Below, one piece after another: positions 1-64,000 of a stretch of 64,000 nucleotides of DNA. How positions within the stretch are numbered: the first letter of the stretch is position 1; every line of letters begins with the position of its first letter. Under the pieces are notes generated by a model. That model worked only from the letters and a program-made list of their open reading frames with translations. It did no database searches and was not told the DNA's origin. The stretch lies in IMG/VR virus record IMGVR_UViG_3300028864_000017; one strand, 5' to 3'. Position numbers and translations under genes: made by a program. This DNA comes from a virus (lineage: Duplodnaviria > Caudoviricetes).

Positions 1-1614
1 AATTCTAATTGTGATTATCCTTATAAATTAAACAATTCAATTAATATTGGAGATACTTTTAATTCTACTTGTAATGTGTTTAGTTTAATGCCAACTGAGG
101 TAGAAAAAAACTTAGACTATTTTTATAGAATAGGAAATTTTTTCTCAGGAACTACTGATAATATTGTAAAATATTTAAATCAAACTACTAATATTGAAGT
201 TGATTTTATGGAAATTTATAGTAAAAAATTTAACTTAGAATTATATTTAAATTCTGATATTGACTATTTTGATTATTTTTTCAAAAATAAGTCAAATTTC
301 ACTATTGATGATATTGATTATGTTAAACAAACATTAAAATATTCTACTTTTCAATCTGGTGATAACTATACTGCATCCAATACATTATTTAAAGGATTAA
401 ATATTAATGCGTTAAATGTATCAAATGTATCAAGAGATATCAACGGAAGAATAATAAACATAGTTGCTGATAATAGTAAAAATTTCAATAATTATAAATT
501 TTCAATTATTCTAAATGATGTTTATGAATATTATGTTGATGGATCATATGATTCAACTTATGAAAACGGATTATCTAATAATAAAGTAATAGATAAAACA
601 TCAAATTCCATCCATGTTATTTTAAATGAAAAATTTAAGAATTTTTTAATAGTTATTAATGTTAAAATTCCAATACAAAAAAAATATGTAAATATAAATA
701 ATGTTGCTATTTTTGGAGAAAAATTTGGATTATATAATTCTAAAACATTAGATGGACATAGTTTATCATATCCTGCAACCAATGTTAATGATTTTGATTC
801 ATCTTTAATTGTAGCTTCTAATATATTTGATGCATTTGATGATATGAATACATTATCTGAATTTGATTCTGGTATAACATACTACTATGTTAATTCAATT
901 GGACAATCTGGATATACACATCCAATGAATATCACAGGAGGTACAATGAAAAATGTATCAGATTGGACTAAAAATTATCCACCTTTTATTTTTACATTTA
1001 ATGATCCAAAATTATTAGAAACAAATCAAAACTCTTATATTAAAAGTTCAATAAAAGGACCATCAGTTAATATTTATGATAAATATCAAATTTATTATGA
1101 CAATAATAAAAAACAAAAATATAATGTAACAGATCCTTTAGCAAGATCAATGTATCTAAATAATAATGAAACTATAATGAATACATCAAATGGAGTATCA
1201 TCAACGAATTCAATATATAGATATAACGGATCATACGAACCAATATTCAATAATGTGTCAATATTTAATAATGTATCTTTATATTTATCTGGTGATACTA
1301 TAAAATCATGGAATTCAAATTATAAATTTGATACAACATATGAAAATTTTGGAAGAATAGAAGAGTTGATGTATTCAAAAATAAATCCTATATCATCGCC
1401 ATTAAAATTGAAAAATACTGATACTGATTTATCAATTTACCCAATGGTGGATGAATTCGGTTATGAGTTCAGTTCAAGATTTATATTTAATTCATCTTGG
1501 GATAAAGATTTTTATGTTATTACTAATAGTGATCAAAATATGAATAATAATATATTTTCTAATTATTCTCATGTGGAATATATAATAGATCCTATAAAAA
1601 CTATAAATGATTAA
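1..1614 (+). CDS. Large putative virion structural protein, 5'-truncated by the window edge
   Basis: Frame is open from base 1 into the 76..1614 ORF; N/S/T/Y-rich; lies in a structural-type block. Confidence 0.5.
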   Translation, partial: NSNCDYPYKLNNSINIGDTFNSTCNVFSLMPTEVEKNLDYFYRIGNFFSGTTDNIVKYLNQTTNIEVDFMEIYSKKFNLELYLNSDIDYFDYFFKNKSNFTIDDIDYVKQTLKYSTFQSGDNYTASNTLFKGLNINALNVSNVSRDINGRIINIVADNSKNFNNYKFSIILNDVYEYYVDGSYDSTYENGLSNNKVIDKTSNSIHVILNEKFKNFLIVINVKIPIQKKYVNINNVAIFGEKFGLYNSKTLDGHSLSYPATNVNDFDSSLIVASNIFDAFDDMNTLSEFDSGITYYYVNSIGQSGYTHPMNITGGTMKNVSDWTKNYPPFIFTFNDPKLLETNQNSYIKSSIKGPSVNIYDKYQIYYDNNKKQKYNVTDPLARSMYLNNNETIMNTSNGVSSTNSIYRYNGSYEPIFNNVSIFNNVSLYLSGDTIKSWNSNYKFDTTYENFGRIEELMYSKINPISSPLKLKNTDTDLSIYPMVDEFGYEFSSRFIFNSSWDKDFYVITNSDQNMNNNIFSNYSHVEYIIDPIKTIND

Positions 1615-1940
1615 TGAAAAATATTAAGCAATTCGAATCTTATCTATATGAATCTGAGAGTTATTGGCTTTTACCAACTGATGATAGATTTAAAAAATCT
1701 CTAATTCAAATAAAATGTGATAGAGACAAAATGAAAGAATTTTTGAATAATAGTAGAATACGAAATATGAAATATGTATTTATTTGTTATAAGCCATATT
1801 CACTTAACGAATGGGGTTGGAATCCATATAATGGTAAAATGACTAATGATTCATTTGAATCTGATAATTATCAATTTATGGGCACTGTAAATATAGATTT
1901 AAATGATGTAGAAATAGCAGTAAATAAATTTAACTTATAA
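1614..1940 (+). CDS. Small paralog 1 of tandem array (N-leader + KFNL tag)
   Basis: MKNIKQFE...YWLLPTDDRF...WGWN...AVNKFNL*. Confidence 0.8.
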   Translation: MKNIKQFESYLYESESYWLLPTDDRFKKSLIQIKCDRDKMKEFLNNSRIRNMKYVFICYKPYSLNEWGWNPYNGKMTNDSFESDNYQFMGTVNIDLNDVEIAVNKFNL

Positions 1941-2281
1941 TGAAATATATTAAAAAATTTGAAAAATATAGTCAAAAAATGTATTGGCTAATACCAACAG
2001 ATAAAAGATTTAAAAAATCACTAAAACAATTGAATTTCTCTATTGAAAAAATAAAAGGTTTTTCAAATAGCAAAGAAATAAAAAAACATAATTATATATT
2101 TGTAGGTTATAATCCAAATCTAAATTCAAATAATAATAATAATATTGATGATTATAATTGGGGCTGGAATAGATACAGAGGTAAGCCAACTGAAGATTAT
2201 TATGAAGATAATAATTATAAATTTATGGGTAATATAAACATAGATGAATCTGAATTCGCCGCAAATAAATTTAACTTATAA
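1940..2281 (+). CDS. Small paralog 2 of tandem array (N-leader + KFNL tag)
   Basis: MKYIKKFE...YWLIPTDKRF...WGWN...AANKFNL*. Confidence 0.8.
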   Translation: MKYIKKFEKYSQKMYWLIPTDKRFKKSLKQLNFSIEKIKGFSNSKEIKKHNYIFVGYNPNLNSNNNNNIDDYNWGWNRYRGKPTEDYYEDNNYKFMGNINIDESEFAANKFNL

Positions 2282-2616
2282 TGAAATATATTAAAAAATT
2301 CGAAAATAAAAGAAATTCTAAAAGGAAATATTGGTTACTTCCAACTGATGATAGATTTGTAAAATCATTAAAACAAATAAATTGTACAGATAGAAAAATA
2401 AGGGGATTTTTAGATAGTAGCAGCTTAAAAGAATGTAAATATATATTTGTTGGATATGACAATTCTAATAACAATTTTAATGTGGATGATAAATGGGGTT
2501 GGAATGAATATAAAAATAAATTGACTGATAATTATTATGAAGATAATAATTATAAATTTATGGGTATTGTAAATATAGATGATTCAGAATTAGCAGCAAA
2601 TAAATTTAATATATAA
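2281..2616 (+). CDS. Small paralog 3 of tandem array (N-leader + KFNI tag)
   Basis: MKYIKKFE...YWLLPTDDRF...WGWN...AANKFNI*. Confidence 0.8.
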   Translation: MKYIKKFENKRNSKRKYWLLPTDDRFVKSLKQINCTDRKIRGFLDSSSLKECKYIFVGYDNSNNNFNVDDKWGWNEYKNKLTDNYYEDNNYKFMGIVNIDDSELAANKFNI

Positions 2617-2619
2617 AAT

Positions 2620-2967
2620 ATGAAATATTTAAAATTCTTTGAAGATGATTTATATGATGATACAATATATTGGTTAGTTCCAACAGATAAAAGATTCAAA
2701 AATTCTCTAAAACAAATAAGTTGTCCTAAAGACAGAATTCAAAATTATGTTAAGTATGCATTGGAAAATGTATTAACAATAAAAGATTATAGAAGAAATT
2801 ATATGTATATTGTTTATCATCCAGAATATGAACCTCTTAAAAAATGGGGATATGAGTACTATGATGAAGGTATAAATGACAAATGGATGGATAAAAAAGG
2901 TTATAAATTCGGCGGTATAATAAACATAGATGAATCTGAGTTAGTTGCTAATAAATTCAACATATAA
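2620..2967 (+). CDS. Small paralog 4 of tandem array (N-leader + KFNI tag)
   Basis: MKYLKFFE...YWLVPTDKRF...VANKFNI*. Confidence 0.8.
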   Translation: MKYLKFFEDDLYDDTIYWLVPTDKRFKNSLKQISCPKDRIQNYVKYALENVLTIKDYRRNYMYIVYHPEYEPLKKWGYEYYDEGINDKWMDKKGYKFGGIINIDESELVANKFNI

Positions 2968-2983
2968 AAAAAATTAAAAAATA

Positions 2984-3718
2984 GTGAAAAGTAACTTAAT
3001 ATTAAAAAAATTTTCAGTTAACTCTGTTCCTGGTACAATGAATCAAACAGAATTGAGAACTTTTTTTGGTGGTAAAATAATTTATACAGAAGATAAAATT
3101 TCTATTAATGATGATGCTATAAAATTTAGTCAGATAGTTAATGACACAACCAATGGAAATAATGGTTATCAATACTATGATATTAATACAATACCTGATG
3201 GATGGGAAGTTAATTATAATGAAAATCTATCAGATTTAAAAGAAAATAATCAAATAATATCGCCATATAGTCAAACTGAATCAGATAAGAATAATAATAC
3301 AAGATGGCAGATAAATATAAATGGTTCTCAAATATTAAAAGATTATTTATTTTTTAAAATTAAAGAACAAAGAGTATTTAAAATTATAAGACAAGATGAT
3401 ATATATTCAAATGATATAAATAATGCTATCTATGAATATATAAATAGTAATATTTTTAGTAGATATAGACTAGATACTATACAATTTTACGTTAACTATT
3501 ATAGCATAGCAGATCAAACAATTTATAATAATATCATTTTACAATATAATCCAAAATTTAATCCTGATGTATATAAACCTGAAAATTTGACAAATATAAG
3601 TGTTCAAGGTTATGATCCATATAATTTTAATAATATAACTCTTTTATATAATCAAAATAAAACTTCTAATCAATATAATTTTGAATATTATTTTGATCTT
3701 AATTTCACAAAAATTTAA
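2984..3718 (+). CDS. Hypothetical protein, possibly structural
   Basis: 244-aa ORF, GTG start, co-oriented with neighbours. Confidence 0.55.
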   Translation: MKSNLILKKFSVNSVPGTMNQTELRTFFGGKIIYTEDKISINDDAIKFSQIVNDTTNGNNGYQYYDINTIPDGWEVNYNENLSDLKENNQIISPYSQTESDKNNNTRWQININGSQILKDYLFFKIKEQRVFKIIRQDDIYSNDINNAIYEYINSNIFSRYRLDTIQFYVNYYSIADQTIYNNIILQYNPKFNPDVYKPENLTNISVQGYDPYNFNNITLLYNQNKTSNQYNFEYYFDLNFTKI

Positions 3719-3766
3719 ACTATACTAGTTATTTATAATACATAAAAATAAAATAAAGTAATAACT

Positions 3767-4225
3767 ATGTCTGAAAACGAAGATTTAGATTCACGTCAAA
3801 AGTTACAAAAAAAGATGTTAGAATCTACTAAACAATGGATTGCTATTGTAAATAAATTAACTGGTAGATTAATTCATGATGATTTGAAAAATATTGCAGA
3901 TATTCAAGCTGAAGCAATAAGTCAAAGACAAATGGTAGTTGAAGAAATAAAAAATTATAGTGTTAAAATACATAAACTTGTTCAAAAAACAAAGGTATTA
4001 ACAAAAGCTAAATTTGAATTCTACGCAACATCATATCAAGTTAAAACTTCTGGAACTGAAAAATTGAGATTAATTGAAGCAGATTTATCTGAACATCAAT
4101 GTTTTATAAATGAATTAGATGAACATGTTAATTTTTTAAGAGATACATCTAAAAATTTAGAATCAATAAACTATTCTGTTAAAGCTAAAATTGAACTTGC
4201 AAATATACTAGGAGGATATAAATAA
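3767..4225 (+). CDS. uvsY: UvsY-like recombination mediator protein
   Basis: 152-aa helical protein with FYAT...IEADL...VNFL..T.KNL....YSVK..IE pattern; sits just upstream of uvsW as in T4-like phages. Confidence 0.6.
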   Translation: MSENEDLDSRQKLQKKMLESTKQWIAIVNKLTGRLIHDDLKNIADIQAEAISQRQMVVEEIKNYSVKIHKLVQKTKVLTKAKFEFYATSYQVKTSGTEKLRLIEADLSEHQCFINELDEHVNFLRDTSKNLESINYSVKAKIELANILGGYK

Positions 4226-4464
4226 TGTTAATCAATGAAGAATTAAAAACCTATGGAATTAAATCAGCTTCTATGATATCAGAAGGAATATTTAAACCAA
4301 GAATTATTATAAAACATTTAGATAACTCTGTATATAGTTATTATGTAAATGAAGAAATAATATCTATTGAATTATTAAATGATATAATTAATAAACATAT
4401 TAATACTGTTTGTATAAAAAAAATCAGAATTAATAAATTAAATGAAATAGATGAAAATAGATGA
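4225..4464 (+). CDS. Hypothetical protein with C-terminal RxxKLxxI tag
   Basis: Ends IRINKLNEIDENR; coupled to its neighbours. Confidence 0.6.
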   Translation: MLINEELKTYGIKSASMISEGIFKPRIIIKHLDNSVYSYYVNEEIISIELLNDIINKHINTVCIKKIRINKLNEIDENR

Positions 4465-4636
4465 ATTAGCATATAAAATATTCCTTGATGAATTTTATGC
4501 TAAATTTGATTTCAAATCAAAAATTTATGGGGATTATAATTTTTTTTTAAAAAATAAAAAAAGTTATAAAAAATATTATATAAAAGCAAATTCTATCATA
4601 AGAAAAGAAAAATTAAAGGCACTAAATGAAATTTAA
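4451..4636 (+). CDS. Hypothetical protein with C-terminal RxxKLxxL tag
   Basis: Ends IRKEKLKALNEI. Confidence 0.6.
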   Translation: MKIDELAYKIFLDEFYAKFDFKSKIYGDYNFFLKNKKSYKKYYIKANSIIRKEKLKALNEI

Positions 4637-6182
4637 ACTAAATAAAGATAATTCAAAATTAATTTTAACTGAATCAACCAAAGGAGAATATAATCAACTT
4701 AAACTATATTTAACAAGAAAAGTTAATAATTATCGTTTTATGAAAAGATTCAAACTCGGTGTTTGGAATGGCGATATAAGCTACTTTTCAGACGGAGTAA
4801 TTAACTTTGGCTTATGGGGTGAAATATATAAATGCTGTAAAGAGTATGGTTACAAATTTATAATAGAAAATCAAGACCAATTTCCACGTAATAAAGATAT
4901 ATCAAAAGATAATTTACAAGAATTTATTGAGGATTTTTATAAAGATCATAAAACTCCTGATGGTAAATCATTTATGCCTTATGAGCATCAAGTAGATGCC
5001 ATATATCAATTACTCAAACATCAATATGGGTTAATTGAAATCGCAACTGCTGGAGGTAAATCATTAGTATTTGGTACTCTACTTTTTTATTACTTAAAAA
5101 ACGTAAATCAAAAAGCGAAAGTTCTATTGATTGTTCCAAGTATAAGTTTAGTTACACAATTTTATAATGATTTGAATGACTATAACTACGGTTTCAATAA
5201 TGATAATAAAACTCCATTAGATATTCGTATAGATGAAGTAATGAGTGATAAACCAAGAAAATATAGAGAAGGTGAAAAATTACCTAATGTATATATTGGT
5301 ACTTATCAATCTCTTGAAAAATATCCAAAAGAGTGGTTTTCACAATTTGAAATAGTCGCCTGTGATGAGGCTCATACAGCTAAGGCTGTTACCATTCAAA
5401 CTATTTTAACAAAAACTTTTGGAACTGCTAAATTTAGATTTGGTATGAGTGGTTCTTATCCATCTGATGCTTCAGTTGAAATATTAACTATTCAATCATT
5501 ATTGGGTCCAAAATTATTAAATATTAGTGCAAGAAAGTTAATTGATAAAGGATTAATTTCTGATCTTAAAATAAAAGTTATTATGTTACATCATGATAAT
5601 CATAAGTTTGCAGAAGGAGTTAATAGTATTAAAAAGTCAAATGGACAGCAAGCTTGGACGTTGGAAAGAGAATACATACACAATTCAGCTAAAAGAATGA
5701 CATTCATTAAAAACTTAGTAGATAAATTCAAATCAAATTCACTTATATTATTTCATACTATTGTATATGGTACAGAATTATATAATCACATTAAAGATAA
5801 TTGTATTGGAAAGGATGTATTCTATATGGATGGTGGCACATCTACTGAGAAAAGAGAATATATTAAGAAAAAACTAGAAGATACATCAGGTAATCCTAAA
5901 ATACTCATAGCATCATTCGGTGTATTTTCAACAGGTGTTTCTGTGAAAGCAATTGCTAATATTATCTTTGCAGATTCTTACAAAGAACCTAAAATAATAC
6001 GTCAGGCAATTGGTAGAGGATTGAGATTACATAAAGAAAAGTCAAAACTAATAGTGTTTGATTTGGTTGATATTTTTCATCCTGATTATAAAACAATATT
6101 GTGGAAACAATATGAATCAAGAAGAGATGAAGTATATAAATTACAACAATATCCATATGACGAATTAAAGATTAAACTATAA
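4626..6182 (+). CDS. uvsW: UvsW-like SF2 DNA helicase
   Basis: Walker A ATAGGKS, DEAH box (CDEAH), motif III GMSGS, motif V STGVS, motif VI QAIGRGLR. Confidence 0.9.
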   Translation: MKFKLNKDNSKLILTESTKGEYNQLKLYLTRKVNNYRFMKRFKLGVWNGDISYFSDGVINFGLWGEIYKCCKEYGYKFIIENQDQFPRNKDISKDNLQEFIEDFYKDHKTPDGKSFMPYEHQVDAIYQLLKHQYGLIEIATAGGKSLVFGTLLFYYLKNVNQKAKVLLIVPSISLVTQFYNDLNDYNYGFNNDNKTPLDIRIDEVMSDKPRKYREGEKLPNVYIGTYQSLEKYPKEWFSQFEIVACDEAHTAKAVTIQTILTKTFGTAKFRFGMSGSYPSDASVEILTIQSLLGPKLLNISARKLIDKGLISDLKIKVIMLHHDNHKFAEGVNSIKKSNGQQAWTLEREYIHNSAKRMTFIKNLVDKFKSNSLILFHTIVYGTELYNHIKDNCIGKDVFYMDGGTSTEKREYIKKKLEDTSGNPKILIASFGVFSTGVSVKAIANIIFADSYKEPKIIRQAIGRGLRLHKEKSKLIVFDLVDIFHPDYKTILWKQYESRRDEVYKLQQYPYDELKIKL

Positions 6183-6257
6183 ACTTTATTTAAAAAATTA
6201 TATATATATTACTTATGAAAATTAATTTACATTCTCCGCCAATCATCATCATTAACG

Positions 6258-6479
6258 ATGATGAAAACAATATCTAAAACTCGACTTTGGAGAGTCGAAA
6301 TCGTAAACCGTAATGGTTACGAAGCTCCATCAATATTGATTGAAGCTAAATTAACTGAAGTACACAAAGATGTACAAAAATTAAACTTAAGATTATTAGA
6401 TTTTCCTAACAAATGGAGTTATCATTTGATTGATCTTGAAAAAAGATTTGATGACAGAAAGGGTAAATGGGTAGATTAA
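6258..6479 (+). CDS. Hypothetical protein
   Basis: 73-aa ORF followed by a palindromic terminator. Confidence 0.55.
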   Translation: MMKTISKTRLWRVEIVNRNGYEAPSILIEAKLTEVHKDVQKLNLRLLDFPNKWSYHLIDLEKRFDDRKGKWVD

Positions 6480-6480
6480 A

Positions 6481-6514
6481 ATAAAAAAGACTGTCAATTG
6501 ACAGTCTTTTTTAT
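6481..6514. terminator. Bidirectional intrinsic terminator (perfect 34-bp palindrome)
   Basis: ataaaaaagactgtcaa|ttgacagtcttttttat between convergent genes. Confidence 0.8.
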
Positions 6515-6936
6515 ATATTGAATTTATCAGATGATTTTTTTATTAGGAAGTTATCATAATTTTCTTTTGTTAATTTTTCAATACAATTTGGAATATCTTT
6601 TTCTGTTATATCAAAATAAATATAATTAAGATTAATATCGACATCAAAAATTTCATAAATAAAATCAACAAGATTTTCATTCTCATTTAAATTTGCATGA
6701 TACACATTAATTTTAATAAACTGTAAATTCATAGTTCTCATTTTATATGAATCAATAGTCAATAATCTAAGATTATTGAAATTATTATTTATTGATATAA
6801 ATCTTCCGTTTTTTTCATAATAACATTTTAAATTATAATCAATTGAATTAATAAAATTAACTAATGATTCTGCTAATTTAATAGTAGGACTTGTTTTTTT
6901 ACTAAAAAAATCTAAAAAACTTTCATACATCATCAT
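6511..6936 (-). CDS. Hypothetical protein, KFNI tag; paralog of 6939..7352
   Basis: MMMYESFL...IEKLTKENYD.F..K.SSDKFNI*. Confidence 0.75.
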   Translation of the reverse strand: MMMYESFLDFFSKKTSPTIKLAESLVNFINSIDYNLKCYYEKNGRFISINNNFNNLRLLTIDSYKMRTMNLQFIKINVYHANLNENENLVDFIYEIFDVDINLNYIYFDITEKDIPNCIEKLTKENYDNFLIKKSSDKFNI

Positions 6937-6938
6937 AA

Positions 6939-7352
6939 TTATAAATTAAATTTATTTGCAGTATATTTAATGGAAAAATCATCAAAATTTTCTTTTGTTA
7001 ATTTTTTTATTACATATTTAATATCATCAATTGATACAGTAATATCTAAAATCGTCATATAATCTTTATTAAAAAGATGTAACAAAAATTCAATCACATG
7101 ACCACCTAGTATTGAATAATTCTGATTATAATGAAAATCACAATTGATATTATAGTATGATTTGTGATCACCTTTAACTATTTTAAATACAAATTTGTTC
7201 GAATTTGCATATATCCAAACATCATCATCAAATTTTTTATAACTCCAATTACATTCAGGCTTAACTATATTTAAAAAAATTATAATAGCATCAGCGAATT
7301 TAACTTCAATTGGATTAAATATTGTTTTTAAAAAACTCTCATACATCATCAT
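6939..7352 (-). CDS. Hypothetical protein, KFNL tag; paralog of 6511..6936
   Basis: MMMYESFL...IKKLTKENFD.F..KYTANKFNL*. Confidence 0.75.
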   Translation of the reverse strand: MMMYESFLKTIFNPIEVKFADAIIIFLNIVKPECNWSYKKFDDDVWIYANSNKFVFKIVKGDHKSYYNINCDFHYNQNYSILGGHVIEFLLHLFNKDYMTILDITVSIDDIKYVIKKLTKENFDDFSIKYTANKFNL

Positions 7353-7355
7353 AAT

Positions 7356-8174
7356 TTATAAATTGAATTTTGCCATATCATCGTCCAAATTAAAAACATT
7401 AGTTATCTTACAATAGTATATAGAAGTAAATTTAATTCCTACTATTTCTTTATGCTCTTTTACTTTTGCTGTCATATATACAACATCATTTTTTCTAAGA
7501 GTTCTGCCAATATTATAAGCTATATATCTATTACCATCATCATCTATTAGTTTGCAGGTATATTGTGTTCCAAATGCGCTCTGAGTTGTATTAAAATTAT
7601 AAACAGTTGCTTTTATTTCAATTTTTTTACCAACTTCTCCTATATATTTACTTGTACTTTCTTCTTGGTTTTTCTTTGTCAATGTTTCAAAAAATAATTT
7701 TTTATATTCTTGAATTTCTTTTGCCATATCAGCATTTCCATTAAAATCTTTAGATAACCAAACAACATATTGAGGATCTTCTACAAATACTTCTCCAATT
7801 GTTTGCCCTCTATGTTTTCCAAATGTTAAGATTTTATTTTTTTCTGCTTGAAAAAGTCCAGCATATGTTCCAAATCTATCAATTATTACTTGAATCCTAC
7901 CTGAAGCTTTAGCTGCTTTTTTAACTGCAGTCATAAAGTCAGTACTTAGATTACAAATATAATAACAAGATGCAGATTTTGGATTCCATCTCCAAAATGT
8001 ATAATATACTGAGTATTTACCAGATACATCTATATAAAAACAACCAACATCTTTCATTGAATCTGGATCTTTTCCTTCTGCTAATATTTTTTCAGCTTCT
8101 TCAATTTCTTCATCACTTGGTTGAATGAGTTTAGACATTTTAGCTTCTTTGATGTATTGTAAATAATTTTTCAT
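7356..8174 (-). CDS. Multidomain protein: FGKH-type small domain + C-terminal OB-fold-like domain, tagged at both ends
   Basis: LTFGKHRGQTIGEV...PQYVVWL (exonuclease-X C-terminal/DUF3820-like); YIGEVGKKIEIKATV...DDDGNRY...VKEHKE (OB-like); ends MAKFNL*. Confidence 0.55.
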   Translation of the reverse strand: MKNYLQYIKEAKMSKLIQPSDEEIEEAEKILAEGKDPDSMKDVGCFYIDVSGKYSVYYTFWRWNPKSASCYYICNLSTDFMTAVKKAAKASGRIQVIIDRFGTYAGLFQAEKNKILTFGKHRGQTIGEVFVEDPQYVVWLSKDFNGNADMAKEIQEYKKLFFETLTKKNQEESTSKYIGEVGKKIEIKATVYNFNTTQSAFGTQYTCKLIDDDGNRYIAYNIGRTLRKNDVVYMTAKVKEHKEIVGIKFTSIYYCKITNVFNLDDDMAKFNL

Positions 8175-8178
8175 GTTT

Positions 8179-8949
8179 TTATAAATTAAATTTATTTAAA
8201 TTAAATTCTTTTTCAATATGAGTAATATTCTCTATATTATCATTATGTTCTTTCTGTTTTGATAATAATTTTTCCAATTCTTGATATTTATCAAATCCGA
8301 ATAATTTAGCGTTTTCAATTTCTTTTTTCTGATCAGAATTTAATATTATTCTATTTTTACTAATTATTTTAATTTCACGTAGACTTCCACTACTATATAT
8401 TGATATGTTATATTTATCATTAAGGTTATGTGTATCTATTATGTCATTAATTATGTTTGTTTCTTTTTCTTCTTCTATTTTTTCACTATTATTAAAACTT
8501 CTTGTTCTGAATCTAATGTAATAATATGACTTAAATTTTTCATCATTAACTTCTCTAGAAATTATATCAGACATGTGATTTCCTATTTTGGAAAAATATT
8601 TACCATTTTTCTCGTAAATAATAAATCTATTATAACCTAATTTTCCTGAATTGCAGTCATCATATATATCAATATAATCATTATTAATTATCATATTAAA
8701 CATTTTATGTAATTGAACAGTTACTGTATCTATTATAGGAATAAAGAATGATTCAGATAAATTTGAAAATCCAAAAAATGGCATTTCACATTTCACATTT
8801 AGTTCATTTTCAATATCAGTTTTAAAAATATTAAATATATTATAATCTTCAAAGTGATATGTTATCATTTTTAAATTCGAAAAAAACTCTCTAATATCAG
8901 TTATTTTTTTATTCATATAATTTTCATTGTGATGTTTGATATATTTCAT
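8179..8949 (-). CDS. Hypothetical protein with N-leader and KFNL tag
   Basis: MKYIKHHNE...NLNKFNL*. Confidence 0.7.
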   Translation of the reverse strand: MKYIKHHNENYMNKKITDIREFFSNLKMITYHFEDYNIFNIFKTDIENELNVKCEMPFFGFSNLSESFFIPIIDTVTVQLHKMFNMIINNDYIDIYDDCNSGKLGYNRFIIYEKNGKYFSKIGNHMSDIISREVNDEKFKSYYYIRFRTRSFNNSEKIEEEKETNIINDIIDTHNLNDKYNISIYSSGSLREIKIISKNRIILNSDQKKEIENAKLFGFDKYQELEKLLSKQKEHNDNIENITHIEKEFNLNKFNL

Positions 8950-8985
8950 AATAAGAGAACGATAATATGTTTTTATTAAACATCA

Positions 8986-8993
8986 CAAAGGTA
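8986..8993 (-). promoter_or_regulatory. Bacteroidota-type -7 element TACCTTTG
   Basis: Matches TAnnTTTG, 37 nt upstream of the 8949 start; no clear -33 box. Confidence 0.4.
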
Positions 8994-9016
8994 CTAAAAT
9001 CTTTGATATTTAATCT

Positions 9017-9026
9017 TATATATTAA
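9017..9026 (-). promoter_or_regulatory. Putative phage late promoter TTAATATATA
   Basis: Same motif precedes many structural or leader-tagged genes. Confidence 0.35.
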
Positions 9027-9094
9027 AAAAAAATAAACAAAAAAAAATAATATTAATACAATTTATTAATAACAAAAAAAAAATTCGATATTAT

Positions 9095-9580
9095 ATGATT
9101 ATTACACTAACAATTGATGATATTTTTAGACGTTGCTTATGGTCAGACTACAAGCGATTTGTTCTTAAAGATAAAAATGAGCAAGAAATACAAGCAATTG
9201 TAAAAGAAAATAAACCAATTGTCATTTCAGAGAATGATGCATATGCAATAGGACTTCTTAAAACAATAGAAACAGATAATTTAGTACATAGATTTACTGT
9301 ACATATGAAAGATATGATAAGTATAAAATCAAATATATTTGATAAAAATGTTTATTTATCAGTTAGAATAGTAGAAAATGAATTAGAAAGTTTTAAGAAA
9401 AGATTTCCTGATTATTGGGATTCAGATCCAGTATATACTGAATCAATAGTAGATTTGAATAATTTCATTTGTAATTTGCAACAGCAGATTAAAACATTTG
9501 AAGCTTATGAATTTAAAATTAAAGATAAAAAAATTCGATATTATTTATCTAAAGATATTAAAAAAATGATTGAAAATTAA
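9095..9580 (+). CDS. Hypothetical protein
   Basis: 161-aa ORF followed by a terminator. Confidence 0.65.
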   Translation: MIITLTIDDIFRRCLWSDYKRFVLKDKNEQEIQAIVKENKPIVISENDAYAIGLLKTIETDNLVHRFTVHMKDMISIKSNIFDKNVYLSVRIVENELESFKKRFPDYWDSDPVYTESIVDLNNFICNLQQQIKTFEAYEFKIKDKKIRYYLSKDIKKMIEN

Positions 9581-9584
9581 AATG

Positions 9585-9610
9585 AAAAGAACCTTAATTA
9601 AGGTTCTTTT
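9585..9610. terminator. Bidirectional terminator (perfect 26-bp palindrome)
   Basis: aaaagaaccttaa|ttaaggttctttt with a T-tract, between convergent genes. Confidence 0.8.
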
Positions 9611-9611
9611 T

Positions 9612-10472
9612 TTATTTTCCTTTCCATACTAATTTATATTCATATGTTCCTGGTAGCATTATAATTTCTCTTTGATTAGTATGATAGTATTTCTTTGGTA
9701 ACATCTGTACATCAACTAAAATGTCATCTGGTGAAGTAGTCATAACTGCAACAAATGGAGGTGTTGATGGTTCATCATCAATAAATCTAATAGCTGTTAA
9801 TATGTTAGTAGTCCAAGAAGTTGGATAATTAAAAAATGATTTTATTGTTTGTCCTTTTTTATAAGGAGAATCTACTTCTGATGAATGTACAATTTGAACT
9901 TCTTCTAATCCTTTATATATTTTTATTGATTCAGTTGGTCTAAATTGTTTCAATTCATCTATAATATTTTGTGTCAATTTTGGTAATCTTAATGATCCTG
10001 ATATATATAAGTATAACCATCTATCAGTTTCTTCTGAATATTTTATTTTTAATCTTGATGTCTTATTTTTATCATACATTACAAATCCTCCTACAAGTTT
10101 GAAACTTACTACATCATTAACATCTTCTATATAAATTTGCCAATCATTCATATAATTCTTTAAAAAATATCCAGAATAACCAGAATGTTCATCTTTAATG
10201 TCCTTCTTATCACTAAAAATATCTTCATCATCTATCATATCAATAAGTCTTTTCTTTTTGTATATTGGCTTATTTAATTTAATTTGATAAATATATTCAC
10301 TACCTGTATCTGAAGCATCTGCTCTATTATATGGAAATATTAAAGCTTTACTAAAATTTTTTTTAGTCAAAGGTTTATCAGAGTATGCATATAAAAAACC
10401 GTCATATTCATCTATTTCATCAAAATCAGTTTCTTTATAATCTACTATTTCATATTTCTTAATATATTTCAT
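9612..10472 (-). CDS. Putative ADP-ribosyltransferase-fold protein with N-terminal leader
   Basis: C-terminal IYKG...PTSWTTNILTAIRF...NQREII resembles the R-STS-QxE ART pattern (R replaced by K); starts MKYIKKYE. Confidence 0.55.
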   Translation of the reverse strand: MKYIKKYEIVDYKETDFDEIDEYDGFLYAYSDKPLTKKNFSKALIFPYNRADASDTGSEYIYQIKLNKPIYKKKRLIDMIDDEDIFSDKKDIKDEHSGYSGYFLKNYMNDWQIYIEDVNDVVSFKLVGGFVMYDKNKTSRLKIKYSEETDRWLYLYISGSLRLPKLTQNIIDELKQFRPTESIKIYKGLEEVQIVHSSEVDSPYKKGQTIKSFFNYPTSWTTNILTAIRFIDDEPSTPPFVAVMTTSPDDILVDVQMLPKKYYHTNQREIIMLPGTYEYKLVWKGK

Positions 10473-10822
10473 ATGTTAAACTTATTTGTCTCTTTTTCTA
10501 ATTTGAATTGTTTTATATCTTGTTTTGTGACTTCAATTTCTCCTTGATACTCAAATCTACCTCGTTCTATATTACCTTTAACATATTCATCATAAATACA
10601 CCATTTAAAGTTATTAAAATTTCTATTTGGATCATATGTTATATAAATTTTATTATTCTTTTTTTTGTATGTGTACATTGAAAATGTTTCATCATCTTTA
10701 ATGTTTTTATAACAATTTAATGCATCAATTTTTTTCATACTTATTTCAAAATATGGCTCACGTACATTAACTACCCAATATTTTTTTTCATTAATACCTT
10801 CAAAAAATTTTATGTATTTCAT
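10469..10822 (-). CDS. Distant member of the 1614-2967 paralog family (leader + KFNI tag)
   Basis: Preferred start MKYIKFFE at 10822; KKYWVV...IYITY...W...FEYQGEIEV...TNKFNI*. Confidence 0.7.
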   Translation of the reverse strand: MKYIKFFEGINEKKYWVVNVREPYFEISMKKIDALNCYKNIKDDETFSMYTYKKKNNKIYITYDPNRNFNNFKWCIYDEYVKGNIERGRFEYQGEIEVTKQDIKQFKLEKETNKFNI

Positions 10823-13308
10823 TCCCATCTATCATTATAAATATTTTTAGTGAATAATTTTTTAGTAGCATTATCTGCTAATATCAAATTATTAGAATCT
10901 TGCACAACTCTCTGTAACAATAAATTAGATTTAGATTCATCAGGAATTACATCATCATATATTCTAATATTAGTTAATTTAATATCAGATGAATTTATTG
11001 TTATAGTTTGATCTATATTAAATGTGTTTAATGGAACAACAGAATTATTATATCCATCAACATATTTTATTGATGCAAGTTTATATAAACTAGTATCAGG
11101 TAATCTGGTAGCTATTTCAGTATTTTTAACTGGTCTATATCCATTTGAGTTATAATATGTAATACCAGATGTGTTAGTATTATCTAATATAACACTCTTA
11201 TAATCATGTGTAAACATTGTTATTTTATAATTGTATCTTCTTTTAAATAAATCTAAACTCACTTCTCTTTGTCTATTATCTAAATTTACAGTTAAACCGT
11301 ACCACATATTTGTTGTTAATCCTGTTGCAGTTAAACTATAATCAATATTATTTATAGTTAATGAAATTTTACTATTTTTATATGATAATTTATATCCTTT
11401 GTTATTAATTGAATCATAATTATTTAAAAATTCGAAATTACTAGTACTATTGATATTATATGACCTAAATGTACTTTCATCAATTGCTTTATTTGTATCG
11501 TAAATATTATTAAAATTGAACCAAACATTAAATGATCTATTATCACTAACTTTCAAATTTGAATCTTTGTAAGTATATGACACGGCTGTAATTCCAGATG
11601 GTAAAGAAGATAAATTATAATAACTATCAGCTATTTTTATATCCTTTAAAGAATTATAAATATCCTTTTTAATTATATTTAATTTAGGATTTACATTTAA
11701 TCTATAAACTTCATGTGTAATTGGTTTTAATTGTTTACTTACTATTTTATCTTCTTGCTCTCTTATCTCAACTCCAAATAATGAATCAATAGTATTATTA
11801 TTTGTTAATATATCTATCAAATTTGTTGATTTAGTAGAAAGATTTTTTTCATTTGCAAGTTTTTCATATTTTTCAAGTACAACATTATAATAAATACCCA
11901 TATACATCACATCTCTTTTTACTTGAGCACTTTTTACTCTGTACATACGATTTGCCTGGCAAAAAAATATTATATCTTTTTGTGACGGTCTTTTTTCAAT
12001 TCCAAACGCATTATGAAATTCATCTTTTAGTATTATAACTTGAAAGGTGTCCATCATATCTAGCATATATTCATTCACTTGAACTTGATTATCAGGAAAT
12101 GTATTTTCAGGTACTATTATTTTAATTTTTTGTGTATCTACTATATTATATAATTGATATTCATGAAGAATACTATCAATTCCTTTTCCGTCTGGATCTG
12201 TTAAATGATAATCAACTGTCCATCCGAATATTTTACCTACAGTGTTTGCTAAATATGCATACCAATTACCAATTTTAATAGATCCAGCATATGGATTAAA
12301 AATACCATCTGATGCTGCTGTTTGGGTTGAATTGAATCCAGGATCATTAACTTGTGAGCTTAACTTTGTTACTACATTTCCTGATAAATAACAACTCAAT
12401 CCCTTTGTTATCCAATCTCTATTATAATCAATTGCTCCTCCAGTTTGATAAATTGTTGTTCCACATAAACATATAGCATTTGGATTATCAACATAATCAA
12501 TGGTTGTACCAGTATTTAGGGATGGATATGTCAAAGAGCAATCCTCTCTAACTCCATATCTATTAAGTTTAAGATAATTTTTATTAATATTTTGAAAATC
12601 TCCTAATAATATTATATCGTATATTTTAGATGTAATTCCATTTGTTTTTTTAGAAACAGAATATTCAACTTGAGCAAATCTGATAGGATTTATTTTTACT
12701 GTTGATATATTTTCAGTTGTTAAAGGTTCCCATGGAGTATATGTTCTACCATTATCTTGAGTAAATCTATATTTAATTTGTAAATTATTTGTATTTACAC
12801 CATAAACTTCATATCCTGTTAATTTGAAAACTTTATAAATATTTTTAGGACTAAATATTATAAAATCATCATCTGGTATATCGACAATGGTATCAGTTTC
12901 CTCAATATTATAAGTTCCTTCAATTACAATTGTGTTTATTGCTAATGTAGGTATTGTATCAATATTTTCATCAATTCTATAATATGATAGATTTAAATAT
13001 AAGTCATTCAATGCACAATACACTTGAGTAATTCCTGTAATAGGCATAGATTCACTATAGCTCACTTCACTATAACTTACTCCACTTCTTAAATTACTAT
13101 AAGAAAAATATTTTTTAAAATAATGTTCATCTGTTTCACCTTTTATTACATCTGTGAAATTTGTAATTGATGATATACTTTTTAATGGTACAATTGAAAA
13201 TGTTTTAATATCACGAAGTTGAGTTGAGATTTCATCTGTATACATTGGAGCACCTATCCAACTCATTGTAAATGTACCATCAAATTTAGGCGTATAAATA
13301 TATCTCAT
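10819..13308 (-). CDS. Extended T4 gp14-like neck/head-completion protein with extra N- and C-terminal domains
   Basis: Central FG..VDY..TDP...D.IL.EY.LYN...VPEN.FP...F...FG...RP..KDII.F...RMY.V pattern; C-terminal LamG-like strands (FNVWF, WYGLTVNL, LTNIRIYD). Confidence 0.55.
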   Translation of the reverse strand: MRYIYTPKFDGTFTMSWIGAPMYTDEISTQLRDIKTFSIVPLKSISSITNFTDVIKGETDEHYFKKYFSYSNLRSGVSYSEVSYSESMPITGITQVYCALNDLYLNLSYYRIDENIDTIPTLAINTIVIEGTYNIEETDTIVDIPDDDFIIFSPKNIYKVFKLTGYEVYGVNTNNLQIKYRFTQDNGRTYTPWEPLTTENISTVKINPIRFAQVEYSVSKKTNGITSKIYDIILLGDFQNINKNYLKLNRYGVREDCSLTYPSLNTGTTIDYVDNPNAICLCGTTIYQTGGAIDYNRDWITKGLSCYLSGNVVTKLSSQVNDPGFNSTQTAASDGIFNPYAGSIKIGNWYAYLANTVGKIFGWTVDYHLTDPDGKGIDSILHEYQLYNIVDTQKIKIIVPENTFPDNQVQVNEYMLDMMDTFQVIILKDEFHNAFGIEKRPSQKDIIFFCQANRMYRVKSAQVKRDVMYMGIYYNVVLEKYEKLANEKNLSTKSTNLIDILTNNNTIDSLFGVEIREQEDKIVSKQLKPITHEVYRLNVNPKLNIIKKDIYNSLKDIKIADSYYNLSSLPSGITAVSYTYKDSNLKVSDNRSFNVWFNFNNIYDTNKAIDESTFRSYNINSTSNFEFLNNYDSINNKGYKLSYKNSKISLTINNIDYSLTATGLTTNMWYGLTVNLDNRQREVSLDLFKRRYNYKITMFTHDYKSVILDNTNTSGITYYNSNGYRPVKNTEIATRLPDTSLYKLASIKYVDGYNNSVVPLNTFNIDQTITINSSDIKLTNIRIYDDVIPDESKSNLLLQRVVQDSNNLILADNATKKLFTKNIYNDRWE

Positions 13309-13358
13309 GTTTAATTATTTTATATTTATATTATATATAAATTTTTGGATGCTAAATT

Positions 13359-13368
13359 TTATATATAA
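13359..13368 (+). promoter_or_regulatory. Putative late promoter TTATATATAA
   Basis: 14 nt upstream of the structural operon start at 13383. Confidence 0.4.
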
Positions 13369-13382
13369 GAGAAAACATTAGT

Positions 13383-14156
13383 ATGGCTATAATAACACCT
13401 AATTCTCTTATTAATACAACAGAGAGAACAATAAAAAATTGGAATTGCTCATTTATTGCGGTTGAAGGTCCAAATATAATTAATAAATTAAGTTTAGAGG
13501 ATTTAGCTATTCCATATGAATCACAATACAGATCAAGAATAGTTTTGAAAGCAGGAGAATCCAATAAATTACTTTATGGATTTGTTGGTAAAGCGGTTAC
13601 ATTTTTAATGATAAAAGTAACTTATGATAGTTTAAAAGATCCATATTATATATATGAGCAAATAAAATATAATATAAATTATTACTTCGAAAATGACCCA
13701 ATTTTAAGACCATTGAATAGATTATTGATAATGACAGGATCTTCTGAAGAAAGAATTCCACAAATTTATGTGACTAATCCACTTGATTATGATGTTGTTT
13801 TAGATATATTACATGCTACGGTCGATTCAGAATTTGATGATGAAACAGATGTACCATCTGATTACCAAATACATTATGGAGTAAAAAACATATCAAGCAC
13901 ATACACTGGTACAACAACAGATGAATATATCAGATGTTCTGGTACAACAGATAATTCCTCAACATATTCTTTATATTTACCAATATCAACAGGTTCTGGT
14001 AATGTATTAACAATTAAAAACATATCAGAAGGAGTTATAACTATCATTCCTGAAAGCATTCAAACAATAGATTATTCAACATCATATGAATATATTCATC
14101 AATATGAGGTTTTAAGATTAATTGATGCCAGTGTTGGAAACTGGGATAAAATTTAA
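13383..14156 (+). CDS. Putative structural (tail/baseplate-associated) protein; paralog of the next gene
   Basis: Shares YES.Y..R..L...TFL.IKV.Y...DPYY...YNINYY...RLL...NP.DYDV.LD with 14167..15036. Confidence 0.55.
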   Translation: MAIITPNSLINTTERTIKNWNCSFIAVEGPNIINKLSLEDLAIPYESQYRSRIVLKAGESNKLLYGFVGKAVTFLMIKVTYDSLKDPYYIYEQIKYNINYYFENDPILRPLNRLLIMTGSSEERIPQIYVTNPLDYDVVLDILHATVDSEFDDETDVPSDYQIHYGVKNISSTYTGTTTDEYIRCSGTTDNSSTYSLYLPISTGSGNVLTIKNISEGVITIIPESIQTIDYSTSYEYIHQYEVLRLIDASVGNWDKI

Positions 14157-14166
14157 TATAAATATA

Positions 14167-15036
14167 GTGGCTAAAATAACTAGTAATTCACTTAGTAGTA
14201 AAATAAAAAGAGAAATAAAAAATTGGGATAGAGATTTTAGAACATCTGATGGGCCTCAAACTTCAACATTATTAAGTCTTAGTGATATTGAAATATCATA
14301 TGAATCATGCTACAATGCAAGATTAATACTACCTGCTTACACTGAAAATTTTTTACTAGATTATGGAACATCAGGAGAATCTACTTTTTTATTAATAAAA
14401 GTTATTTATAATGGAAATTATAGTAGTACTAATGAGAGTTCTTATGATCCTTACTATTACTTTGATGAAAGTACATATAATATAAATTATTATTATGATT
14501 CTGATTCAGGTACAACATTTCCAATAGGTAGATTACTACTTTTAAATGGCTCTCTTACAAATAAAATAGGAAAAATTTATTTGAATAATCCTTCTGATTA
14601 CGATGTGGCATTAGATGTTATGCAAGCAAATATTGATTATCCTCCTGCTATTCCTCCAAGTAGTGCTATAACAATATCAAATTTATATTTTAATGACATT
14701 ATTACCAATCAAGTAAATTGTGAATCTATTAGCGGAATTACAACAGGATCAACAGAATTTATTATTAGTGAATATAAACCATCAGGAACAGGTTATACAA
14801 TATTTAAATATTATATTCCATATAATACTATTACATCATTGAGTTTAGATACAACACTAAATTATATATATTTAGGTACTACATCAACTTATTATACTAT
14901 TAAATTTTTAACAAATTTTGATAGTCAACAATCATATAATAGAATAATATTTTCATATTCTTCATATACATCAGATGTTTGTAGATATTTAACTAGTGAT
15001 GTAGCATATGATAATGGAATTATCACTAATTGTTAA
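14167..15036 (+). CDS. Putative structural protein; paralog of 13383..14156
   Basis: GTG start at 14167 gives MAKITSNSL, matching MAIITPNSL of the paralog; the track start at 14122 is probably too early. Confidence 0.55.
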   Translation: MAKITSNSLSSKIKREIKNWDRDFRTSDGPQTSTLLSLSDIEISYESCYNARLILPAYTENFLLDYGTSGESTFLLIKVIYNGNYSSTNESSYDPYYYFDESTYNINYYYDSDSGTTFPIGRLLLLNGSLTNKIGKIYLNNPSDYDVALDVMQANIDYPPAIPPSSAITISNLYFNDIITNQVNCESISGITTGSTEFIISEYKPSGTGYTIFKYYIPYNTITSLSLDTTLNYIYLGTTSTYYTIKFLTNFDSQQSYNRIIFSYSSYTSDVCRYLTSDVAYDNGIITNC

Positions 15037-15054
15037 AATTAAAATATTAAATTA

Positions 15055-16308
15055 ATGAATATTATATATAACCCACATATATTATATAGCGTAACTGACA
15101 CTACTACTGACTATTATAAAGTAAGTTCAGGTATAAGTTCAGGTATTAATATTTATAGCGGATTTACTCTAAATATTGGTGATTTTGATAGAAATATAAT
15201 CAATAGGGTAGATATTATTAGTAATGTTATAAATTATATATCAGATGATGAAAATGAAAATGAAAATATAAATAGATTTCAATTAAATACCTTAATTGTT
15301 GATACTAATCAAATATATGAAAATATAACTAAAACAGGTAATTATTGTATTAAATTTTCATATGATGATAATGATGAAGATGATGATATAGCAGATTATC
15401 TTATTATGAATATAATTGATTTGAAAATAAATACAACAACAACTACAACATTTAGAATAATATCGACAACTACAACAACAAATATTAAAGAATCAGAAGG
15501 ACCAATTATTTATTATAAATATCCTATTAGCGGAACAACTTGGACTGGCGGAGGAACAATAGTACCTCACGATGCAAGGTTGCATTTATCTCATGACGGA
15601 ATAACTGGATGGACATCAGATAGTTTAAAATATTTATTTATTGATAGAATAATAGATTGCTTTAATTTGAATATATCATTAGATAATATTATTTTCTATT
15701 TATATGTAATTGATAAAAATATTATATTACCTGAAATAATTGAATATGGAATTTATAATATTTATATTTCAGTTTCAGATTATGTCGGCAATACTACATC
15801 AAGTTATATTTATAATATTATTGTTAATGATAGTGTTCCTGAAATTGTATTTATACCTAATGTTTTAACAACAGAAATAACAGGTAACACAAGTGATTTT
15901 TCAAATGCATCTGGAATAACTGGTGAAATTTATATTGAGAGTGGATTTACTCTTACTCTTAATCAATTTGATAAAAATATTATTCATACAATTGATATTA
16001 TTAATAATCTTATACTTTACATAGATGATGCTACTGATCCTAATATCAATAAATATTATTCAAATGTTTTAATTGTAGGAGAAAAATTTTCAGATTATGA
16101 AAATATAATATATCCTAATATTCAAAATCCTGGATATTATTGCATAAAAATATCAATAACAAACAATATAGGAAATGAAGGAATTTATTATTTTATTTTA
16201 AAGGTAACATATAATATTAGTATTTTTTCTCAAGGATATTGGCAAGATGGTAAAGTTTGGATAGATTCTTCTATATGGATAGATAATCCTATTATATCTA
16301 AAGTATAA
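15055..16308 (+). CDS. Putative structural protein with an internal domain duplication
   Basis: SGFTL...FD.NII...DII.N.I.YI.D...IN....N.LIV...YENI...G.YCIK occurs twice; poly-Thr linker. Confidence 0.55.
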   Translation: MNIIYNPHILYSVTDTTTDYYKVSSGISSGINIYSGFTLNIGDFDRNIINRVDIISNVINYISDDENENENINRFQLNTLIVDTNQIYENITKTGNYCIKFSYDDNDEDDDIADYLIMNIIDLKINTTTTTTFRIISTTTTTNIKESEGPIIYYKYPISGTTWTGGGTIVPHDARLHLSHDGITGWTSDSLKYLFIDRIIDCFNLNISLDNIIFYLYVIDKNIILPEIIEYGIYNIYISVSDYVGNTTSSYIYNIIVNDSVPEIVFIPNVLTTEITGNTSDFSNASGITGEIYIESGFTLTLNQFDKNIIHTIDIINNLILYIDDATDPNINKYYSNVLIVGEKFSDYENIIYPNIQNPGYYCIKISITNNIGNEGIYYFILKVTYNISIFSQGYWQDGKVWIDSSIWIDNPIISKV

Positions 16309-16352
16309 AGATTAATTTAAATATATACATAAATAAATAAATAAATTATAAT

Positions 16353-18359
16353 ATGAGTGAATGGATATTGGAATATGAAAATGGTGGAAACATAAGAAAA
16401 AAACTAAATGACTTAAAATATACAGTTGATTCAATTGTTGAATCTGGAAGAACATCTACATCAGGAACAGATGGTACAACAGGTATCTCAGGAACAGATG
16501 GAACATCAGGAACATCAGGTAGTTCTGGAACATCAGGAACATCAGGTAGCTCAGGAACATCAGGTTCATCAGGTAGCTCAGGAACATCAGGAAGCTCTGG
16601 CTCATCAGGAACATCAGGTTCATCAGGAAGCTCTGGCTCATCAGGAACTTCAGGTACAGATGGAACATCAGGAAGCTCAGGAACATCAGGAAGCTCTGGT
16701 TCATCAGGTAGCTCAGGATCGTCAGGTACAGATGGAACATCAGGTTCATCAGGTAGCTCAGGATCGTCAGGTACAGATGGAACATCAGGTAGCTCAGGTT
16801 CATCAGGTAGCTCAGGAACATCAGGCACAGATGGTACATCAGGTACATCAGGAAGCTCTGGCTCATCAGGTAGTTCTGGTAGTTCAGGAACATCAGGCAC
16901 AGATGGTACATCAGGCACAGGCTTTGATACAGTAACTAATTACTCAAATAATAGAATATTAAAATCTGATGGTACTACAAACGGCGCATATGCTGATAGT
17001 GGATTAACATATAATGGATTAACATTAGAAGTAAATGGAGGAATTAATTCAACTGAAAATATAATATCAAAAGGAAGCATAATTTCTGCTATTGTATCAG
17101 TAACAGGAGGTACATCAAATCAATTTTTAAAAGCAGATGGTTCTATTGATTCAACATCATATTCTAATACTAATCATAATCATTATCAATTATATCAACC
17201 TAATGGATTAAATCCTTTTGTATATACTGATAACGGAGGATCATTTCATATTGATGGAAATATTATACAGTCAGGAACAACTTATGAAACTCATTCTGAA
17301 CAAATATTTACAACGAAAGATTATATAATATTAAGAAGTGGAGCAACAACAGGATTATCAGAAGGTGAATATACTGGATTTGAATCTGTAAAATATGATG
17401 GATTGAGTAATGGTAGATTAGTTTTTGATAATCATGGTATAGCTAGAGTAGGAGATATTGGATATGAACAACCTCTATCTACAAGAGAAGAAATTCCAAC
17501 AGATAATTATTTGGCTATTTGGAACTCTGGCAAAACAAGATTTGAATCTATAAATCCAATAGATTTACCTGTTTCAACACAGACTATAAATTTAATTAGT
17601 GATGAGACTATTAGTAGAATAAGCGGAGATACTATATTAACTAATTTAATAAGTGATGAAACATTCAATAGACTGTCTGGTGATACTTCATTAACAAGCA
17701 TAATAAGTGATGAAACATCTAATAGAATAAGCGGATATACATCATTAAATAATTTAATAAGTGATGAAACATTCAATAGAATAAGCGGATATACATATTT
17801 AAACAATTTAATTACAGGAGAAACATTTAATAGAATTTCTGGTGAAACATCATTAACAAACTTAATAAGCGATGAGACTATTGACAGAATAAGTGGAGAT
17901 ACACAATTGAATAACTTAATTACAGGAATAACACAAAATATTATTAATTATATTCCTTATACTGGTTCAACTTCAAATGTTGATTTAGGTAATAATAATA
18001 TTTCAGCCAGTTTATTTATTAAATCAGGAGGAACATCATCTCAATTCTTAAAAGCTAACGGTACGGTAGATAGTAATTATTATATAAATGCAACAATAAT
18101 AAATACAATATCTATATTAATTTTAAATTGGTCTAGTTCTGTAAATGCGAACGGTTTTTATTATTATACAATATCAGATACAAATGTATCAATAACATCA
18201 TGGATAGATGCAGTATTTTCAAATTTGAACTCATCTGATGTTTCAAGTTCTGGAATACAACCATCTATAACAACAGCATCAGGAAGTTTTATAATAGAAT
18301 CAACTTCTGTACCAAAAACTGATTTAACATTAACATACAAAATAATAGGAGGAATATAA
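16353..18359 (+). CDS. Tail-fibre-like protein with GTSGSS low-complexity repeats and 18-aa helical repeats
   Basis: About 155 aa of G-[TS]-[SD] triplets; GGTSxQFLKAxG twice; six LISDETxxRISGxTxLxN repeats. Confidence 0.7.
   Translation: MSEWILEYENGGNIRKKLNDLKYTVDSIVESGRTSTSGTDGTTGISGTDGTSGTSGSSGTSGTSGSSGTSGSSGSSGTSGSSGSSGTSGSSGSSGSSGTSGTDGTSGSSGTSGSSGSSGSSGSSGTDGTSGSSGSSGSSGTDGTSGSSGSSGSSGTSGTDGTSGTSGSSGSSGSSGSSGTSGTDGTSGTGFDTVTNYSNNRILKSDGTTNGAYADSGLTYNGLTLEVNGGINSTENIISKGSIISAIVSVTGGTSNQFLKADGSIDSTSYSNTNHNHYQLYQPNGLNPFVYTDNGGSFHIDGNIIQSGTTYETHSEQIFTTKDYIILRSGATTGLSEGEYTGFESVKYDGLSNGRLVFDNHGIARVGDIGYEQPLSTREEIPTDNYLAIWNSGKTRFESINPIDLPVSTQTINLISDETISRISGDTILTNLISDETFNRLSGDTSLTSIISDETSNRISGYTSLNNLISDETFNRISGYTYLNNLITGETFNRISGETSLTNLISDETIDRISGDTQLNNLITGITQNIINYIPYTGSTSNVDLGNNNISASLFIKSGGTSSQFLKANGTVDSNYYINATIINTISILILNWSSSVNANGFYYYTISDTNVSITSWIDAVFSNLNSSDVSSSGIQPSITTASGSFIIESTSVPKTDLTLTYKIIGGI
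16452..16922 (+). repeat. 9-bp-period coding repeat (tcaggaaca/tcaggtagc/gatggaaca...) encoding GTS/GSS/GTD
   Basis: Directly visible tandem 9-mers. Confidence 0.9.
17592..17927 (+). repeat. Six 54-bp (18-aa) tandem repeats
   Basis: LISDETISRISGDTILTN / LISDETFNRLSGDTSLTS / IISDETSNRISGYTSLNN etc. Confidence 0.85.
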
Positions 18360-18360
18360 T

Positions 18361-20484
18361 ATGTCAGGAATAATAAGATTACCAAGTCAAACATCAATAT
18401 CATCATCACCAGTAATAACACCGATAATACCATGGACCCCACAACCAGATTGGATAGATATTTCAGATACTAGTATAAATGAGATTAAATTGCTTGTAGC
18501 TGATGATTGTATCGCATATTGTTTTAACGTTATAACATCAACTGGGTCAGTATATACTATTGATTGGGGTGATGGAATCGTAACAACTAATAATATTAGC
18601 GGAACAAATTATCAGCATAAGTATGTAATTGGTACTGGGCAACCTTGTTCTCTCGGGTATACAACATTTGTGATTAGTATTCGTAGTGTAATTGGGAATC
18701 TTAGTACGTTTGCCATAAAAGCTCATACACTTACTAAATCTACTCAAATACAAAAAATTTTATATGCGAATATTATGAATGCTATTTATTTAACAACTTA
18801 TAATAGTATGTTTTATAGTAACTATTCTTTATTCTCTCTTCCTTTTTTGGAAAGTGTAATCTTTCCGTTAAATTCTACAGGTCTATCAATAAATTCAAGT
18901 TCTATGCTTAATAATAGTGGAGTGATATCAATAGTATTACCATTAGATTTTAATTTAATTACAGATTCAAGTTACATGTTTAATAATTGTACTAAGTTGA
19001 AATCAATAGTTATGCCAGTATCATGGGGTGCAAATAAAAACACCAGTTATATGTTTCAAAATTGCGCAAAATTACAATCAATTACATTACCATCTAGTTT
19101 TAATTTAGTTACAACCTGCACATATATGTTTTCACGCTGTGATATTTTAATTGACGTAAATTTTTCTTATTGGGGTAATGTTACGAATACAAGTTATATG
19201 TTTTACGTTTGCCCTTATATATCTTCAATTATATTACCATTATCTTGGGGTAAAGTAATAACAACTAGTAATATGTTTGCCTTATGCCCAAAATTAAAAA
19301 GCATAAGATTTCCGTCATCTTGGGGAAGTGTAAATACTATTACTTATATGTTCTTTGCGTGTAATTCTTTAGTGTCAGTATACCTACCTGAATGGGGAAG
19401 TGTGACAAATGCTAGTTATTTATTTTATAACTGTGCTTCTTTACAGAATGTAAGCTTTCCAACATCTTGGGGAAACCTTAATACTATAGCATATATGTTT
19501 TATGGATGTACATCTTTAGTGTCAATAAAATTTCCAACATCATTTACAAACGTAACTATCGCTACTTTAATGTTTTATGGATGTACCTCTTTAGTGTCAA
19601 TAATTTTTCCACCATCTTTTGGAAGCCTAACAACAGTTCAAAATATGTTTCAAAGTTGTACATCTTTATCTTCAATTGCTTTCCCAGATTGGGGAAATGT
19701 TACAAACGCAAATGGTATCACTTATGGGTGTTCTTCTTTAGTTTCTGTAACATTTCCACCAACATGGGGTAACGTTACGGATGCGAGTCAAATGTTTTAC
19801 GTGTGTAATAGTTTATCATCAATAATATTGCCATCGTCTTGGGGAAAAGTTACAAATCTTAGTACTATGTTTTGGTATTGTAGTTCTTTAACAAAAATAG
19901 AATTACCAACATCTTGGGATCTAGTTACTAGTATTTCAGTTATGTTTTCACATTCTTCTATTTCTTCATTAGTACTACCGTCTTCATGGGGTGTCGTGAG
20001 TAATATTGGGGGTTTTGCGTCTAACATGCTAAGATTACAATCAATTGTTTTGCCATTAGCATTCGGAAATATAATTGACGCTAGTAATATGTTTTCTGGC
20101 TGTCCTAATTTACCGAATAACCCTGGCTTTGAATATATAGGTAGCTTAACTTCTCAATGTAATTTCAATGGGGCATTTCTTTCTACTGAATATGTTAATG
20201 GTGAAATGATTTTAGATTCTAAAATTTCTTCGATTACGATTGCTGGGACTTCAGGAATTCCAAATCAAGTTACAAGCATAAGGCTAACTAATACTGGTAG
20301 TACATTCACTGGTTCTTCTCCTCAAGTTGATGTTTCTTATTGTAATTTAGATGCGATAGCCTTAAATACATTATTTGGAGACTTACCAACATTATCTGGT
20401 AAAGCAATAAAAATTACAGGTTGTTTAGGATTTTCTACTTGTGATAAAACTATTGCAACAAATAAAGGTTGGACCGTATCCTAA
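18361..20484 (+). CDS. BspA/DUF285-like leucine-rich-repeat protein, probably fibre-associated
   Basis: Many ~25-aa repeats W G x V T N x S x M F x x C x S L x S I x x P x S; N-terminal YTIDWGDG PKD-like motif. Confidence 0.75.
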   Translation: MSGIIRLPSQTSISSSPVITPIIPWTPQPDWIDISDTSINEIKLLVADDCIAYCFNVITSTGSVYTIDWGDGIVTTNNISGTNYQHKYVIGTGQPCSLGYTTFVISIRSVIGNLSTFAIKAHTLTKSTQIQKILYANIMNAIYLTTYNSMFYSNYSLFSLPFLESVIFPLNSTGLSINSSSMLNNSGVISIVLPLDFNLITDSSYMFNNCTKLKSIVMPVSWGANKNTSYMFQNCAKLQSITLPSSFNLVTTCTYMFSRCDILIDVNFSYWGNVTNTSYMFYVCPYISSIILPLSWGKVITTSNMFALCPKLKSIRFPSSWGSVNTITYMFFACNSLVSVYLPEWGSVTNASYLFYNCASLQNVSFPTSWGNLNTIAYMFYGCTSLVSIKFPTSFTNVTIATLMFYGCTSLVSIIFPPSFGSLTTVQNMFQSCTSLSSIAFPDWGNVTNANGITYGCSSLVSVTFPPTWGNVTDASQMFYVCNSLSSIILPSSWGKVTNLSTMFWYCSSLTKIELPTSWDLVTSISVMFSHSSISSLVLPSSWGVVSNIGGFASNMLRLQSIVLPLAFGNIIDASNMFSGCPNLPNNPGFEYIGSLTSQCNFNGAFLSTEYVNGEMILDSKISSITIAGTSGIPNQVTSIRLTNTGSTFTGSSPQVDVSYCNLDAIALNTLFGDLPTLSGKAIKITGCLGFSTCDKTIATNKGWTVS

Positions 20485-20508
20485 TACTTATAAATATTAT
20501 AAATTTAT

Positions 20509-20540
20509 TTTGTATATGTCAATTATTATATGTATTTTTG
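20509..20540 (+). promoter_or_regulatory. Bacteroidota sigma70-type promoter (-33 TTTG / -7 TATTTTTG)
   Basis: TTTG 20509-20512, 20-nt spacer, TATTTTTG 20533-20540, upstream of nadE. Confidence 0.65.
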
Positions 20541-20567
20541 TAGTCAAATTAAAAACATTTACAAATT

Positions 20568-22340
20568 ATGATTGAAAATGCAAATATTTCAGTACATCAA
20601 ATCAATACTGTAACAGGAGATTTAATTGGTAATACTAGAAAAATACTACAATGTTTAAAATTAGATCATAGCTATGACTCTTATGTAGACATATCAGTGT
20701 TTCCAGAAACTTCAATTAGTGGATATTGTTGTGGTTCTCTTTGGGATCGAGAAGATTTCATTCGTGATCAAATAACAAAATTGAAAGATATAGAAAGATA
20801 TAGAAAAGAATTGAATATGTCAGGAATTATCGTGATAGGATTTGTTTCATCTCACGGTAATAACAGAAATGGATTTCCAGTATTAAAAAATTCAGTAGCT
20901 GTTATTGATAATAATGGTATTCGTACATATGATAAACAATTATTAGCTGATACAGATCATCACGAAGATAGAAAATATTTCACAGAAGGAACTGAAACTA
21001 AAGTTTTTGAAGTTTATTTACCAAATGTAGGTAAAACTATAATTGGAACTCCAATATGTGAAGATGCATGGTTTATGAATCATCACAGAGATATTCCTCA
21101 AGAAATGGTTAACATGGGAGCAGAAATTTTGATTATTCCAAATCAATCATATTTTTATTATGGAAAGCAAAAAATTAGAAAAAATCTTTTTTCTAAAATA
21201 GCTAAAAATAATATGGTTCCTGTTGTTTCTGTAAATTCAGTTGGTTGTGGTGACATCGTTAAAAATATTATAATTTATGATGGTGGATCTCTTGTTTATA
21301 ATAGTTATGGAAGATTAATTAAAGAACTACCTAAATTTGAAGATGCAAATTCAAATTTCAAAATATCAGATTGTGATCCAATTATAGGAAGTGATGATAG
21401 TAAATATAAAGAAATAACTGATGCTATTCTATTTGAGCAAAAAGAATTCTTCAAATTGTCAGGAATTAAAAATGCTCAAGTTCATGTATCAGGAGGACTT
21501 GATTCATCTATTGTAGCAGCATTAGTTTATAAAGCTATGGGTAAAGAACATACCATATTTATTTCAAATCCATCATCATTGAATACTAAATCAAGAGATT
21601 ATGTGACTCAATTAGATGAAAAATTAGGAACTACTACCTATTGGCAACCAATTCAATCTACTGTCAATGAAATATTAGAAGTTGATAAAATTCATATGAG
21701 TGATGCTCCTGAATTAAGTGATACAGGTAAAGCATCAATACATGCAGTGTTAAGAACTGTACTAGGATTAGAAGATACTCACAGATTTAAAAGTGGCATT
21801 GTTTCAACAGGTAATCATACTGAGATCGTTTTGGGTTGGGCATCCTTCCATGATATTGGTTCAATTGGTGTTCATGCTATAATTGGAGATTTAACAAAAG
21901 TTGAATTGTATGAATTATCAGATTATATTAACACTGAATTATATAAAGATGAAATTGTGCCTTTTGATTTATATAATGGAAAATTTAAACCTGCCGCAGA
22001 ATTACCTGATGCAAATGAAGATCCAATTGATTATTGGGTACAAAGTGGAATATGTGCATCTTTAATTCGTGATAGAATGACAAGAGATGATTTAATTTTG
22101 AATTATAAAAATCATTCATTGAATATTGACTATTTTCCTAAAATGGAGGAAGTTTATAAATATGATATTAAACAATGGGATGAGCAAGTTAATTTTGCAG
22201 TTAGTAAAATGAAAATATCAGTATATAAAGCTGCTCAAAGTTCTCCAATTGTTATCATGAGTCCAAGGAGCAGAGGATTTAGTAATCGTGAAACATTAAT
22301 TAATAAATATACACCAATTAATACAGTATCTTTAGATTAA
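20568..22340 (+). CDS. nadE: Glutamine-dependent NAD+ synthetase (nitrilase domain + NadE domain)
   Basis: Nitrilase triad motifs FPET / YDKQLL / ICED; PP-loop SGGLDS; TGNHTE; GDLTK; KPAAEL. Confidence 0.85.
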   Translation: MIENANISVHQINTVTGDLIGNTRKILQCLKLDHSYDSYVDISVFPETSISGYCCGSLWDREDFIRDQITKLKDIERYRKELNMSGIIVIGFVSSHGNNRNGFPVLKNSVAVIDNNGIRTYDKQLLADTDHHEDRKYFTEGTETKVFEVYLPNVGKTIIGTPICEDAWFMNHHRDIPQEMVNMGAEILIIPNQSYFYYGKQKIRKNLFSKIAKNNMVPVVSVNSVGCGDIVKNIIIYDGGSLVYNSYGRLIKELPKFEDANSNFKISDCDPIIGSDDSKYKEITDAILFEQKEFFKLSGIKNAQVHVSGGLDSSIVAALVYKAMGKEHTIFISNPSSLNTKSRDYVTQLDEKLGTTTYWQPIQSTVNEILEVDKIHMSDAPELSDTGKASIHAVLRTVLGLEDTHRFKSGIVSTGNHTEIVLGWASFHDIGSIGVHAIIGDLTKVELYELSDYINTELYKDEIVPFDLYNGKFKPAAELPDANEDPIDYWVQSGICASLIRDRMTRDDLILNYKNHSLNIDYFPKMEEVYKYDIKQWDEQVNFAVSKMKISVYKAAQSSPIVIMSPRSRGFSNRETLINKYTPINTVSLD

Positions 22341-22355
22341 TTTATTATTTTTAAT

Positions 22356-22390
22356 AAAAAGCATCATTGATTTTCAATGATGCTTTTTTT
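22356..22390 (+). terminator. Intrinsic terminator
   Basis: aaaaagcatcattg-atttt-caatgatgcttttt followed by T-tract. Confidence 0.8.
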
Positions 22391-22450
22391 TGTTAAAATT
22401 ATAAACTTATCATAAAAGTTAGAATAAAAAATAAAAATAAATAATTTATA

Positions 22451-24916
22451 ATGAAAATATTGATAATTTTGCCACATGCCAGTACTGGCGGACTTCCTTC
22501 TGTGTCATTAAAAAGAGTAGAATCTTTAATAAATACAAATGATGTCTATGTAATTGAATATAGACAAATCTCTTGGAGTTTTGTAGTACAAAGGAATAGA
22601 CTGATTGAATTATTAGGAGATAAATTCATTTCACTTGGAGGAATGGAAGATGAAACAAAACGTGATTTTTTTCAAGAAATAATTAATACTATTAATCCTG
22701 ATATTGTTCATATGGAAGAAATACCAGAATTATTTATTTTTGGAATGAGAAATGATCATGTGAGTTGGTTATATAGAGATGATAGACCATATAAAATAAT
22801 AGAAACAACTCACACTTCAACTTTTGATATTAATAAAAAAATATACTTTCCAGATAAGTTTTTATTTGTATCTAAATATTCACAACTACAATATAGTAAA
22901 TTTGACATACCATCTTCTGTTGTTGAATATCCAGTAGAAAAATTAGCATGTAATAACGGATTAGCAATTGATGTATTGAAATTTGATCCTGAGTATTTTC
23001 ATGTTTTGAATGTTGGATTATTTACATCAGGAAAAAATCAAGGATATGTTTTTGATATAGCAGAAAAATTGATAGATTATAAAATACAATTTCATTTTGT
23101 AGGCAATCAAGCAGAGAATTTTTCTGATTATTGGAGTCCATTATTAAATAAAAAACCAGCCAATTGTATAATTCATGGAGAAAGAAGTGATGTTGATTTA
23201 TTTTATCAAGCATCTGATTTACTAATTCATTCATCTTTACTAGAACTTAATCCATTAGCTATCAAAGAAGCAACATCGTATGATTTGCCTGTTTATTTAA
23301 ACAATCTTAATACATATTTAGATACATATGATTTATATAAAAACATTAAATATTTGACAATGAATGTTGATAAAGATTCTAAAAGAATATTAGATAATTT
23401 CAATATAAAAAGATTAGATGATAATATAACATTTCAAGATATATTATTAAAAGAGTATAATAATACTCTTTATATAAATAAAACAACTCAAAGAATAGTA
23501 GAACCACAATATGATTATAATATTGATTTCATTAAAGGAGCAAAGGTAGAAATTGTTGGTGATTCTCCATCTGAATTTTATGTTGAAATATTAGATAAAA
23601 ATACAAATGAAATTATATACAAAAAAATGTTAAACAACAATAATTGGTGTCGTACTAATTATGAATGTTATAAAGAATACAAAATTAACATATTTAAAAA
23701 TAATAAATTAGTAATTACTCATGATTTTGATTTAACTAATAAAAATGTATTGATAACATTAGAAAGCAAATCAATAGGAGATACATTGGCATGGTTTCCA
23801 TATATTGAAGAATTTAGAAAAAAGCATAATTGTAAAGTTCAGTGCTCAACATTTTGGAATAGTTGGTTCATAAATCAATATTCAGAAATAACTTTTGTTG
23901 AACCAGGACAAGAAAACACTGAAAATTTGTATGCAAAATATAAAATAGGTTGGTATTCTCCATATGACAACAATAGAAATCCTATTGATTATAAAACTAT
24001 TCCTTTGCAAAAAACAGCAAGTGATATACTTGGATTAGAATACGAAGAAATTATACCAAAAATTGAAATTCCTGAAGGAATTAGACCAATCAAAGAGAAA
24101 TATGTTTGCATTGGTCAATTCTCAACAGCTAACTCTAAGCACTGGCATTATCCTTGCAAAGATAGCAATAAAGGCTGGCAAATTTTAGTTGATTGGTTTA
24201 ATACACAAGGATATAAAGTTATGGTAATAAGTAAACAACCAACCAATCTTAAAAATATAATAGATAGAACTGGAAATTTTCCTATTGAACACAGAATCAA
24301 TGAATTAAAATGGTCTGAATTTTATATTGGTATTGGATCAGGATTAAGTTGGTTGGCATGGGCTGTTGGTAAGCAAGTAGTAATGATGTCAGGGTTTTCT
24401 AAACCTTTTTGCGAATTTAAAACTAATAACATAAACATACATAATTTTAAAGTGTGTAATGGATGTTTTAATACACACAAATTTGATCCAGGAGATTGGA
24501 ATTGGTGTCCGATAAATAAAAATACTGATAAGCAATTTGAATGCTCTACTAGCATAACACCAGAAATGATAACTGATAGAATAATAGAGTCAAAATTAAT
24601 TGAAAATCCAAAGAAATTTGATTTTAAAAAATATGATGTTAAATATAACTTAGATAAAAACAATATAAATATAACGTATGATAAAAATGAAAATAAATTG
24701 ATGTTATATTATAATGGAGAAGATATGCAAGCATTAAATATTGATATTAAAGATTTAAAATCAAACAAAATATATTATACTTTATCTGAAACATCATTAA
24801 ATAAAAATAGTGTGATTTGGTGCATACCAAAAATAAATTTAGCTGAAGATACAAATAAGTTGAATATAGTATTTTATGAAAAAAATAAAATATTAGAAAT
24901 ACAATATGGAATTTAA
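22451..24916 (+). CDS. Fused glycosyltransferase: GT4 (GT-B) + Aah/TibC-like autotransporter O-heptosyltransferase domain
   Basis: GT4 motifs NVGLF..GKNQ, HGER.DV, SLLELNPLAIKEA; second domain SKSIGDTLAWFPY...IGIGSGLSWLAWAVGK.VVMMSGFS...VCNGCFN...WCP...FECS. Confidence 0.75.
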   Translation: MKILIILPHASTGGLPSVSLKRVESLINTNDVYVIEYRQISWSFVVQRNRLIELLGDKFISLGGMEDETKRDFFQEIINTINPDIVHMEEIPELFIFGMRNDHVSWLYRDDRPYKIIETTHTSTFDINKKIYFPDKFLFVSKYSQLQYSKFDIPSSVVEYPVEKLACNNGLAIDVLKFDPEYFHVLNVGLFTSGKNQGYVFDIAEKLIDYKIQFHFVGNQAENFSDYWSPLLNKKPANCIIHGERSDVDLFYQASDLLIHSSLLELNPLAIKEATSYDLPVYLNNLNTYLDTYDLYKNIKYLTMNVDKDSKRILDNFNIKRLDDNITFQDILLKEYNNTLYINKTTQRIVEPQYDYNIDFIKGAKVEIVGDSPSEFYVEILDKNTNEIIYKKMLNNNNWCRTNYECYKEYKINIFKNNKLVITHDFDLTNKNVLITLESKSIGDTLAWFPYIEEFRKKHNCKVQCSTFWNSWFINQYSEITFVEPGQENTENLYAKYKIGWYSPYDNNRNPIDYKTIPLQKTASDILGLEYEEIIPKIEIPEGIRPIKEKYVCIGQFSTANSKHWHYPCKDSNKGWQILVDWFNTQGYKVMVISKQPTNLKNIIDRTGNFPIEHRINELKWSEFYIGIGSGLSWLAWAVGKQVVMMSGFSKPFCEFKTNNINIHNFKVCNGCFNTHKFDPGDWNWCPINKNTDKQFECSTSITPEMITDRIIESKLIENPKKFDFKKYDVKYNLDKNNINITYDKNENKLMLYYNGEDMQALNIDIKDLKSNKIYYTLSETSLNKNSVIWCIPKINLAEDTNKLNIVFYEKNKILEIQYGI

Positions 24917-24920
24917 AAAT

Positions 24921-24930
24921 TTATATATAA
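24921..24930 (+). promoter_or_regulatory. Putative late promoter TTATATATAA
   Basis: 21 nt upstream of the 24952 start. Confidence 0.4.
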
Positions 24931-24951
24931 CGAAAAGAAAAATCGTTATAT

Positions 24952-26991
24952 ATGAGTTATATTAAAATTAAAAAAATACTTAAAGATGATGTTGAAACTC
25001 CAGAGAAAGGTTATATTTATTTTGGATATGAAGATACAACAGTAAGTAGTGGAAGTACTAAAGGATTTTGGATAAAAGATGATGATGGTAGTGAAGCATC
25101 ATATATATTGGAAGGATATTCAAATGCCCCAATTATTTCAGATTTTGATCCTACAAGTGCATATAATGGTGATTTGATAACAATATATGGAATAAATTTT
25201 GTTAAAAATACAGTTGCATCTTTTAGCGGAATAACAGGAGTAACAACATTAGTTTCTCCTAATCAATTAAATGTTGTAATACCTGATCTTACTAATTATG
25301 ACAATGAAGTTGAAGTGGTATTAAAATCTCCATTAGCGACAGGTCCATCAGCAAAATATAAAGTATTTAAACAAAATAATAAACCTATAATAACAATAAG
25401 TCCTACTAGCGCAGATATAAATTCTACTATAACAATAGAAGGATTATATTTCATACCTGGAAAAACAGAGTTATTTTTTGTACCAGTAACTCATGCAATT
25501 ACTACTGTTATTAGTTCAACAAAATTAACTGCTATAGTACCATTATTAACACTTGGTCTTACTCAATTATATCTTCAAACAGATCTTGGATTGATAAATC
25601 CTGGACAAAGTTTATTTGCAAACATAATAATTAACAATGGAACAATTCCTTTATTTGAAAGTTTTTATCCATCATCTGCAAGTCAAGGTGGATATGTAGA
25701 TATATTTGGAGCAAATTTTGATGTCTCAACTACATTAGTTCATATTGGTCCTACTCAATCATCAAAAATAACTTTTATAGATTCTGGACATATAAGAGCA
25801 GATATTTCAAATGATACTCCTATTGGAGATACAATAATTAGAGTTGATGAAATATCAAAATCTGGATTTACAGTTTATGGATCTACTAGTACTCTAATTC
25901 CAACTATAACAAATATAAATCCATCAGTTTATCCAGGTAATACAGTAATTCTAACAGGAACTAATTTAAATGTTCCTTTGACTATTACATTTAGTGGAGT
26001 TATATGTAAATCAACACCTATAAATTTCAATTCTTGTTCGATTTATATAGGAACTGATGTTACGCCAGGTATAAATAGCGTTATAGTAATTAACAAATAC
26101 GGATCATCATTACCATATTCATATAATTTACTAACAATTGGAAATTTATCATTAAGTAGTTTTAGTTCTACACATATGAAAAGAGGACAGCATTCAATAG
26201 GTGTATATGGCACTGGATTTATAAACAGTCCATCAATGAGTGTTTATGTAGGAAATGTATTATCAAGGTTTTCATATAATAGTCCAACAGCATTAACAGT
26301 CCAGATATTAAATTCTACATCAACTAATGACACAATACCAACTGGTAATGTTGATATTAGAGTAGAAAGTATAAACGGTAATTATACATTAAATGGTTTC
26401 ACTGTTGATACAACAAATCAACCTATAATATCAAAAATAAGTCCTATATTTGGAAAATATGGTGATTCTATTGATATATATGGTAGTCTATTATCAGGAG
26501 GACTTATTAGTTTTGGAACATCTTATCCAGGTACTTATGGTGTAACATCTACAATAGATAATAGTCATTTAAAAGTAATTGTACCATCTGGACTAACAAC
26601 TTCAGGTATGAATGAAATAATGAATGTTTATGCAACAACATCTAATGGTTCTATAACATATTCACCGTTTGAATCTTATATACAAGCGACATCAGCTCCA
26701 TCTATTTTAAGTTTTACTCCAATGGATGTCACAGGATCTACTTCATCAAAAGGAACATTAATTACCATATCAGGACAAAATTTTTCTAAATATTATACTG
26801 ACGCTTACATTAGTATAGCGCCATCTGGTAATCTTAAATATATATATTTAGATTCACAAGAATATATATCTGACACAGAAATAAGAGGTATTATTCCTAA
26901 AACGTTAGGATATATTGGCTCATCAATTATTAAAGTTGTAACATCTGCAGGTGTTGATCAAGAAGCGAATTTATATATATCAAAACTATAA
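24952..26991 (+). CDS. IPT/TIG repeat protein (Ig-like, putative virion surface or fibre protein)
   Basis: Repeated P.I..F.P.SA..G..ITI.G.NF...V.F...V.VP units (about 7). Confidence 0.75.
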   Translation: MSYIKIKKILKDDVETPEKGYIYFGYEDTTVSSGSTKGFWIKDDDGSEASYILEGYSNAPIISDFDPTSAYNGDLITIYGINFVKNTVASFSGITGVTTLVSPNQLNVVIPDLTNYDNEVEVVLKSPLATGPSAKYKVFKQNNKPIITISPTSADINSTITIEGLYFIPGKTELFFVPVTHAITTVISSTKLTAIVPLLTLGLTQLYLQTDLGLINPGQSLFANIIINNGTIPLFESFYPSSASQGGYVDIFGANFDVSTTLVHIGPTQSSKITFIDSGHIRADISNDTPIGDTIIRVDEISKSGFTVYGSTSTLIPTITNINPSVYPGNTVILTGTNLNVPLTITFSGVICKSTPINFNSCSIYIGTDVTPGINSVIVINKYGSSLPYSYNLLTIGNLSLSSFSSTHMKRGQHSIGVYGTGFINSPSMSVYVGNVLSRFSYNSPTALTVQILNSTSTNDTIPTGNVDIRVESINGNYTLNGFTVDTTNQPIISKISPIFGKYGDSIDIYGSLLSGGLISFGTSYPGTYGVTSTIDNSHLKVIVPSGLTTSGMNEIMNVYATTSNGSITYSPFESYIQATSAPSILSFTPMDVTGSTSSKGTLITISGQNFSKYYTDAYISIAPSGNLKYIYLDSQEYISDTEIRGIIPKTLGYIGSSIIKVVTSAGVDQEANLYISKL

Positions 26992-27009
26992 TAAAAATAT
27001 AAAATAATT

Positions 27010-27051
27010 AAAAAAAATAACTTGTAATATTTATTACAAGTTATTTTTTTT
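27010..27051 (+). terminator. Intrinsic terminator
   Basis: aaaaaaataacttgtaata-tt-tattacaagttattttttt. Confidence 0.8.
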
Positions 27052-27101
27052 AAACATATTAATATTTTTTACATACAATAAATAAATAAATAGAAATAAT
27101 A

Positions 27102-28013
27102 ATGAAAATATTAGTAGCAACTTTTGATCATAATTATTATTTGTGGCAAGTACTTGTACAGATAAATAATTTTATGAAATATGGATATGATAATGATACA
27201 ATTTATGTAGTATCAACTTCAAATCCTAGTCCAATTTTAAAATCATTAATGAATAATGAAAAAATAAAATCTAAATTCTTCATTTATAACGATGAAAGAG
27301 TAAATCCAAAATATCCATCATCATTAAGACCTCACATATTAGAAAAATTATTCATTGAACATCCTGAATATAATAATGAAACATTTTTTTATTGTGATCC
27401 AGATATGATTTTCACAAAAAAATTAGATTTCACGGATATGGTGAATGATAATAAATGGCATTTGAGTGATACTAGGTCTTATATTGATACCATGTATATA
27501 AAAAGTAAGAGTGAACAATTGTTTAATGAAATGTGTGAAATATCTAAAGTAAAACCAGAAGATATTGTAGCAATTGATAATAATGCAGGAGGAGCACAAT
27601 ATTTAATGAAAGGAATAAATTCTGATTATTGGAAAAAGGTGTATGATGATAGTGAAAATTTATATTCTCATATGAAAAACACAGAAAGTATATATAATCC
27701 TGAACATCCTATTCAATCATGGACATCTGATATGTGGGCAGTTTTATGGAATGCCGTTTATTATAATCATGAAGTCGAGATTAATAAAGATTTAGAATTT
27801 AGTTGGGCTACTGATAATATAAAAAGATGGGACGAAACTTATATTTTTCACAATGCTGGAATAGTAGGCAAAAGTGATACACATTTTAGCAAAATTGAAT
27901 ATCAAGTTTCTCCATTCAATAAAGAAATAAAAGTTGATAATGATAATTGTACATATAATTATGTGAAAGAAATAAAAGAAACAGAAGAAAATTTTAAAGA
28001 TATAATCTGGTAA
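27102..28013 (+). CDS. Putative GT-A glycosyltransferase
   Basis: DxD motif (FYCDPD), GGAQY, WTSDMWA, FSWAT, FHNAG; lies in the GT cluster. Confidence 0.55.
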   Translation: MKILVATFDHNYYLWQVLVQINNFMKYGYDNDTIYVVSTSNPSPILKSLMNNEKIKSKFFIYNDERVNPKYPSSLRPHILEKLFIEHPEYNNETFFYCDPDMIFTKKLDFTDMVNDNKWHLSDTRSYIDTMYIKSKSEQLFNEMCEISKVKPEDIVAIDNNAGGAQYLMKGINSDYWKKVYDDSENLYSHMKNTESIYNPEHPIQSWTSDMWAVLWNAVYYNHEVEINKDLEFSWATDNIKRWDETYIFHNAGIVGKSDTHFSKIEYQVSPFNKEIKVDNDNCTYNYVKEIKETEENFKDIIW

Positions 28014-28028
28014 AAAATAAAAAATTAA

Positions 28029-28784
28029 ATGAATATAGGAATAGTTGTATTAGCTACAAATGCTTATTTTGTGTTAGGAATAAGATTTATTAAAAGATTT
28101 ATGAATTTTTACAAAGGTGATAAAAACATCACCTTCTATTTTTTCTCGGATAATAATCCAAAAAATTATATACCTGATAATATTGATGTTGAATATTTTC
28201 ATGTGACTAATAATAATTGGGTAGATGGAACAAACTTAAAATTTACATCTATATTATCAATTAAAGATAAATTAAAAAGTGATTATCTATTTTATTTTGA
28301 TGCTGATACTAATGTAAATAAAGATTTTATTGAAGATTGGTTTATTGGAGATTTAGTTGGTGGTCAGCATTATGGAGATCAAGATTGGATGAAAAATGAA
28401 AAATCATTTGATAGAAATCCATCATCAAAAGCATATGTACCATTTGATACTAAATTATCACAAATGTATTTTTATGGTGCATTTTTTGGAGGTAATTCTA
28501 ACAATATGATAAATTTTTGTGAAACTATGAGATATTATCAATTAGAAGATAAAAAAATACCTTATGAGCCTGGTGTGAATGATGAAAGTTATATCAATAG
28601 ATATTTTCATTTTAATCCACCTACAAAAGTAGTATTATGTCCAGATTTTTCATTTGTAATTAGTGATAAAGGTGGTATTGGTGAAACTAGAGATATAAAT
28701 TTGAATATCGAAGAACTCAAAAAAGAATTATTAATAAATAAAAATAACTCTATTGATATACAGAGTAATAAATTAATTTTATGA
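28029..28784 (+). CDS. GT6-family (ABO/alpha-1,3-Gal(NAc)-transferase-like) glycosyltransferase
   Basis: IGIVVLATNAY, FYFFSD, YLFYFDAD, FYGAFFGG, NDESYINRYF correspond to GT6 conserved blocks. Confidence 0.7.
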   Translation: MNIGIVVLATNAYFVLGIRFIKRFMNFYKGDKNITFYFFSDNNPKNYIPDNIDVEYFHVTNNNWVDGTNLKFTSILSIKDKLKSDYLFYFDADTNVNKDFIEDWFIGDLVGGQHYGDQDWMKNEKSFDRNPSSKAYVPFDTKLSQMYFYGAFFGGNSNNMINFCETMRYYQLEDKKIPYEPGVNDESYINRYFHFNPPTKVVLCPDFSFVISDKGGIGETRDINLNIEELKKELLINKNNSIDIQSNKLIL

Positions 28785-29638
28785 TAAAAATATATTCAAT
28801 TCATTATATTAAGCCAGAATTTGTTGAGTTACAATATCATCAATTCAAAAAAAATTGTAATGATGAATATGAACTAATAATTGTAAATAATGCATTTGAT
28901 GATAACACAAAAAATAGTATTATTGATATTTGTAAAAAATTTAATATAAATAGCATTAAAATAACTGATAATAATAGTGAAAAATTTACATCACAATCTC
29001 ATTTTTTTGCATTAGAATATATTTTACAAAATTACATAAAAATAGATGATACTAATAATATAAGTGTTATTTTAGATTGCGATGTTTTTCCTTTTAAAAA
29101 ATTTAGTTTTATTGATATATTAAATGGTAAAAAAATTTGTGGATTATATCAACAAAGAAATATTAATAATACATCATATGAATATTTATCTGCAATATTT
29201 ACAATATTTCATAATGATATAGATTTATCTAATTTCACTTTTAATGGAATTGCGGATACTGGATCTGGAACAAATATATTAATGAAAAAATATAGCACAG
29301 AGTTAGTTATACACACAGCAGCAATAGATATTGAATCCGATTATATATTTACTAATAATAAATTGGAATATCCATATAAACAAGAATATAGATGTCAATT
29401 TATAAGTAATGAATTCATACACTATTATAGAGGTTCAAATTGGTCAGAATCTGATGAGAATTATCACAATAAAAAAAATTTATTTTTGTTAAATTTTATA
29501 AATAATTATAATATTTACAAATTAAATTTAGATGATGTTGTATTATATGATACTGCTCATAGTGACAAAGGACTTAACGGAGTTGATCACAATTATAATA
29601 ATTACAGATATATCGAAAAAATGAAAAATGAAAAATGA
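28781..29638 (+). CDS. Putative GT-A glycosyltransferase
   Basis: LIIVNN, ILDCDVFP (DxD), DTG, FIHYYRGSNW. Confidence 0.5.
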   Translation: MIKIYSIHYIKPEFVELQYHQFKKNCNDEYELIIVNNAFDDNTKNSIIDICKKFNINSIKITDNNSEKFTSQSHFFALEYILQNYIKIDDTNNISVILDCDVFPFKKFSFIDILNGKKICGLYQQRNINNTSYEYLSAIFTIFHNDIDLSNFTFNGIADTGSGTNILMKKYSTELVIHTAAIDIESDYIFTNNKLEYPYKQEYRCQFISNEFIHYYRGSNWSESDENYHNKKNLFLLNFINNYNIYKLNLDDVVLYDTAHSDKGLNGVDHNYNNYRYIEKMKNEK

Positions 29639-29660
29639 ATTAATTTCATTTTTCATTTTT
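29624..29660. terminator. Bidirectional terminator
   Basis: aaaaatgaaaaatgaa-ttaat-ttcatttttcattttt between convergent genes. Confidence 0.7.
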
Positions 29661-29679
29661 ATTATAAATAGAATGAAAA

Positions 29680-30081
29680 TTATTTATATAATAACTGAAT
29701 TAAATTTTCAGTTAGAAAAGTAATCATTTTTTTACCTGGTTGTACTTCTACATCAGGAATTGATTTTATTATACTAAATTTATCATTTCCTTCAATTTTA
29801 AGCTCATCAATATATTTCTGAATATGTTCATCCTTTTCGTAATATGATTTCATTCCTTCTATTAATACTGTCAAATTTACACCCATCTTATTGTTATATT
29901 TAATGCACTGTAATTCATTCTCATCTTTTTCAATAAGAATGTACCACAATTTACTTTTACTAACCTTTATATTTTCTAAAAATGTATAAGCACTCTTAGC
30001 TTTAGTATTTCTAGGCATTTTAGCAACTTTACCAGTAAATTGTACTATTTTATCTTTATCATTCTCTTGATTATTCTCCAT
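29680..30081 (-). CDS. Hypothetical protein; shares a domain with 39695..40180
   Basis: KYN...N......Y.......I..GNDKFSI present in both. Confidence 0.7.
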   Translation of the reverse strand: MENNQENDKDKIVQFTGKVAKMPRNTKAKSAYTFLENIKVSKSKLWYILIEKDENELQCIKYNNKMGVNLTVLIEGMKSYYEKDEHIQKYIDELKIEGNDKFSIIKSIPDVEVQPGKKMITFLTENLIQLLYK

Positions 30082-30105
30082 TAAATATATTTATTTTTAT
30101 ACATC

Positions 30106-30115
30106 TATATATTAA
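30106..30115 (-). promoter_or_regulatory. Putative late promoter TTAATATATA
   Basis: 24 nt upstream of the 30081 start. Confidence 0.4.
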
Positions 30116-30304
30116 CATTAAAAGGTTCAATTTGTTTCAATTTTTGTTATATAAAAACATTTTTATATAAAATATAAAGATTATTTAATTTAACTATAAA
30201 TACTAAAATGAATCAGTTTTTAAATAAACATTTGGACGAAATTATACTAAATAAATAAAAGTTCGTTGAAACTTTAATTGAAAATAAATTAAAATAAATA
30301 ATAT

Positions 30305-31786
30305 ATGCTTGTAGATTACGAATATAAAAATAACAATTTAATATTAAGTTTTATAAACTCCAAAGGTAATATTGAACTTAAATATTATCCTTGGGCTAGA
30401 CCAACAAAATTCATAAAAACTACTGATGATGATTCAGAAAAAAGTGGTAGATATGTAACCTGGGATGGCTCCTCAGTAAAGGAAATTTATTCAAAATATC
30501 CAAATCGTTATTCAGTTTATGATTTTATTGATAGTTTTGATAAAAAAGAAAGGGATGAAATTTATTCATATAATGAACCTGATATATTCTTTGTAGATAT
30601 AGAAAATGAGATATTAGACAAAAAACCTGAGCCTCATTTAGCTGAAAGTGCAATTCAAACAATTTCAATTGTAAATAAGAATAAAGTGTTAGTAATTGGT
30701 ACAGAACCATTAGATTCCAAACAAATTTTAAGTATAGAATCCGATTTGGTTACATACTTCAAAAAATTTGATATTGATTATAAATTTAAGTATATTCATT
30801 ATAAAACTGAATTTGATATGCTTCATGCATTTTTTAATAAATTAGTTCCAAAGATGGCTGTAATAACTGGTTGGAATTTCATTGGTTATGACTGGACATT
30901 CTTAGTTGCAAGAGCTAGAAAATTAGGACTTGAACCTGAGGTTGCATCATTCACAAGAAAACTTAATAAACCATTCAACCCACCAAATGCAATACATCCA
31001 GATTATTCTGAATTACCTGCTCATAGAGTTATTGTTGATTATATGGAATTATTTAAGAAATGGGATCAATCTGTTAAAGTTAAAGAAAGTTTATCACTTG
31101 ATTTTGCATCTGAAAAAATACTTGGTAAAGAGATTAAGAAAATTAACTATGATGGTGATTTAAAAAGATTACACAGAGAAGATTTTAAAAAATTCGTGTT
31201 TTATAATGCAGTAGATAGTTGTCTTGTACAAAGGATTCATGAAAAAATGAAATATGTAGACATTCTTTATGGTATGGCTGTATTAGGTAAAATTAAGATT
31301 AAAGATGCTATTTCTACTCTTGCTCTAACAGAAGGAATTTTAAGAGAGAAATTAAGAGATCAAAAAAATATTGTACTTGTAAGAAATGAAGATAGTGAAT
31401 ATGGAGACACAGAATCTGAAGCTATAAAAGGAGGATGGGTTAAAGATCCAGTAAGAGGTATGGCAACATGGACATGTTGTTTTGACTTTGCATCTCTATA
31501 TCCTACAACAATGAGGGAATTTAATATATCAGCAGATTCATATAAAGGACAAAAAGTAAAAGGAAAAGACTACTCAATTTTTAATGGACATCAATTAGAA
31601 ATTGATTCTGATGATATTGTTACTCTAAATGGTTCAGTATTTAAGAATGAAGACGGAGTTGTTACTCAAGTAATGGCTGAAGTATATTCAGATAGAAAAA
31701 AATGGAAGAAAGTAATGAATCAAAAGCACGAAGAACTTGAAAAATTAAAAGATGAATTAAAAAAATTAGAAGAAACTGCATTATAA
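30305..31786 (+). CDS. gp43: Family-B DNA polymerase, N-terminal subunit (T4 gp43A-like: 3'-5' exonuclease + motif A); split polymerase
   Basis: ExoI FVDIE, ExoII GWNFIGYDW, ExoIII YNAVD, motif A DFASLYP; ends in the fingers helix; motifs B and C absent. Confidence 0.85.
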   Translation: MLVDYEYKNNNLILSFINSKGNIELKYYPWARPTKFIKTTDDDSEKSGRYVTWDGSSVKEIYSKYPNRYSVYDFIDSFDKKERDEIYSYNEPDIFFVDIENEILDKKPEPHLAESAIQTISIVNKNKVLVIGTEPLDSKQILSIESDLVTYFKKFDIDYKFKYIHYKTEFDMLHAFFNKLVPKMAVITGWNFIGYDWTFLVARARKLGLEPEVASFTRKLNKPFNPPNAIHPDYSELPAHRVIVDYMELFKKWDQSVKVKESLSLDFASEKILGKEIKKINYDGDLKRLHREDFKKFVFYNAVDSCLVQRIHEKMKYVDILYGMAVLGKIKIKDAISTLALTEGILREKLRDQKNIVLVRNEDSEYGDTESEAIKGGWVKDPVRGMATWTCCFDFASLYPTTMREFNISADSYKGQKVKGKDYSIFNGHQLEIDSDDIVTLNGSVFKNEDGVVTQVMAEVYSDRKKWKKVMNQKHEELEKLKDELKKLEETAL

Positions 31787-31800
31787 GTAATAATAAAAAT

Positions 31801-32307
31801 ATGGTAATTCCAATATATTTAAAGCCAAAATTTAAAGTAGGAGATATAATTATATCATTATTTGATATTAATTTAGAATATTATCGTTTCACTCCTTATC
31901 ATGAATTTACAATAATTAGTCATAATGATGAAGATGGTTATACAATTAAAGATAACGAATTAGGAATAGAATTAGTAGTAGATTCACATTATAAAAAAAA
32001 TCCAATTCATGATTTATTAAAAAACTTTACGATAAAAACAGATTTAAATACTGCTAGAAAAAGATCAAATTATTTAAATAGAAAGAAAAATTTTATCGAA
32101 TTTATTAGAACGAATTGTCCAAATCTAAGTTATGGTTATGATGAATATGAAAGATATGAAACTTGTAAAATAAAAAAAGGATATTGTAATTCTTGTAATA
32201 TATCAGAAGATTGTATTTGTCATATTAGTTCTGATGCTGTTAATAAAAATTCAGATGTAATTAAATATATTAGGGATAAAAAATTAAAAAAAATTAAAAA
32301 TATTTGA
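31801..32307 (+). CDS. Hypothetical protein (FKVGD SH3-like N-terminus, Cys cluster, RxxKL tag)
   Basis: PKFKVGDII; CxxKKGYCNSCxxxxxCxC; ends IRDKKLKKIKNI. Confidence 0.65.
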   Translation: MVIPIYLKPKFKVGDIIISLFDINLEYYRFTPYHEFTIISHNDEDGYTIKDNELGIELVVDSHYKKNPIHDLLKNFTIKTDLNTARKRSNYLNRKKNFIEFIRTNCPNLSYGYDEYERYETCKIKKGYCNSCNISEDCICHISSDAVNKNSDVIKYIRDKKLKKIKNI

Positions 32308-32597
32308 TGCCAAAAAATCTTGAATTATATCAAAAAATCTTAGATGCTTCAAATATGATTCACAATAAATCATTGAAAGGAAGCGGAAATTATATCATAT
32401 TGAATTCGAAATGTTCAGAAATATTAGAAAAATACGAAGAACAACGAAAGAAAAAGGAAGATAGAAAGAAAAAATTGAAACAGATAGAAAAATTATCAAC
32501 TAATACAGATGATGAAATTAATAATATCCTATATTTTAGAAAGAATGAATCAGAAAAATATAGGCAAAAAATAGAATTTAAACATAAAAAACATTAA
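32307..32597 (+). CDS. Small protein with a gp23-major-capsid-like segment and RxxKL motif
   Basis: ATG at 32307 overlaps the upstream stop; LYQKILDASNMIHNKSLKGSGNYIILNSKCSEIL then DRKKKLKQI. Confidence 0.6.
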   Translation: MPKNLELYQKILDASNMIHNKSLKGSGNYIILNSKCSEILEKYEEQRKKKEDRKKKLKQIEKLSTNTDDEINNILYFRKNESEKYRQKIEFKHKKH

Positions 32598-32611
32598 ATT
32601 AATAAAAATAT

Positions 32612-32644
32612 AATGAACTACATATTATTGTAGTTCATTTTTTT
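32612..32644 (+). terminator. Intrinsic terminator
   Basis: aatgaactaca-tattat-tgtagttcatt + T-tract. Confidence 0.75.
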
Positions 32645-32646
32645 AT

Positions 32647-32654
32647 TATCTTTG
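32647..32654 (+). promoter_or_regulatory. Bacteroidota -7 element TATCTTTG
   Basis: Directly after a terminator, 29 nt before the 32684 start. Confidence 0.6.
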
Positions 32655-32683
32655 TACATTAATTATAAAAAAACAAATAGGGC

Positions 32684-33010
32684 ATGAAATCAGAATATGG
32701 ATATAGCTTAGAAAATTCTTGGATAAACGAGAATAACATTGAAAATTATAAAGCATTTAACAAATTAATGGAAACATTTGAATTTGTAGGTGTTTTTTCA
32801 GATAAATTGATAATAAAAGTATTTAATCTAGCTTTTAGAATGACTGAAATTAAAAATTATTTGATAGATAATAAAATTTCTAAAATAGAAGCAGACGTCA
32901 AATATAAAGAAGTTACAAATGAATTCGTAGATTTATTGAATGTTTATTGTATTTTCTCAAGTATTTTTAAAAGCAATTGTACAATGTTATTTATAAGTAT
33001 AGGATTATGA
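32684..33010 (+). CDS. Hypothetical protein
   Basis: 108-aa ORF downstream of a host-type promoter. Confidence 0.6.
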   Translation: MKSEYGYSLENSWINENNIENYKAFNKLMETFEFVGVFSDKLIIKVFNLAFRMTEIKNYLIDNKISKIEADVKYKEVTNEFVDLLNVYCIFSSIFKSNCTMLFISIGL

Positions 33011-33210
33011 AAATATTAATGGCTATAATTTTCTTTATCGCTTTTTGCGGAACAGTATTCTTTTTTGGTAAATTAATGGTTTGGATGACATCTAAAATAA
33101 ATCCAAGTTCATTTGAAAATAAAATGACAAATTCTCAAATATTGAGTTATAATATAATTATGACAGTATCAATTTTTTTGTGGACAATTCTCTATTATTT
33201 AAGCTTATAA
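33007..33210 (+). CDS. Small two-TM membrane protein
   Basis: ATGA overlap at 33007; two hydrophobic stretches. Confidence 0.55.
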   Translation: MKILMAIIFFIAFCGTVFFFGKLMVWMTSKINPSSFENKMTNSQILSYNIIMTVSIFLWTILYYLSL

Positions 33211-33222
33211 AAAATAAAAATT

Positions 33223-33660
33223 ATGAAACCAGTAAGAGTTTTTTTTAAATCAGTGAGTAAATATTTTGAAACCTGTTCATTATGGGTTATTTTTGGTGTG
33301 ACATACATATCAGCATTAGTTATTTTTCTATTGATGTTTCGTCTTTTTATTGGTAATAACGATGTTATTATTCTTAATGTTTTTATAAAACTTTCATTCT
33401 TTTTATCTTTTATATTTTCTTGCTTATCAACATTAACAGTTAGTAGTTCAAGAAAAAGTGATGTTTTTTGGAAATATCATAATGAAGTTGAAACTTTGAT
33501 AAATGATTCTGATACAGTTGATTCTTTACACGATATATTTGATAACGAAATACAAAAATTATGGAAAATGTCAATTGGTGGAATACATAATTTAGAAGCA
33601 AATAGATTGGTTTCATTAATTAATATAAAAATAAAAACAATTGAGAAAATAAAGCCATGA
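33223..33660 (+). CDS. Two-TM membrane protein
   Basis: Two hydrophobic segments followed by a helical soluble tail. Confidence 0.6.
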   Translation: MKPVRVFFKSVSKYFETCSLWVIFGVTYISALVIFLLMFRLFIGNNDVIILNVFIKLSFFLSFIFSCLSTLTVSSSRKSDVFWKYHNEVETLINDSDTVDSLHDIFDNEIQKLWKMSIGGIHNLEANRLVSLINIKIKTIEKIKP

Positions 33661-33896
33661 AAAATACAACAGTAGAGAGTTATTTATTATCTATTGAGGC
33701 ATTAGGAGAAAATATTATAAAAAAAATAAAAATTTCTGCATATACAGATGATGTAGCATGTTATAATGTAACTTATTTTGATGTTGAATTAGCAAAAAAT
33801 AGAAAAAAATTAATCACTATTAAATTATCTGAATATCATTTATTTATAAATAAATTGATTCGTAAACAAAAACTTCAAAAACTATCTGAATATTAA
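33657..33896 (+). CDS. Hypothetical protein with RxxKL tag
   Basis: Ends IRKQKLQKLSEY. Confidence 0.6.
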   Translation: MKNTTVESYLLSIEALGENIIKKIKISAYTDDVACYNVTYFDVELAKNRKKLITIKLSEYHLFINKLIRKQKLQKLSEY

Positions 33897-33916
33897 TAAT
33901 ATTTAATAAATAAAAA

Positions 33917-34786
33917 ATGGAAAAAACTTTAGATATTACTGAGAAAAAGAGTGCTGCTTTTTTGTCTGTTATTGCATCAGGAGCATTGACTATATTTAAG
34001 CTAATTGTTGGTTTATTAACAGGTAGTTTAGGAATATTGTCGGAAGCATTACACTCAACTTTGGATATGATAGCTGCTATTATAACATATTTTTCTGTTA
34101 GAATTTCAGATAAGCCTGCAGATAATGAACATAATTATGGACATGGTAAAGTAGAAAATTTGTCAGCATTTGCAGAGGCCATATTATTAGCAATTACAAG
34201 TATTTGGATAATTTATGAATCAATAACAAAGTTAATTTTAAATGATTTTAATGTTGAAGTGACTATATGGAGTTATGTGGTTATTATATCATCTATTGTA
34301 ATTGACATAAATAGATCAAGAATGCTTAAAAAAGTTGCATTAAAATATAATAGTCAAGCATTAGAAGCTGATTCTATTCATTTTAAAACCGATATATGGA
34401 GTTCATGTGTTGTTTTAGTAGGGTTGATTCTTGTTAATTTTAATATACATTGGGCAGATTCAATTGCAGCATTAGGTGTTGCCTTTATCATAATTTTAGT
34501 TTCTTATAGATTAGCTAAAAACGCAATTGATGTTCTGTTAGATAAAGCGCCAGAAGGTGTAAGAGATATTATAATAGAAATATTAAATAATCATGAAGAA
34601 GTTAAAATATACCATGATTTAAAAACCAGAAGTTCAGGAGCAGATACTTTCATTAAATTTGACTTGCATTTGAATCCAGAACTAAGTTTATTAGAAGCTC
34701 ATTCTGTTTGTGACAAAATTGAAATTGAGATTAAAGAAAAAATAAAAAGAAGTGAAATTTATATTCACATAGAACCAAACGAATAA
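33917..34786 (+). CDS. Cation diffusion facilitator (FieF/ZnT-like) metal transporter
   Basis: Six TM helices; ALHSTLD (TM2), HNYGHGKVE, ADSIHFKTD (TM5); C-terminal dimerisation domain with AH..CD and IHIEP. Confidence 0.9.
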   Translation: MEKTLDITEKKSAAFLSVIASGALTIFKLIVGLLTGSLGILSEALHSTLDMIAAIITYFSVRISDKPADNEHNYGHGKVENLSAFAEAILLAITSIWIIYESITKLILNDFNVEVTIWSYVVIISSIVIDINRSRMLKKVALKYNSQALEADSIHFKTDIWSSCVVLVGLILVNFNIHWADSIAALGVAFIIILVSYRLAKNAIDVLLDKAPEGVRDIIIEILNNHEEVKIYHDLKTRSSGADTFIKFDLHLNPELSLLEAHSVCDKIEIEIKEKIKRSEIYIHIEPNE

Positions 34787-34790
34787 ATAA

Positions 34791-34997
34791 ATGATAAAAT
34801 TTGATTTAACTGAAAAAGAAGAACAATCTGCAAATAAGTGGATTGAAAAACAAGAAAAAAAGAAAAAATCTCCTAAAACAGCAATAGGTGGTAGATTTAG
34901 TTACAAATTTACTCCAACAGGAATAGCAACAGCAGTGACTATAATTGATAATTATTTGAAAAAAGAAGAAAATATAACTGATTATGACTGTTGGTAA
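34791..34997 (+). CDS. Small hypothetical phage protein
   Basis: AIGGRFSYKFTPTGIA...ITDYDCW. Confidence 0.65.
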   Translation: MIKFDLTEKEEQSANKWIEKQEKKKKSPKTAIGGRFSYKFTPTGIATAVTIIDNYLKKEENITDYDCW

Positions 34998-35511
34998 AAA
35001 TAAAAAAATGACAAAGGAAGAATTCATTGAACTAAATAATAGCATAAAAAATTCAATAATTGAAAAATATGGCGATATGGCTTACTATGTGATAAATGAT
35101 ATTTTTAATGTTGGATTTATGGAAGATATCTGTATAGAACTCGGATATACAGTAACACGTTGTAATCTTGATTTTACTATTTATTCTAAACTATTTGATG
35201 AGAATGGTAAAGAGATTGGAGTCATTAGTAATCAAGGAACACCTAGTATTGAGATTTATAAAAGACTAAAAAAACATGCTATTAAAATATCAAAAAATGA
35301 AAATGTAATTTCACCTATAGAAGGAATTCATAGAATTTTAGATTGGCATACAGTTGAAGGTAAATTACACAAATTAGCAGGTGGTGAAATAATTTTACAT
35401 TTTAAGCCATTAGAAATTACTGATGAAGAAATTAAAGAATTTGATAATAGAACAAAAATGCTTGATTTATTAAAAACGATGGTGACAAAAAATGATAATG
35501 TTGTGAATTAA
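34984..35511 (+). CDS. Hypothetical protein
   Basis: 175-aa ORF in operon. Confidence 0.6.
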   Translation: MTVGKNKKMTKEEFIELNNSIKNSIIEKYGDMAYYVINDIFNVGFMEDICIELGYTVTRCNLDFTIYSKLFDENGKEIGVISNQGTPSIEIYKRLKKHAIKISKNENVISPIEGIHRILDWHTVEGKLHKLAGGEIILHFKPLEITDEEIKEFDNRTKMLDLLKTMVTKNDNVVN

Positions 35512-35552
35512 TTTTCACAACATTTTTTTATATGAAAAACGGAAAATGTTTT

Positions 35553-35562
35553 TTAATATATA
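35553..35562 (+). promoter_or_regulatory. Putative late promoter TTAATATATA
   Basis: 20 nt upstream of the 35583 start. Confidence 0.45.
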
Positions 35563-35582
35563 CATAAAAATAACAAATTAAT

Positions 35583-36323
35583 ATGTTACCAAGAGATACT
35601 ACTATTAGACAATTAAAAAAGTTAAGAAAGGAAACAAAAGGAAAAGACATTGGAGATTTAACAACTAATGATAGATTGAATAAAGGTATTCCAAATTTAC
35701 AATATATAGGAAATCCTGTTGATAACCATATAAGTAGCTGGGAAGAATTTGCTGCAAAGGATAGTAAACTACAAACAATAGCATTCAAATCTAAATTAGT
35801 AAATAAATCAGTGAAAGAAAATAAATATAGTAATATGAAAGATATAAAAAATGTATTAAAATTTAAAGATTTTGATGAAAACGTTGAAAAAACAGCCCAT
35901 CATGTAACAGAAGGACCAGAAAAAGGTAATAATAAAATTGTAAACTCAGAAACACCAAATGCTGAACCAGATACTAAAAAATCAAAGTCTAATATTGATA
36001 CAATAAAGGAAGCTAATGAAATGCCAAAATATACAATGTTAGGTCAAGAAAAAGATAACAAATCAAATCCTCTTTTTGGTATTGGAGCAGTTAAAGCACA
36101 AGAAATAAAGAAAATAACTGATTTTAATGTTATTGATCCACAAACACCAAAAGAAAGACCAATATTAAATGCTGGAGTATTTATTGATAATGATATAGTT
36201 AAAGGATATGTTAATAGAATAGAAGGTAGAGATGTTTATGTTGAATCTGTTGATGAACCAATGGTAATAAAAAAGTTTAATATTAAAGATGCTGTTAAAA
36301 TAAAAAAAGATAAAAAAGAATAA
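35583..36323 (+). CDS. Hypothetical protein, probably late/head-associated
   Basis: Late-type promoter; internal leader-like segments (VLKFKDFDE, IKKITDF). Confidence 0.6.
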   Translation: MLPRDTTIRQLKKLRKETKGKDIGDLTTNDRLNKGIPNLQYIGNPVDNHISSWEEFAAKDSKLQTIAFKSKLVNKSVKENKYSNMKDIKNVLKFKDFDENVEKTAHHVTEGPEKGNNKIVNSETPNAEPDTKKSKSNIDTIKEANEMPKYTMLGQEKDNKSNPLFGIGAVKAQEIKKITDFNVIDPQTPKERPILNAGVFIDNDIVKGYVNRIEGRDVYVESVDEPMVIKKFNIKDAVKIKKDKKE

Positions 36324-36351
36324 AAAAAGCTACTCATTTGAGTAGCTTTTT
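36324..36351. terminator. Bidirectional terminator
   Basis: aaaaagctactca-tt-tgagtagcttttt between convergent genes. Confidence 0.8.
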
Positions 36352-36353
36352 GT

Positions 36354-37694
36354 TTATAATAATTCATTAGCTATATTTGCTAATTCAGATCTTTCACCTT
36401 TCTCTAATGTTACATGAGCATAAATTGCCTGATTTTTTATCTTTGCTATTAAATGTGATAATCCATTACTTTGTGCATCCAAATATGGAGTATCAATTTG
36501 ATTTATATCACCAGTAAAAATAATTTTAGTTCCTTCTCCTGCTCTTGTTATAATTGTTTTAATTTCATGTGGAGTTAAATTTTGAGCTTCATCAACAATG
36601 AAAAATACATTAGATATACTACGACCACGAATATAAGCTAATGGAGTAATAACTAATTTTTCATCTTTAACGCAATCTTGAATAAATTTATATTCTTTAT
36701 CACTATCTTTGAATTGACTTTGTATAAATTTTAGATTATCCCAAAGTGGAAGCATATATGGACTTATTTTCTCATCAACTGAGCCAGGAAGATAGCCTAA
36801 ATCCTTACCACTCAATGGTATAATTGGTCTAGCTAAAAATATTTGTTTAAAATTTCTCTTCTGACTAAGTGCTGCAGCTAATGCCAATAAAGTTTTTCCT
36901 GTTCCAGCAACTCCTTGTAACGATACTAGTTTGACATCAGGGTTTAGTAATGCATGTAATGCGAATACTTGCTCAGAATTTCTTGGTGTTATTTTATAAC
37001 AAGTTTCTTTATCAATTCTTTCAACCATTTTTTTTGATGCATTGTAATATGCTAATGCAGATGCTGCCGAAATAGTTGATTTAATAATAAGATATTTATT
37101 GTTTAGTAAATTTGTAATTCCAAGTTCTTGAGGAGTACAAACATTATCTTGATATAATTTAGTAATAATGTCATCATTATCTAATTCTATTGTTGATCTA
37201 CCTGTGAATAATTTATCAGTATCTTTAATTTTACCTGTTAAATAATCTTCTGAGTTAACATTTAAAGATTTTGCTTTTAATCTTAAATTTATATCTTTTG
37301 ATACAAGTATAATCTTTTTATCAGGATATTCCTCTACCAATGACAATGCGGTATTTAAAATTAAATGATCTGGTTTTGTTGATTTGAAAACTAAACAAGC
37401 ATCAGTTGTTCCAGTTGTTTCATTCATCACTACTTTTACTCTACCTTTTCCTTTGCCAATAGGAATCCACTCACTTAAATTACATTTTGATGCTAATTTG
37501 TCTGTTTTTCTAATAAATTCTCTTGCTTCATAATTAATTGTATCATTACCTTTTTTGAAATCATCTAATTCTTCGAATACTGTAATAGGAATTGCAACAT
37601 CATTTTCTTCAAAATTGTAAATTGCATTGTGATCGTAAAGTATTACACTTGTGTCAAGTACAAATATTTTATCACTTTTTTCTTTTTTAGCCAT
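36354..37694 (-). CDS. phoH: PIN-domain PhoH-family ATPase (PhoH2/YlaK-like)
   Basis: N-terminal PIN VLDTSV...ELD; Walker A GVAGTGKT; YIRGRS; IVDEAQN; GD..QID; ERSELA. Confidence 0.9.
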   Translation of the reverse strand: MAKKEKSDKIFVLDTSVILYDHNAIYNFEENDVAIPITVFEELDDFKKGNDTINYEAREFIRKTDKLASKCNLSEWIPIGKGKGRVKVVMNETTGTTDACLVFKSTKPDHLILNTALSLVEEYPDKKIILVSKDINLRLKAKSLNVNSEDYLTGKIKDTDKLFTGRSTIELDNDDIITKLYQDNVCTPQELGITNLLNNKYLIIKSTISAASALAYYNASKKMVERIDKETCYKITPRNSEQVFALHALLNPDVKLVSLQGVAGTGKTLLALAAALSQKRNFKQIFLARPIIPLSGKDLGYLPGSVDEKISPYMLPLWDNLKFIQSQFKDSDKEYKFIQDCVKDEKLVITPLAYIRGRSISNVFFIVDEAQNLTPHEIKTIITRAGEGTKIIFTGDINQIDTPYLDAQSNGLSHLIAKIKNQAIYAHVTLEKGERSELANIANELL

Positions 37695-37724
37695 TTATTT
37701 TAATTATTTTTTTGTTTGTTATTA

Positions 37725-38213
37725 TTAATTTTTATTATATATTTTATATGTATGGTCATAATCATTCTTTTCGTCTTTTGATTTAAATTCTTCTGATACA
37801 CAATACCATTTATCGTCAAGTTCTGGAAAAGTTGTATCTCCATCTATAATAGTAAGAACTACAGTCAAATATACAGTATCTGAAATATCTAAAAATTGTT
37901 TGTATATACTACCACCTCCTGTTATAAAAACTTCATCTCCATACATGTTAGCTGTTTCTAATGCATCTTCTATTGAATATACTGGAATAGTATCAGGTTC
38001 ATTAAAACTCTTGTCTAATGTCAATACTATATTTGTTCTATTTGGTAATGCTCCTTTTGGTAAAGAATAAAATGTTTTATCACCCATGATAATAGGTTTA
38101 TTAAGAGTCAATTCTTTGAATTTTTTAAGATCACTGCTTAATCTCCACAATAATTTATTATCTTTTCCTATCACCAAATTTTCTGATACTGCTACAATTA
38201 TATTTACTTTCAT
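37725..38213 (-). CDS. folA: Dihydrofolate reductase
   Basis: IIVAVSEN.VIG.DNKL.W....DLKKFKELT...IIMG.KT..SLP...LPNR.NIVLT; GGGSIY. Confidence 0.95.
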   Translation of the reverse strand: MKVNIIVAVSENLVIGKDNKLLWRLSSDLKKFKELTLNKPIIMGDKTFYSLPKGALPNRTNIVLTLDKSFNEPDTIPVYSIEDALETANMYGDEVFITGGGSIYKQFLDISDTVYLTVVLTIIDGDTTFPELDDKWYCVSEEFKSKDEKNDYDHTYKIYNKN

Positions 38214-38344
38214 TCTTTATTGATTAATTTAAATTATTTATATTATTTTTCATGTAAAGTTTAATAAATAACTATTATCAAAAAAACAAAAATTCATTTT
38301 TTTTATTTAATATATATAATTGAATAAAAATAGACATATGAATT

Positions 38345-38354
38345 TTAATATATA
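38345..38354 (+). promoter_or_regulatory. Putative late promoter TTAATATATA
   Basis: Upstream of 38395; neighbouring ATATA copies in the same intergenic region. Confidence 0.35.
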
Positions 38355-38394
38355 ATATACAAAATTAATATACAAAAAAAATAATATTGAAAAA

Positions 38395-38907
38395 ATGACA
38401 AAAAATATTTTAAGTTTAAATGATTTCAAAGGTAAGAAATCTACTACACAAGAATCTTCAGTAAATGAAATGGTAGACGCAATTGACGATTTCTATCGTG
38501 TTAGTGTCGATGTAGATCTACCAAAATCATTAGTTGGTTCATTTATTAAGAAAGTTAAAGAAAGTTCAGGAAAAGATTTAAGAGCTGAAATGGGTGAAAA
38601 AAGATTAGCTGAAAGATTAGTACAATGGGCTAATGAAAACTATTTGAATATTGAAAATCTTCCAGTTGAAATAGTAACAGGATCTGATAAAGGACCAGTT
38701 CAAGCACAGCCACAAGCACAAGGTGCTCAAGATGAATTTGGAGATGAATCACAAGTTCAACCAGCACAAGGAGCACAAGCACAAGCTCAAGTTCAGCCCG
38801 GAACAGCACAAGCTCAACCTGCAGGTAGTACTCAAGCTCAAGTTCAAGCAACTATTCAACCAAGTGCTCAATCTGCTGCTGCACAAGTTCCAGCACAAGA
38901 AATTTAA
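38395..38907 (+). CDS. Hypothetical protein with Gln/Ala/Pro-rich C-terminal tail
   Basis: ILSLNDFK leader-like start; QAQPQAQ... tail. Confidence 0.7.
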   Translation: MTKNILSLNDFKGKKSTTQESSVNEMVDAIDDFYRVSVDVDLPKSLVGSFIKKVKESSGKDLRAEMGEKRLAERLVQWANENYLNIENLPVEIVTGSDKGPVQAQPQAQGAQDEFGDESQVQPAQGAQAQAQVQPGTAQAQPAGSTQAQVQATIQPSAQSAAAQVPAQEI

Positions 38908-38919
38908 TTAGAATTTAAC

Positions 38920-38961
38920 AAAAAAAAAGATTATTACAATTAAGTAATAATCTTTTTTTTT
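38920..38961. terminator. Bidirectional terminator
   Basis: aaaaaaaaagattattac-aattaa-gtaataatcttttttttt. Confidence 0.8.
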
Positions 38962-38977
38962 ATGTAATTTTTTTTAT

Positions 38978-39286
38978 TTAATCTAAATAATCTGGAGTTT
39001 TCAAAATAAGTCTATCAAATATATTTAAAAGTCTTTCATCTGATAAAAAAGATTCAGCTAATTCATTTTTGTCATCATTATGACTCATATATTTATATCC
39101 ATTATCAAGAATATAAATTATGATAGATTCTTGTTCCTCATCTGTTAAACTAAGAATAAAAATCTTAACTTCATCTTTCTGTTCAGATGTCATTTTCATA
39201 ATGTCAAAATTTTTGATTGAATCATAAAATTTTGAATTTTTGATTACATCAAATTCCTCAATTTGTTTAAATTTAATTTCTTCCAT
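38978..39286 (-). CDS. Hypothetical protein
   Basis: 102-aa acidic ORF. Confidence 0.6.
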   Translation of the reverse strand: MEEIKFKQIEEFDVIKNSKFYDSIKNFDIMKMTSEQKDEVKIFILSLTDEEQESIIIYILDNGYKYMSHNDDKNELAESFLSDERLLNIFDRLILKTPDYLD

Positions 39287-39303
39287 AATTTTTTTATATA
39301 TTT

Positions 39304-39543
39304 TTAAATTTTAAATATTTTAAATGTATAATCTCCATCATCTTGTACTGCAAACTCAGTTTCAACAGACCAATCATTAAATGGAAAATCAAATCCATCA
39401 TCAAAATAAACATAATTATCATCAATAGTATGAACTTTGGTGTTTTCTTTAATACTACCATCTTCATAGTGCTTATATTCAACATAAACTTCATCTCCTA
39501 CTTTAAGGAGTTTTAATTCTGATAATGTATACAATTTTTTCAT
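39304..39543 (-). CDS. Small SH3-like hypothetical protein
   Basis: LKVGDEVYV motif; downstream of a host-type promoter. Confidence 0.6.
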   Translation of the reverse strand: MKKLYTLSELKLLKVGDEVYVEYKHYEDGSIKENTKVHTIDDNYVYFDDGFDFPFNDWSVETEFAVQDDGDYTFKIFKI

Positions 39544-39562
39544 ATTTCAATTATTTATAGTA

Positions 39563-39570
39563 CAAAGATA
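39563..39570 (-). promoter_or_regulatory. Bacteroidota -7 element TATCTTTG
   Basis: 19 nt upstream of the 39543 start. Confidence 0.6.
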
Positions 39571-39665
39571 CAACATTATTAGTAATATACAATACAATAT
39601 AGACAAATAATATTCATTTAATTATAATTAACAATATTAGTTAAAAATTAAATGATATTTAAAAT

Positions 39666-39675
39666 TTAATATATA
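39666..39675 (+). promoter_or_regulatory. Putative late promoter TTAATATATA
   Basis: 19 nt upstream of the 39695 start. Confidence 0.45.
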
Positions 39676-39694
39676 ATAAAAATTAATAAAAAAT

Positions 39695-40180
39695 ATGTCA
39701 ATAAAACGCTATAGTGATTTTGATACATCAAATGTACAAAATATTCCTACTGAATCTAAAATATCAATAGATAATTATTCTAAAGATGAAACTATTAAAG
39801 AAGAAGTGTTATTAACGCCTAAAGATAGCTCTGATTTGACAATTGAAATATTAGAAGAAAAAATAATTAAATTTAATAGCGGGCATATAACTGATATTCT
39901 TGAAACAATAAAAAATAAGTATTCTGATACTGATTACTTCATTAGAAAAAAAGATAATCAATTGCATATTGTTAAGTATAATGAAACATTAAAAATGAAT
40001 ATTAATGAATTTGTTAATAGCTTATTGAAATTCTACTCCACAAAACCTGAATTGAAAAAAATAACAGAAGGAATAAAAGTAAAAGGAAATGATAAATTTT
40101 CAATTGTTGAAAATATGCATCCAAAATATTCTGAAAAGTTTATCAATGATATAACATCTTTACTCTCAAAGAAAAATTAA
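39695..40180 (+). CDS. Hypothetical protein; shares a domain with 29680..30081
   Basis: MSIKRYSDF leader-like start; VKYNE...GNDKFSI. Confidence 0.7.
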   Translation: MSIKRYSDFDTSNVQNIPTESKISIDNYSKDETIKEEVLLTPKDSSDLTIEILEEKIIKFNSGHITDILETIKNKYSDTDYFIRKKDNQLHIVKYNETLKMNINEFVNSLLKFYSTKPELKKITEGIKVKGNDKFSIVENMHPKYSEKFINDITSLLSKKN

Positions 40181-40191
40181 ACAGTTAAATA

Positions 40192-40222
40192 GTTGTATAT
40201 TAGAAATATTTTTGTATCTTTG
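40192..40222 (+). promoter_or_regulatory. Bacteroidota sigma70-type promoter (GTTG / TATCTTTG)
   Basis: GTTG 40192-40195, 19-nt spacer, TATCTTTG 40215-40222. Confidence 0.65.
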
Positions 40223-40248
40223 TAATCTAATTATAAAGATATAAATTT

Positions 40249-42108
40249 ATGGCCGCACCAAAACTTCCAAAAGATATAAATTATTGGTTAAAAAAAGGCA
40301 AATCTGGAAAAGATGTATGCTTAATTACACACGATGACTTAGATGGAATAGTATCAGCAATTATAATGAAAAATTATTTAATTCATCAAGGTTTTACTAT
40401 TAAAAAGTATGGTATTATAAATTATCAAGAAGGAGTTGATGCATTTAAACTTGATAATAGTTTAATTAATATCACATTAGACTTTGCTAATGATGATGAG
40501 ACATTTGATTACTATGTTGATCATCATGGAATTTTTTCAGAGGAGGAAAAAATAAAAGCTCAAAAGAAAGGTAGTATAAAAACTAATACTGGCTCTGCTG
40601 CTGAAGGGTTAGCTATTCAATTAGGCATACCTTTTTCAAATGATACAAAAGATTGGATAGATATGATAGATTCAGCAAAGTATGATGAATATGATGTTGA
40701 TATAAAAGGAATATTAGATTTTGACTTAAATAATATTATCAATAGTCCTAATGCAAAATTAAATTTTGCAGCATCTTTCAATCAAATGCTTAAACGTTCT
40801 GATCACAAAACATTTATTGAAGTTATAAATGCTTCTAATGAGCCATCAATATATAATATATTCAGACTATTCAAAATATTCTATCCTAAAAATAATCCTA
40901 ATTTCAAAAATGGTGATGAGCCTGAATTTGTATCTGATGCATATTCTAGATTATCTCAAATGAAAACAAAAACTAGGGGAATTGGAGATAAATCACAAGG
41001 CTTCACAGAAGATGGTAAAAAAATAATATTTTCATCACAAGATGAATTTTGGAAAAAATTTGCGCAAAACATTCCATATATAAATTATGATGATGATGGT
41101 AATGCTATAAACTCAGATGAATTAAAATGGCAAGTTAAACCTGTGGTGTATCAAATAATTGGAAATTTAATGTATGTACCATCAGGAACTTGGGCTAATG
41201 CATTAAGAGCGAAATCTATTTTTTCACAAGATGTTGAATCAGGAATAATAAAAAATAATCCTAAACTAAACTTCGTTTTACTACAATATGGAAACACTCT
41301 TCAAATTGCAAATTTGACTACTAAAATGTCAGATATGTCAGAAGAAGATTTACCAAAAGACAAAAATGGATTATCAATTGACAATTTAGGATCATATATG
41401 AATGGTTTGTTAAAAAATTTCAATCAATATATGGATTATAATGATGAAAGAACTGTTGCAGGAGGACATCCTGGTATCGGATCAATATCTAATATATTCA
41501 AAAGCTGCAAAAAAGATAATTATAAAAATATAAAATTTTTAGATTTATTAAGAAATAAAATTATTAATGATATTTCAGGAGTTAAATGGGGTATTACAAT
41601 GGCTTGGAATGAATCAGACGAAAAAGGAAAAGTATTTGCTCCTGATGAAGTTAATAAGAAACTAATTGACATTGAAAATATCAGTAGTGAAAATGATATT
41701 AAAACTGAGAATGATGAACTTGAAATATTAAATTATATTGTTATTAACAATATTAAAGATAAAATATTATTTTTTAAAAATGAAACAATTAGAAAAATTT
41801 ACGATATTTGGTTGAGTACAGATTTCTATGAAGTTAAATCTAAAAAAGTAAAGCCAGATGATTTAGAAAAAATATACTTCAAAAAAAATAAAGAAATAGA
41901 AAATAGTATATTATTTAAAGAAATTTACACCAGATTTGAATTAAATGATATTTATAGTGATACTCTAATAGATGCAAGAAAGACACAAAGGAAAGAGCTT
42001 AAAAGGGTATTCAAATACATATTCAATATAATGAATAGTTTTTATATTAAGAATGACATAAAGAAAAAATATGATAATATTATAAAAACAAAAAAGACAC
42101 TTATTTAA
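40249..42108 (+). CDS. DHH-family phosphoesterase
   Basis: THDDLDGIVSA (motif I), TLDF (II), VDHH (III), DMIDSA (IV), GGHPGIG (DHHA1). Confidence 0.8.
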   Translation: MAAPKLPKDINYWLKKGKSGKDVCLITHDDLDGIVSAIIMKNYLIHQGFTIKKYGIINYQEGVDAFKLDNSLINITLDFANDDETFDYYVDHHGIFSEEEKIKAQKKGSIKTNTGSAAEGLAIQLGIPFSNDTKDWIDMIDSAKYDEYDVDIKGILDFDLNNIINSPNAKLNFAASFNQMLKRSDHKTFIEVINASNEPSIYNIFRLFKIFYPKNNPNFKNGDEPEFVSDAYSRLSQMKTKTRGIGDKSQGFTEDGKKIIFSSQDEFWKKFAQNIPYINYDDDGNAINSDELKWQVKPVVYQIIGNLMYVPSGTWANALRAKSIFSQDVESGIIKNNPKLNFVLLQYGNTLQIANLTTKMSDMSEEDLPKDKNGLSIDNLGSYMNGLLKNFNQYMDYNDERTVAGGHPGIGSISNIFKSCKKDNYKNIKFLDLLRNKIINDISGVKWGITMAWNESDEKGKVFAPDEVNKKLIDIENISSENDIKTENDELEILNYIVINNIKDKILFFKNETIRKIYDIWLSTDFYEVKSKKVKPDDLEKIYFKKNKEIENSILFKEIYTRFELNDIYSDTLIDARKTQRKELKRVFKYIFNIMNSFYIKNDIKKKYDNIIKTKKTLI

Positions 42109-42120
42109 GTGTCTTTTTTT
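42091..42120 (+). terminator. Intrinsic terminator
   Basis: aaaaagacactta-tt-taagtgtcttttttt. Confidence 0.8.
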
Positions 42121-42130
42121 ATTATTTTTT

Positions 42131-42140
42131 TTATATATAA
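42131..42140 (+). promoter_or_regulatory. Putative late promoter TTATATATAA
   Basis: 20 nt upstream of 42161, right after a terminator. Confidence 0.45.
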
Positions 42141-42160
42141 TAAAAAATAAAAATAATATA

Positions 42161-42742
42161 ATGAGATATATTAAAAATTATGAGGAAAAAATTAACGAAG
42201 AATTTAAAATACCTCAATTTATTAGAAATTATAAAGAAACAGGAGATTTAATAAAAGATAAAGTATATGAAAATCTTCAAATCGCAAAAGATAAAATAAA
42301 TGATCCCGAAAATATTCGTAAATTAAATGATTTTTTAGATAATGTAGAAGAGACAACTACAAAAATTTCTAATACAATGAAAAATAATAGAAATCTAAAA
42401 ATAATAGAAAATATGTTGACTGGTAGTAAATGGATTGCTATTGTAACATCAGTTTACCAATTAATATTTAATACTACAATATCACTCACTAGTTTTAGTT
42501 TAGGTGGAATAGGGGCAATTAAAATTGCATTGTTTTTATACATATTAAAATTAATAGTTAATATATTTAGGAATTATAATAATTTTATATCCTTGACAAA
42601 AGCAGCTAAAGATTTTGTCATTAATATAACCAAAATATTTAAGACTACTAATAATTCAAACAATCCTGTCATAAATAATAATTCGTCTGATAATATTAGT
42701 GAAAGTTATATTCTATATTTGACAGAAAAAGGAATTATATAA
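42161..42742 (+). CDS. Leader-tagged protein with two hydrophobic helices
   Basis: MRYIKNYEEKINEE start; WIAIVTSVYQLIF...IALFLYILKLIV. Confidence 0.65.
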   Translation: MRYIKNYEEKINEEFKIPQFIRNYKETGDLIKDKVYENLQIAKDKINDPENIRKLNDFLDNVEETTTKISNTMKNNRNLKIIENMLTGSKWIAIVTSVYQLIFNTTISLTSFSLGGIGAIKIALFLYILKLIVNIFRNYNNFISLTKAAKDFVINITKIFKTTNNSNNPVINNNSSDNISESYILYLTEKGII

Positions 42743-42756
42743 AAAAAATTGTTTTA

Positions 42757-43065
42757 ATGAATCACGTAAAATTAATTACAGAGATGTATAATAAAAATCC
42801 AGAGTATGAAACAAACTCATTTGGATGGAAAATTCCAGTAAGAAATTATATTGATGATGTATTTGATCATATATCATACATATATTGTAATGATAAACAT
42901 ATAAGTGAAAAATCATTTAATCAATTAGATGAAGCAGATTCTTATATAAAAAGTATTTTTGATAATAATTCAGAAATATTAGAAGAAATTAATAATCTTA
43001 AAGATAAAAGAATAGAGTATACAGCAGAGTTTATTTATGATAGATATTTTAAAAATGTAAATTGA
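42757..43065 (+). CDS. Hypothetical protein (leader-like start)
   Basis: MNHVKLITE. Confidence 0.6.
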   Translation: MNHVKLITEMYNKNPEYETNSFGWKIPVRNYIDDVFDHISYIYCNDKHISEKSFNQLDEADSYIKSIFDNNSEILEEINNLKDKRIEYTAEFIYDRYFKNVN

Positions 43066-43069
43066 TAAT

Positions 43070-43408
43070 ATGAAAGTAAATAAATATAAAGAATATTTAA
43101 AATTTAAAGATAAGTATGAAATTATTAGACAAGAAATTATGAATCTAATAGAAGAATATTATATTTTTAATGATAATTTCAGAATAGAACATCTTGGAGA
43201 TACAAAGCATAGCTATATGTCAATTACTAATTTAAATAAATCTGATGAAAAAGATTATGAAACTGGAGAATATTGGTATTGGGTTGAATACCACTATCCG
43301 TATGCAGATAAAAATTTTGATAAAATAAGTCAAAGTGAATTTGATGATATTATGAAATTTATAGACAATCCTGAAGTATATAAAAAAGCAAAAAAATTTA
43401 ACTTGTGA
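43070..43408 (+). CDS. Hypothetical protein with leader and KFNL tag
   Basis: MKVNKYKEY...AKKFNL*. Confidence 0.7.
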   Translation: MKVNKYKEYLKFKDKYEIIRQEIMNLIEEYYIFNDNFRIEHLGDTKHSYMSITNLNKSDEKDYETGEYWYWVEYHYPYADKNFDKISQSEFDDIMKFIDNPEVYKKAKKFNL

Positions 43409-43409
43409 T

Positions 43410-43694
43410 ATGAAAGTAAATAAATTTGAAGAAATAAACGAAAGTTCAAGAGTAAGAGGATATTATATTAATTCTGAAAATGGTGAATTAAGAACAGGAT
43501 ATACTCACAATTCTAATATTTTTTTAACTGATGAAGAATATAAAAGAATAAAAGGATTAGCAGATAGTATTAAAGCATCTTGTGAAAATTATAATGATAT
43601 GAAAGAAACTAAAATTTCAATGCTAAGAGCAGCAATACATAAAGTTAAAGATGATTCTGAATTTATGAAGACAACAAATAAATTTAATATTTAA
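43410..43694 (+). CDS. Hypothetical protein with leader and KFNI tag
   Basis: MKVNKFEEINE...TTNKFNI*. Confidence 0.7.
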   Translation: MKVNKFEEINESSRVRGYYINSENGELRTGYTHNSNIFLTDEEYKRIKGLADSIKASCENYNDMKETKISMLRAAIHKVKDDSEFMKTTNKFNI

Positions 43695-43700
43695 TTACAT

Positions 43701-44462
43701 ATGAAAAATGTAATATTATTATTAACTAAATCATCATCACAGGTTATTATTAATCAATACAACAAATTAAAAACAGAATTAAATCCCGAAAAATATGACA
43801 TTTTTATTTTATATCATGATAAAATTAATAATATTCCTAATATAATAAAAAATGAAAATTATTTTTCTTTTAATAACAACATTCTACAAGAATTAAATTT
43901 TAAACCGATTGGTAAATTTTTATTACCAGGTAGTAATCACTTTCCCCTTTTTAAATTTAAAAAAATTCATTCTGAATACAAATATTATTGGATAATTGAA
44001 GATGATGTTAGATTCAATGGTAATTGGAATACATTTTTTGGTGAATTTGAAAATTTTAATTGTGATTTTTTATCATCTAATATGAGAAATTATATAGATG
44101 ATTCATCATGGTGTTATTTTAATTCATTGTCTCACCCTATTATAAAAATAAAAGATGAAAATAAAATAGCATCATTCAACCCAATATACAGAATATCAAA
44201 TAATTCAATTGATTATCTTAGTGATATGTTTTTAGATGGTTGGTCTGGACATCATGAAGTATCAATTTCAACTTTATTAAATTATGGAGGATTTCATATT
44301 GCAGATTTTGGAGGTAACGGAAAATACACTCCAGATGAATTTAAAAATAAAAATTATAATATAAATGATAGTAAAACTCACATTTATAGACAGATTTTCA
44401 CTGAAGTAGGAAATATTCCTGATGTAATTTATCATCCAGTTAAAAATTTTAAAAATAATTAA
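43701..44462 (+). CDS. Glycosyltransferase-like (DUF3405-like) protein
   Basis: YYWIIEDDVRFNGNW, FNPIYRIS, GHHEV, YHPVK. Confidence 0.45.
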   Translation: MKNVILLLTKSSSQVIINQYNKLKTELNPEKYDIFILYHDKINNIPNIIKNENYFSFNNNILQELNFKPIGKFLLPGSNHFPLFKFKKIHSEYKYYWIIEDDVRFNGNWNTFFGEFENFNCDFLSSNMRNYIDDSSWCYFNSLSHPIIKIKDENKIASFNPIYRISNNSIDYLSDMFLDGWSGHHEVSISTLLNYGGFHIADFGGNGKYTPDEFKNKNYNINDSKTHIYRQIFTEVGNIPDVIYHPVKNFKNN

Positions 44463-44465
44463 TAA

Positions 44466-45092
44466 TTATTTTCTTTTAGATGCTAATATAATATCAATTG
44501 ATTTGTTGATGTCTCTATCAGAAATTCTCATATCTTTATACTTATCATGTATTTCTACTTCAGTATCTCCTATATTAATTTCCTTCAATTCTTCTTTAAG
44601 ATCTTTGAAAAACTCTTTCATACTTTTTTGTAATTTATATAGAGTCTCAATACAATCTTTCATTTCTCTTTGAAACATTGATACTGCTTGAAATAAATCT
44701 GCATCAGAACTACCATTATCTATTTGTTTCATTAGATTAATTAATCCTCTTTTAGAACAGGATATAGAGAATTTTAAATCAGAAATTGCAAGAGCATCAT
44801 TTTTAATTATGTTATTTATATTTTTATTTAACATAATATCTTCTGATAAATATAAATTTGCTATACATTCTAATGTTTCTTTTGATTCCTCTCTGATTAC
44901 TTCCAAATCTTTTTCATAATCATGCATTTCAATTTTAAAATTCAAGTCTATGTTATTATTAACTGGAAAAAACTCAGATGGATCAAAATCCAATTCTTCT
45001 TGAGCATCTTCTATTTCAGTTTTTAACTGTTCTATATTTGATTGAAATGATTCTCTGTAGTCTTGTGCGGTTGGTGTTTCACTTTTAGCCAT
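44466..45092 (-). CDS. Acidic coiled-coil hypothetical protein
   Basis: 208-aa ORF, heptad-rich. Confidence 0.65.
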   Translation of the reverse strand: MAKSETPTAQDYRESFQSNIEQLKTEIEDAQEELDFDPSEFFPVNNNIDLNFKIEMHDYEKDLEVIREESKETLECIANLYLSEDIMLNKNINNIIKNDALAISDLKFSISCSKRGLINLMKQIDNGSSDADLFQAVSMFQREMKDCIETLYKLQKSMKEFFKDLKEELKEINIGDTEVEIHDKYKDMRISDRDINKSIDIILASKRK

Positions 45093-45110
45093 AAAAATAA
45101 CTTTAATTTT

Positions 45111-45120
45111 TTAATATATA
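45111..45120 (+). promoter_or_regulatory. Putative late promoter TTAATATATA in a divergent intergenic region
   Basis: 28 nt upstream of 45149. Confidence 0.4.
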
Positions 45121-45148
45121 TAAATAAATATAAGTTAGAATATATAAT

Positions 45149-46093
45149 ATGATAAAAAAATATAACATGTTTCTATTAAATGAAAATATATCTATGTCAA
45201 ATGAAGATATAATTGAAATACTAAAATCATTAGAGACAGAAGACAATAAAAACTCTATTTTAATTAAAAGATTAGTTAATTATACTGATAAAAGTGGTAA
45301 GAATGTACTAATGAGCGTAGTATCATCTAATAATATTGATTTAATAGATTATATTTTGAAATTTGATGTAAATTTAAACCAAGTAGTAACAAGTACTGGA
45401 GAAAACGTATTATTTTTTTGTAAAAACATTAATGTATTTAAAAAATTATATGAATTAGGAGCCAATGCGAATCAAATTACTAAAATTGATCGTACAGTAT
45501 TAAATTCACTATCAAGAAAGAAATTATTTAATGTTGAGTTATATCAAAAAATAATTACAGATGATGTTGATATAAATAAAATTGATATGAATAATGAATC
45601 TGTTCTTACTGGATCTATATTAAATAAAAAAATATTGGAATTATTATTAAATAACAATGTGAATTTGAATGGATTGGATCAATCAAATTTTTTATATAGG
45701 TTATCTTATGAACTAAATTATTATCCTAAAAAACAAAATATAATATTAGACATATTTAAAATCCTATTTAAAAATGGAATGATAATTCAAAACGAGACAA
45801 ATTTTATAAATATATTAAGATTAGATTCAAATAATATAGATATTATATATGATTTCATTGTTCCACTAAATAAATATATAACTGATAATATGATAATATT
45901 AATTTATGATAAATTATGTCATGAATCTGGAATGGATAGAATAAAGATGGCTAATAAATTATTGAGATTAGGCTCATATCCTAAATTCTACAATAAGTTA
46001 AAAAATAGTTTTAGAGAACAATTCTATATCGAATTCGCTGATTATATAAAGGAGAATCCATTTTATGAAGATGCCGAAAAATTTAACTTGTAA
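45149..46093 (+). CDS. Ankyrin-repeat protein with leader and KFNL tag
   Basis: D.SGKNVLM..V..NN.D....IL..DVNLN; GENVL...ELGANAN; DINKID.NNESVL; ends AEKFNL*. Confidence 0.7.
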   Translation: MIKKYNMFLLNENISMSNEDIIEILKSLETEDNKNSILIKRLVNYTDKSGKNVLMSVVSSNNIDLIDYILKFDVNLNQVVTSTGENVLFFCKNINVFKKLYELGANANQITKIDRTVLNSLSRKKLFNVELYQKIITDDVDINKIDMNNESVLTGSILNKKILELLLNNNVNLNGLDQSNFLYRLSYELNYYPKKQNIILDIFKILFKNGMIIQNETNFINILRLDSNNIDIIYDFIVPLNKYITDNMIILIYDKLCHESGMDRIKMANKLLRLGSYPKFYNKLKNSFREQFYIEFADYIKENPFYEDAEKFNL

Positions 46094-46095
46094 TA

Positions 46096-46105
46096 TTAAT
46101 ATATA
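46096..46105 (+). promoter_or_regulatory. Putative late promoter TTAATATATA
   Basis: 7 nt upstream of ATG 46113. Confidence 0.35.
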
Positions 46106-46112
46106 CACAAAT

Positions 46113-46475
46113 ATGAAACATTTAAAAAAATTTGAGACTAATTATAACTATAGTAGCACTGAGCCATATATTATAGAATTTGAAATAGTAAATAAAATAA
46201 TTGAGTTTATTAAAACAAATAAGTTGAAATATATTGACAATATTAAAATATATGATGGTGAATATTATATAACATTAGGAAAAATTGGAAATTATGACAA
46301 TACTTTATTGAAATATAAATATCCAGGTGATGAGCCAATAGAAATTATGATAGGCATACCTAGAAATGAAGGAGTTGATATTAATAATAGTATATTAGAA
46401 CAAATAAGAAAATTAACAGAAGAAGATATTAACGTTCTACATACTAAACAAGCATCATCAAAATTTAACATATAA
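46113..46475 (+). CDS. Hypothetical protein with leader and KFNI tag
   Basis: Preferred start MKHLKKFE at 46113 (track start 46065 overlaps the previous gene); ends IRKLTEE...SSKFNI*. Confidence 0.7.
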   Translation: MKHLKKFETNYNYSSTEPYIIEFEIVNKIIEFIKTNKLKYIDNIKIYDGEYYITLGKIGNYDNTLLKYKYPGDEPIEIMIGIPRNEGVDINNSILEQIRKLTEEDINVLHTKQASSKFNI

Positions 46476-46496
46476 CACAAAAATAACATAAAAATT

Positions 46497-46985
46497 ATGG
46501 AATATTACGATCAATCGTATTTAGACTTATTCAAAAAAGTTAATACCCAAAAAATTGAAACATCAAATCAATCATATGAACAATTAAGAGGAAATGATAA
46601 CTCATTTAATTCTCAAATGTTAAAAGAAACTCCTGATTATACTAATTATAACAAAAATTATAGTAATTTTAATAATCAAAATTTAAATGAAGTAAGAAGA
46701 CAAGAATACTCACAAGATTTCAATATTAATGAATTTAATATTGAAACAAGAGTAAATGGTCAGATTATAAATGAAGTTAAACAAGAGGAAAAAGGAAATA
46801 AGTTAAATGAAGTTATGCAAAAACTTCGTGACGAAAGACTAAATGAAATTAAACAATCACAAGAACTTCAAAGTTTAAATGAAAATATTGATTTTTCAAA
46901 TTCTGATTACATATCAGTAGAAATGTTTGAAAAAGCAAGATACAATTCAATGATGCAAGTCGCTAATAGAATTAATCCAAGATGA
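46497..46985 (+). CDS. Asn/Gln-rich hypothetical protein
   Basis: 162-aa ORF. Confidence 0.6.
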   Translation: MEYYDQSYLDLFKKVNTQKIETSNQSYEQLRGNDNSFNSQMLKETPDYTNYNKNYSNFNNQNLNEVRRQEYSQDFNINEFNIETRVNGQIINEVKQEEKGNKLNEVMQKLRDERLNEIKQSQELQSLNENIDFSNSDYISVEMFEKARYNSMMQVANRINPR

Positions 46986-46997
46986 AATATAATAAAA

Positions 46998-47219
46998 ATG
47001 AAATTGGAAATGTTTAAAGAATATTACATAGGAAGAAAAGGTTTTTATCATAATAAAAATGTAATAATTATATCTAACAGATACGATGAAATCGAGTATC
47101 AAGATTTTGGTTTTATTTTTGACAATTTTGAGATTTCTATTTTTTTTGATGATGGTTCTAAAAAAATAGTTAAATTGAAAGGCAATTTAATAAAAAGACA
47201 AATTAAACTAAAATTTTAA
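46998..47219 (+). CDS. Hypothetical protein
   Basis: 73-aa ORF starting MKLEMFKEY. Confidence 0.5.
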   Translation: MKLEMFKEYYIGRKGFYHNKNVIIISNRYDEIEYQDFGFIFDNFEISIFFDDGSKKIVKLKGNLIKRQIKLKF

Positions 47220-47235
47220 AAATGATTTTTATTAT

Positions 47236-47245
47236 TTAATATATA
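47236..47245 (+). promoter_or_regulatory. Putative late promoter TTAATATATA
   Basis: 21 nt upstream of 47267. Confidence 0.45.
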
Positions 47246-47266
47246 CAAAAAAACAGAAACATACAC

Positions 47267-47533
47267 ATGAATAAGATCAAAGATTTTAAACAATATAATG
47301 AAAGTTTATCTTTAACTGAAAAATTGTCAGATTTACAAATAGAATACAGAGAATATTTCAAATTTATACTTGATTGTTATGATGTAAAATCACCAGCCAA
47401 ATTATCAGATGAAAAGAAAAGTGAATTCTTTGATAACGTAAACAAGTATTGGACTAAAGGAAAAGGTGCAACTAAAGATTTAGATAAAATAAAAATAGAT
47501 ATCTGCGGTGAAGAAAAAGTAATTAAAAAATAA
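47267..47533 (+). CDS. Small putative head-associated protein
   Basis: MNKIKDFKQYNE leader; YREYF...YDVKSPAKLSDEKKSEFF....K.W. Confidence 0.55.
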   Translation: MNKIKDFKQYNESLSLTEKLSDLQIEYREYFKFILDCYDVKSPAKLSDEKKSEFFDNVNKYWTKGKGATKDLDKIKIDICGEEKVIKK

Positions 47534-47567
47534 TATATATACAATATAAAAATAAAATAATAAACAC

Positions 47568-48095
47568 ATGAAAGATAGCAAATTAAATAATCTACTTAGC
47601 ATTGATAATTTCTCTGAAAAAGAAGTTTTCAAAAACGCAAAAGCAACTAAAAGAACTGAAGTAGCAAAAGACATTTTAGAAAGAAAAGAAGAATCTGGTG
47701 AAAACGTATCAGAAAAATCAAAAACCAAAGAAGAACATTCATATGGTAAATTAAACAACCTTTGTGATCTTGAAAATTTTACTGAAAAAGATTTTTTCAA
47801 AAGTTATGGTCCAACTAAACGTACTGATGTAGCAAAAGACATTCTTAAAGAATTCAAAAACATCAAAGCAGATGATGACGAAGATGATGATAAATATGAA
47901 AAGAAAGGTAAAGTCGTAAAAAAACTTAAAGATGACGATAAGAAAGATAAAGACGATAAGAAAAAACCAATGAGCAAATCTAAAAAAGAAGATGAAGATG
48001 AAGATGACAAAGATGGAAAAAAAGAATTGTCAGCAGCTCAAAAGAAATTACCTGAAAGTTTACAAAAGGTTATGCTAAAAAGAATGAACAAATAA
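47568..48095 (+). CDS. Highly charged putative prohead core/scaffold-like protein with an internal duplication
   Basis: LNNL...DNF.EK..FK....TKRT.VAKDIL(K)E twice; K/D/E-rich; C-terminal LSAAQKKLPESLQK. Confidence 0.5.
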   Translation: MKDSKLNNLLSIDNFSEKEVFKNAKATKRTEVAKDILERKEESGENVSEKSKTKEEHSYGKLNNLCDLENFTEKDFFKSYGPTKRTDVAKDILKEFKNIKADDDEDDDKYEKKGKVVKKLKDDDKKDKDDKKKPMSKSKKEDEDEDDKDGKKELSAAQKKLPESLQKVMLKRMNK

Positions 48096-48099
48096 AATT

Positions 48100-48450
48100 A
48101 TGAAAAAAACTTATTTTTTTGGATGGACAAATATTAAAAAATTTATTACTGAAATAATAAAAATGTATTCGAATAAAGATTCTTATTTTTCTAAAAAGAG
48201 AGTAGAATCATCTATTGCATTTATAATTGGACAATGGGGTATGATTTATTTTTTACTTCAATCAATAAGCACATTATCAGCGGGAGATTTCGCAATCTGG
48301 GCTGGTGTAGAATTTGCAGTAGCTGGATATATTGTTCATTATATACAGCAAGAAAAAAAGGTTATAAATACTGTTGATACTACTAAAACTGATTCTAATG
48401 ATAATACAACAGCAATCAATACAGTTAAAACTGACTCTACTGAAAAATAA
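48100..48450 (+). CDS. Two-TM membrane protein (holin-like topology)
   Basis: SKKRVES-TM1...TM2-QQEKK with a charged tail; end of a late-type operon. Confidence 0.4.
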   Translation: MKKTYFFGWTNIKKFITEIIKMYSNKDSYFSKKRVESSIAFIIGQWGMIYFLLQSISTLSAGDFAIWAGVEFAVAGYIVHYIQQEKKVINTVDTTKTDSNDNTTAINTVKTDSTEK

Positions 48451-48466
48451 TTCACAAAATTAAAAC

Positions 48467-48501
48467 AAAAAAAAGCTTCATTTTTTATGAAGCTTTTTTT
48501 T
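48467..48501. terminator. Bidirectional terminator
   Basis: aaaaaaagcttca-tttttta-tgaagcttttttt between convergent genes. Confidence 0.8.
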
Positions 48502-49252
48502 ATTTTGACATTTTTAATTCTTCATCTTTAATTCTATTCTTTGAAACATTAAAATATTTTATATCTAATTCAATTCCTATGAAATTTCTATCATATCTTA
48601 AACATGCAATTCCAGTTGTTCCACTACCCATGCAATTATCTAATACAGTATCACCTTTTTCAGTGTATGTCTTTATTAACTCACTCAGTAAATCTATGGA
48701 TTTTTCTGTTGGATGCTTTACTATACTTGGATGAGGTTTAGGAAATTTCCAAATTGATTTAGGGTATTTTAAAGTTGTTCCTGCTCTTGAATCATCAGTA
48801 CTTTTAAATTTACCATAATTTTGATTCTTAGGAATTTTATTCATATATGTTTTACCTTTAGAATGTAAAGGAACTCCAGTGTCTATCATTTGAGGAAAAT
48901 ACTTAGGTAATTTCTTATAAAATACTGCAATCTGCTCATGTGATCTAAGTGGCATACGTTTAGAATTTAAAAATCCTGTTGTCAATTCTTTGTCCCAAAT
49001 AATATCATATCTAAACATCTTTCTATTGCTATTAACCAAGTCCACATAGAACAATCCTTGAGCAAACAATACAATTGCACCATTAGACTTTATTATTCTC
49101 TTATACTGCTCCCATAAAGGTTCAAATGGTATTTTCAAATCTTTTTTATTTTGGGTAACTCCAAAAGGCAAATCGCACAAAATCAAATCAACAGATTTAT
49201 CTGGAATATCTATCATCATCTCTAAGCAATCACCATTTTTTAAATCATACAT
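48500..49252 (-). CDS. DNA N6-adenine/N4-cytosine methyltransferase (beta class)
   Basis: GDCLE, DLILCDLPFG (motif IV variant), HE.I.VFY, HPTEK, VLDNCMGSGTT (motif I), FIGIE. Confidence 0.9.
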   Translation of the reverse strand: MYDLKNGDCLEMMIDIPDKSVDLILCDLPFGVTQNKKDLKIPFEPLWEQYKRIIKSNGAIVLFAQGLFYVDLVNSNRKMFRYDIIWDKELTTGFLNSKRMPLRSHEQIAVFYKKLPKYFPQMIDTGVPLHSKGKTYMNKIPKNQNYGKFKSTDDSRAGTTLKYPKSIWKFPKPHPSIVKHPTEKSIDLLSELIKTYTEKGDTVLDNCMGSGTTGIACLRYDRNFIGIELDIKYFNVSKNRIKDEELKMSK

Positions 49253-49301
49253 ATTATTTTGTTATTTTATATTATTTTATTTTATATTATTTTATATGTT
49301 A

Positions 49302-49619
49302 TTATTGGTAAAAAGATTTAATTTTTTTGCAATATCCTTTATATTTTGTTGGAATATCACTATCAAAATCACAAATATTCCATTCCTGTTGATTAATCAT
49401 TGAAGATAATGTTCTTTGGGAATTTTCTCCAAACATTATCTTATGAGAAGGATGAGAATCTACCCAAGCTCCATGTAGCATACTCCAATAAACTAATGAT
49501 TCCCATTTAGTTGAAATTTCCATTGGACAAAATAATTCTACAGTATCACCAGCATATATATTTTTACCAAAATCATCTTTGTATATTAAATATTTCTTCT
49601 TATAATTTTGTATTGTCAT
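49302..49619 (-). CDS. YopX-like hypothetical protein
   Basis: KDDFGKNIYAGDTVEL resembles the YopX DxxGxEIYEGDIV motif. Confidence 0.45.
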   Translation of the reverse strand: MTIQNYKKKYLIYKDDFGKNIYAGDTVELFCPMEISTKWESLVYWSMLHGAWVDSHPSHKIMFGENSQRTLSSMINQQEWNICDFDSDIPTKYKGYCKKIKSFYQ

Positions 49620-49818
49620 TTGATTTAGAAATTATTTCATTTAATTTATCAAGTCTTATTTTTATTTTTTCTTTTCTTATTTGTTCAATCTTATATTGTT
49701 GACTTAATATAGTCCACTCCTTTAACATGCTAGTAACTGAATTTGTCTTTATTTGATCAGGTAATTCATCTCGACTGAATTTAACATCAAATTTTGTTTC
49801 GTCTATTGTTATTTTCAT
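49600..49818 (-). CDS. Hypothetical protein with RxxK[LI] tag
   Basis: IRKEKIKIRLDKLNEI near the C-terminus. Confidence 0.6.
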   Translation of the reverse strand: MKITIDETKFDVKFSRDELPDQIKTNSVTSMLKEWTILSQQYKIEQIRKEKIKIRLDKLNEIISKSNDNTKL

Positions 49819-50399
49819 TTTAATTTTTTTAATTTTTTATATCTAATATATGATTTTGTTTCTTGATGTTCATAATAACTCCAAATTTCTTTCAATTGAG
49901 ATTCATCTTTAATACGACTTTCATCATCAATCTCTATAACATTAACATAAAATGTTTTTGGTGTGAAAGGAATTTTTATTGTTTGTTTGCTTGTAATACT
50001 TTCATTCTTATTATTAAGTGCTCCGCCAGTATATGATGAATTATTTTCATCAACAAAAACAATTGCATCCAAATAATATGGACTACCATCAGTTGATACT
50101 TTAAAAACAGCACTACAACGATTATTCTGAAATAACATTTCACTATCATCCATAGTCACATCAATCCATTCATCATCAGTACACATGATAGGTGCAATTG
50201 GCTTAAAATTAGCTAATTTTGTAAAATAACTAATAGCATATGACGCTGAAAACCCAGAATGTCCTTGTTTAGAAAAAACTTCTAGTAACTCTAACACATT
50301 TTCTTGTACCCATTTATCTGGATCATTTTCACATTCTTCAACAGGTTTATAACCTATTTTTAGAAATTCTCTTTTAGCGTGTTCTATTAAATTACTCAT
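49815..50399 (-). CDS. Hypothetical phage protein with RxxKL tag
   Basis: HAKREF...VLELLEVFSKQGHSGFSA...QNNRCSAVFK; ends IRYKKLKKLK. Confidence 0.7.
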   Translation of the reverse strand: MSNLIEHAKREFLKIGYKPVEECENDPDKWVQENVLELLEVFSKQGHSGFSASYAISYFTKLANFKPIAPIMCTDDEWIDVTMDDSEMLFQNNRCSAVFKVSTDGSPYYLDAIVFVDENNSSYTGGALNNKNESITSKQTIKIPFTPKTFYVNVIEIDDESRIKDESQLKEIWSYYEHQETKSYIRYKKLKKLK

Positions 50400-50709
50400 T
50401 TTTATTATCTACTATTTTTCCAAGTTTATTTCTTCTTAATATATTATTAAATACTTTGTATAATTCTGTATCAGATTCTAATTTATTTATGATTTGATTT
50501 GCTTCTAATATCAACAATTTTTCATGCTCATTTTTTTTTTCATCTTCAGTCATATTCAGAAGTCTATCAATTTCACATCTATAAACATCTAATTGATTTT
50601 TTTTTAATTCTTTAAATAATTTATTGATTTGTTCGAACTGTTTATTACTTTCATAAAATGGATTAATTGAATTGATTATAGTTTTTATTATATCTTTAAA
50701 AAGTTTCAT
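50392..50709 (-). CDS. Hypothetical protein with RxxKL tag
   Basis: Preferred start MKLFK at 50709 (ATGA overlap); ends LRRNKLGKIVDNKNE. Confidence 0.6.
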   Translation of the reverse strand: MKLFKDIIKTIINSINPFYESNKQFEQINKLFKELKKNQLDVYRCEIDRLLNMTEDEKKNEHEKLLILEANQIINKLESDTELYKVFNNILRRNKLGKIVDNKNE

Positions 50710-50969
50710 TTTAATTTTTTTAATTTTTTTAATTTTTCTTTTCTTGAATTGTAATTTATATATCTGTGACATCTATTACAAGCCCAACTATCTGGCTCAT
50801 ATTGTTTATCTGGTTGATATGGTTTGTGACCATTTATTTTACAAATCAATGGCATAAATGTATCATCAAAAGTAATTCTATCAAAATTTTTAATTAATTT
50901 CCAAGTTTTATTCCAATTCTTATATTTAATATAATGAAATAAATTTTGTGTTTCTCTACCACATCCCAT
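50706..50969 (-). CDS. Small Cys/His zinc-finger-like protein with RxxKL tag
   Basis: LICKINGHKP...WACNRCH; ends SRKEKLKKLKKLK. Confidence 0.6.
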   Translation of the reverse strand: MGCGRETQNLFHYIKYKNWNKTWKLIKNFDRITFDDTFMPLICKINGHKPYQPDKQYEPDSWACNRCHRYINYNSRKEKLKKLKKLK

Positions 50970-51210
50970 AACTATTCAACATTTTTATTTTTAATTTTCT
51001 ATATTCTTTTATTGACATAAAATCACATTCAAGATACCAACTTTGAATAGTGGTTCCAAATTTTACAGAATATAAAATATCAGATAAATTATCTGAATAT
51101 CGATATGAATATCCATATATTTTATATGTTTTATACTCCTTGAGATTCCATCCATAAATATTTTTAGAATTATTTATGAATATAACGTTATCACCAACAT
51201 GAAACTTCAT
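50956..51210 (-). CDS. SH3-like small protein with RxxK[LI] tag
   Basis: MKFHVGDNVIF...YKI...FMSIKEYRKLKIKML. Confidence 0.65.
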   Translation of the reverse strand: MKFHVGDNVIFINNSKNIYGWNLKEYKTYKIYGYSYRYSDNLSDILYSVKFGTTIQSWYLECDFMSIKEYRKLKIKMLNSYGMW

Positions 51211-51220
51211 ATTTTAGATA

Positions 51221-51409
51221 TTAAAAATTAAATGATTTGTTTTGTGTTTTTGGTTTTTCTGATGTGAATAATGCATCGAATTGTCTCTTGTTAAATTCTG
51301 TGTCTCCATATTGTCCATCAACATGATATTTATTGTCTTTGGTGTGTGAATAATTGTAGGTTTTGTTATTTTCAAACTGCCCGTAATCTAGCTTACATAT
51401 AGCTCTCAT
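51221..51409 (-). CDS. Hypothetical protein
   Basis: 62-aa ORF in operon. Confidence 0.55.
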   Translation of the reverse strand: MRAICKLDYGQFENNKTYNYSHTKDNKYHVDGQYGDTEFNKRQFDALFTSEKPKTQNKSFNF

Positions 51410-51426
51410 TATTATTTATTTATTTT

Positions 51427-51717
51427 TTATAATATATTTATTACTTTACCATATACATTTTTGGTCCAGCCATTTATGTGTCCTTTATTGTTACCGATAA
51501 GAACTCCTTGTTCTAAGTTTTTTGATTTTACTAAGTGAGTATATAATTTTCCGTGATATTTACAATAAACAATATCTCCTACATTTACTGATTCCCAAGT
51601 AGCTGGTTCTAATGTTACAGGTTGTTTTGATTTTATTAATGGAAGCATTGAGTTTCCTGGCTCTTTACTAATAATTGTTTCTCCAGCTAAAAGTCTTTCA
51701 ACTTTATTATTTGTCAT
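51427..51717 (-). CDS. S24/S26 peptidase-like protein
   Basis: GNSMLPLI (catalytic Ser), VGDIVYC, YTHLVK, GNN. Confidence 0.6.
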   Translation of the reverse strand: MTNNKVERLLAGETIISKEPGNSMLPLIKSKQPVTLEPATWESVNVGDIVYCKYHGKLYTHLVKSKNLEQGVLIGNNKGHINGWTKNVYGKVINIL

Positions 51718-51725
51718 ATGATTTT

Positions 51726-52013
51726 TTATTTATAATTATAATTATGATGAACTGATGCAAAAACTCTTCCACTAACTTCTATATTACTATAAATTCCTTC
51801 TGGCGTGTCACATTTTATATCATAATTTACTGTGTAACCATCATTACTCCATTCTGCAGTTATAATTGATCCACAATTATATACTCTATTCCAATCATTA
51901 AATCCTTTACCTCCGTGATCACAAGAAGAACCACAATATGGACATGTTTTATATTCTTTATTGTGATTCCAATCAAAATCACCTTTTTGTCCGTTTAAAA
52001 TGTATTTTGTCAT
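51726..52013 (-). CDS. Zinc-ribbon protein
   Basis: CPYCG..C...CGS. Confidence 0.55.
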   Translation of the reverse strand: MTKYILNGQKGDFDWNHNKEYKTCPYCGSSCDHGGKGFNDWNRVYNCGSIITAEWSNDGYTVNYDIKCDTPEGIYSNIEVSGRVFASVHHNYNYK

Positions 52014-52019
52014 AAAAAG

Positions 52020-52050
52020 TTTGTGTTATTAAATAATTTTGTTATCTTTG
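52020..52050 (+). promoter_or_regulatory. Bacteroidota sigma70-type promoter (TTTG / TATCTTTG)
   Basis: TTTG 52020-52023, 19-nt spacer, TATCTTTG 52043-52050. Confidence 0.65.
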
Positions 52051-52237
52051 CAAAATCTAGTTGAGTCTAGTTCGGTTTAAAATTATATCACTTATATCAC
52101 ATAAATAAAAAAAGTTTTATATTTTTTAAAAACATTCAATTCAAAAAAGTATATATAAAAATTAAAGATAAAATAATACATAAAATGAAGAAAAAATTAG
52201 ATAAATATTAGATTATTAAAAAATAATCTAATAAAAA

Positions 52238-52462
52238 ATGAAAAGAATCAAATGTAAAAAATCAGATGTAGTAACTGACAACAGAACCTACAACATTCTA
52301 AATAATGATAATACAGATCCTTATTGGGACGAAGGATTACACTTTTATCCAGAACAATCAAGAATAACAAGAAAGTTTAAAAAGAAACAATTGCTAATGT
52401 ATCAAATAAGAATGTATAAAACTTGGAAGCACAATAGAAGTAATCAATATAAAGTAAAATAA
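52238..52462 (+). CDS. Small basic hypothetical protein
   Basis: Ends TWKHNRSNQYKVK. Confidence 0.55.
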   Translation: MKRIKCKKSDVVTDNRTYNILNNDNTDPYWDEGLHFYPEQSRITRKFKKKQLLMYQIRMYKTWKHNRSNQYKVK

Positions 52463-52464
52463 TT

Positions 52465-53118
52465 ATGTTTTTTTTTAAAAGTAAAATAAATGAATTGACA
52501 TATTTACGTCAATATACACATCATAGTGATTATGATTCATCAGAAAAAATGAAATATGAATCAATTGATAGTATTATGAAATACTTCAGAAAAATGATTG
52601 ATATTGATGAAAAATGTGGATTATCAATAGAATCAAAATTTAAAGATGTTATTTATCCTGTTTTTGATTTAGATTGTAAATCTAAATATGAATTATTTAA
52701 AACTTTACATGAAGATACTCCATATGTAATATTCATAAGTAGTTGTAACGATGACGATGATGATGAAAAAAAATATCACTATTGGGGAATTATTGGAAAT
52801 TCTAACAAAAAATTCAAAGAATTAATATCAAATCAAAATTGGAAAATCTGCAATGATAATAATTATGTAAAATTTTCAACAGAAATAAGTAAAATTCTAA
52901 TTAGAGGAATATTTGAAAATAAAAATAGAAAGCCAAAATTATTTGAAAAAAATGGTATTCTATCTGAAGATTTTGAAATGTTCATATCTAAATTAGAAAG
53001 TCATTATAATACTAATGGCTTTGAATTGTCAGTATTAAGATATAAGAATACTGAACTATTGATACAATTCAATAGAAAATTAAAATTGAAAAAGATAAAT
53101 TATAGTGAAAAAGAATAA
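52465..53118 (+). CDS. AEP (primase-polymerase) superfamily-like protein with RxxKL tag
   Basis: PVFDLD (DxD), ISS...YHYW (SxxxH-like), CNDNNY (third Asp); ends NRKLKLKKI. Confidence 0.4.
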   Translation: MFFFKSKINELTYLRQYTHHSDYDSSEKMKYESIDSIMKYFRKMIDIDEKCGLSIESKFKDVIYPVFDLDCKSKYELFKTLHEDTPYVIFISSCNDDDDDEKKYHYWGIIGNSNKKFKELISNQNWKICNDNNYVKFSTEISKILIRGIFENKNRKPKLFEKNGILSEDFEMFISKLESHYNTNGFELSVLRYKNTELLIQFNRKLKLKKINYSEKE

Positions 53119-53275
53119 AAAAAATGAAAATATTTTTAATGTAGTTAACTTAGATTTTGCAAGCTTATATCCATCCTCATTTAAAATTGATGAACGATTG
53201 ATTGCTGAGCTAAATAGAAAAAAAACAAATGAAAAAAGACGGCAAAAGCTTGAAAAAATAAATAACTTAAAATGA
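53105..53275 (+). CDS. Unannotated 56-aa ORF carrying PolB motif A and an RxxKL tag
   Basis: GTG start; VKKNKKNENIFNVVNLDFASLYPSSFKIDERLIAELNRKKTNEKRRQKLEKINNLK*; TGA overlaps the next ATG (ATGA at 53272). Confidence 0.65.
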   Translation: MKKNKKNENIFNVVNLDFASLYPSSFKIDERLIAELNRKKTNEKRRQKLEKINNLK

Positions 53276-53781
53276 AAAAAATAGTAAATGGATGTTTAAA
53301 TTGTCCTTTTTGTCATACTGAGTATGATTATGATACAATAGGAAAACCAGACACTGATGTATGTGTATTGTCAAATTATTTAAAATTAAATAATCCTTAT
53401 ATTGATTTGAATGAAAATGAATATAAACCAAAATGGTGTCCTCTTATAAATGATGATTATACTTTTAAATTTAAAGAATTTTCTGATAAAACAAAAAATG
53501 AGATACTAACTTTAAATAAAAAAATATCTGAAAATGAATACCAATATGGACAAGATTATGAAAATGATGAATTTGATTATATTGCGAATAACATAGAAAA
53601 CAAAGAATTATATAAAAAATTAGATGAATTGATGAATAATGATGAATTATCTGATTACAATGAAGACATCAAAGAAGAATTTAATAATAGTATAGATCAA
53701 GTTAAAAATCAATTGAAAAATTTAGAAGCACTTGGTACAAAATTAAACGATGAATTGAACAATTTAGGTAATATACATTAA
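53272..53781 (+). CDS. Cys-rich N-terminal domain + coiled-coil protein
   Basis: CLNCPFC...C...WCPL followed by heptads. Confidence 0.65.
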   Translation: MKKIVNGCLNCPFCHTEYDYDTIGKPDTDVCVLSNYLKLNNPYIDLNENEYKPKWCPLINDDYTFKFKEFSDKTKNEILTLNKKISENEYQYGQDYENDEFDYIANNIENKELYKKLDELMNNDELSDYNEDIKEEFNNSIDQVKNQLKNLEALGTKLNDELNNLGNIH

Positions 53782-53791
53782 TCTAAATATT

Positions 53792-54127
53792 ATGAAAATA
53801 ATACCTATAAAATCAAAAAAACAAGATAATGGTTTGTGGGGTATGCCTAAAAATTGTTATTATATCGAACACTATTTTCAATTAGAAGAAAGAAATGAAT
53901 TTATTTTATCTGCATTAATAAATTGTTTGAATACTAAATTTAATGAGAGATTTGAAATGTCTCTTTTGAGTGAAAAAAAGATTTATTTTAAATTTGAAAA
54001 ACATGGAACTGTGATTCTTTCATTTAATGATTATGAAGTATTTAATGATAAGTTGTATGAATTTGATAATGTTAATGAACATAATATTTTTATGAGAAAA
54101 CAGAAATTAATAGAAATTAATGTATAA
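53792..54127 (+). CDS. Hypothetical protein with RxxKL tag
   Basis: Ends MRKQKLIEINV. Confidence 0.6.
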   Translation: MKIIPIKSKKQDNGLWGMPKNCYYIEHYFQLEERNEFILSALINCLNTKFNERFEMSLLSEKKIYFKFEKHGTVILSFNDYEVFNDKLYEFDNVNEHNIFMRKQKLIEINV

Positions 54128-54410
54128 ATACAACAGCAATTCACCAGAATATCAAAAATTACTTGAAGAATTAAAATTATATTATATAAATATACTTAAA
54201 GAATCAGAGTTCGGATATAATGTATATAGTGTATTAAGATTTATGAAAAGTGATAATAACAATTATGATTATATTGTTTCTGTTAAATTAGAAAAAAAAT
54301 ATAAATTAACAGGATATCATTATGTTATAGAACATCATTATTTATCTGAACTTCAATTAAATAATATAAGCAGAATAAATAAACTGAATAAATTATGTCA
54401 GACAACATAG
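54120..54410 (+). CDS. Hypothetical protein with RxxKL tag; paralog of the next gene
   Basis: Y..LL.ELK.YY...L.ELQ....SRINKLNKL. Confidence 0.65.
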   Translation: MYKYNSNSPEYQKLLEELKLYYINILKESEFGYNVYSVLRFMKSDNNNYDYIVSVKLEKKYKLTGYHYVIEHHYLSELQLNNISRINKLNKLCQTT

Positions 54411-54676
54411 TATCTAATTTAGATACTAAATCATATCTACTGTTATTAAGAGAATTGAAAAAATATTATAACAAAAAATTCAATAATAAATATGATTTTA
54501 GTATTCGTGAAATAGTTAAAGAATTCAATTCATCACTTTATACTGTAGTTATTATATTTCATTATAATAGTAAACATGATAGTTATGAAATTAAAATTTT
54601 AACTGAACTTCAAGTGATTTCAATATTGAGAATATCTAAACTAAATAAAATAAATGAAAGACACAGAATTAACTAA
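54395..54676 (+). CDS. Hypothetical protein with RxxKL tag; paralog of the previous gene
   Basis: YLLLLRELKKYY...LTELQ....LRISKLNKI. Confidence 0.65.
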   Translation: MSDNIVSNLDTKSYLLLLRELKKYYNKKFNNKYDFSIREIVKEFNSSLYTVVIIFHYNSKHDSYEIKILTELQVISILRISKLNKINERHRIN

Positions 54677-54923
54677 CGATGATTTTAAAGTAGGACAAAT
54701 TGTCACTTGTGTAACATTTGATGATAATGATTACTGGGATCAACATTTGACAGTAGGGAAAAAATATAAAATTGAGGATATTGATTGGCATTTTGAAAAT
54801 AAAATTGTGGTAAGAAGTGATAACAAAAAATTGAGTCAATTTGTACCAATACGATTTTTTTCTGATAAAAAAATAATTAGAAAAATGAAATTAGAAAAAC
54901 TGAATAAAATATGTACAAAGTAG
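54654..54923 (+). CDS. SH3-like small protein with RxxKL tag
   Basis: FKVGQIVTC...LTVGKKYKI...RFFS...IRKMKLEKL. Confidence 0.65.
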   Translation: MKDTELTNDDFKVGQIVTCVTFDDNDYWDQHLTVGKKYKIEDIDWHFENKIVVRSDNKKLSQFVPIRFFSDKKIIRKMKLEKLNKICTK

Positions 54924-55243
54924 GAGATATTATGGTTTGTATTGATAATACGCCTAAATCTGATAACATTTTTTATGATTTCATTTCATATTGTTTAAAA
55001 TACAAAAAATCAAATCCTTTAGAAATAAATAAAACATATACCATTAAAAAAATTCAATCATATTGGGATGATGATGGAAATTGCTATGAATTACTTGATG
55101 ATACTAGCAGTAGATATCAAAATACTTCATATATGTTAGAAGAAGTTGAGGAAATATATGGATATACAGTTTTTGATATAAATAGATTTATTGGGTTAAA
55201 AGAATATAGAACATCAAAACTAAAAAAATTAAATGAAATATGA
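54911..55243 (+). CDS. SH3-like small protein with RxxKL tag
   Basis: YKVGDIMVCI...LEINKTYTI...RFIGLKEYRTSKLKKL. Confidence 0.65.
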   Translation: MYKVGDIMVCIDNTPKSDNIFYDFISYCLKYKKSNPLEINKTYTIKKIQSYWDDDGNCYELLDDTSSRYQNTSYMLEEVEEIYGYTVFDINRFIGLKEYRTSKLKKLNEI

Positions 55244-55484
55244 CAAAATTATAGTTGGAGATTTTTTAATTTGCATTAAAAATGATTATACAAATGATAA
55301 CCTCATAACAGTAAATAAAGAATATAAAGTATTAGAAATAGGTAGAAATTATAGTACAATAACAATAATGACAGATGTTGGTATCATATGCGATATAATA
55401 TTTTATTCATTTTTCATTAGTAAAAGAATTTTAAGAAAAAATAAATTGAATAAATTGAATAAAATATTTTGTGAATTGGATTAA
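55233..55484 (+). CDS. SH3-like small protein with RxxKL tag
   Basis: IVGDFLICI...ITVNKEYKV...FFIS...LRKNKLNKL. Confidence 0.65.
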   Translation: MKYDKIIVGDFLICIKNDYTNDNLITVNKEYKVLEIGRNYSTITIMTDVGIICDIIFYSFFISKRILRKNKLNKLNKIFCELD

Positions 55485-55498
55485 TTGTTGTACATTTG
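55468..55498 (+). promoter_or_regulatory. Bacteroidota sigma70-type promoter (TTTG / TACATTTG)
   Basis: TTTG 55468-55471, 19-nt spacer, TACATTTG 55491-55498, upstream of rtcB. Confidence 0.65.
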
Positions 55499-55550
55499 CA
55501 AAAAATATTAAAAAATAGAATTAAATTAATTAAAAAAAGTAGGTAAAATT

Positions 55551-56945
55551 ATGATTGAGTTAAAAGGTAAATATACAGACGCTAAAATATTTATAGATGA
55601 AGTTGAAGAAGGAGTCTATACACAAATATACAATGTCATTAACTCAGAAACATCTAATGGGTTGAAAGTCAGACTAATGCCAGACGTGCATGTTGGCTCA
55701 GATATTTGTATTGGGTTTTCCATGGAATTGGGTAAGTATCTCAAACCAAGCACTATAGGTGTGGATATCGGCTGCGGGATGCTAAGTGCTAGATTTTCAG
55801 GTAGAACCACATTAGATTTAGAAAAAATTGATAATCTGATACGTGAAAATGTTCCTATGGGATTTGGTATGCACGAAGATATCAAATTTAAAAATATCCC
55901 TTTTGGTGATGTTCAAGTAATTGCAGATAACTTCATTGTAAAATTTAACGAAAAATTTGGGACATCTTATGATTCTCCATCATACAATGATAAATGGCTA
56001 ACATCTAAATTGAAAGATATTGGAATTGATGAAGGTAAATTTTACAAATCTATTGGTACATTAGGAGGTGGTAACCACTTTATTGAACTTGGTAAGTCAG
56101 ATAAGACTAATGATTATTGGGTAACAGTCCACTCTGGGTCAAGAAACTTTGGACTTAAAATTGCGGAATACTGGACTAAAGTTGCAAGAGGTAAAGTATT
56201 TGTTGCAACCAAAGAATATAACATGGAATTGGATGACATTACAATGAATACTTATCCTAAATCTGATATTGATAAAAAAATAAAAGAATTAAGGACAAGA
56301 TACAGTCTTAATATTGACAAAGAATATTTAGATGGTGAGTATCTTATTGGATATCTATTTGATATGATTTTTGCTCAACAATATGCTCTATGGAGTAGAA
56401 AAACAATGTTATCATTGATAAAAAAAGCATTGAATATCAAAAAGTTTGATGAAGAAATTCATTCAATACATAACTATGTTGATTTCAAAGATTTTATCAT
56501 AAGAAAAGGTGCAATCTCATCTTATGTTGGTGAAAAAATGATTATACCATTCAATATGAGAGATGGAATACTTATATGCGAAGGTAAATCAAATGAAGAT
56601 TGGAACAACTCAGCACCACATGGGTCTGGTCGTTTGATGTCAAGATCAAAAGCAAAAGAGTCAATTGATTTAAAAGATTTTCAGAAAGTAATGAAAGGTA
56701 TATATTCAACATCTGTATGTAAAAGTACAATTGATGAATCACCATTTGCTTACAAAAACTCTGATATGATTGAAAAAGCTATCGAGCCTACTGCATTAAT
56801 TCTTGATAAAATAAAACCAATCTTAAACATAAAAGATAAATCTGAAGGTACATCTTGGAAAGATAAGAAAGAGCAAAAAAAGAAAGATAAGCAACGTAAC
56901 AACGAAAGAAATGAAGTTTCTTATCAAAAGATGAAAAAATTCTAA
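55551..56945 (+). CDS. rtcB: RtcB RNA 2',3'-cyclic-phosphate/5'-OH ligase
   Basis: MPDVHVG, GVDIGCGM, GTLGGGNHFIE, VHSGSRNFG, HNY, RKGA, IIPFNM, SAPHGSGR, DESPFAYK. Confidence 0.95.
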   Translation: MIELKGKYTDAKIFIDEVEEGVYTQIYNVINSETSNGLKVRLMPDVHVGSDICIGFSMELGKYLKPSTIGVDIGCGMLSARFSGRTTLDLEKIDNLIRENVPMGFGMHEDIKFKNIPFGDVQVIADNFIVKFNEKFGTSYDSPSYNDKWLTSKLKDIGIDEGKFYKSIGTLGGGNHFIELGKSDKTNDYWVTVHSGSRNFGLKIAEYWTKVARGKVFVATKEYNMELDDITMNTYPKSDIDKKIKELRTRYSLNIDKEYLDGEYLIGYLFDMIFAQQYALWSRKTMLSLIKKALNIKKFDEEIHSIHNYVDFKDFIIRKGAISSYVGEKMIIPFNMRDGILICEGKSNEDWNNSAPHGSGRLMSRSKAKESIDLKDFQKVMKGIYSTSVCKSTIDESPFAYKNSDMIEKAIEPTALILDKIKPILNIKDKSEGTSWKDKKEQKKKDKQRNNERNEVSYQKMKKF

Positions 56946-56947
56946 AT

Positions 56948-56985
56948 AAAAAAGGATGAAAAAATTATTTTCATCCTTTTTTTTT
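56948..56985 (+). terminator. Intrinsic terminator
   Basis: aaaaaaggatgaaaa-aatta-ttttcatcctttttt + T-tract. Confidence 0.8.
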
Positions 56986-56992
56986 GCGAAAA

Positions 56993-57024
56993 TTTGTAAG
57001 ATACAAATAATTTTATTATCTTTG
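56993..57024 (+). promoter_or_regulatory. Bacteroidota sigma70-type promoter (TTTG / TATCTTTG)
   Basis: TTTG 56993-56996, 20-nt spacer, TATCTTTG 57017-57024. Confidence 0.7.
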
Positions 57025-57038
57025 CACAAAATATAAAA

Positions 57039-57221
57039 ATGACAGAAGAAGATAGAAAAAAATATGAAGTAACTCTTAGAGAAAATCTATTAAAGCATAT
57101 TGATGATTTAAGAGAAAAAATTTCAAGTAATGAGATTTTTCCACATGGAAGTCAAGATTTAGAATCATTAGTTGAAATTGATGATAATATTGAAGCTTGT
57201 TTAAATTGTTGGTATTATTAA
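57039..57221 (+). CDS. Hypothetical protein
   Basis: 60-aa ORF just downstream of a host-type promoter. Confidence 0.55.
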   Translation: MTEEDRKKYEVTLRENLLKHIDDLREKISSNEIFPHGSQDLESLVEIDDNIEACLNCWYY

Positions 57222-57231
57222 TCTTAAAAAT

Positions 57232-57510
57232 ATGAAACAAGTATTAGATGAAACTAAACAGATTCATTATGTAGATGAATGTGAGATTATAGAATTTATA
57301 ACAATAAATTCTAACATGGAATGGAACGACTGTTGCGATTATATAAGAGAGCATAATATATCATCAGTAGAAGGTATATCTCATTGGATAAAATCTGAAT
57401 TAATTGAAGAAAATAGAGATGATTATGACACAGAAGCATATTATTGGGTATTAGCTTTTTTTGAAGCACATCCTTGGATAAATAAAATGATGATTGTTTT
57501 TGACAGTTAA
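57232..57510 (+). CDS. Hypothetical protein
   Basis: 92-aa acidic ORF. Confidence 0.6.
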   Translation: MKQVLDETKQIHYVDECEIIEFITINSNMEWNDCCDYIREHNISSVEGISHWIKSELIEENRDDYDTEAYYWVLAFFEAHPWINKMMIVFDS

Positions 57511-57606
57511 AAAAATATATAATGTCAATTTGTCATATACTATGACTCATTGTCATTATATTTGTTTTGGCATAAGATTTGAATAATAAGAAGTAATTAA
57601 ATAATA

Positions 57607-57840
57607 ATGTTTAAATTAGGAGAAATTGTAGTTTGTATTGATGATAGTGATGATACTACTACATATGAACCATATAAAAATTTAAAAAAATACTCAACAT
57701 ATGAGGTAAAGAATGACGGATATTATTTTAATACTATTAGTGTTTCATTAACTGATATAAAAGGAAGATTCAGAGTAACAAGATTCATGTCTGTTAAAGA
57801 ATATAGAAAATTAAAATTAGAAAAATTAAATAAAAAATAA
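57607..57840 (+). CDS. SH3-like small protein with RxxKL tag
   Basis: MFKLGEIVVCI...LKKYSTYEV...RFMSVKEYRKLKLEKLNKK. Confidence 0.65.
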   Translation: MFKLGEIVVCIDDSDDTTTYEPYKNLKKYSTYEVKNDGYYFNTISVSLTDIKGRFRVTRFMSVKEYRKLKLEKLNKK

Positions 57841-57851
57841 AAAAGTAAATT

Positions 57852-59738
57852 ATGGGAAAAATTATTGGAATTGACTTGGGTTCATATAACTCAGCAGTAT
57901 CTATTGTAGAAGGTGGACAAACAATTGTCATACCTAATTCAGAAGGATCAGTATCAACACCATCTGTTGTTGCATTTGATGTGAAAACAGGAGAAATTAA
58001 AGTTGGTGATGCAGCTAAAAGGCAAGCAGCATTAAATCCAAAAAACACAATTTTTAATATCAAAAGACTTATTGGTAGAACTTATGACGAAGTTAAACAT
58101 CTAAAACGTCCTTATGACATTGTAGATAATAATGGTAAAGCTGCTGTAAAAATTGGAGATAGAATATATTCACCAGAAGAAATATCTGCAATCATTCTTC
58201 AAAAAATGAAAAAAACAGCAGAGGATTATCTTGGAGCAAATGTAGAAAGTGCTGTAATAACAGTACCAGCGTATTTTAATTCAGATGAAAGAAGTAGCAC
58301 AAAAGTAGCAGGAGAAATTGCTGGATTAAAAGTAGAAAGAATTATATCAGAACCAACTGCTGCTTCATTAAACATAAAAAATGAAACTGATAAATTATAT
58401 TTTATAATAGATAGTGGTGGTTGTACATCAGATTTTAGTTCAATTTCAATTGAAGATGGCTTATTTGAAGTAATAGCAACAGATGGTAGTTTAGATCTTG
58501 GAGGTAATTTAATTGATGATGCACTTGTTAATTACATTTCTGATGATTTTTTAAAAGAATCAGGAGTAGATATAAGAAAAGATCCTATGGCTCTTCAACG
58601 TGTCACAGAAGCAGCAGAAAAAGCAAAAATTGAGTTATCTAATGTTACACAAACAGAAATCAATTTACCTTATATTACTGCAGTTGACGGAACGCCAAAA
58701 CATTTAGTTAAAACTATAACTCGTGCCAAATTTGAACAATTAATTCAATTTTATGTTGACGAAACAATGAAATTAATTAAATCATCAATTAAAAAAAGCA
58801 ATAAGAATATAAGTGATATTGATGAAATTGTTCTTGTAGGAGGTAGCACAAGAATACCATATTTAGTAGATAACATTGAAAAATATTTTGGTAAGAAATC
58901 TAACAAGTCTCTTAACGCTGATACTGCCATAGCATCAGGGGCTGCTATACAAGGATCCGTTCTTGCTGGAGATACAACTGACATATTATTACTTGATGTT
59001 ACAGCGTTGAGCTTCTGTATTGAAACCATGGGTGGTGTATCAACTAAAATGATAGAAGCAAATACTACAATACCGACAAGTAAGTCACAGGTATTCAGTA
59101 CGGCTTCGGATAACCAACCAAGTGTCCAGGTTAATGTTTGTACAGGAGAAAGACCTATGTATGTAAACAACAAACACTTAGGTACATTTTCACTTGATGT
59201 TCCACCTGCTCGTAGAGGTACACCACAAGTAGAAATCACATTCAGCATTGATAGCAATTCTATTCTAACAGTCAAAGCTGTTGATAAAGCAACTGGAAAA
59301 TCCAATGATATTAGAATTGAAGGTAAATCATCGTTAACAAAAGAAGAGATTGAAAGAATGAAGAATGAAGCTGAACAAAATGCTGATTCAGATAAAAAAG
59401 AAAAAGAGAAAGTTGATAAACTTAATCAAGCAGATTCTATGATTTTTCAAACAGAAAAACAAATTGAAGATTTTTCTGATAAGTTAACTGAAGAAAACAA
59501 AACTGAATTGAATTCTAAGCTTGGTAATCTTAAAGAAGCTCACAAAACTCAAAATGTTGATACTATTGATAACTGCATTAAAGAATTGAATGATTCTTGG
59601 CAAAATATTAGTTCTAAGCTTTATGAAAAATCTCAAAATGAGTCAACAAATGATTCTAATCCAACAAATGAAACTCAATCACCTAATAAAGATGATTCTG
59701 AAAATGTGACAGACGTAGATTTTGAGGAAGTAAAATAA
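57852..59738 (+). CDS. dnaK: Hsp70/DnaK chaperone with divergent nucleotide-binding motifs
   Basis: GIDLG, KRLIG, TVPAYF, EPTAA, LVGGSTRIP, linker ILLLDV, NTTIPT, DNQP, C-terminal DFEEVK. Confidence 0.95.
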   Translation: MGKIIGIDLGSYNSAVSIVEGGQTIVIPNSEGSVSTPSVVAFDVKTGEIKVGDAAKRQAALNPKNTIFNIKRLIGRTYDEVKHLKRPYDIVDNNGKAAVKIGDRIYSPEEISAIILQKMKKTAEDYLGANVESAVITVPAYFNSDERSSTKVAGEIAGLKVERIISEPTAASLNIKNETDKLYFIIDSGGCTSDFSSISIEDGLFEVIATDGSLDLGGNLIDDALVNYISDDFLKESGVDIRKDPMALQRVTEAAEKAKIELSNVTQTEINLPYITAVDGTPKHLVKTITRAKFEQLIQFYVDETMKLIKSSIKKSNKNISDIDEIVLVGGSTRIPYLVDNIEKYFGKKSNKSLNADTAIASGAAIQGSVLAGDTTDILLLDVTALSFCIETMGGVSTKMIEANTTIPTSKSQVFSTASDNQPSVQVNVCTGERPMYVNNKHLGTFSLDVPPARRGTPQVEITFSIDSNSILTVKAVDKATGKSNDIRIEGKSSLTKEEIERMKNEAEQNADSDKKEKEKVDKLNQADSMIFQTEKQIEDFSDKLTEENKTELNSKLGNLKEAHKTQNVDTIDNCIKELNDSWQNISSKLYEKSQNESTNDSNPTNETQSPNKDDSENVTDVDFEEVK

Positions 59739-59767
59739 TTTTTTTAAAATAATTTAAAATAAAAAAT

Positions 59768-59793
59768 AAAGTCAGATTAGTTCTGGCTTTTTT
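59768..59793 (+). terminator. Intrinsic terminator
   Basis: aaagtcaga-ttagt-tctggcttt (one G-U pair) + T-tract. Confidence 0.65.
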
Positions 59794-59797
59794 TATA

Positions 59798-59805
59798 TAT
59801 CTTTG
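59798..59805 (+). promoter_or_regulatory. Bacteroidota -7 element TATCTTTG
   Basis: After a terminator, 28 nt before 59834. Confidence 0.6.
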
Positions 59806-59833
59806 TATCACGAATATTAAAAAATTATAAAAC

Positions 59834-60076
59834 ATGTTCAATATAAATAGGAAACATCTTTGTAAGAAAAACTCAAAGTATTGTATTAAAGGTAATATTT
59901 ATGATATTCATATGATATCTTTTAATTGTATTTCAATATATTTGGATAATTATCCTATTTATGAAAATTTTATATTTGAGGAAGGTTATTATACATATTT
60001 AAATTTTTATGATTATTTTTATACTGAGAAGGAAGAAAGGAAATTAAAATTAGAAAATATTAAAAATGTCAGATAA
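59834..60076 (+). CDS. Small protein with RxxKL tag; paralog of the next gene
   Basis: CK....Y.I...F...YDYFYTEKEERKLKLENI. Confidence 0.65.
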   Translation: MFNINRKHLCKKNSKYCIKGNIYDIHMISFNCISIYLDNYPIYENFIFEEGYYTYLNFYDYFYTEKEERKLKLENIKNVR

Positions 60077-60365
60077 TAAAAAAATAAATAAAGAAAGGAA
60101 ATATCGTTGCAAAGAATCAATATATGGTTTTATAATAAATAAATATTATGAAATTAATGAGATATACACATATATGATTGAGATGCGTATTATTGTTAAT
60201 TATCAATATAATTATTATTGTTTCTCATTAGAAGATGATTATGATTCACTTCCTAATTTTAATAGATTTTTTTATTCTGAGAAAGAAGAAAGGAAAGTAA
60301 AATTAAAACAAATAGAAGAATCACAAAAAATCACAAAAAATAATAATATTTTACTTGAAGCATAA
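60066..60365 (+). CDS. Small protein with RxxKL tag; paralog of the previous gene
   Basis: YRCK...YYEI...FNRFFYSEKEERKVKLKQI. Confidence 0.65.
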   Translation: MSDNKKINKERKYRCKESIYGFIINKYYEINEIYTYMIEMRIIVNYQYNYYCFSLEDDYDSLPNFNRFFYSEKEERKVKLKQIEESQKITKNNNILLEA

Positions 60366-60383
60366 AAAATAGTTGTATCTTTG
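60354..60383 (+). promoter_or_regulatory. Bacteroidota sigma70-type promoter (CTTG / TATCTTTG)
   Basis: CTTG 60354-60357, 18-nt spacer, TATCTTTG 60376-60383; the track ORF starting MYLC reads through this promoter. Confidence 0.6.
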
Positions 60384-60408
60384 TATCATAATTATAAAAC
60401 TAAATCAA

Positions 60409-60588
60409 ATGGAAAATCCTTATTATCAAATGATGATTAAAAATGCAAGAGCATTTGTTCGATCAAGCAAAAATCAAGAAGATGTAGAAAATAGAATTTC
60501 TATTTTTGAAATTAGTGAGGTTCTTGCTATTTGCACTGGTAAATTAAAAGAAGATATCGTTATTGAACTCGCTGGATTTGATAAATAA
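60409..60588 (+). CDS. Hypothetical protein
   Basis: Preferred ATG at 60409 (MENPYY), downstream of the promoter. Confidence 0.55.
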   Translation: MENPYYQMMIKNARAFVRSSKNQEDVENRISIFEISEVLAICTGKLKEDIVIELAGFDK

Positions 60589-60603
60589 TCTAAATATATT
60601 TAT

Positions 60604-60831
60604 ATGACGAAAGATGAAATTTTACAGCAAATTAAAAATGAAGCATTAAATAATATTGCTAAAATTTATAATCCAAAATATAAGTTTGATTATTATGAAT
60701 GTGATAATATAGGAGAGTATGGAGGTGAAGATGTAAGTTGTTCTGAACAAAGAGAGAACAAAATCAGTTCTATTATTGAAAAAATGAATAAAGACATTGA
60801 AGAAACTAAGAAAAAATATAAATTTAAATAA
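60604..60831 (+). CDS. Hypothetical protein
   Basis: 75-aa ORF in operon. Confidence 0.55.
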   Translation: MTKDEILQQIKNEALNNIAKIYNPKYKFDYYECDNIGEYGGEDVSCSEQRENKISSIIEKMNKDIEETKKKYKFK

Positions 60832-60834
60832 TTT

Positions 60835-61341
60835 ATGAATATATTAGAAAATTGCAAGAAAAAAATAGAAGAATGTTTTGGTATTATTGATTGGGAGTTT
60901 GTTGTAGTTCAGCCTGACAATGATGTCGTTACACACTATAGATTCAAAAACAAAGATGGTTATAAAGCCTTTGTGACAGTAATTAATGGAACTGAAATAT
61001 GGAGTCCTTTAGTCACTGATGCGAATGATGATGAAGTATTATCAATAAAAGACAATAGGATTGAAGAAAAGTATAAGGGTAGGGACAGAAGTGAAATAAA
61101 TACTGATGAAGCTATATTTTTATGTTATGTTGAAGATGATGTCATTTGTTGTGTTATTGATTATAAAGCAGAAGATGAATCATACGATGATATTGAATGT
61201 GTTAATCATCCAGATTTTAATGAATATTGGGATTGTGTTCAAGAGAATATTTTTGAAACTGATCATTTTACTACTATTGAATCTGCTAATGATTGGTTAA
61301 TATCAATTGGTATGGAATATGATTCAAAACTAAATCATTAA
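60835..61341 (+). CDS. Acidic hypothetical protein
   Basis: 168-aa ORF in operon. Confidence 0.6.
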   Translation: MNILENCKKKIEECFGIIDWEFVVVQPDNDVVTHYRFKNKDGYKAFVTVINGTEIWSPLVTDANDDEVLSIKDNRIEEKYKGRDRSEINTDEAIFLCYVEDDVICCVIDYKAEDESYDDIECVNHPDFNEYWDCVQENIFETDHFTTIESANDWLISIGMEYDSKLNH

Positions 61342-61352
61342 ATACTTCAGAA

Positions 61353-61658
61353 GTGAAAAATATCATATTTATTCTATTTTTATTTATGAGTAGTTATGTT
61401 TCATCTCAGAATAGAGTGACTACATCGGTAGGAGTTACACTTATATCTATTAAAGATACAACTATTAATACAGCCATGATGCTTGAAACCAACAAGACAT
61501 ATACATTATCAAAAGGAATGTCCATTCAATACATGAACAGAACATATGAAAGACCTTTAAATATTGTTAAAATGTCAAATGGTAAAGAAAAATGGACATA
61601 TGATAAAACTGTGGTGTATATGAAAGATGGAAAGATAGATATCATCAGGAATTTATAA
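61353..61658 (+). CDS. Secreted/periplasmic hypothetical protein
   Basis: GTG start; signal-peptide-like MKNIIFILFLFMSSYVSSQ. Confidence 0.55.
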   Translation: MKNIIFILFLFMSSYVSSQNRVTTSVGVTLISIKDTTINTAMMLETNKTYTLSKGMSIQYMNRTYERPLNIVKMSNGKEKWTYDKTVVYMKDGKIDIIRNL

Positions 61659-61674
61659 TAAAAATTAAATAATC

Positions 61675-62049
61675 ATGAAAATAGAAGATATTAAACCACT
61701 TGGAAATTTCAAAGAAGTTTTAGAGAAATTTAGAGAAAAAGCTGACTCTATAATAACAAGATGTCACAAAGAAAAAGTTTATAACTCTGCACTTGCAATA
61801 TTAATAAAGTCAATTTGTGGAGAGTTTTGTGTTATTGATGTATTATCAGATGGAATTAGAAATAATAAAGGGTGGAACATAGAAGAAATGAAAATTGACT
61901 TGTTATATACACACTTGATTATAATGTATTTAAATGATGTCGCTCAACTTTATTTAAATGGATTTAAAATGGACTCAAGAGAAAAACAACTACAAGAAAT
62001 GGTAGATATGGATAATGATATTTTTGGTGAGTTAAAAATAGAACAATGA
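61675..62049 (+). CDS. Hypothetical protein
   Basis: 124-aa ORF in operon. Confidence 0.6.
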   Translation: MKIEDIKPLGNFKEVLEKFREKADSIITRCHKEKVYNSALAILIKSICGEFCVIDVLSDGIRNNKGWNIEEMKIDLLYTHLIIMYLNDVAQLYLNGFKMDSREKQLQEMVDMDNDIFGELKIEQ

Positions 62050-62360
62050 TAAAATCAAGATGCAAAAAATTCATACTGAGAAACTTTGATAAGTTTGAAT
62101 ATGATAGTAAGAATGAACATTTTTTTCTTCATAAGAAAAATGGTTATTATACAGATATAACTATTAATCTATCGACTTGTGGTGATGATGATAGGTTTTA
62201 CACAGTTTGTTATTGGGGTAATAGAGATTCATGGTTATGGATTTTTAGAGAAGATTTTATATTCACAGAAAACATCATCAGAAAAAGTAAGCACACAGAA
62301 ATAGACACTCAGATAATAAATATTCTTAAAGCAAAAAAATATTATTATGAAAACATTTGA
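62046..62360 (+). CDS. Hypothetical protein; paralog of the next gene
   Basis: YYTDITI.L...Y.V.YWGNR.S.LW..R.DF.FT. Confidence 0.65.
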   Translation: MIKSRCKKFILRNFDKFEYDSKNEHFFLHKKNGYYTDITINLSTCGDDDRFYTVCYWGNRDSWLWIFREDFIFTENIIRKSKHTEIDTQIINILKAKKYYYENI

Positions 62361-62772
62361 AAACATTTTATTTATAATTTGGTTCACATTATTATTTACT
62401 GTAATTTCAGGATTAATATATTCTTATTCTGTTAAATTATCAGAAAAATCAGATTTTATCAATTCTAAATATAAAGATTGTATTATTGAAAATGGAGAAC
62501 ACTTAAAATCAGGTGAATATAATAACTTAAAAAACAAAGTATTTCAAATGTATTTCAAAGATAGTTATTATACTGATATGACAATTAAACTTAAATCAGA
62601 TAGCTCATATGTTGTGATATTTTGGGGTAATAGAAAATCAATAATGTGGGATATTAGGAAAGATTACTATTTCACAGTTGAGATACCATATAATAGAAGC
62701 ATAGGTAAAGATGTATCAAAAGACATAACAATACTTGAAATTTGCAAATTAACTCAATTATATGATAATTAA
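62347..62772 (+). CDS. N-terminally membrane-anchored paralog of 62046..62360
   Basis: TM helix, then YYTDMTIKL...YVVIFWGNRKSIMWDIRKDYYFT. Confidence 0.65.
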   Translation: MKTFENILFIIWFTLLFTVISGLIYSYSVKLSEKSDFINSKYKDCIIENGEHLKSGEYNNLKNKVFQMYFKDSYYTDMTIKLKSDSSYVVIFWGNRKSIMWDIRKDYYFTVEIPYNRSIGKDVSKDITILEICKLTQLYDN

Positions 62773-62775
62773 TAT

Positions 62776-63291
62776 ATGAAATCAATTGTAAATAAAGATA
62801 ATGATTTAATTTCAAGATATTTGAAAATTAGGCAAGAACTTATTGAAGAATACAAAAAAACAACGTGTGAAGATGAAGAATTCAGAAAATATTTTTTATC
62901 TAAATTTGTTGAAAAAGACGGTAGTGTTGATTCATTGTTATTTGAATATGATAGAAGTATAATTAAATCTAAATTGACGGAGAAATCATACAATCTAATT
63001 GATGAGAATTATTTAGAATTAGTTGATAATGACTTCATTGCATATGAACACAGATATGGTCACGTATCTTTTAAAACAAAAGAAGAAAGAACTGAATGGT
63101 TAATAAAAAAATCAGATGATGATTATGATGCTTTTAAATTTTTTGATTGTATTGAATTGAAAGAAATAAAAGGCACAATTGAAAATAATTATAATGATTT
63201 TATAAATAAAATTGAAAATGGATATGTGATTTTCATAAAGTCAGATAGTTTATTTAGTGATAATTTAATATGCAATTTCATTGAAGAATAA
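62776..63291 (+). CDS. Hypothetical protein
   Basis: 171-aa ORF in operon. Confidence 0.6.
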   Translation: MKSIVNKDNDLISRYLKIRQELIEEYKKTTCEDEEFRKYFLSKFVEKDGSVDSLLFEYDRSIIKSKLTEKSYNLIDENYLELVDNDFIAYEHRYGHVSFKTKEERTEWLIKKSDDDYDAFKFFDCIELKEIKGTIENNYNDFINKIENGYVIFIKSDSLFSDNLICNFIEE

Positions 63292-63306
63292 TAACACAAT
63301 ATATTT

Positions 63307-63642
63307 ATGAAGCAATTAAGATTTACGACAACAAATCCACATGGTATGTTCTCTTCAAGTGACAGAGAATTATTAATATCTACTGATGATATTAATTTAG
63401 GAGTTCTAAGTAATTACTCAGCAAAAGGAAAAGGTGCATACATACATGGTGATGCTGAAGAATTAGCAGAATTTGATATTCCTGTTTTCTTAGATGGTGA
63501 TTATGAACAACTTGATTTACCTATTGAAGAACAAGACATATTGATGATGTTACCTTCTGGTAATTATCAATGTACTTCTGATTTATCATACAAATCAATG
63601 ATAATTGAAGATGAGTATTATCTAATTACTCTTAAAAAATAA
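63307..63642 (+). CDS. Acidic hypothetical protein
   Basis: 111-aa ORF in operon. Confidence 0.6.
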   Translation: MKQLRFTTTNPHGMFSSSDRELLISTDDINLGVLSNYSAKGKGAYIHGDAEELAEFDIPVFLDGDYEQLDLPIEEQDILMMLPSGNYQCTSDLSYKSMIIEDEYYLITLKK

Positions 63643-63645
63643 ATA

Positions 63646-64000
63646 ATGAACAAAAAAGTATATTATAAAACAGATTGTAAAAAATTGATACAGTATAATG
63701 AAAATACTGATACTTTTTCTATAAGAAATGAAACAAAAAAAGTAGACAAAAGAATATCAATTAATGAATTTCGTCTTCTTAACACTACTATCATAAAATC
63801 TCAAGAGTTCTGTAGATTAATGAATATTCATTTCAATAGTATTAAAGATTCTTGGATGTTTGATGGTACAGAATATCAAAGTTTAGATAACTTTGAATAT
63901 AAGGATTATAATTTATCAGATAATTATAATCTTGGCAAAGAAGTACCATTTCATGAAATTCCAAGTAGGTATAATCCTGATCACAAAAGAAATATGATTC
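63646..64000 (+). CDS. Hypothetical protein, 3'-truncated by the window edge
   Basis: ATG at 63646 (MNKKVYYKTDC...), open to the end of the window. Confidence 0.55.
   Translation, partial: MNKKVYYKTDCKKLIQYNENTDTFSIRNETKKVDKRISINEFRLLNTTIIKSQEFCRLMNIHFNSIKDSWMFDGTEYQSLDNFEYKDYNLSDNYNLGKEVPFHEIPSRYNPDHKRNMI

Follow-up and report, generated by a model that had tools for sequence, protein, structure and literature searches.

What is a short reading frame that resembles part of the major capsid protein (MCP) doing directly behind a DNA polymerase gene? The question arises in a window of 64,000 nucleotides (the whole stretch of DNA to which the positions refer), which belongs to a 97-kb IMG/VR entry with a CheckV completeness of 14% and a GC content of about 24%. 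The closest DNA matches of this record are uncultured megaphages of 630–735 kb. An earlier note, made from the letters of the window, had pointed to a small open reading frame (ORF) at 32307–32597, quoted two stretches of its translation, and read it as a fragment of a T4-type gp23 capsid protein fused to an RxxKL tag. The gene is indeed there: it occupies 32307..32597 on the + strand, stop included, and its 96-aa translation contains LYQKILDASNMIHNKSLKGSGNYIILNSKCSEIL and next EQRKKKEDRKKKLKQI.

The ATG at 32307 lies within an ATGA overlap that includes the TGA of an upstream 168-aa ORF, and the stop codon is TAA. An in-frame TAA three codons 5' of the mini-gene start rules out that the two ORFs are fused by a frameshift. 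Records of the identical 96-aa protein exist for 17 contigs, and three homologs share about 60% identity, the same length and matching neighbours, in the order N-terminal gene of family-B DNA polymerase (PolB), 168/175-aa ORF, mini-gene and 108-aa ORF. Compared with the gene of its closest homolog, P0002, the mini-gene has a dN/dS of 0.35. At the level of sequence, it has been shown to be a real gene under selection, whose product belongs to a family of mini-proteins that is widespread in megaphages.

The size of this family became apparent when a profile of four close homologs was searched against 1.84 billion representative proteins (E <= 1e-3). The search retrieved at least 88 clusters with a median length of 66 aa (alignment A4). 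Nearly all of them are stand-alone proteins of 55–75 aa, and none of the 88 clusters found in this search has the length of a capsid protein. The family consensus reads M..K.L..KIL.ASN.IH..S..GSGNYIIVSS.VA...(about 12 residues)...RKKKLK.I. The 96-aa protein carries the N-terminal block of the family, L..KI..ASN.I....G.GN[YF]II(V)S..A, at residues 7–40. It also carries the family tail, R..[KR][LIM]..[LIMF] at 24–28 residues after the block glycine, with 28 residues separating G25 from R53. The tail is found in 82 of 91 members, the quartiles of the distance between block glycine and tail Arg are 24–28 residues, and at the positions of R53 and K56 conservation across the family reaches at least 90%. 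The tail Arg typically lies close to the C-terminus (median 14 residues away, and no more than 16 residues away in 59 of the 82 tailed members). Here the 96-aa protein departs from the usual pattern of about 55–75 aa with the Arg no more than about 16 residues away from the C-terminus: it is longer, and its Arg is 44 residues from the end. Its last 33 residues (64–96; 32496..32594, +) form a K/E-rich helical extension, delimited by alignments A1 and A2 and a predicted helix at 68–95, which is restricted to this protein and its close homologs P0002–P0004 and P0006.

The resemblance to the MCP is confined to residues 2–44 (32310..32438, +), a block made of a helix, an extended GSGNYIIL stretch and the start of the next helix. 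Against Pfam Gp23 (PF07068), residues 6/7–44/45 of the 96-aa protein match model positions 223–261 with an E of 0.002 and 18 bits, below the gathering cut-off of 24.4 bits, and its PHROG match to major head proteins is weak. Such a single E value is unconvincing alone, since about 150 ORFs in the window have to be corrected for. One could argue from this, and from a PDB search with profile A1 (four close homologs) that was dominated by the charged tail and found no gp23, that the resemblance arose by chance in a low-complexity, AT-rich ORF. This is extremely improbable and is refuted by the profile results: independent members and both search directions converge on the same 40-residue segment of the MCP. 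Gp23 is matched individually by 54 of the 91 family members (Pfam, E <= 0.01), always over the same model segment, and among the 91 members scanned no second Pfam family is matched by more than one member. Three members exceed the Gp23 cut-off, namely P0025 (42.5 bits), P0055 (28.6 bits) and P0046 (27.2 bits). The match of P0025 (L011 67-495; 142 aa) consists of two Gp23 stretches. By eye, its family block is preceded by a piece resembling YVDP...GRKG, and its tail is followed by one resembling TRQIKATW...EDL, an order unlike that of the capsid protein.

When the family profile was searched against 177,635 PDB sequences, the best match was T4 gp23 352–390, ALLFQIDKEAVEIARQTGRGEGNFIIASRNVVNVLASVD, which was ungapped and weak (E 0.075, HMMER). 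The gapless alignment to the conserved part of T4-type gp23 that the earlier note had proposed thus holds. For member P0016, a tblastn search of 50,697 phage records gave a sole match, which lies within an annotated capsid gene (E 0.2). We also compared two complete relatives, LR756501 (W01, 735 kb) and LR745206 (W02, 635 kb), both of which encode gp23-family capsid proteins. In a six-frame search of both, the family profile has its best matches inside the capsid genes, with E values of 1.9e-7 and 2.9e-5, and a further one in a gp24-like paralog (E 7.4e-4). A profile comparison with MCPs, such as the earlier note had called for, is significant at the level of the family: hhalign aligns the family to 27 megaphage MCPs over 40–43 ungapped columns with a probability of 93.5–94.5% and E values from 2.3e-7 to 8.1e-8. 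In these alignments residues 2–44 of the mini-protein correspond to 431–473 of the megaphage MCP and to about 352–390 of T4 gp23, a helix/strand/helix block in the C-terminal third of the gp23-type MCP, which in HK97-fold capsid proteins lies in the A domain. ASNxI is invariant across the 27 aligned megaphage MCPs and is likewise part of the family consensus.

On this evidence we are highly confident that the mini-protein contains a gp23-type MCP block by descent. The same profile scores the megaphage MCP at 30 bits and T4 gp23 at 16 bits, which makes the gp23 lineage of megaphages the probable source of the family. The claim of homology rests on profiles, because the pairwise similarity between the 96-aa protein and the MCPs of LR756501 and LR745206 is weak. 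No longer proteins sharing words with the 96-aa protein were found, and tblastn with the MCPs of the relatives detects no capsid gene in the 97-kb record. A narrow MCP HMM run over all frames of the record places an ORF outside the window at the top (E 0.18), the 96-aa protein second (E 0.76) and an ORF at 4225 fifth (E 3.5), none of these being significant alone.

Could the protein still be a capsid subunit? The AF2 model (pLDDT 90.8) shows a helix at residues 3–24, an extended segment at 25–33 over GSGNYIILN, and further helices at 34–65 and 68–95. Foldseek finds no match for this model in the PDB, and a comparison with a protein atlas yields generic helical look-alikes only. A full-length HK97-type fold would align over more than 350 residues; here 39–43 columns align in a protein of 96 aa. 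Nor does the gene lie in a head module: it comes after the PolB N-terminal gene and the 168-aa ORF, whereas the true capsid gene of LR745206 follows a protease gene. With about 40 of more than 500 residues present, a capsid subunit is ruled out, and the 96-aa protein cannot serve as one.

The second part of the protein is its basic tail, R53-KKKLKQIEKL-63 (R-x-x-K-L-x-x-I; 32463..32495, +), which is conserved in the family and shared with other ORFs. We scanned for the pattern R[KRDQEN]x[KRS][LI]xx[LIM] in the last 25 residues and found it in 19 of the 166 non-overlapping ORFs of the 97-kb record, whereas residue shuffles average 0.27 such ORFs and never exceed 3. It occurs in 1 of 394 out-of-frame (shadow) ORFs, and its density is 30 times greater in C-terminal tails than in protein interiors. 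In 18 of the 19 tagged ORFs the Arg lies 10–16 residues from the C-terminus. The same holds on a larger scale in LR745206, where 118 of 1035 ORFs have the tail in their last 25 residues (2.5 in shuffles) and where tagged genes are scarce around the head/structural module. Examples within the window, all from the tail-motif scan, are the ORFs at 4451-4636, 31801-32307, 33657-33896, 52465-53118, 53792-54127, 54654-54923, 55233-55484, 57607-57840, 59834-60076 and 60066-60365.

The Leu/Ile codons of the tail vary and the downstream DNA is unrelated, which rules out a repeated DNA element and marks the tail as a peptide signal. A membrane-anchoring amphipathic helix was rejected as well, the helical hydrophobic moment being low (0.07–0.35). 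The R-x-x-K-L tail is, judged by its distribution and its codons, a true peptide label on about 11% of the proteome. The tag of the earlier note is a real, shared peptide motif; it is not special to fragments, since it is carried by proteins with many types of body. Likewise, the layout of fragment plus tag stands in so far as both parts are present; the tag, which is C-terminal in most members, is internal in the 96-aa protein and does not lie 10–16 residues from its end. Tagged small ORFs also directly flank the phage Hsp70 gene (57852-59738), all within 57607-60365, and at 460435-462780 of LR745206 they flank a candidate DnaJ gene whose product starts J-domain-like. This flanking of chaperone genes may be due to chance, given the clustering of tagged genes.

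The surroundings of the mini-gene are those of replication. The family-B DNA polymerase is split, and the gene at 30305..31786 (+) encodes its N-terminal part, from the exonuclease domain to motif A and the first fingers helix (Pfam DNA_pol_B_exo1 and DNA_pol_B; phrog_2062). This ORF ends in the fingers region after motif A, the corresponding gene in relatives likewise encodes 494–502 aa, and no C-terminal PolB half is detectable in the 97-kb record. The 168-aa ORF that follows (31801..32307, +), known from the ORF list and the tail scan, is Cys-rich, has the tagged end IRDKKLKKIKNI, and overlaps the mini-gene by its stop. In locus L002 a 175-aa homolog of this ORF precedes the mini-gene homolog, and in loci L002 and L007 a PolB N-terminal gene lies near it. 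In relatives, the mini-gene homologs sit among genes for replication and nucleotide metabolism. A terminator scan finds an intrinsic-terminator-like hairpin with an 11-bp stem and a T-run 15 nt past the stop (32612..32639, +), the only such site on both strands of 29600–33300, where shuffles give 0.2. Because this single terminator-like hairpin comes directly after the mini-gene, PolB N-terminal gene, 168-aa ORF and mini-gene are likely to form one unit. The mini-gene is thus probably co-transcribed with the PolB N-terminal gene, outside the structural module; an early timing of its expression would follow from gene order and one predicted terminator only. Further downstream, at 33917-34786, lies a complete gene for a cation-diffusion-facilitator transporter (Cation_efflux and ZT_dimer, E 1e-46), an unusual auxiliary gene. 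Among stop codons, TAG ends 2 of the 130 long open frames of the record (TAA 101, TGA 27) and 56 of 684 in LR745206, whose use of TAG is normal.

The mini-gene is not the only one of its kind. The earlier note had drawn a parallel to a PolB-motif mini-ORF elsewhere in the window, and this parallel is borne out. The ORF at 53105..53275 (+; 56 aa) combines PolB motif A (DFASLYPS, LDFASLYPSSFK) with the tail RRQKLEKINNLK, and BLASTP aligns it to the phage's own PolB N-terminal part with 7 of 12 residues identical (E 6e-4). Past the window end, at about 65370-65525 (about 78979-79134 in G000:C1), an ORF of 51 aa contains TYDIVANPAFYNCTF and the tail RIEKINRLNNL, and it matches residues 140–162 of a relative's head-maturation (prohead) protease with an E of 2.9e-5, which brings the genes of excerpt and tail in this genome to three. 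A marginal candidate for a further MCP piece is the 79-aa ORF at 4225..4464 (+), in which the stretch KSASMISEGIFKPRIIIK, resembling the C-terminal MCP block QSISLISEATWAPRMLIR, is joined to the tail KKIRINKLNEIDENR; with a tblastn E of 2 to the MCPs of both relatives and the MCP HMM value given above, it is not significant alone. At 61353-61658 there is an untagged, excerpt-like ORF of 101 aa. Its residues 54–101 resemble residues 317–364 of a helicase that the phage itself encodes at 4626-6182 (E 5e-4).

The complete relatives contain more examples. In LR745206 the MCP has four small-ORF look-alikes by phmmer (one also by Pfam) and two by Pfam alone, three of which carry the tail, and there is one tagged excerpt each of an AAA+ protease and an exonuclease. 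Altogether 6 of 13 internal excerpts in this genome bear the tag, where the baseline is 15% (Fisher p 0.007). A protease 'fragment' with an E of 1e-36 was discounted, as it reflects a shared tandem-repeat motif and is no clean excerpt. Hence, the search for other tagged pieces of core proteins that the earlier note had suggested does turn them up, for PolB and protease in this record and for MCP, AAA+ protease and exonuclease in LR745206. Sequence comparison confirms that genes of MCP fragment plus tag form a conserved class. That hallmark proteins seem to be preferred may be a detection bias, as only conserved motifs are recognisable. We found no description of a class of excerpt-plus-tail mini-genes in the literature.

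LR756501 holds capsid-protein pieces of a different kind. At 276.4 kb (L020) it encodes a mini-capsid-protein of 196 aa that consists of N-arm, spine-helix and C-terminal blocks and is missing the A domain. At 145.6–146.0 kb (L018/L027) lies a degenerate, colinear C-terminal half of an MCP paralog with one in-frame TAA and a duplicated DPYGEE.W.N element. An apparent second tail type in this genome, LDPYGEE.W.N, was discounted because it looks like the MCP's own DPY..W..N within this degenerate half.

Several explanations could account for a selected mini-gene of this kind. It could simply encode an autonomous small protein for which the capsid ancestry is mere history, the block having been reused as a compact scaffold, perhaps in a strand-mediated dimer, and the long basic helices perhaps binding nucleic acids or a host hub. 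Such a reading would agree with a confident, mostly helical AF2 model with long K/E/R-rich helices, with a position among replication genes and not head genes, and with a tail common to many unrelated bodies. It would also agree with LR756501 and LR745206, in neither of which, gp23-type MCPs notwithstanding, we found a standalone tailed copy. We nevertheless consider it somewhat unlikely. The family retains the residues that are conserved in MCPs (ASNxI and G..N[YF]II) despite deep divergence, and their conservation on both sides suggests a shared structural or recognition constraint. That other MCP pieces recur as mini-ORFs in relatives would also be odd if ancestry were irrelevant. The fragment might instead pair with unassembled MCP in the manner of a microProtein and modulate capsid assembly, either that of its own phage (timing or chaperoning) or, as dominant-negative interference, that of a co-infecting relative. 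The origin of the piece in a conserved core block of the MCP speaks for assembly modulation, as do the 196-aa mini-capsid-protein and the other pieces in relatives, and the consensus G.GN[YF]II is nearer to classical T4-type MCPs than to the MCPs of the two relatives, which read GPAQYLV. Yet the gene lies outside the head module and is probably co-transcribed with a polymerase gene, and excerpts of PolB, protease and exonuclease are left unexplained, so that a modulator of assembly appears improbable.

It is less probable again that these ORFs are by-products of recombination or homing, in which short exon-like pieces of conserved genes were moved, for example together with homing endonuclease genes, and fused to an A-rich tail-coding sequence and the resulting frames are neutral or decaying. 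In favour of such an origin, homing classically targets the conserved motifs of essential genes. P0025 and the 196-aa ORF of LR756501 are mosaics of capsid-protein blocks, and LR756501 also has the degenerate capsid-protein half with its in-frame stop. One family member, P0019, even starts with GIY...(x14)...VRIG and looks GIY-YIG-like, but Pfam finds no GIY-YIG domain in it. What makes neutral debris so improbable is that 88 clusters retain start, length, spacing and tail at 30–45% identity. The dN/dS reported above argues in the same direction, and an unselected frame of 96 codons at 24% GC would soon gain TAA stops.

Known systems offer partial parallels. With T4 gp23/gp24 (PF07068; PDB 6uzc and 5vf3) the mini-protein shares the homologous block and the local helix/extended/helix pattern, but it has no N-arm, E-loop, P domain or remainder of the A domain; in turn it has a basic tail that is absent from capsid proteins, and its gene lies outside the head module. 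Eukaryotic microProteins such as LITTLE ZIPPER and the Id proteins are small proteins cut from a larger one, of which one interaction-competent piece is kept. The mini-protein is, like them, an evolutionary excerpt of a larger protein, although it comes from a phage and what it has kept is an element of the buried core, not a known dimerisation domain. For the tail, one could think of the internal proteins and Alt of T4, which share a single N-terminal capsid-targeting label that is cleaved by the prohead protease. In both cases one short label is found on many unrelated proteins of one phage, but the tail described here is basic, is placed towards the C-terminus in about 11% of ORFs, and marks genes that avoid the structural module. 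The MuA-type ClpX signal RRKKAI is a C-terminal recognition tail of an AAA+ protease. By analogy, the tail would resemble such signals in that basic and hydrophobic residues are combined in a motif which keeps a fixed, short spacing to the free C-terminus, and LR745206 encodes its own AAA+ ATP-dependent protease. The phage motif is longer, however (R-x-x-K-[LI]-x-x-[LI]-x...), and internal in the 96-aa protein.

Overall, our best explanation is that of a selected, capsid-derived mini-gene with a label that acts as a mimic, and we hold it with slightly less than even confidence. Molecular mimicry as the mechanism, taken by itself, is more doubtful and is put forward tentatively. For the roles that the earlier note had proposed, a decoy for capsid-sensing immunity or an inhibitor of assembly or superinfection, the sequence data count neither way. 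As a mimic, the mini-protein would present that part of the MCP which is least free to mutate, before or apart from the synthesis of the capsid, and its target would be a factor that normally recognises the same piece in unassembled MCP. Such a factor could be a host sensor of capsid protein, or else a chaperone or a protease, while the tail would provide a handle for a single partner shared by all tagged proteins. Bacterial sensors of this type exist: Avs7/Dsr1 detects capsid proteins and Avs19 DNA polymerases, two proteins that are both excerpted here (10.64898/2026.01.04.697583). The reported sensors, however, recognise whole folds over extended interfaces (10.64898/2026.01.04.697583), whereas the mini-protein offers a piece of about 40 residues that may be unable to reproduce such an interface. 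A fragment bound to a sensor could also trigger it instead of blocking it. The tail, being internal, is possibly non-working in the 96-aa protein if a free C-terminus is needed nearby. In the literature we found no phage decoy made from a capsid-protein fragment.

A bolder version of the mimic reading would combine both parts in one system, in which hallmark-motif baits (the capsid block, PolB motif A and the prohead-protease hairpin) and the proteome-wide tail serve together as an adaptor-type counter-defence against immune sensors or factors of rival phages. The bait would bind the sensor, and the tail would pass the captured sensor on for sequestration or degradation. The receptor of the tail might be encoded by phage or host, for example a phage AAA+ protease or the Hsp70/DnaJ machinery. 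We regard a two-part system of this kind as a long shot.

If the mini-proteins are mimics, they would represent a new route by which phages act against factors that recognise their most conserved proteins, and these are the same classes of protein that were recently shown to trigger pattern-recognition immunity in bacteria. Even if no function is assumed, they form a defined and testable family, which numbers at least 88 clusters, keeps to one fixed architecture of block, linker and tail, and is tied to a peptide label found on about 11% of the proteins of a megaphage. Very short ORFs should stay in the annotation of huge phage genomes, because such ORFs can be conserved genes that were assembled from pieces of larger genes.

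Follow-up and report, generated by a model that had tools for sequence, protein, structure and literature searches.

A gene of 56 codons at 53105..53275 (+) of a 64,000-nucleotide stretch of phage DNA (the window) is a genuine, conserved protein-coding gene, and its product is a member of a hitherto undescribed mini-protein family of huge phages from peat and comparable habitats. Members of the family combine a core homologous to the motif A region of family B DNA polymerases (PolB) with a C-terminal helix that ends in a tail also found on unrelated proteins of the same phage. That the ORF is a real gene, that it is a member of this family and that it is derived from PolB is a joint claim which we make with high confidence.

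Translation of the 56 codons at 53105-53275 gives exactly the sequence quoted in a first-pass annotation of this DNA, which had described an ORF with a GTG start and a TGA stop shared with the next start as ATGA. This arrangement is present as described: the ATG of the downstream gene, at 53272, overlaps the stop, and at the other end the upstream 217-aa gene overlaps the mini-protein gene by 14 nt. Coupling of this kind had been called the style of the whole window, and gene overlaps of -4, -11 and -14 nt are indeed common in it. An SD core is present in five of the 102 non-overlapping window ORFs and missing in the other 97, GTG starts are used by five of 102 window genes, and the bases 5' of the gene starts are A-rich with a peak at -17 to -11. 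Given so few SD cores, the other GTG starts, the common overlaps and the A-rich upstream bases, the unusual-looking start of the mini-protein gene is normal for this genome. SD-independent initiation with such an A-rich pattern is known from Bacteroidota, and the start pattern of the window fits the suspected host range of its relatives (Bacteroidota). The window comes from an IMG/VR fragment of 97 kb with a G+C content of ~24% and a completeness rating of 14%, and its coding density is 95% under table 11; an alternative genetic code was rejected, as reading TGA as Trp adds only 3 or 4 residues (P0007). A promoter scan stayed below the shuffled expectation, no terminators were found inside the operon that holds the mini-protein gene, an Rfam search of the whole window gave no matches, and neither did a DNA-level search of the phage collection with the locus.

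The identical 56-aa product is encoded on at least 16 contigs from independent peat assemblies, and among contigs of four peat runs those of the window type show zero differences across the ORF, with a diverged strain co-occurring; an assembly artefact is thereby ruled out. The caution that the ORF might be a frameshifted pseudogene fragment or an artefact is not borne out either, since none of the contigs of these four runs carries a frameshifted window-type variant. Indels seen in peat contigs near 53123-53127 stem from 36-nt low-complexity pieces. A 330-kb relative (L005) has a 56-aa GTG ORF at the same place which is 61% identical, with neighbours that are 71-73% identical, and further syntenic copies are present in L027, L030, L032, L035 and L038. 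Across these seven lineages, the window included, an ORF of 54-70 aa occupies the same place; it starts with ATG in five (L027, L030, L032, L035 and L038) and with GTG in two (the window and L005). A programmed frameshift fusing the upstream gene to the ORF was considered and rejected on account of the ATG starts of the relatives and the lack of a conserved slippery site, and such a fusion is excluded by L035, where a 10-nt gap instead of an overlap separates the two genes.

Among random derivatives as diverged as the window and L005 are from each other, only 4.5% would keep the frame open. Pairwise dN/dS of the mini-protein gene is 0.56-0.92, values which are high and noisy and based on too few sites to decide, and for this reason the constraint on the gene is visible only at the family level. 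The dN/dS analysis of the motif proposed in the first-pass annotation gave a divided result: codons 15-36 of the core have a dN/dS of 0.25-0.35 in comparison with the window, but L005 against L027 gives 1.87 on very few sites. Differences between the window and L005 are spread evenly over the codon positions (15/12/15), the Ser codons of the motif differ synonymously between the two, and the flanks of the gene evolve fast around an invariant motif.

Conservation in related phages, which the annotation had wished to see checked, was addressed with a profile of the two closest mini-protein sequences, searched against 1.84 billion representatives at E<=1e-3. This search identified 25 related proteins, nearly all of 47-70 aa. 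The wider family surfaced only by this exhaustive HMM search; scans of IMG/VR and JGI with the neighbours or with the mini ORF found only one other lineage. Alignment A4 holds 26 sequences, of which the window protein is the first row, and residues D17, L21, Y22, P23, R45 and K48 are invariant throughout. In their shared layout a variable N-terminus leads into the core N-[FML]-D-[FY]-x-S-L-Y-P, to which x-x-M-[RK]-D-F is often joined; a linker then connects to a C-terminal helix that closes with R-K-E-K-L-E-K-[LI]-N-N-L. The ORF is open at similar length in at least 10 lineages, with identity down to 35%, and the window protein has the length, the invariant core D, L, Y and P, the helix R..K and the place after an AEP-like gene that characterize the family. 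In the window, the segment homologous to PolB motif A covers residues 11-35 (53135..53209 (+)) and corresponds to the strand, the catalytic Asp and SLYP, reaching into the beginning of the helix that follows; the LDFASLYPS core (residues 16-24, 53150-53176 (+)) lies within it. The C-terminal helix (53192..53272 (+)), which in the AF2 model spans residues 30-54, ends in the tail R45-x-x-K48-L-x-x-I-N-N-L. This helix is modelled with pLDDT 85-94, and the motif region has low confidence and no strand, as would be expected for a segment that folds on a partner. No family in Pfam, PHROG or PADLOC covers the mini-protein; for the proteins of its gene module, PHROGs and PADLOC returned only one weak PolB match (P0015) and weak coiled-coil matches of a 169-aa protein. 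A literature search for small phage proteins with SLYPS or for polymerase microproteins yielded nothing relevant.

The identification of LDFASLYPS as PolB motif A proved not significant for the match alone and significant once the family was used. A two-sequence profile gave E values of 0.28-2.6 against the PDB, with ribosomal protein uL15 scoring as well, whereas with the family profile 59 of the 60 top matches were family B polymerases, all aligned at motif A (best E 0.014). PF00136 is matched by three of the 26 family members (best E 4e-5), hhalign of the family against the tails of the clade's PolB N-halves gave Prob 97.3 and P 2.5e-11 over 25 columns, and 73 of the 100 nearest clusters among Atlas language-model neighbours fall in the PolB family set. 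As the PolBs of the clade reach 25-26 bits, compared with at most 18.4 bits for any solved PolB (same Z), the polymerase of the clade itself is the most likely source. The core is probably derived from the clade's own split PolB and most likely goes back to an ancient event in which part of the 3' end of the N-half gene was copied. The earlier description as a polymerase-derived mini-protein can thus be kept and made more precise, namely a conserved family with a core of 25 residues that shows homology to PolB motif A and is closest to the clade's split PolB. The two motif A sites in the window share 18 of 27 nt, and over the extended segment 30 of 76 nt are identical, so that the core is not a recent DNA-level copy of the phage's own PolB, in agreement with what the annotation had concluded. 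Translated in six frames, the 97-kb record contains D[FY]x[STN]LYP at these two sites only, in the mini ORF and in the PolB N-half. A comparison of the C-terminal helix with PolB finger helix 1 was not significant (P 0.23; reversed control 0.14). In relation to family B polymerases (PF00136; RB69/T4 gp43 type) the mini-protein shares ~25 residues, from the palm strand to the following helix, but it lacks the exonuclease domain (15 residues precede the motif and there is no PF03104 match), motif B (KxxxNSxYG) and motif C (YGDTDS), both absent from the 56-aa sequence, as well as the thumb; a protein of 56 aa is too small to be a polymerase by itself.

The PolB N-half of the phage (30305..31786 (+); PF03104 and PF00136) comprises an exonuclease domain and motif A, with finger helix 1 at its end. 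Its motif A, FDFASLYPT, had been correctly noted as having codons different from those of the mini ORF, with a position one base off; it lies at 31481-31507. No PolB C-half was found in the 97-kb record. Identity of the N-half amounts to 58% with its counterpart in the 735-kb uncultured phage LR756501 and to 39-43% with those of other phage genomes of 460-640 kb, all of which we take to be "huge phages" of Al-Shayeb et al. 2020. The split N-half is widespread: ~120 homologues have a length of roughly 490 aa. Halves of the clade's PolB, split at the finger tip, were located in the window (30305-31786), L021 (1459-2940(-)), L022 (1465-2826, the C-half of the 330-kb relative), L003 and L004; both the 330-kb relative and LR756501 encode the C-half as a gene of its own, which lies tens to hundreds of kb from the N-half. 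The C-half starts with a helix running into motif B and also carries YGDTDS. In PolB structures such as that of RB69 gp43, the motif-A strand is paired to the motif-C hairpin, and the two finger helices, 1 and 2, pair with each other. The pairing partners of the copied segment lie in the separate C-half, and the segment is therefore part of what must dock on it.

Split gp43 occurs in some T4-like phages. The clade's PolB resembles these and an engineered Pfu polymerase, for which a split at the finger tip is reported to be tolerated (PMC3061061), in being divided at the finger tip, and its halves lie far apart. What distinguishes the present case from the known split PolBs is that the mini-protein is a third, extra piece and that the N-half of the clade still has a motif A itself. 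In the 330-kb relative both PolB halves adjoin genes with repeated K-Y-G-V-E-N motifs, and a similar type of gene, with DUF723 matches and the look of a homing endonuclease, is present on clade contigs L031, L038 and L039.

A profile search of the complete 735-kb genome of LR756501 found neither the 56-aa form nor the AEP-like partner; the same mini-protein profile did find the PolB motif A of this phage, which served as a positive control. As the PolB of LR756501 is split and the 56-aa form is missing there, the mini-protein is not obligatory for assembly. LR756501 does contain a 135-aa ORF (L042 1408-1815 (-), at ~695.9 kb) of which the last 70 residues are colinear with its own PolB N-half. 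The part from motif A through NISxDxY matches this PolB with a BLASTP E of 3e-5, the finger helix 1 part has a Smith-Waterman score of 47 (25 +/- 4.7 for shuffled sequences, p ~0.001), and between the two parts there is a gap of ~29 residues; the ORF has a tail-like K-L-K-N-K-L end. Such a structure is consistent with a partial duplication of the N-half gene at its 3' end and a later internal deletion.

The mini-protein gene is inherited with, and predicted to be translationally coupled to, a gene for a ~220-aa protein with a putative AEP fold, the two being part of a five-gene accessory module. The module starts with a gene for a basic 74-aa protein (52238..52462 (+)), conserved upstream of the AEP-like gene in L005, L027 and L030, which is followed by the 217-aa upstream partner (52465..53118 (+)) with a weak AEP/RepB'-like primase fold, an invariant FDLD and the shared tail. 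Downstream of the mini-protein gene a 169-aa protein (53272..53781 (+)) has a Cys-rich N-terminus (CxxCxxC...WCP) and an acidic coiled coil; it is 73% identical in L005, and homologues are found downstream of the mini-protein gene in L024, L030, L032 and L035, sometimes with two to three small genes inserted between. A 111-aa protein (53792..54127 (+)) with a KQDNGLWGMP motif and the tail is conserved in L005, L030, L032 and L035. In seven out of eight lineages the mini-protein gene directly follows the AEP-like gene, overlapping or abutting it, the exception being L036, which has an AEP-like gene alone. The first-pass annotation missed the family, the tight coupling to the primase-like gene and the nature of the tail as an integral, conserved part of the protein.

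The 217-aa protein has 20 homologues, all ending in F-N-R-K-x-K-L-x-x-L-N (alignment A5), and no sequence-family match was found for it. Its AF2 model (pLDDT 88.9) matches RepB' weakly in VIA-align (Z 6.2, rmsd 4.6 Å, 136 residues aligned), and similarly weak matches were obtained to PriS (Z 5.7), S-2L PrimPol (5.5), LigD-pol, PrimPol and MPXV E5; Foldseek matches had E>=9e-3, and those in AFDB include RepB-like primases with TM 0.3-0.4. In the alignment, D68 and D70 of the FDLD, at the putative motif-I position, are invariant in 18 A5 sequences, and where the window protein has the candidate motif-II His, H105, three homologues have N or K. The protein is like members of the AEP superfamily (RepB'/PrimPol type) in its best fold matches and in its FDLD, but it differs from them in that Z is only 4-6, that the candidate motif-II His is not conserved and that many homologues have a membrane helix. 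This N-terminal hydrophobic or membrane helix, unusual for an AEP fold, is present in many of the AEP-like homologues and missing in the copy of the window.

The module lies in an accessory region rich in anti-defence genes and adjoins neither PolB half. It is flanked by genes for an N6/N4 DNA methylase (48500-49252(-), E 1e-28), a Tad3-family Thoeris inhibitor (49815-50399(-), E 3e-37), an RtcB RNA ligase (55551-56945, E 2e-53) and a full Hsp70/DnaK (57852-59738, E 2e-197). The arrangement from Tad3 to RtcB recurs in relatives.

The RxxKL tag pointed out in the annotation is real: R..K[LI]..[LI] occurs within the last 28 residues of 18 of the 102 window ORFs (0.13 expected from shuffles), with a single internal match. 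Examples of ORFs with the tail are found at 4225-4464, 33657-33896, 50956-51210(-), 54120-55484, 57607-57840 and 59834-60365. The Leu and Arg codons of the tail vary among the ORFs, which argues that the constraint acts on the peptide, and in both the mini-protein family and the AEP-like family the tail is an invariant, integral part. The tail consensus is R-K-x-K-L-x-K-[LI]-N, and several copies are preceded by K-E-[YE]. Proteins of T4 and T7 have acidic or clamp-binding terminal tails. Like these terminal tags, the tail of the window, R-K-x-K-L-x-K-L-N, is common to unrelated phage proteins; unlike them, it is basic and helical, and not acidic or aromatic.

Taken as a whole, the observations are best explained by a PolB-derived mini-protein family of microProtein-like mimics of the PolB N-half, an explanation that we favour tentatively and would place short of probable. 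The mini-protein would present its motif-A segment to a partner that normally packs against motif A, most plausibly the PolB C-half with motifs B and C, and would in this way influence how the split polymerase assembles or how active it is, possibly in concert with the primase-like neighbour. The roles suggested in the annotation, a decoy, a dominant-negative or a regulator of the split polymerase, are likewise hypothetical. The logic of such mimicry lies in the fact that the partners of the motif-A strand and of finger helix 1 are in the separate C-half. Weighing against it are the high and noisy pairwise dN/dS, the non-significant comparison of the C-terminal helix with finger helix 1, a position in the accessory region away from both PolB halves, the split PolB of LR756501 without the 56-aa form, and the low confidence of the motif region in the AF2 model. 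As to the mechanism proper, microProtein-like action on the C-half and/or with the primase-like neighbour is possible but somewhat doubtful. It is quite unlikely that the mini-protein goes as far as to replace the N-half on the C-half, supplying the motif-A strand and the catalytic Asp; the phage could then switch its polymerase between two states, one that proofreads and one that lacks the exonuclease or is inactive, perhaps with primers passed on from the primase-like neighbour, and the RKxKLxKL tail might be an address that brings tagged proteins to the same site.

The adjacency of the AEP-like gene, with overlapping or abutting frames in seven out of eight lineages, could also mean that the mini-protein is a partner subunit of the AEP-fold neighbour, perhaps together with the Cys-rich coiled-coil protein, and that the PolB segment has been re-used for something unrelated to PolB. 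The joint lack of both genes in LR756501 and the same tail on both proteins agree with this reading, which we regard as rather unlikely given that the AEP assignment is weak (Z<=6.2, TM 0.3-0.45, the usual motif-II His not conserved), that an N-terminal membrane helix in many homologues would be odd for a primase and that L036 has the AEP-like gene without the mini-protein gene. A location among counter-defence genes (Tad3 with E 3e-37, the N6/N4 methylase, RtcB), fast-evolving flanks around an invariant motif and a patchy presence among relatives would suit a decoy or substrate mimic that soaks up a host sensor, a modifying enzyme or a rival-phage factor targeting the active-site segment of PolB. 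Such a role seems unlikely to us: apart from the weak matches mentioned above, PADLOC and PHROG gave none for the module, and a defence system recognising PolB motif A as a linear peptide is not known to us, which counts against it.

Two further readings have little probability. A decaying, functionless PolB fragment, kept open by chance or by the constraint of overlapping neighbours, is very improbable. The high pairwise dN/dS, the even 15/12/15 distribution of differences and the use of the last 30 nt as the initiation region of the next gene are what such a fragment might show, but an ORF that has stayed open and of comparable length in at least 10 lineages, where identity falls as low as 35% and D, L, Y, P, R and K never change, the synonymous differences in the motif Ser codons and neighbour overlaps that reach only the ends of the ORF are not. 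The suggestion of a retained remnant fails on the same ground, as length, frame, start position and invariant residues are all conserved across those lineages. A chance resemblance to PolB, with the small protein unrelated to polymerases, could have been argued from the two-sequence profile and the similar score of uL15; against it stand the family-level statistics, the language-model neighbours and the LR756501 ORF colinear with two PolB segments, which leave it extremely improbable.

MicroProteins and small interfering peptides are known from eukaryotes, where Id proteins and LITTLE ZIPPER are examples. Like these, the mini-protein appears to be one interaction-forming piece of a larger multi-part protein and could titrate partners; unlike them, its piece is an active-site segment and not a dimerisation domain. 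Derivation from a part that contacts the partner, as in microProteins, is seen in the motif-A homology, and the LR756501 relative also keeps finger helix 1. We know of no example of a phage polymerase microProtein, nor, to our knowledge, have conserved mini-proteins cut from the catalytic centre of a replicative polymerase been described in phages. Should the family act on the split PolB, it would represent a new regulation of the viral replisome and offer a handle on the assembly of split polymerases, and a decoy function would point towards an as yet unknown system, of the host or of a rival, by which the active-site segment of PolB is read. In either case, genes of fewer than 60 aa in huge phages can be real, conserved and derived from a core enzyme, and the 56-aa peptide, the two PolB halves and one primase-like protein make up a compact, testable system.

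A 97-aa ORF located two genes after the PolB N-half (32304-32597 (+)) has a weak match to the T4 Gp23 capsid family (PF07068 positions 220-261; E 0.002 / 2.9e-4, below the cut-off) followed by R-K-K-K-L-K-Q-I-E-K-L, and it may be a second case of a piece of a core protein joined to the tail; no usable Atlas relatives of it were found. A general rule of core-protein fragments carrying the tail was rejected, as Pfam searches with 47 small window ORFs returned only a single weak Gp23 match. Several of the small tail-bearing proteins (54654-55484, 50956-51210(-) and 31801-32307) have an N-terminal K-V-G-D-x-V/I in common and look like a paralogous small-domain family.
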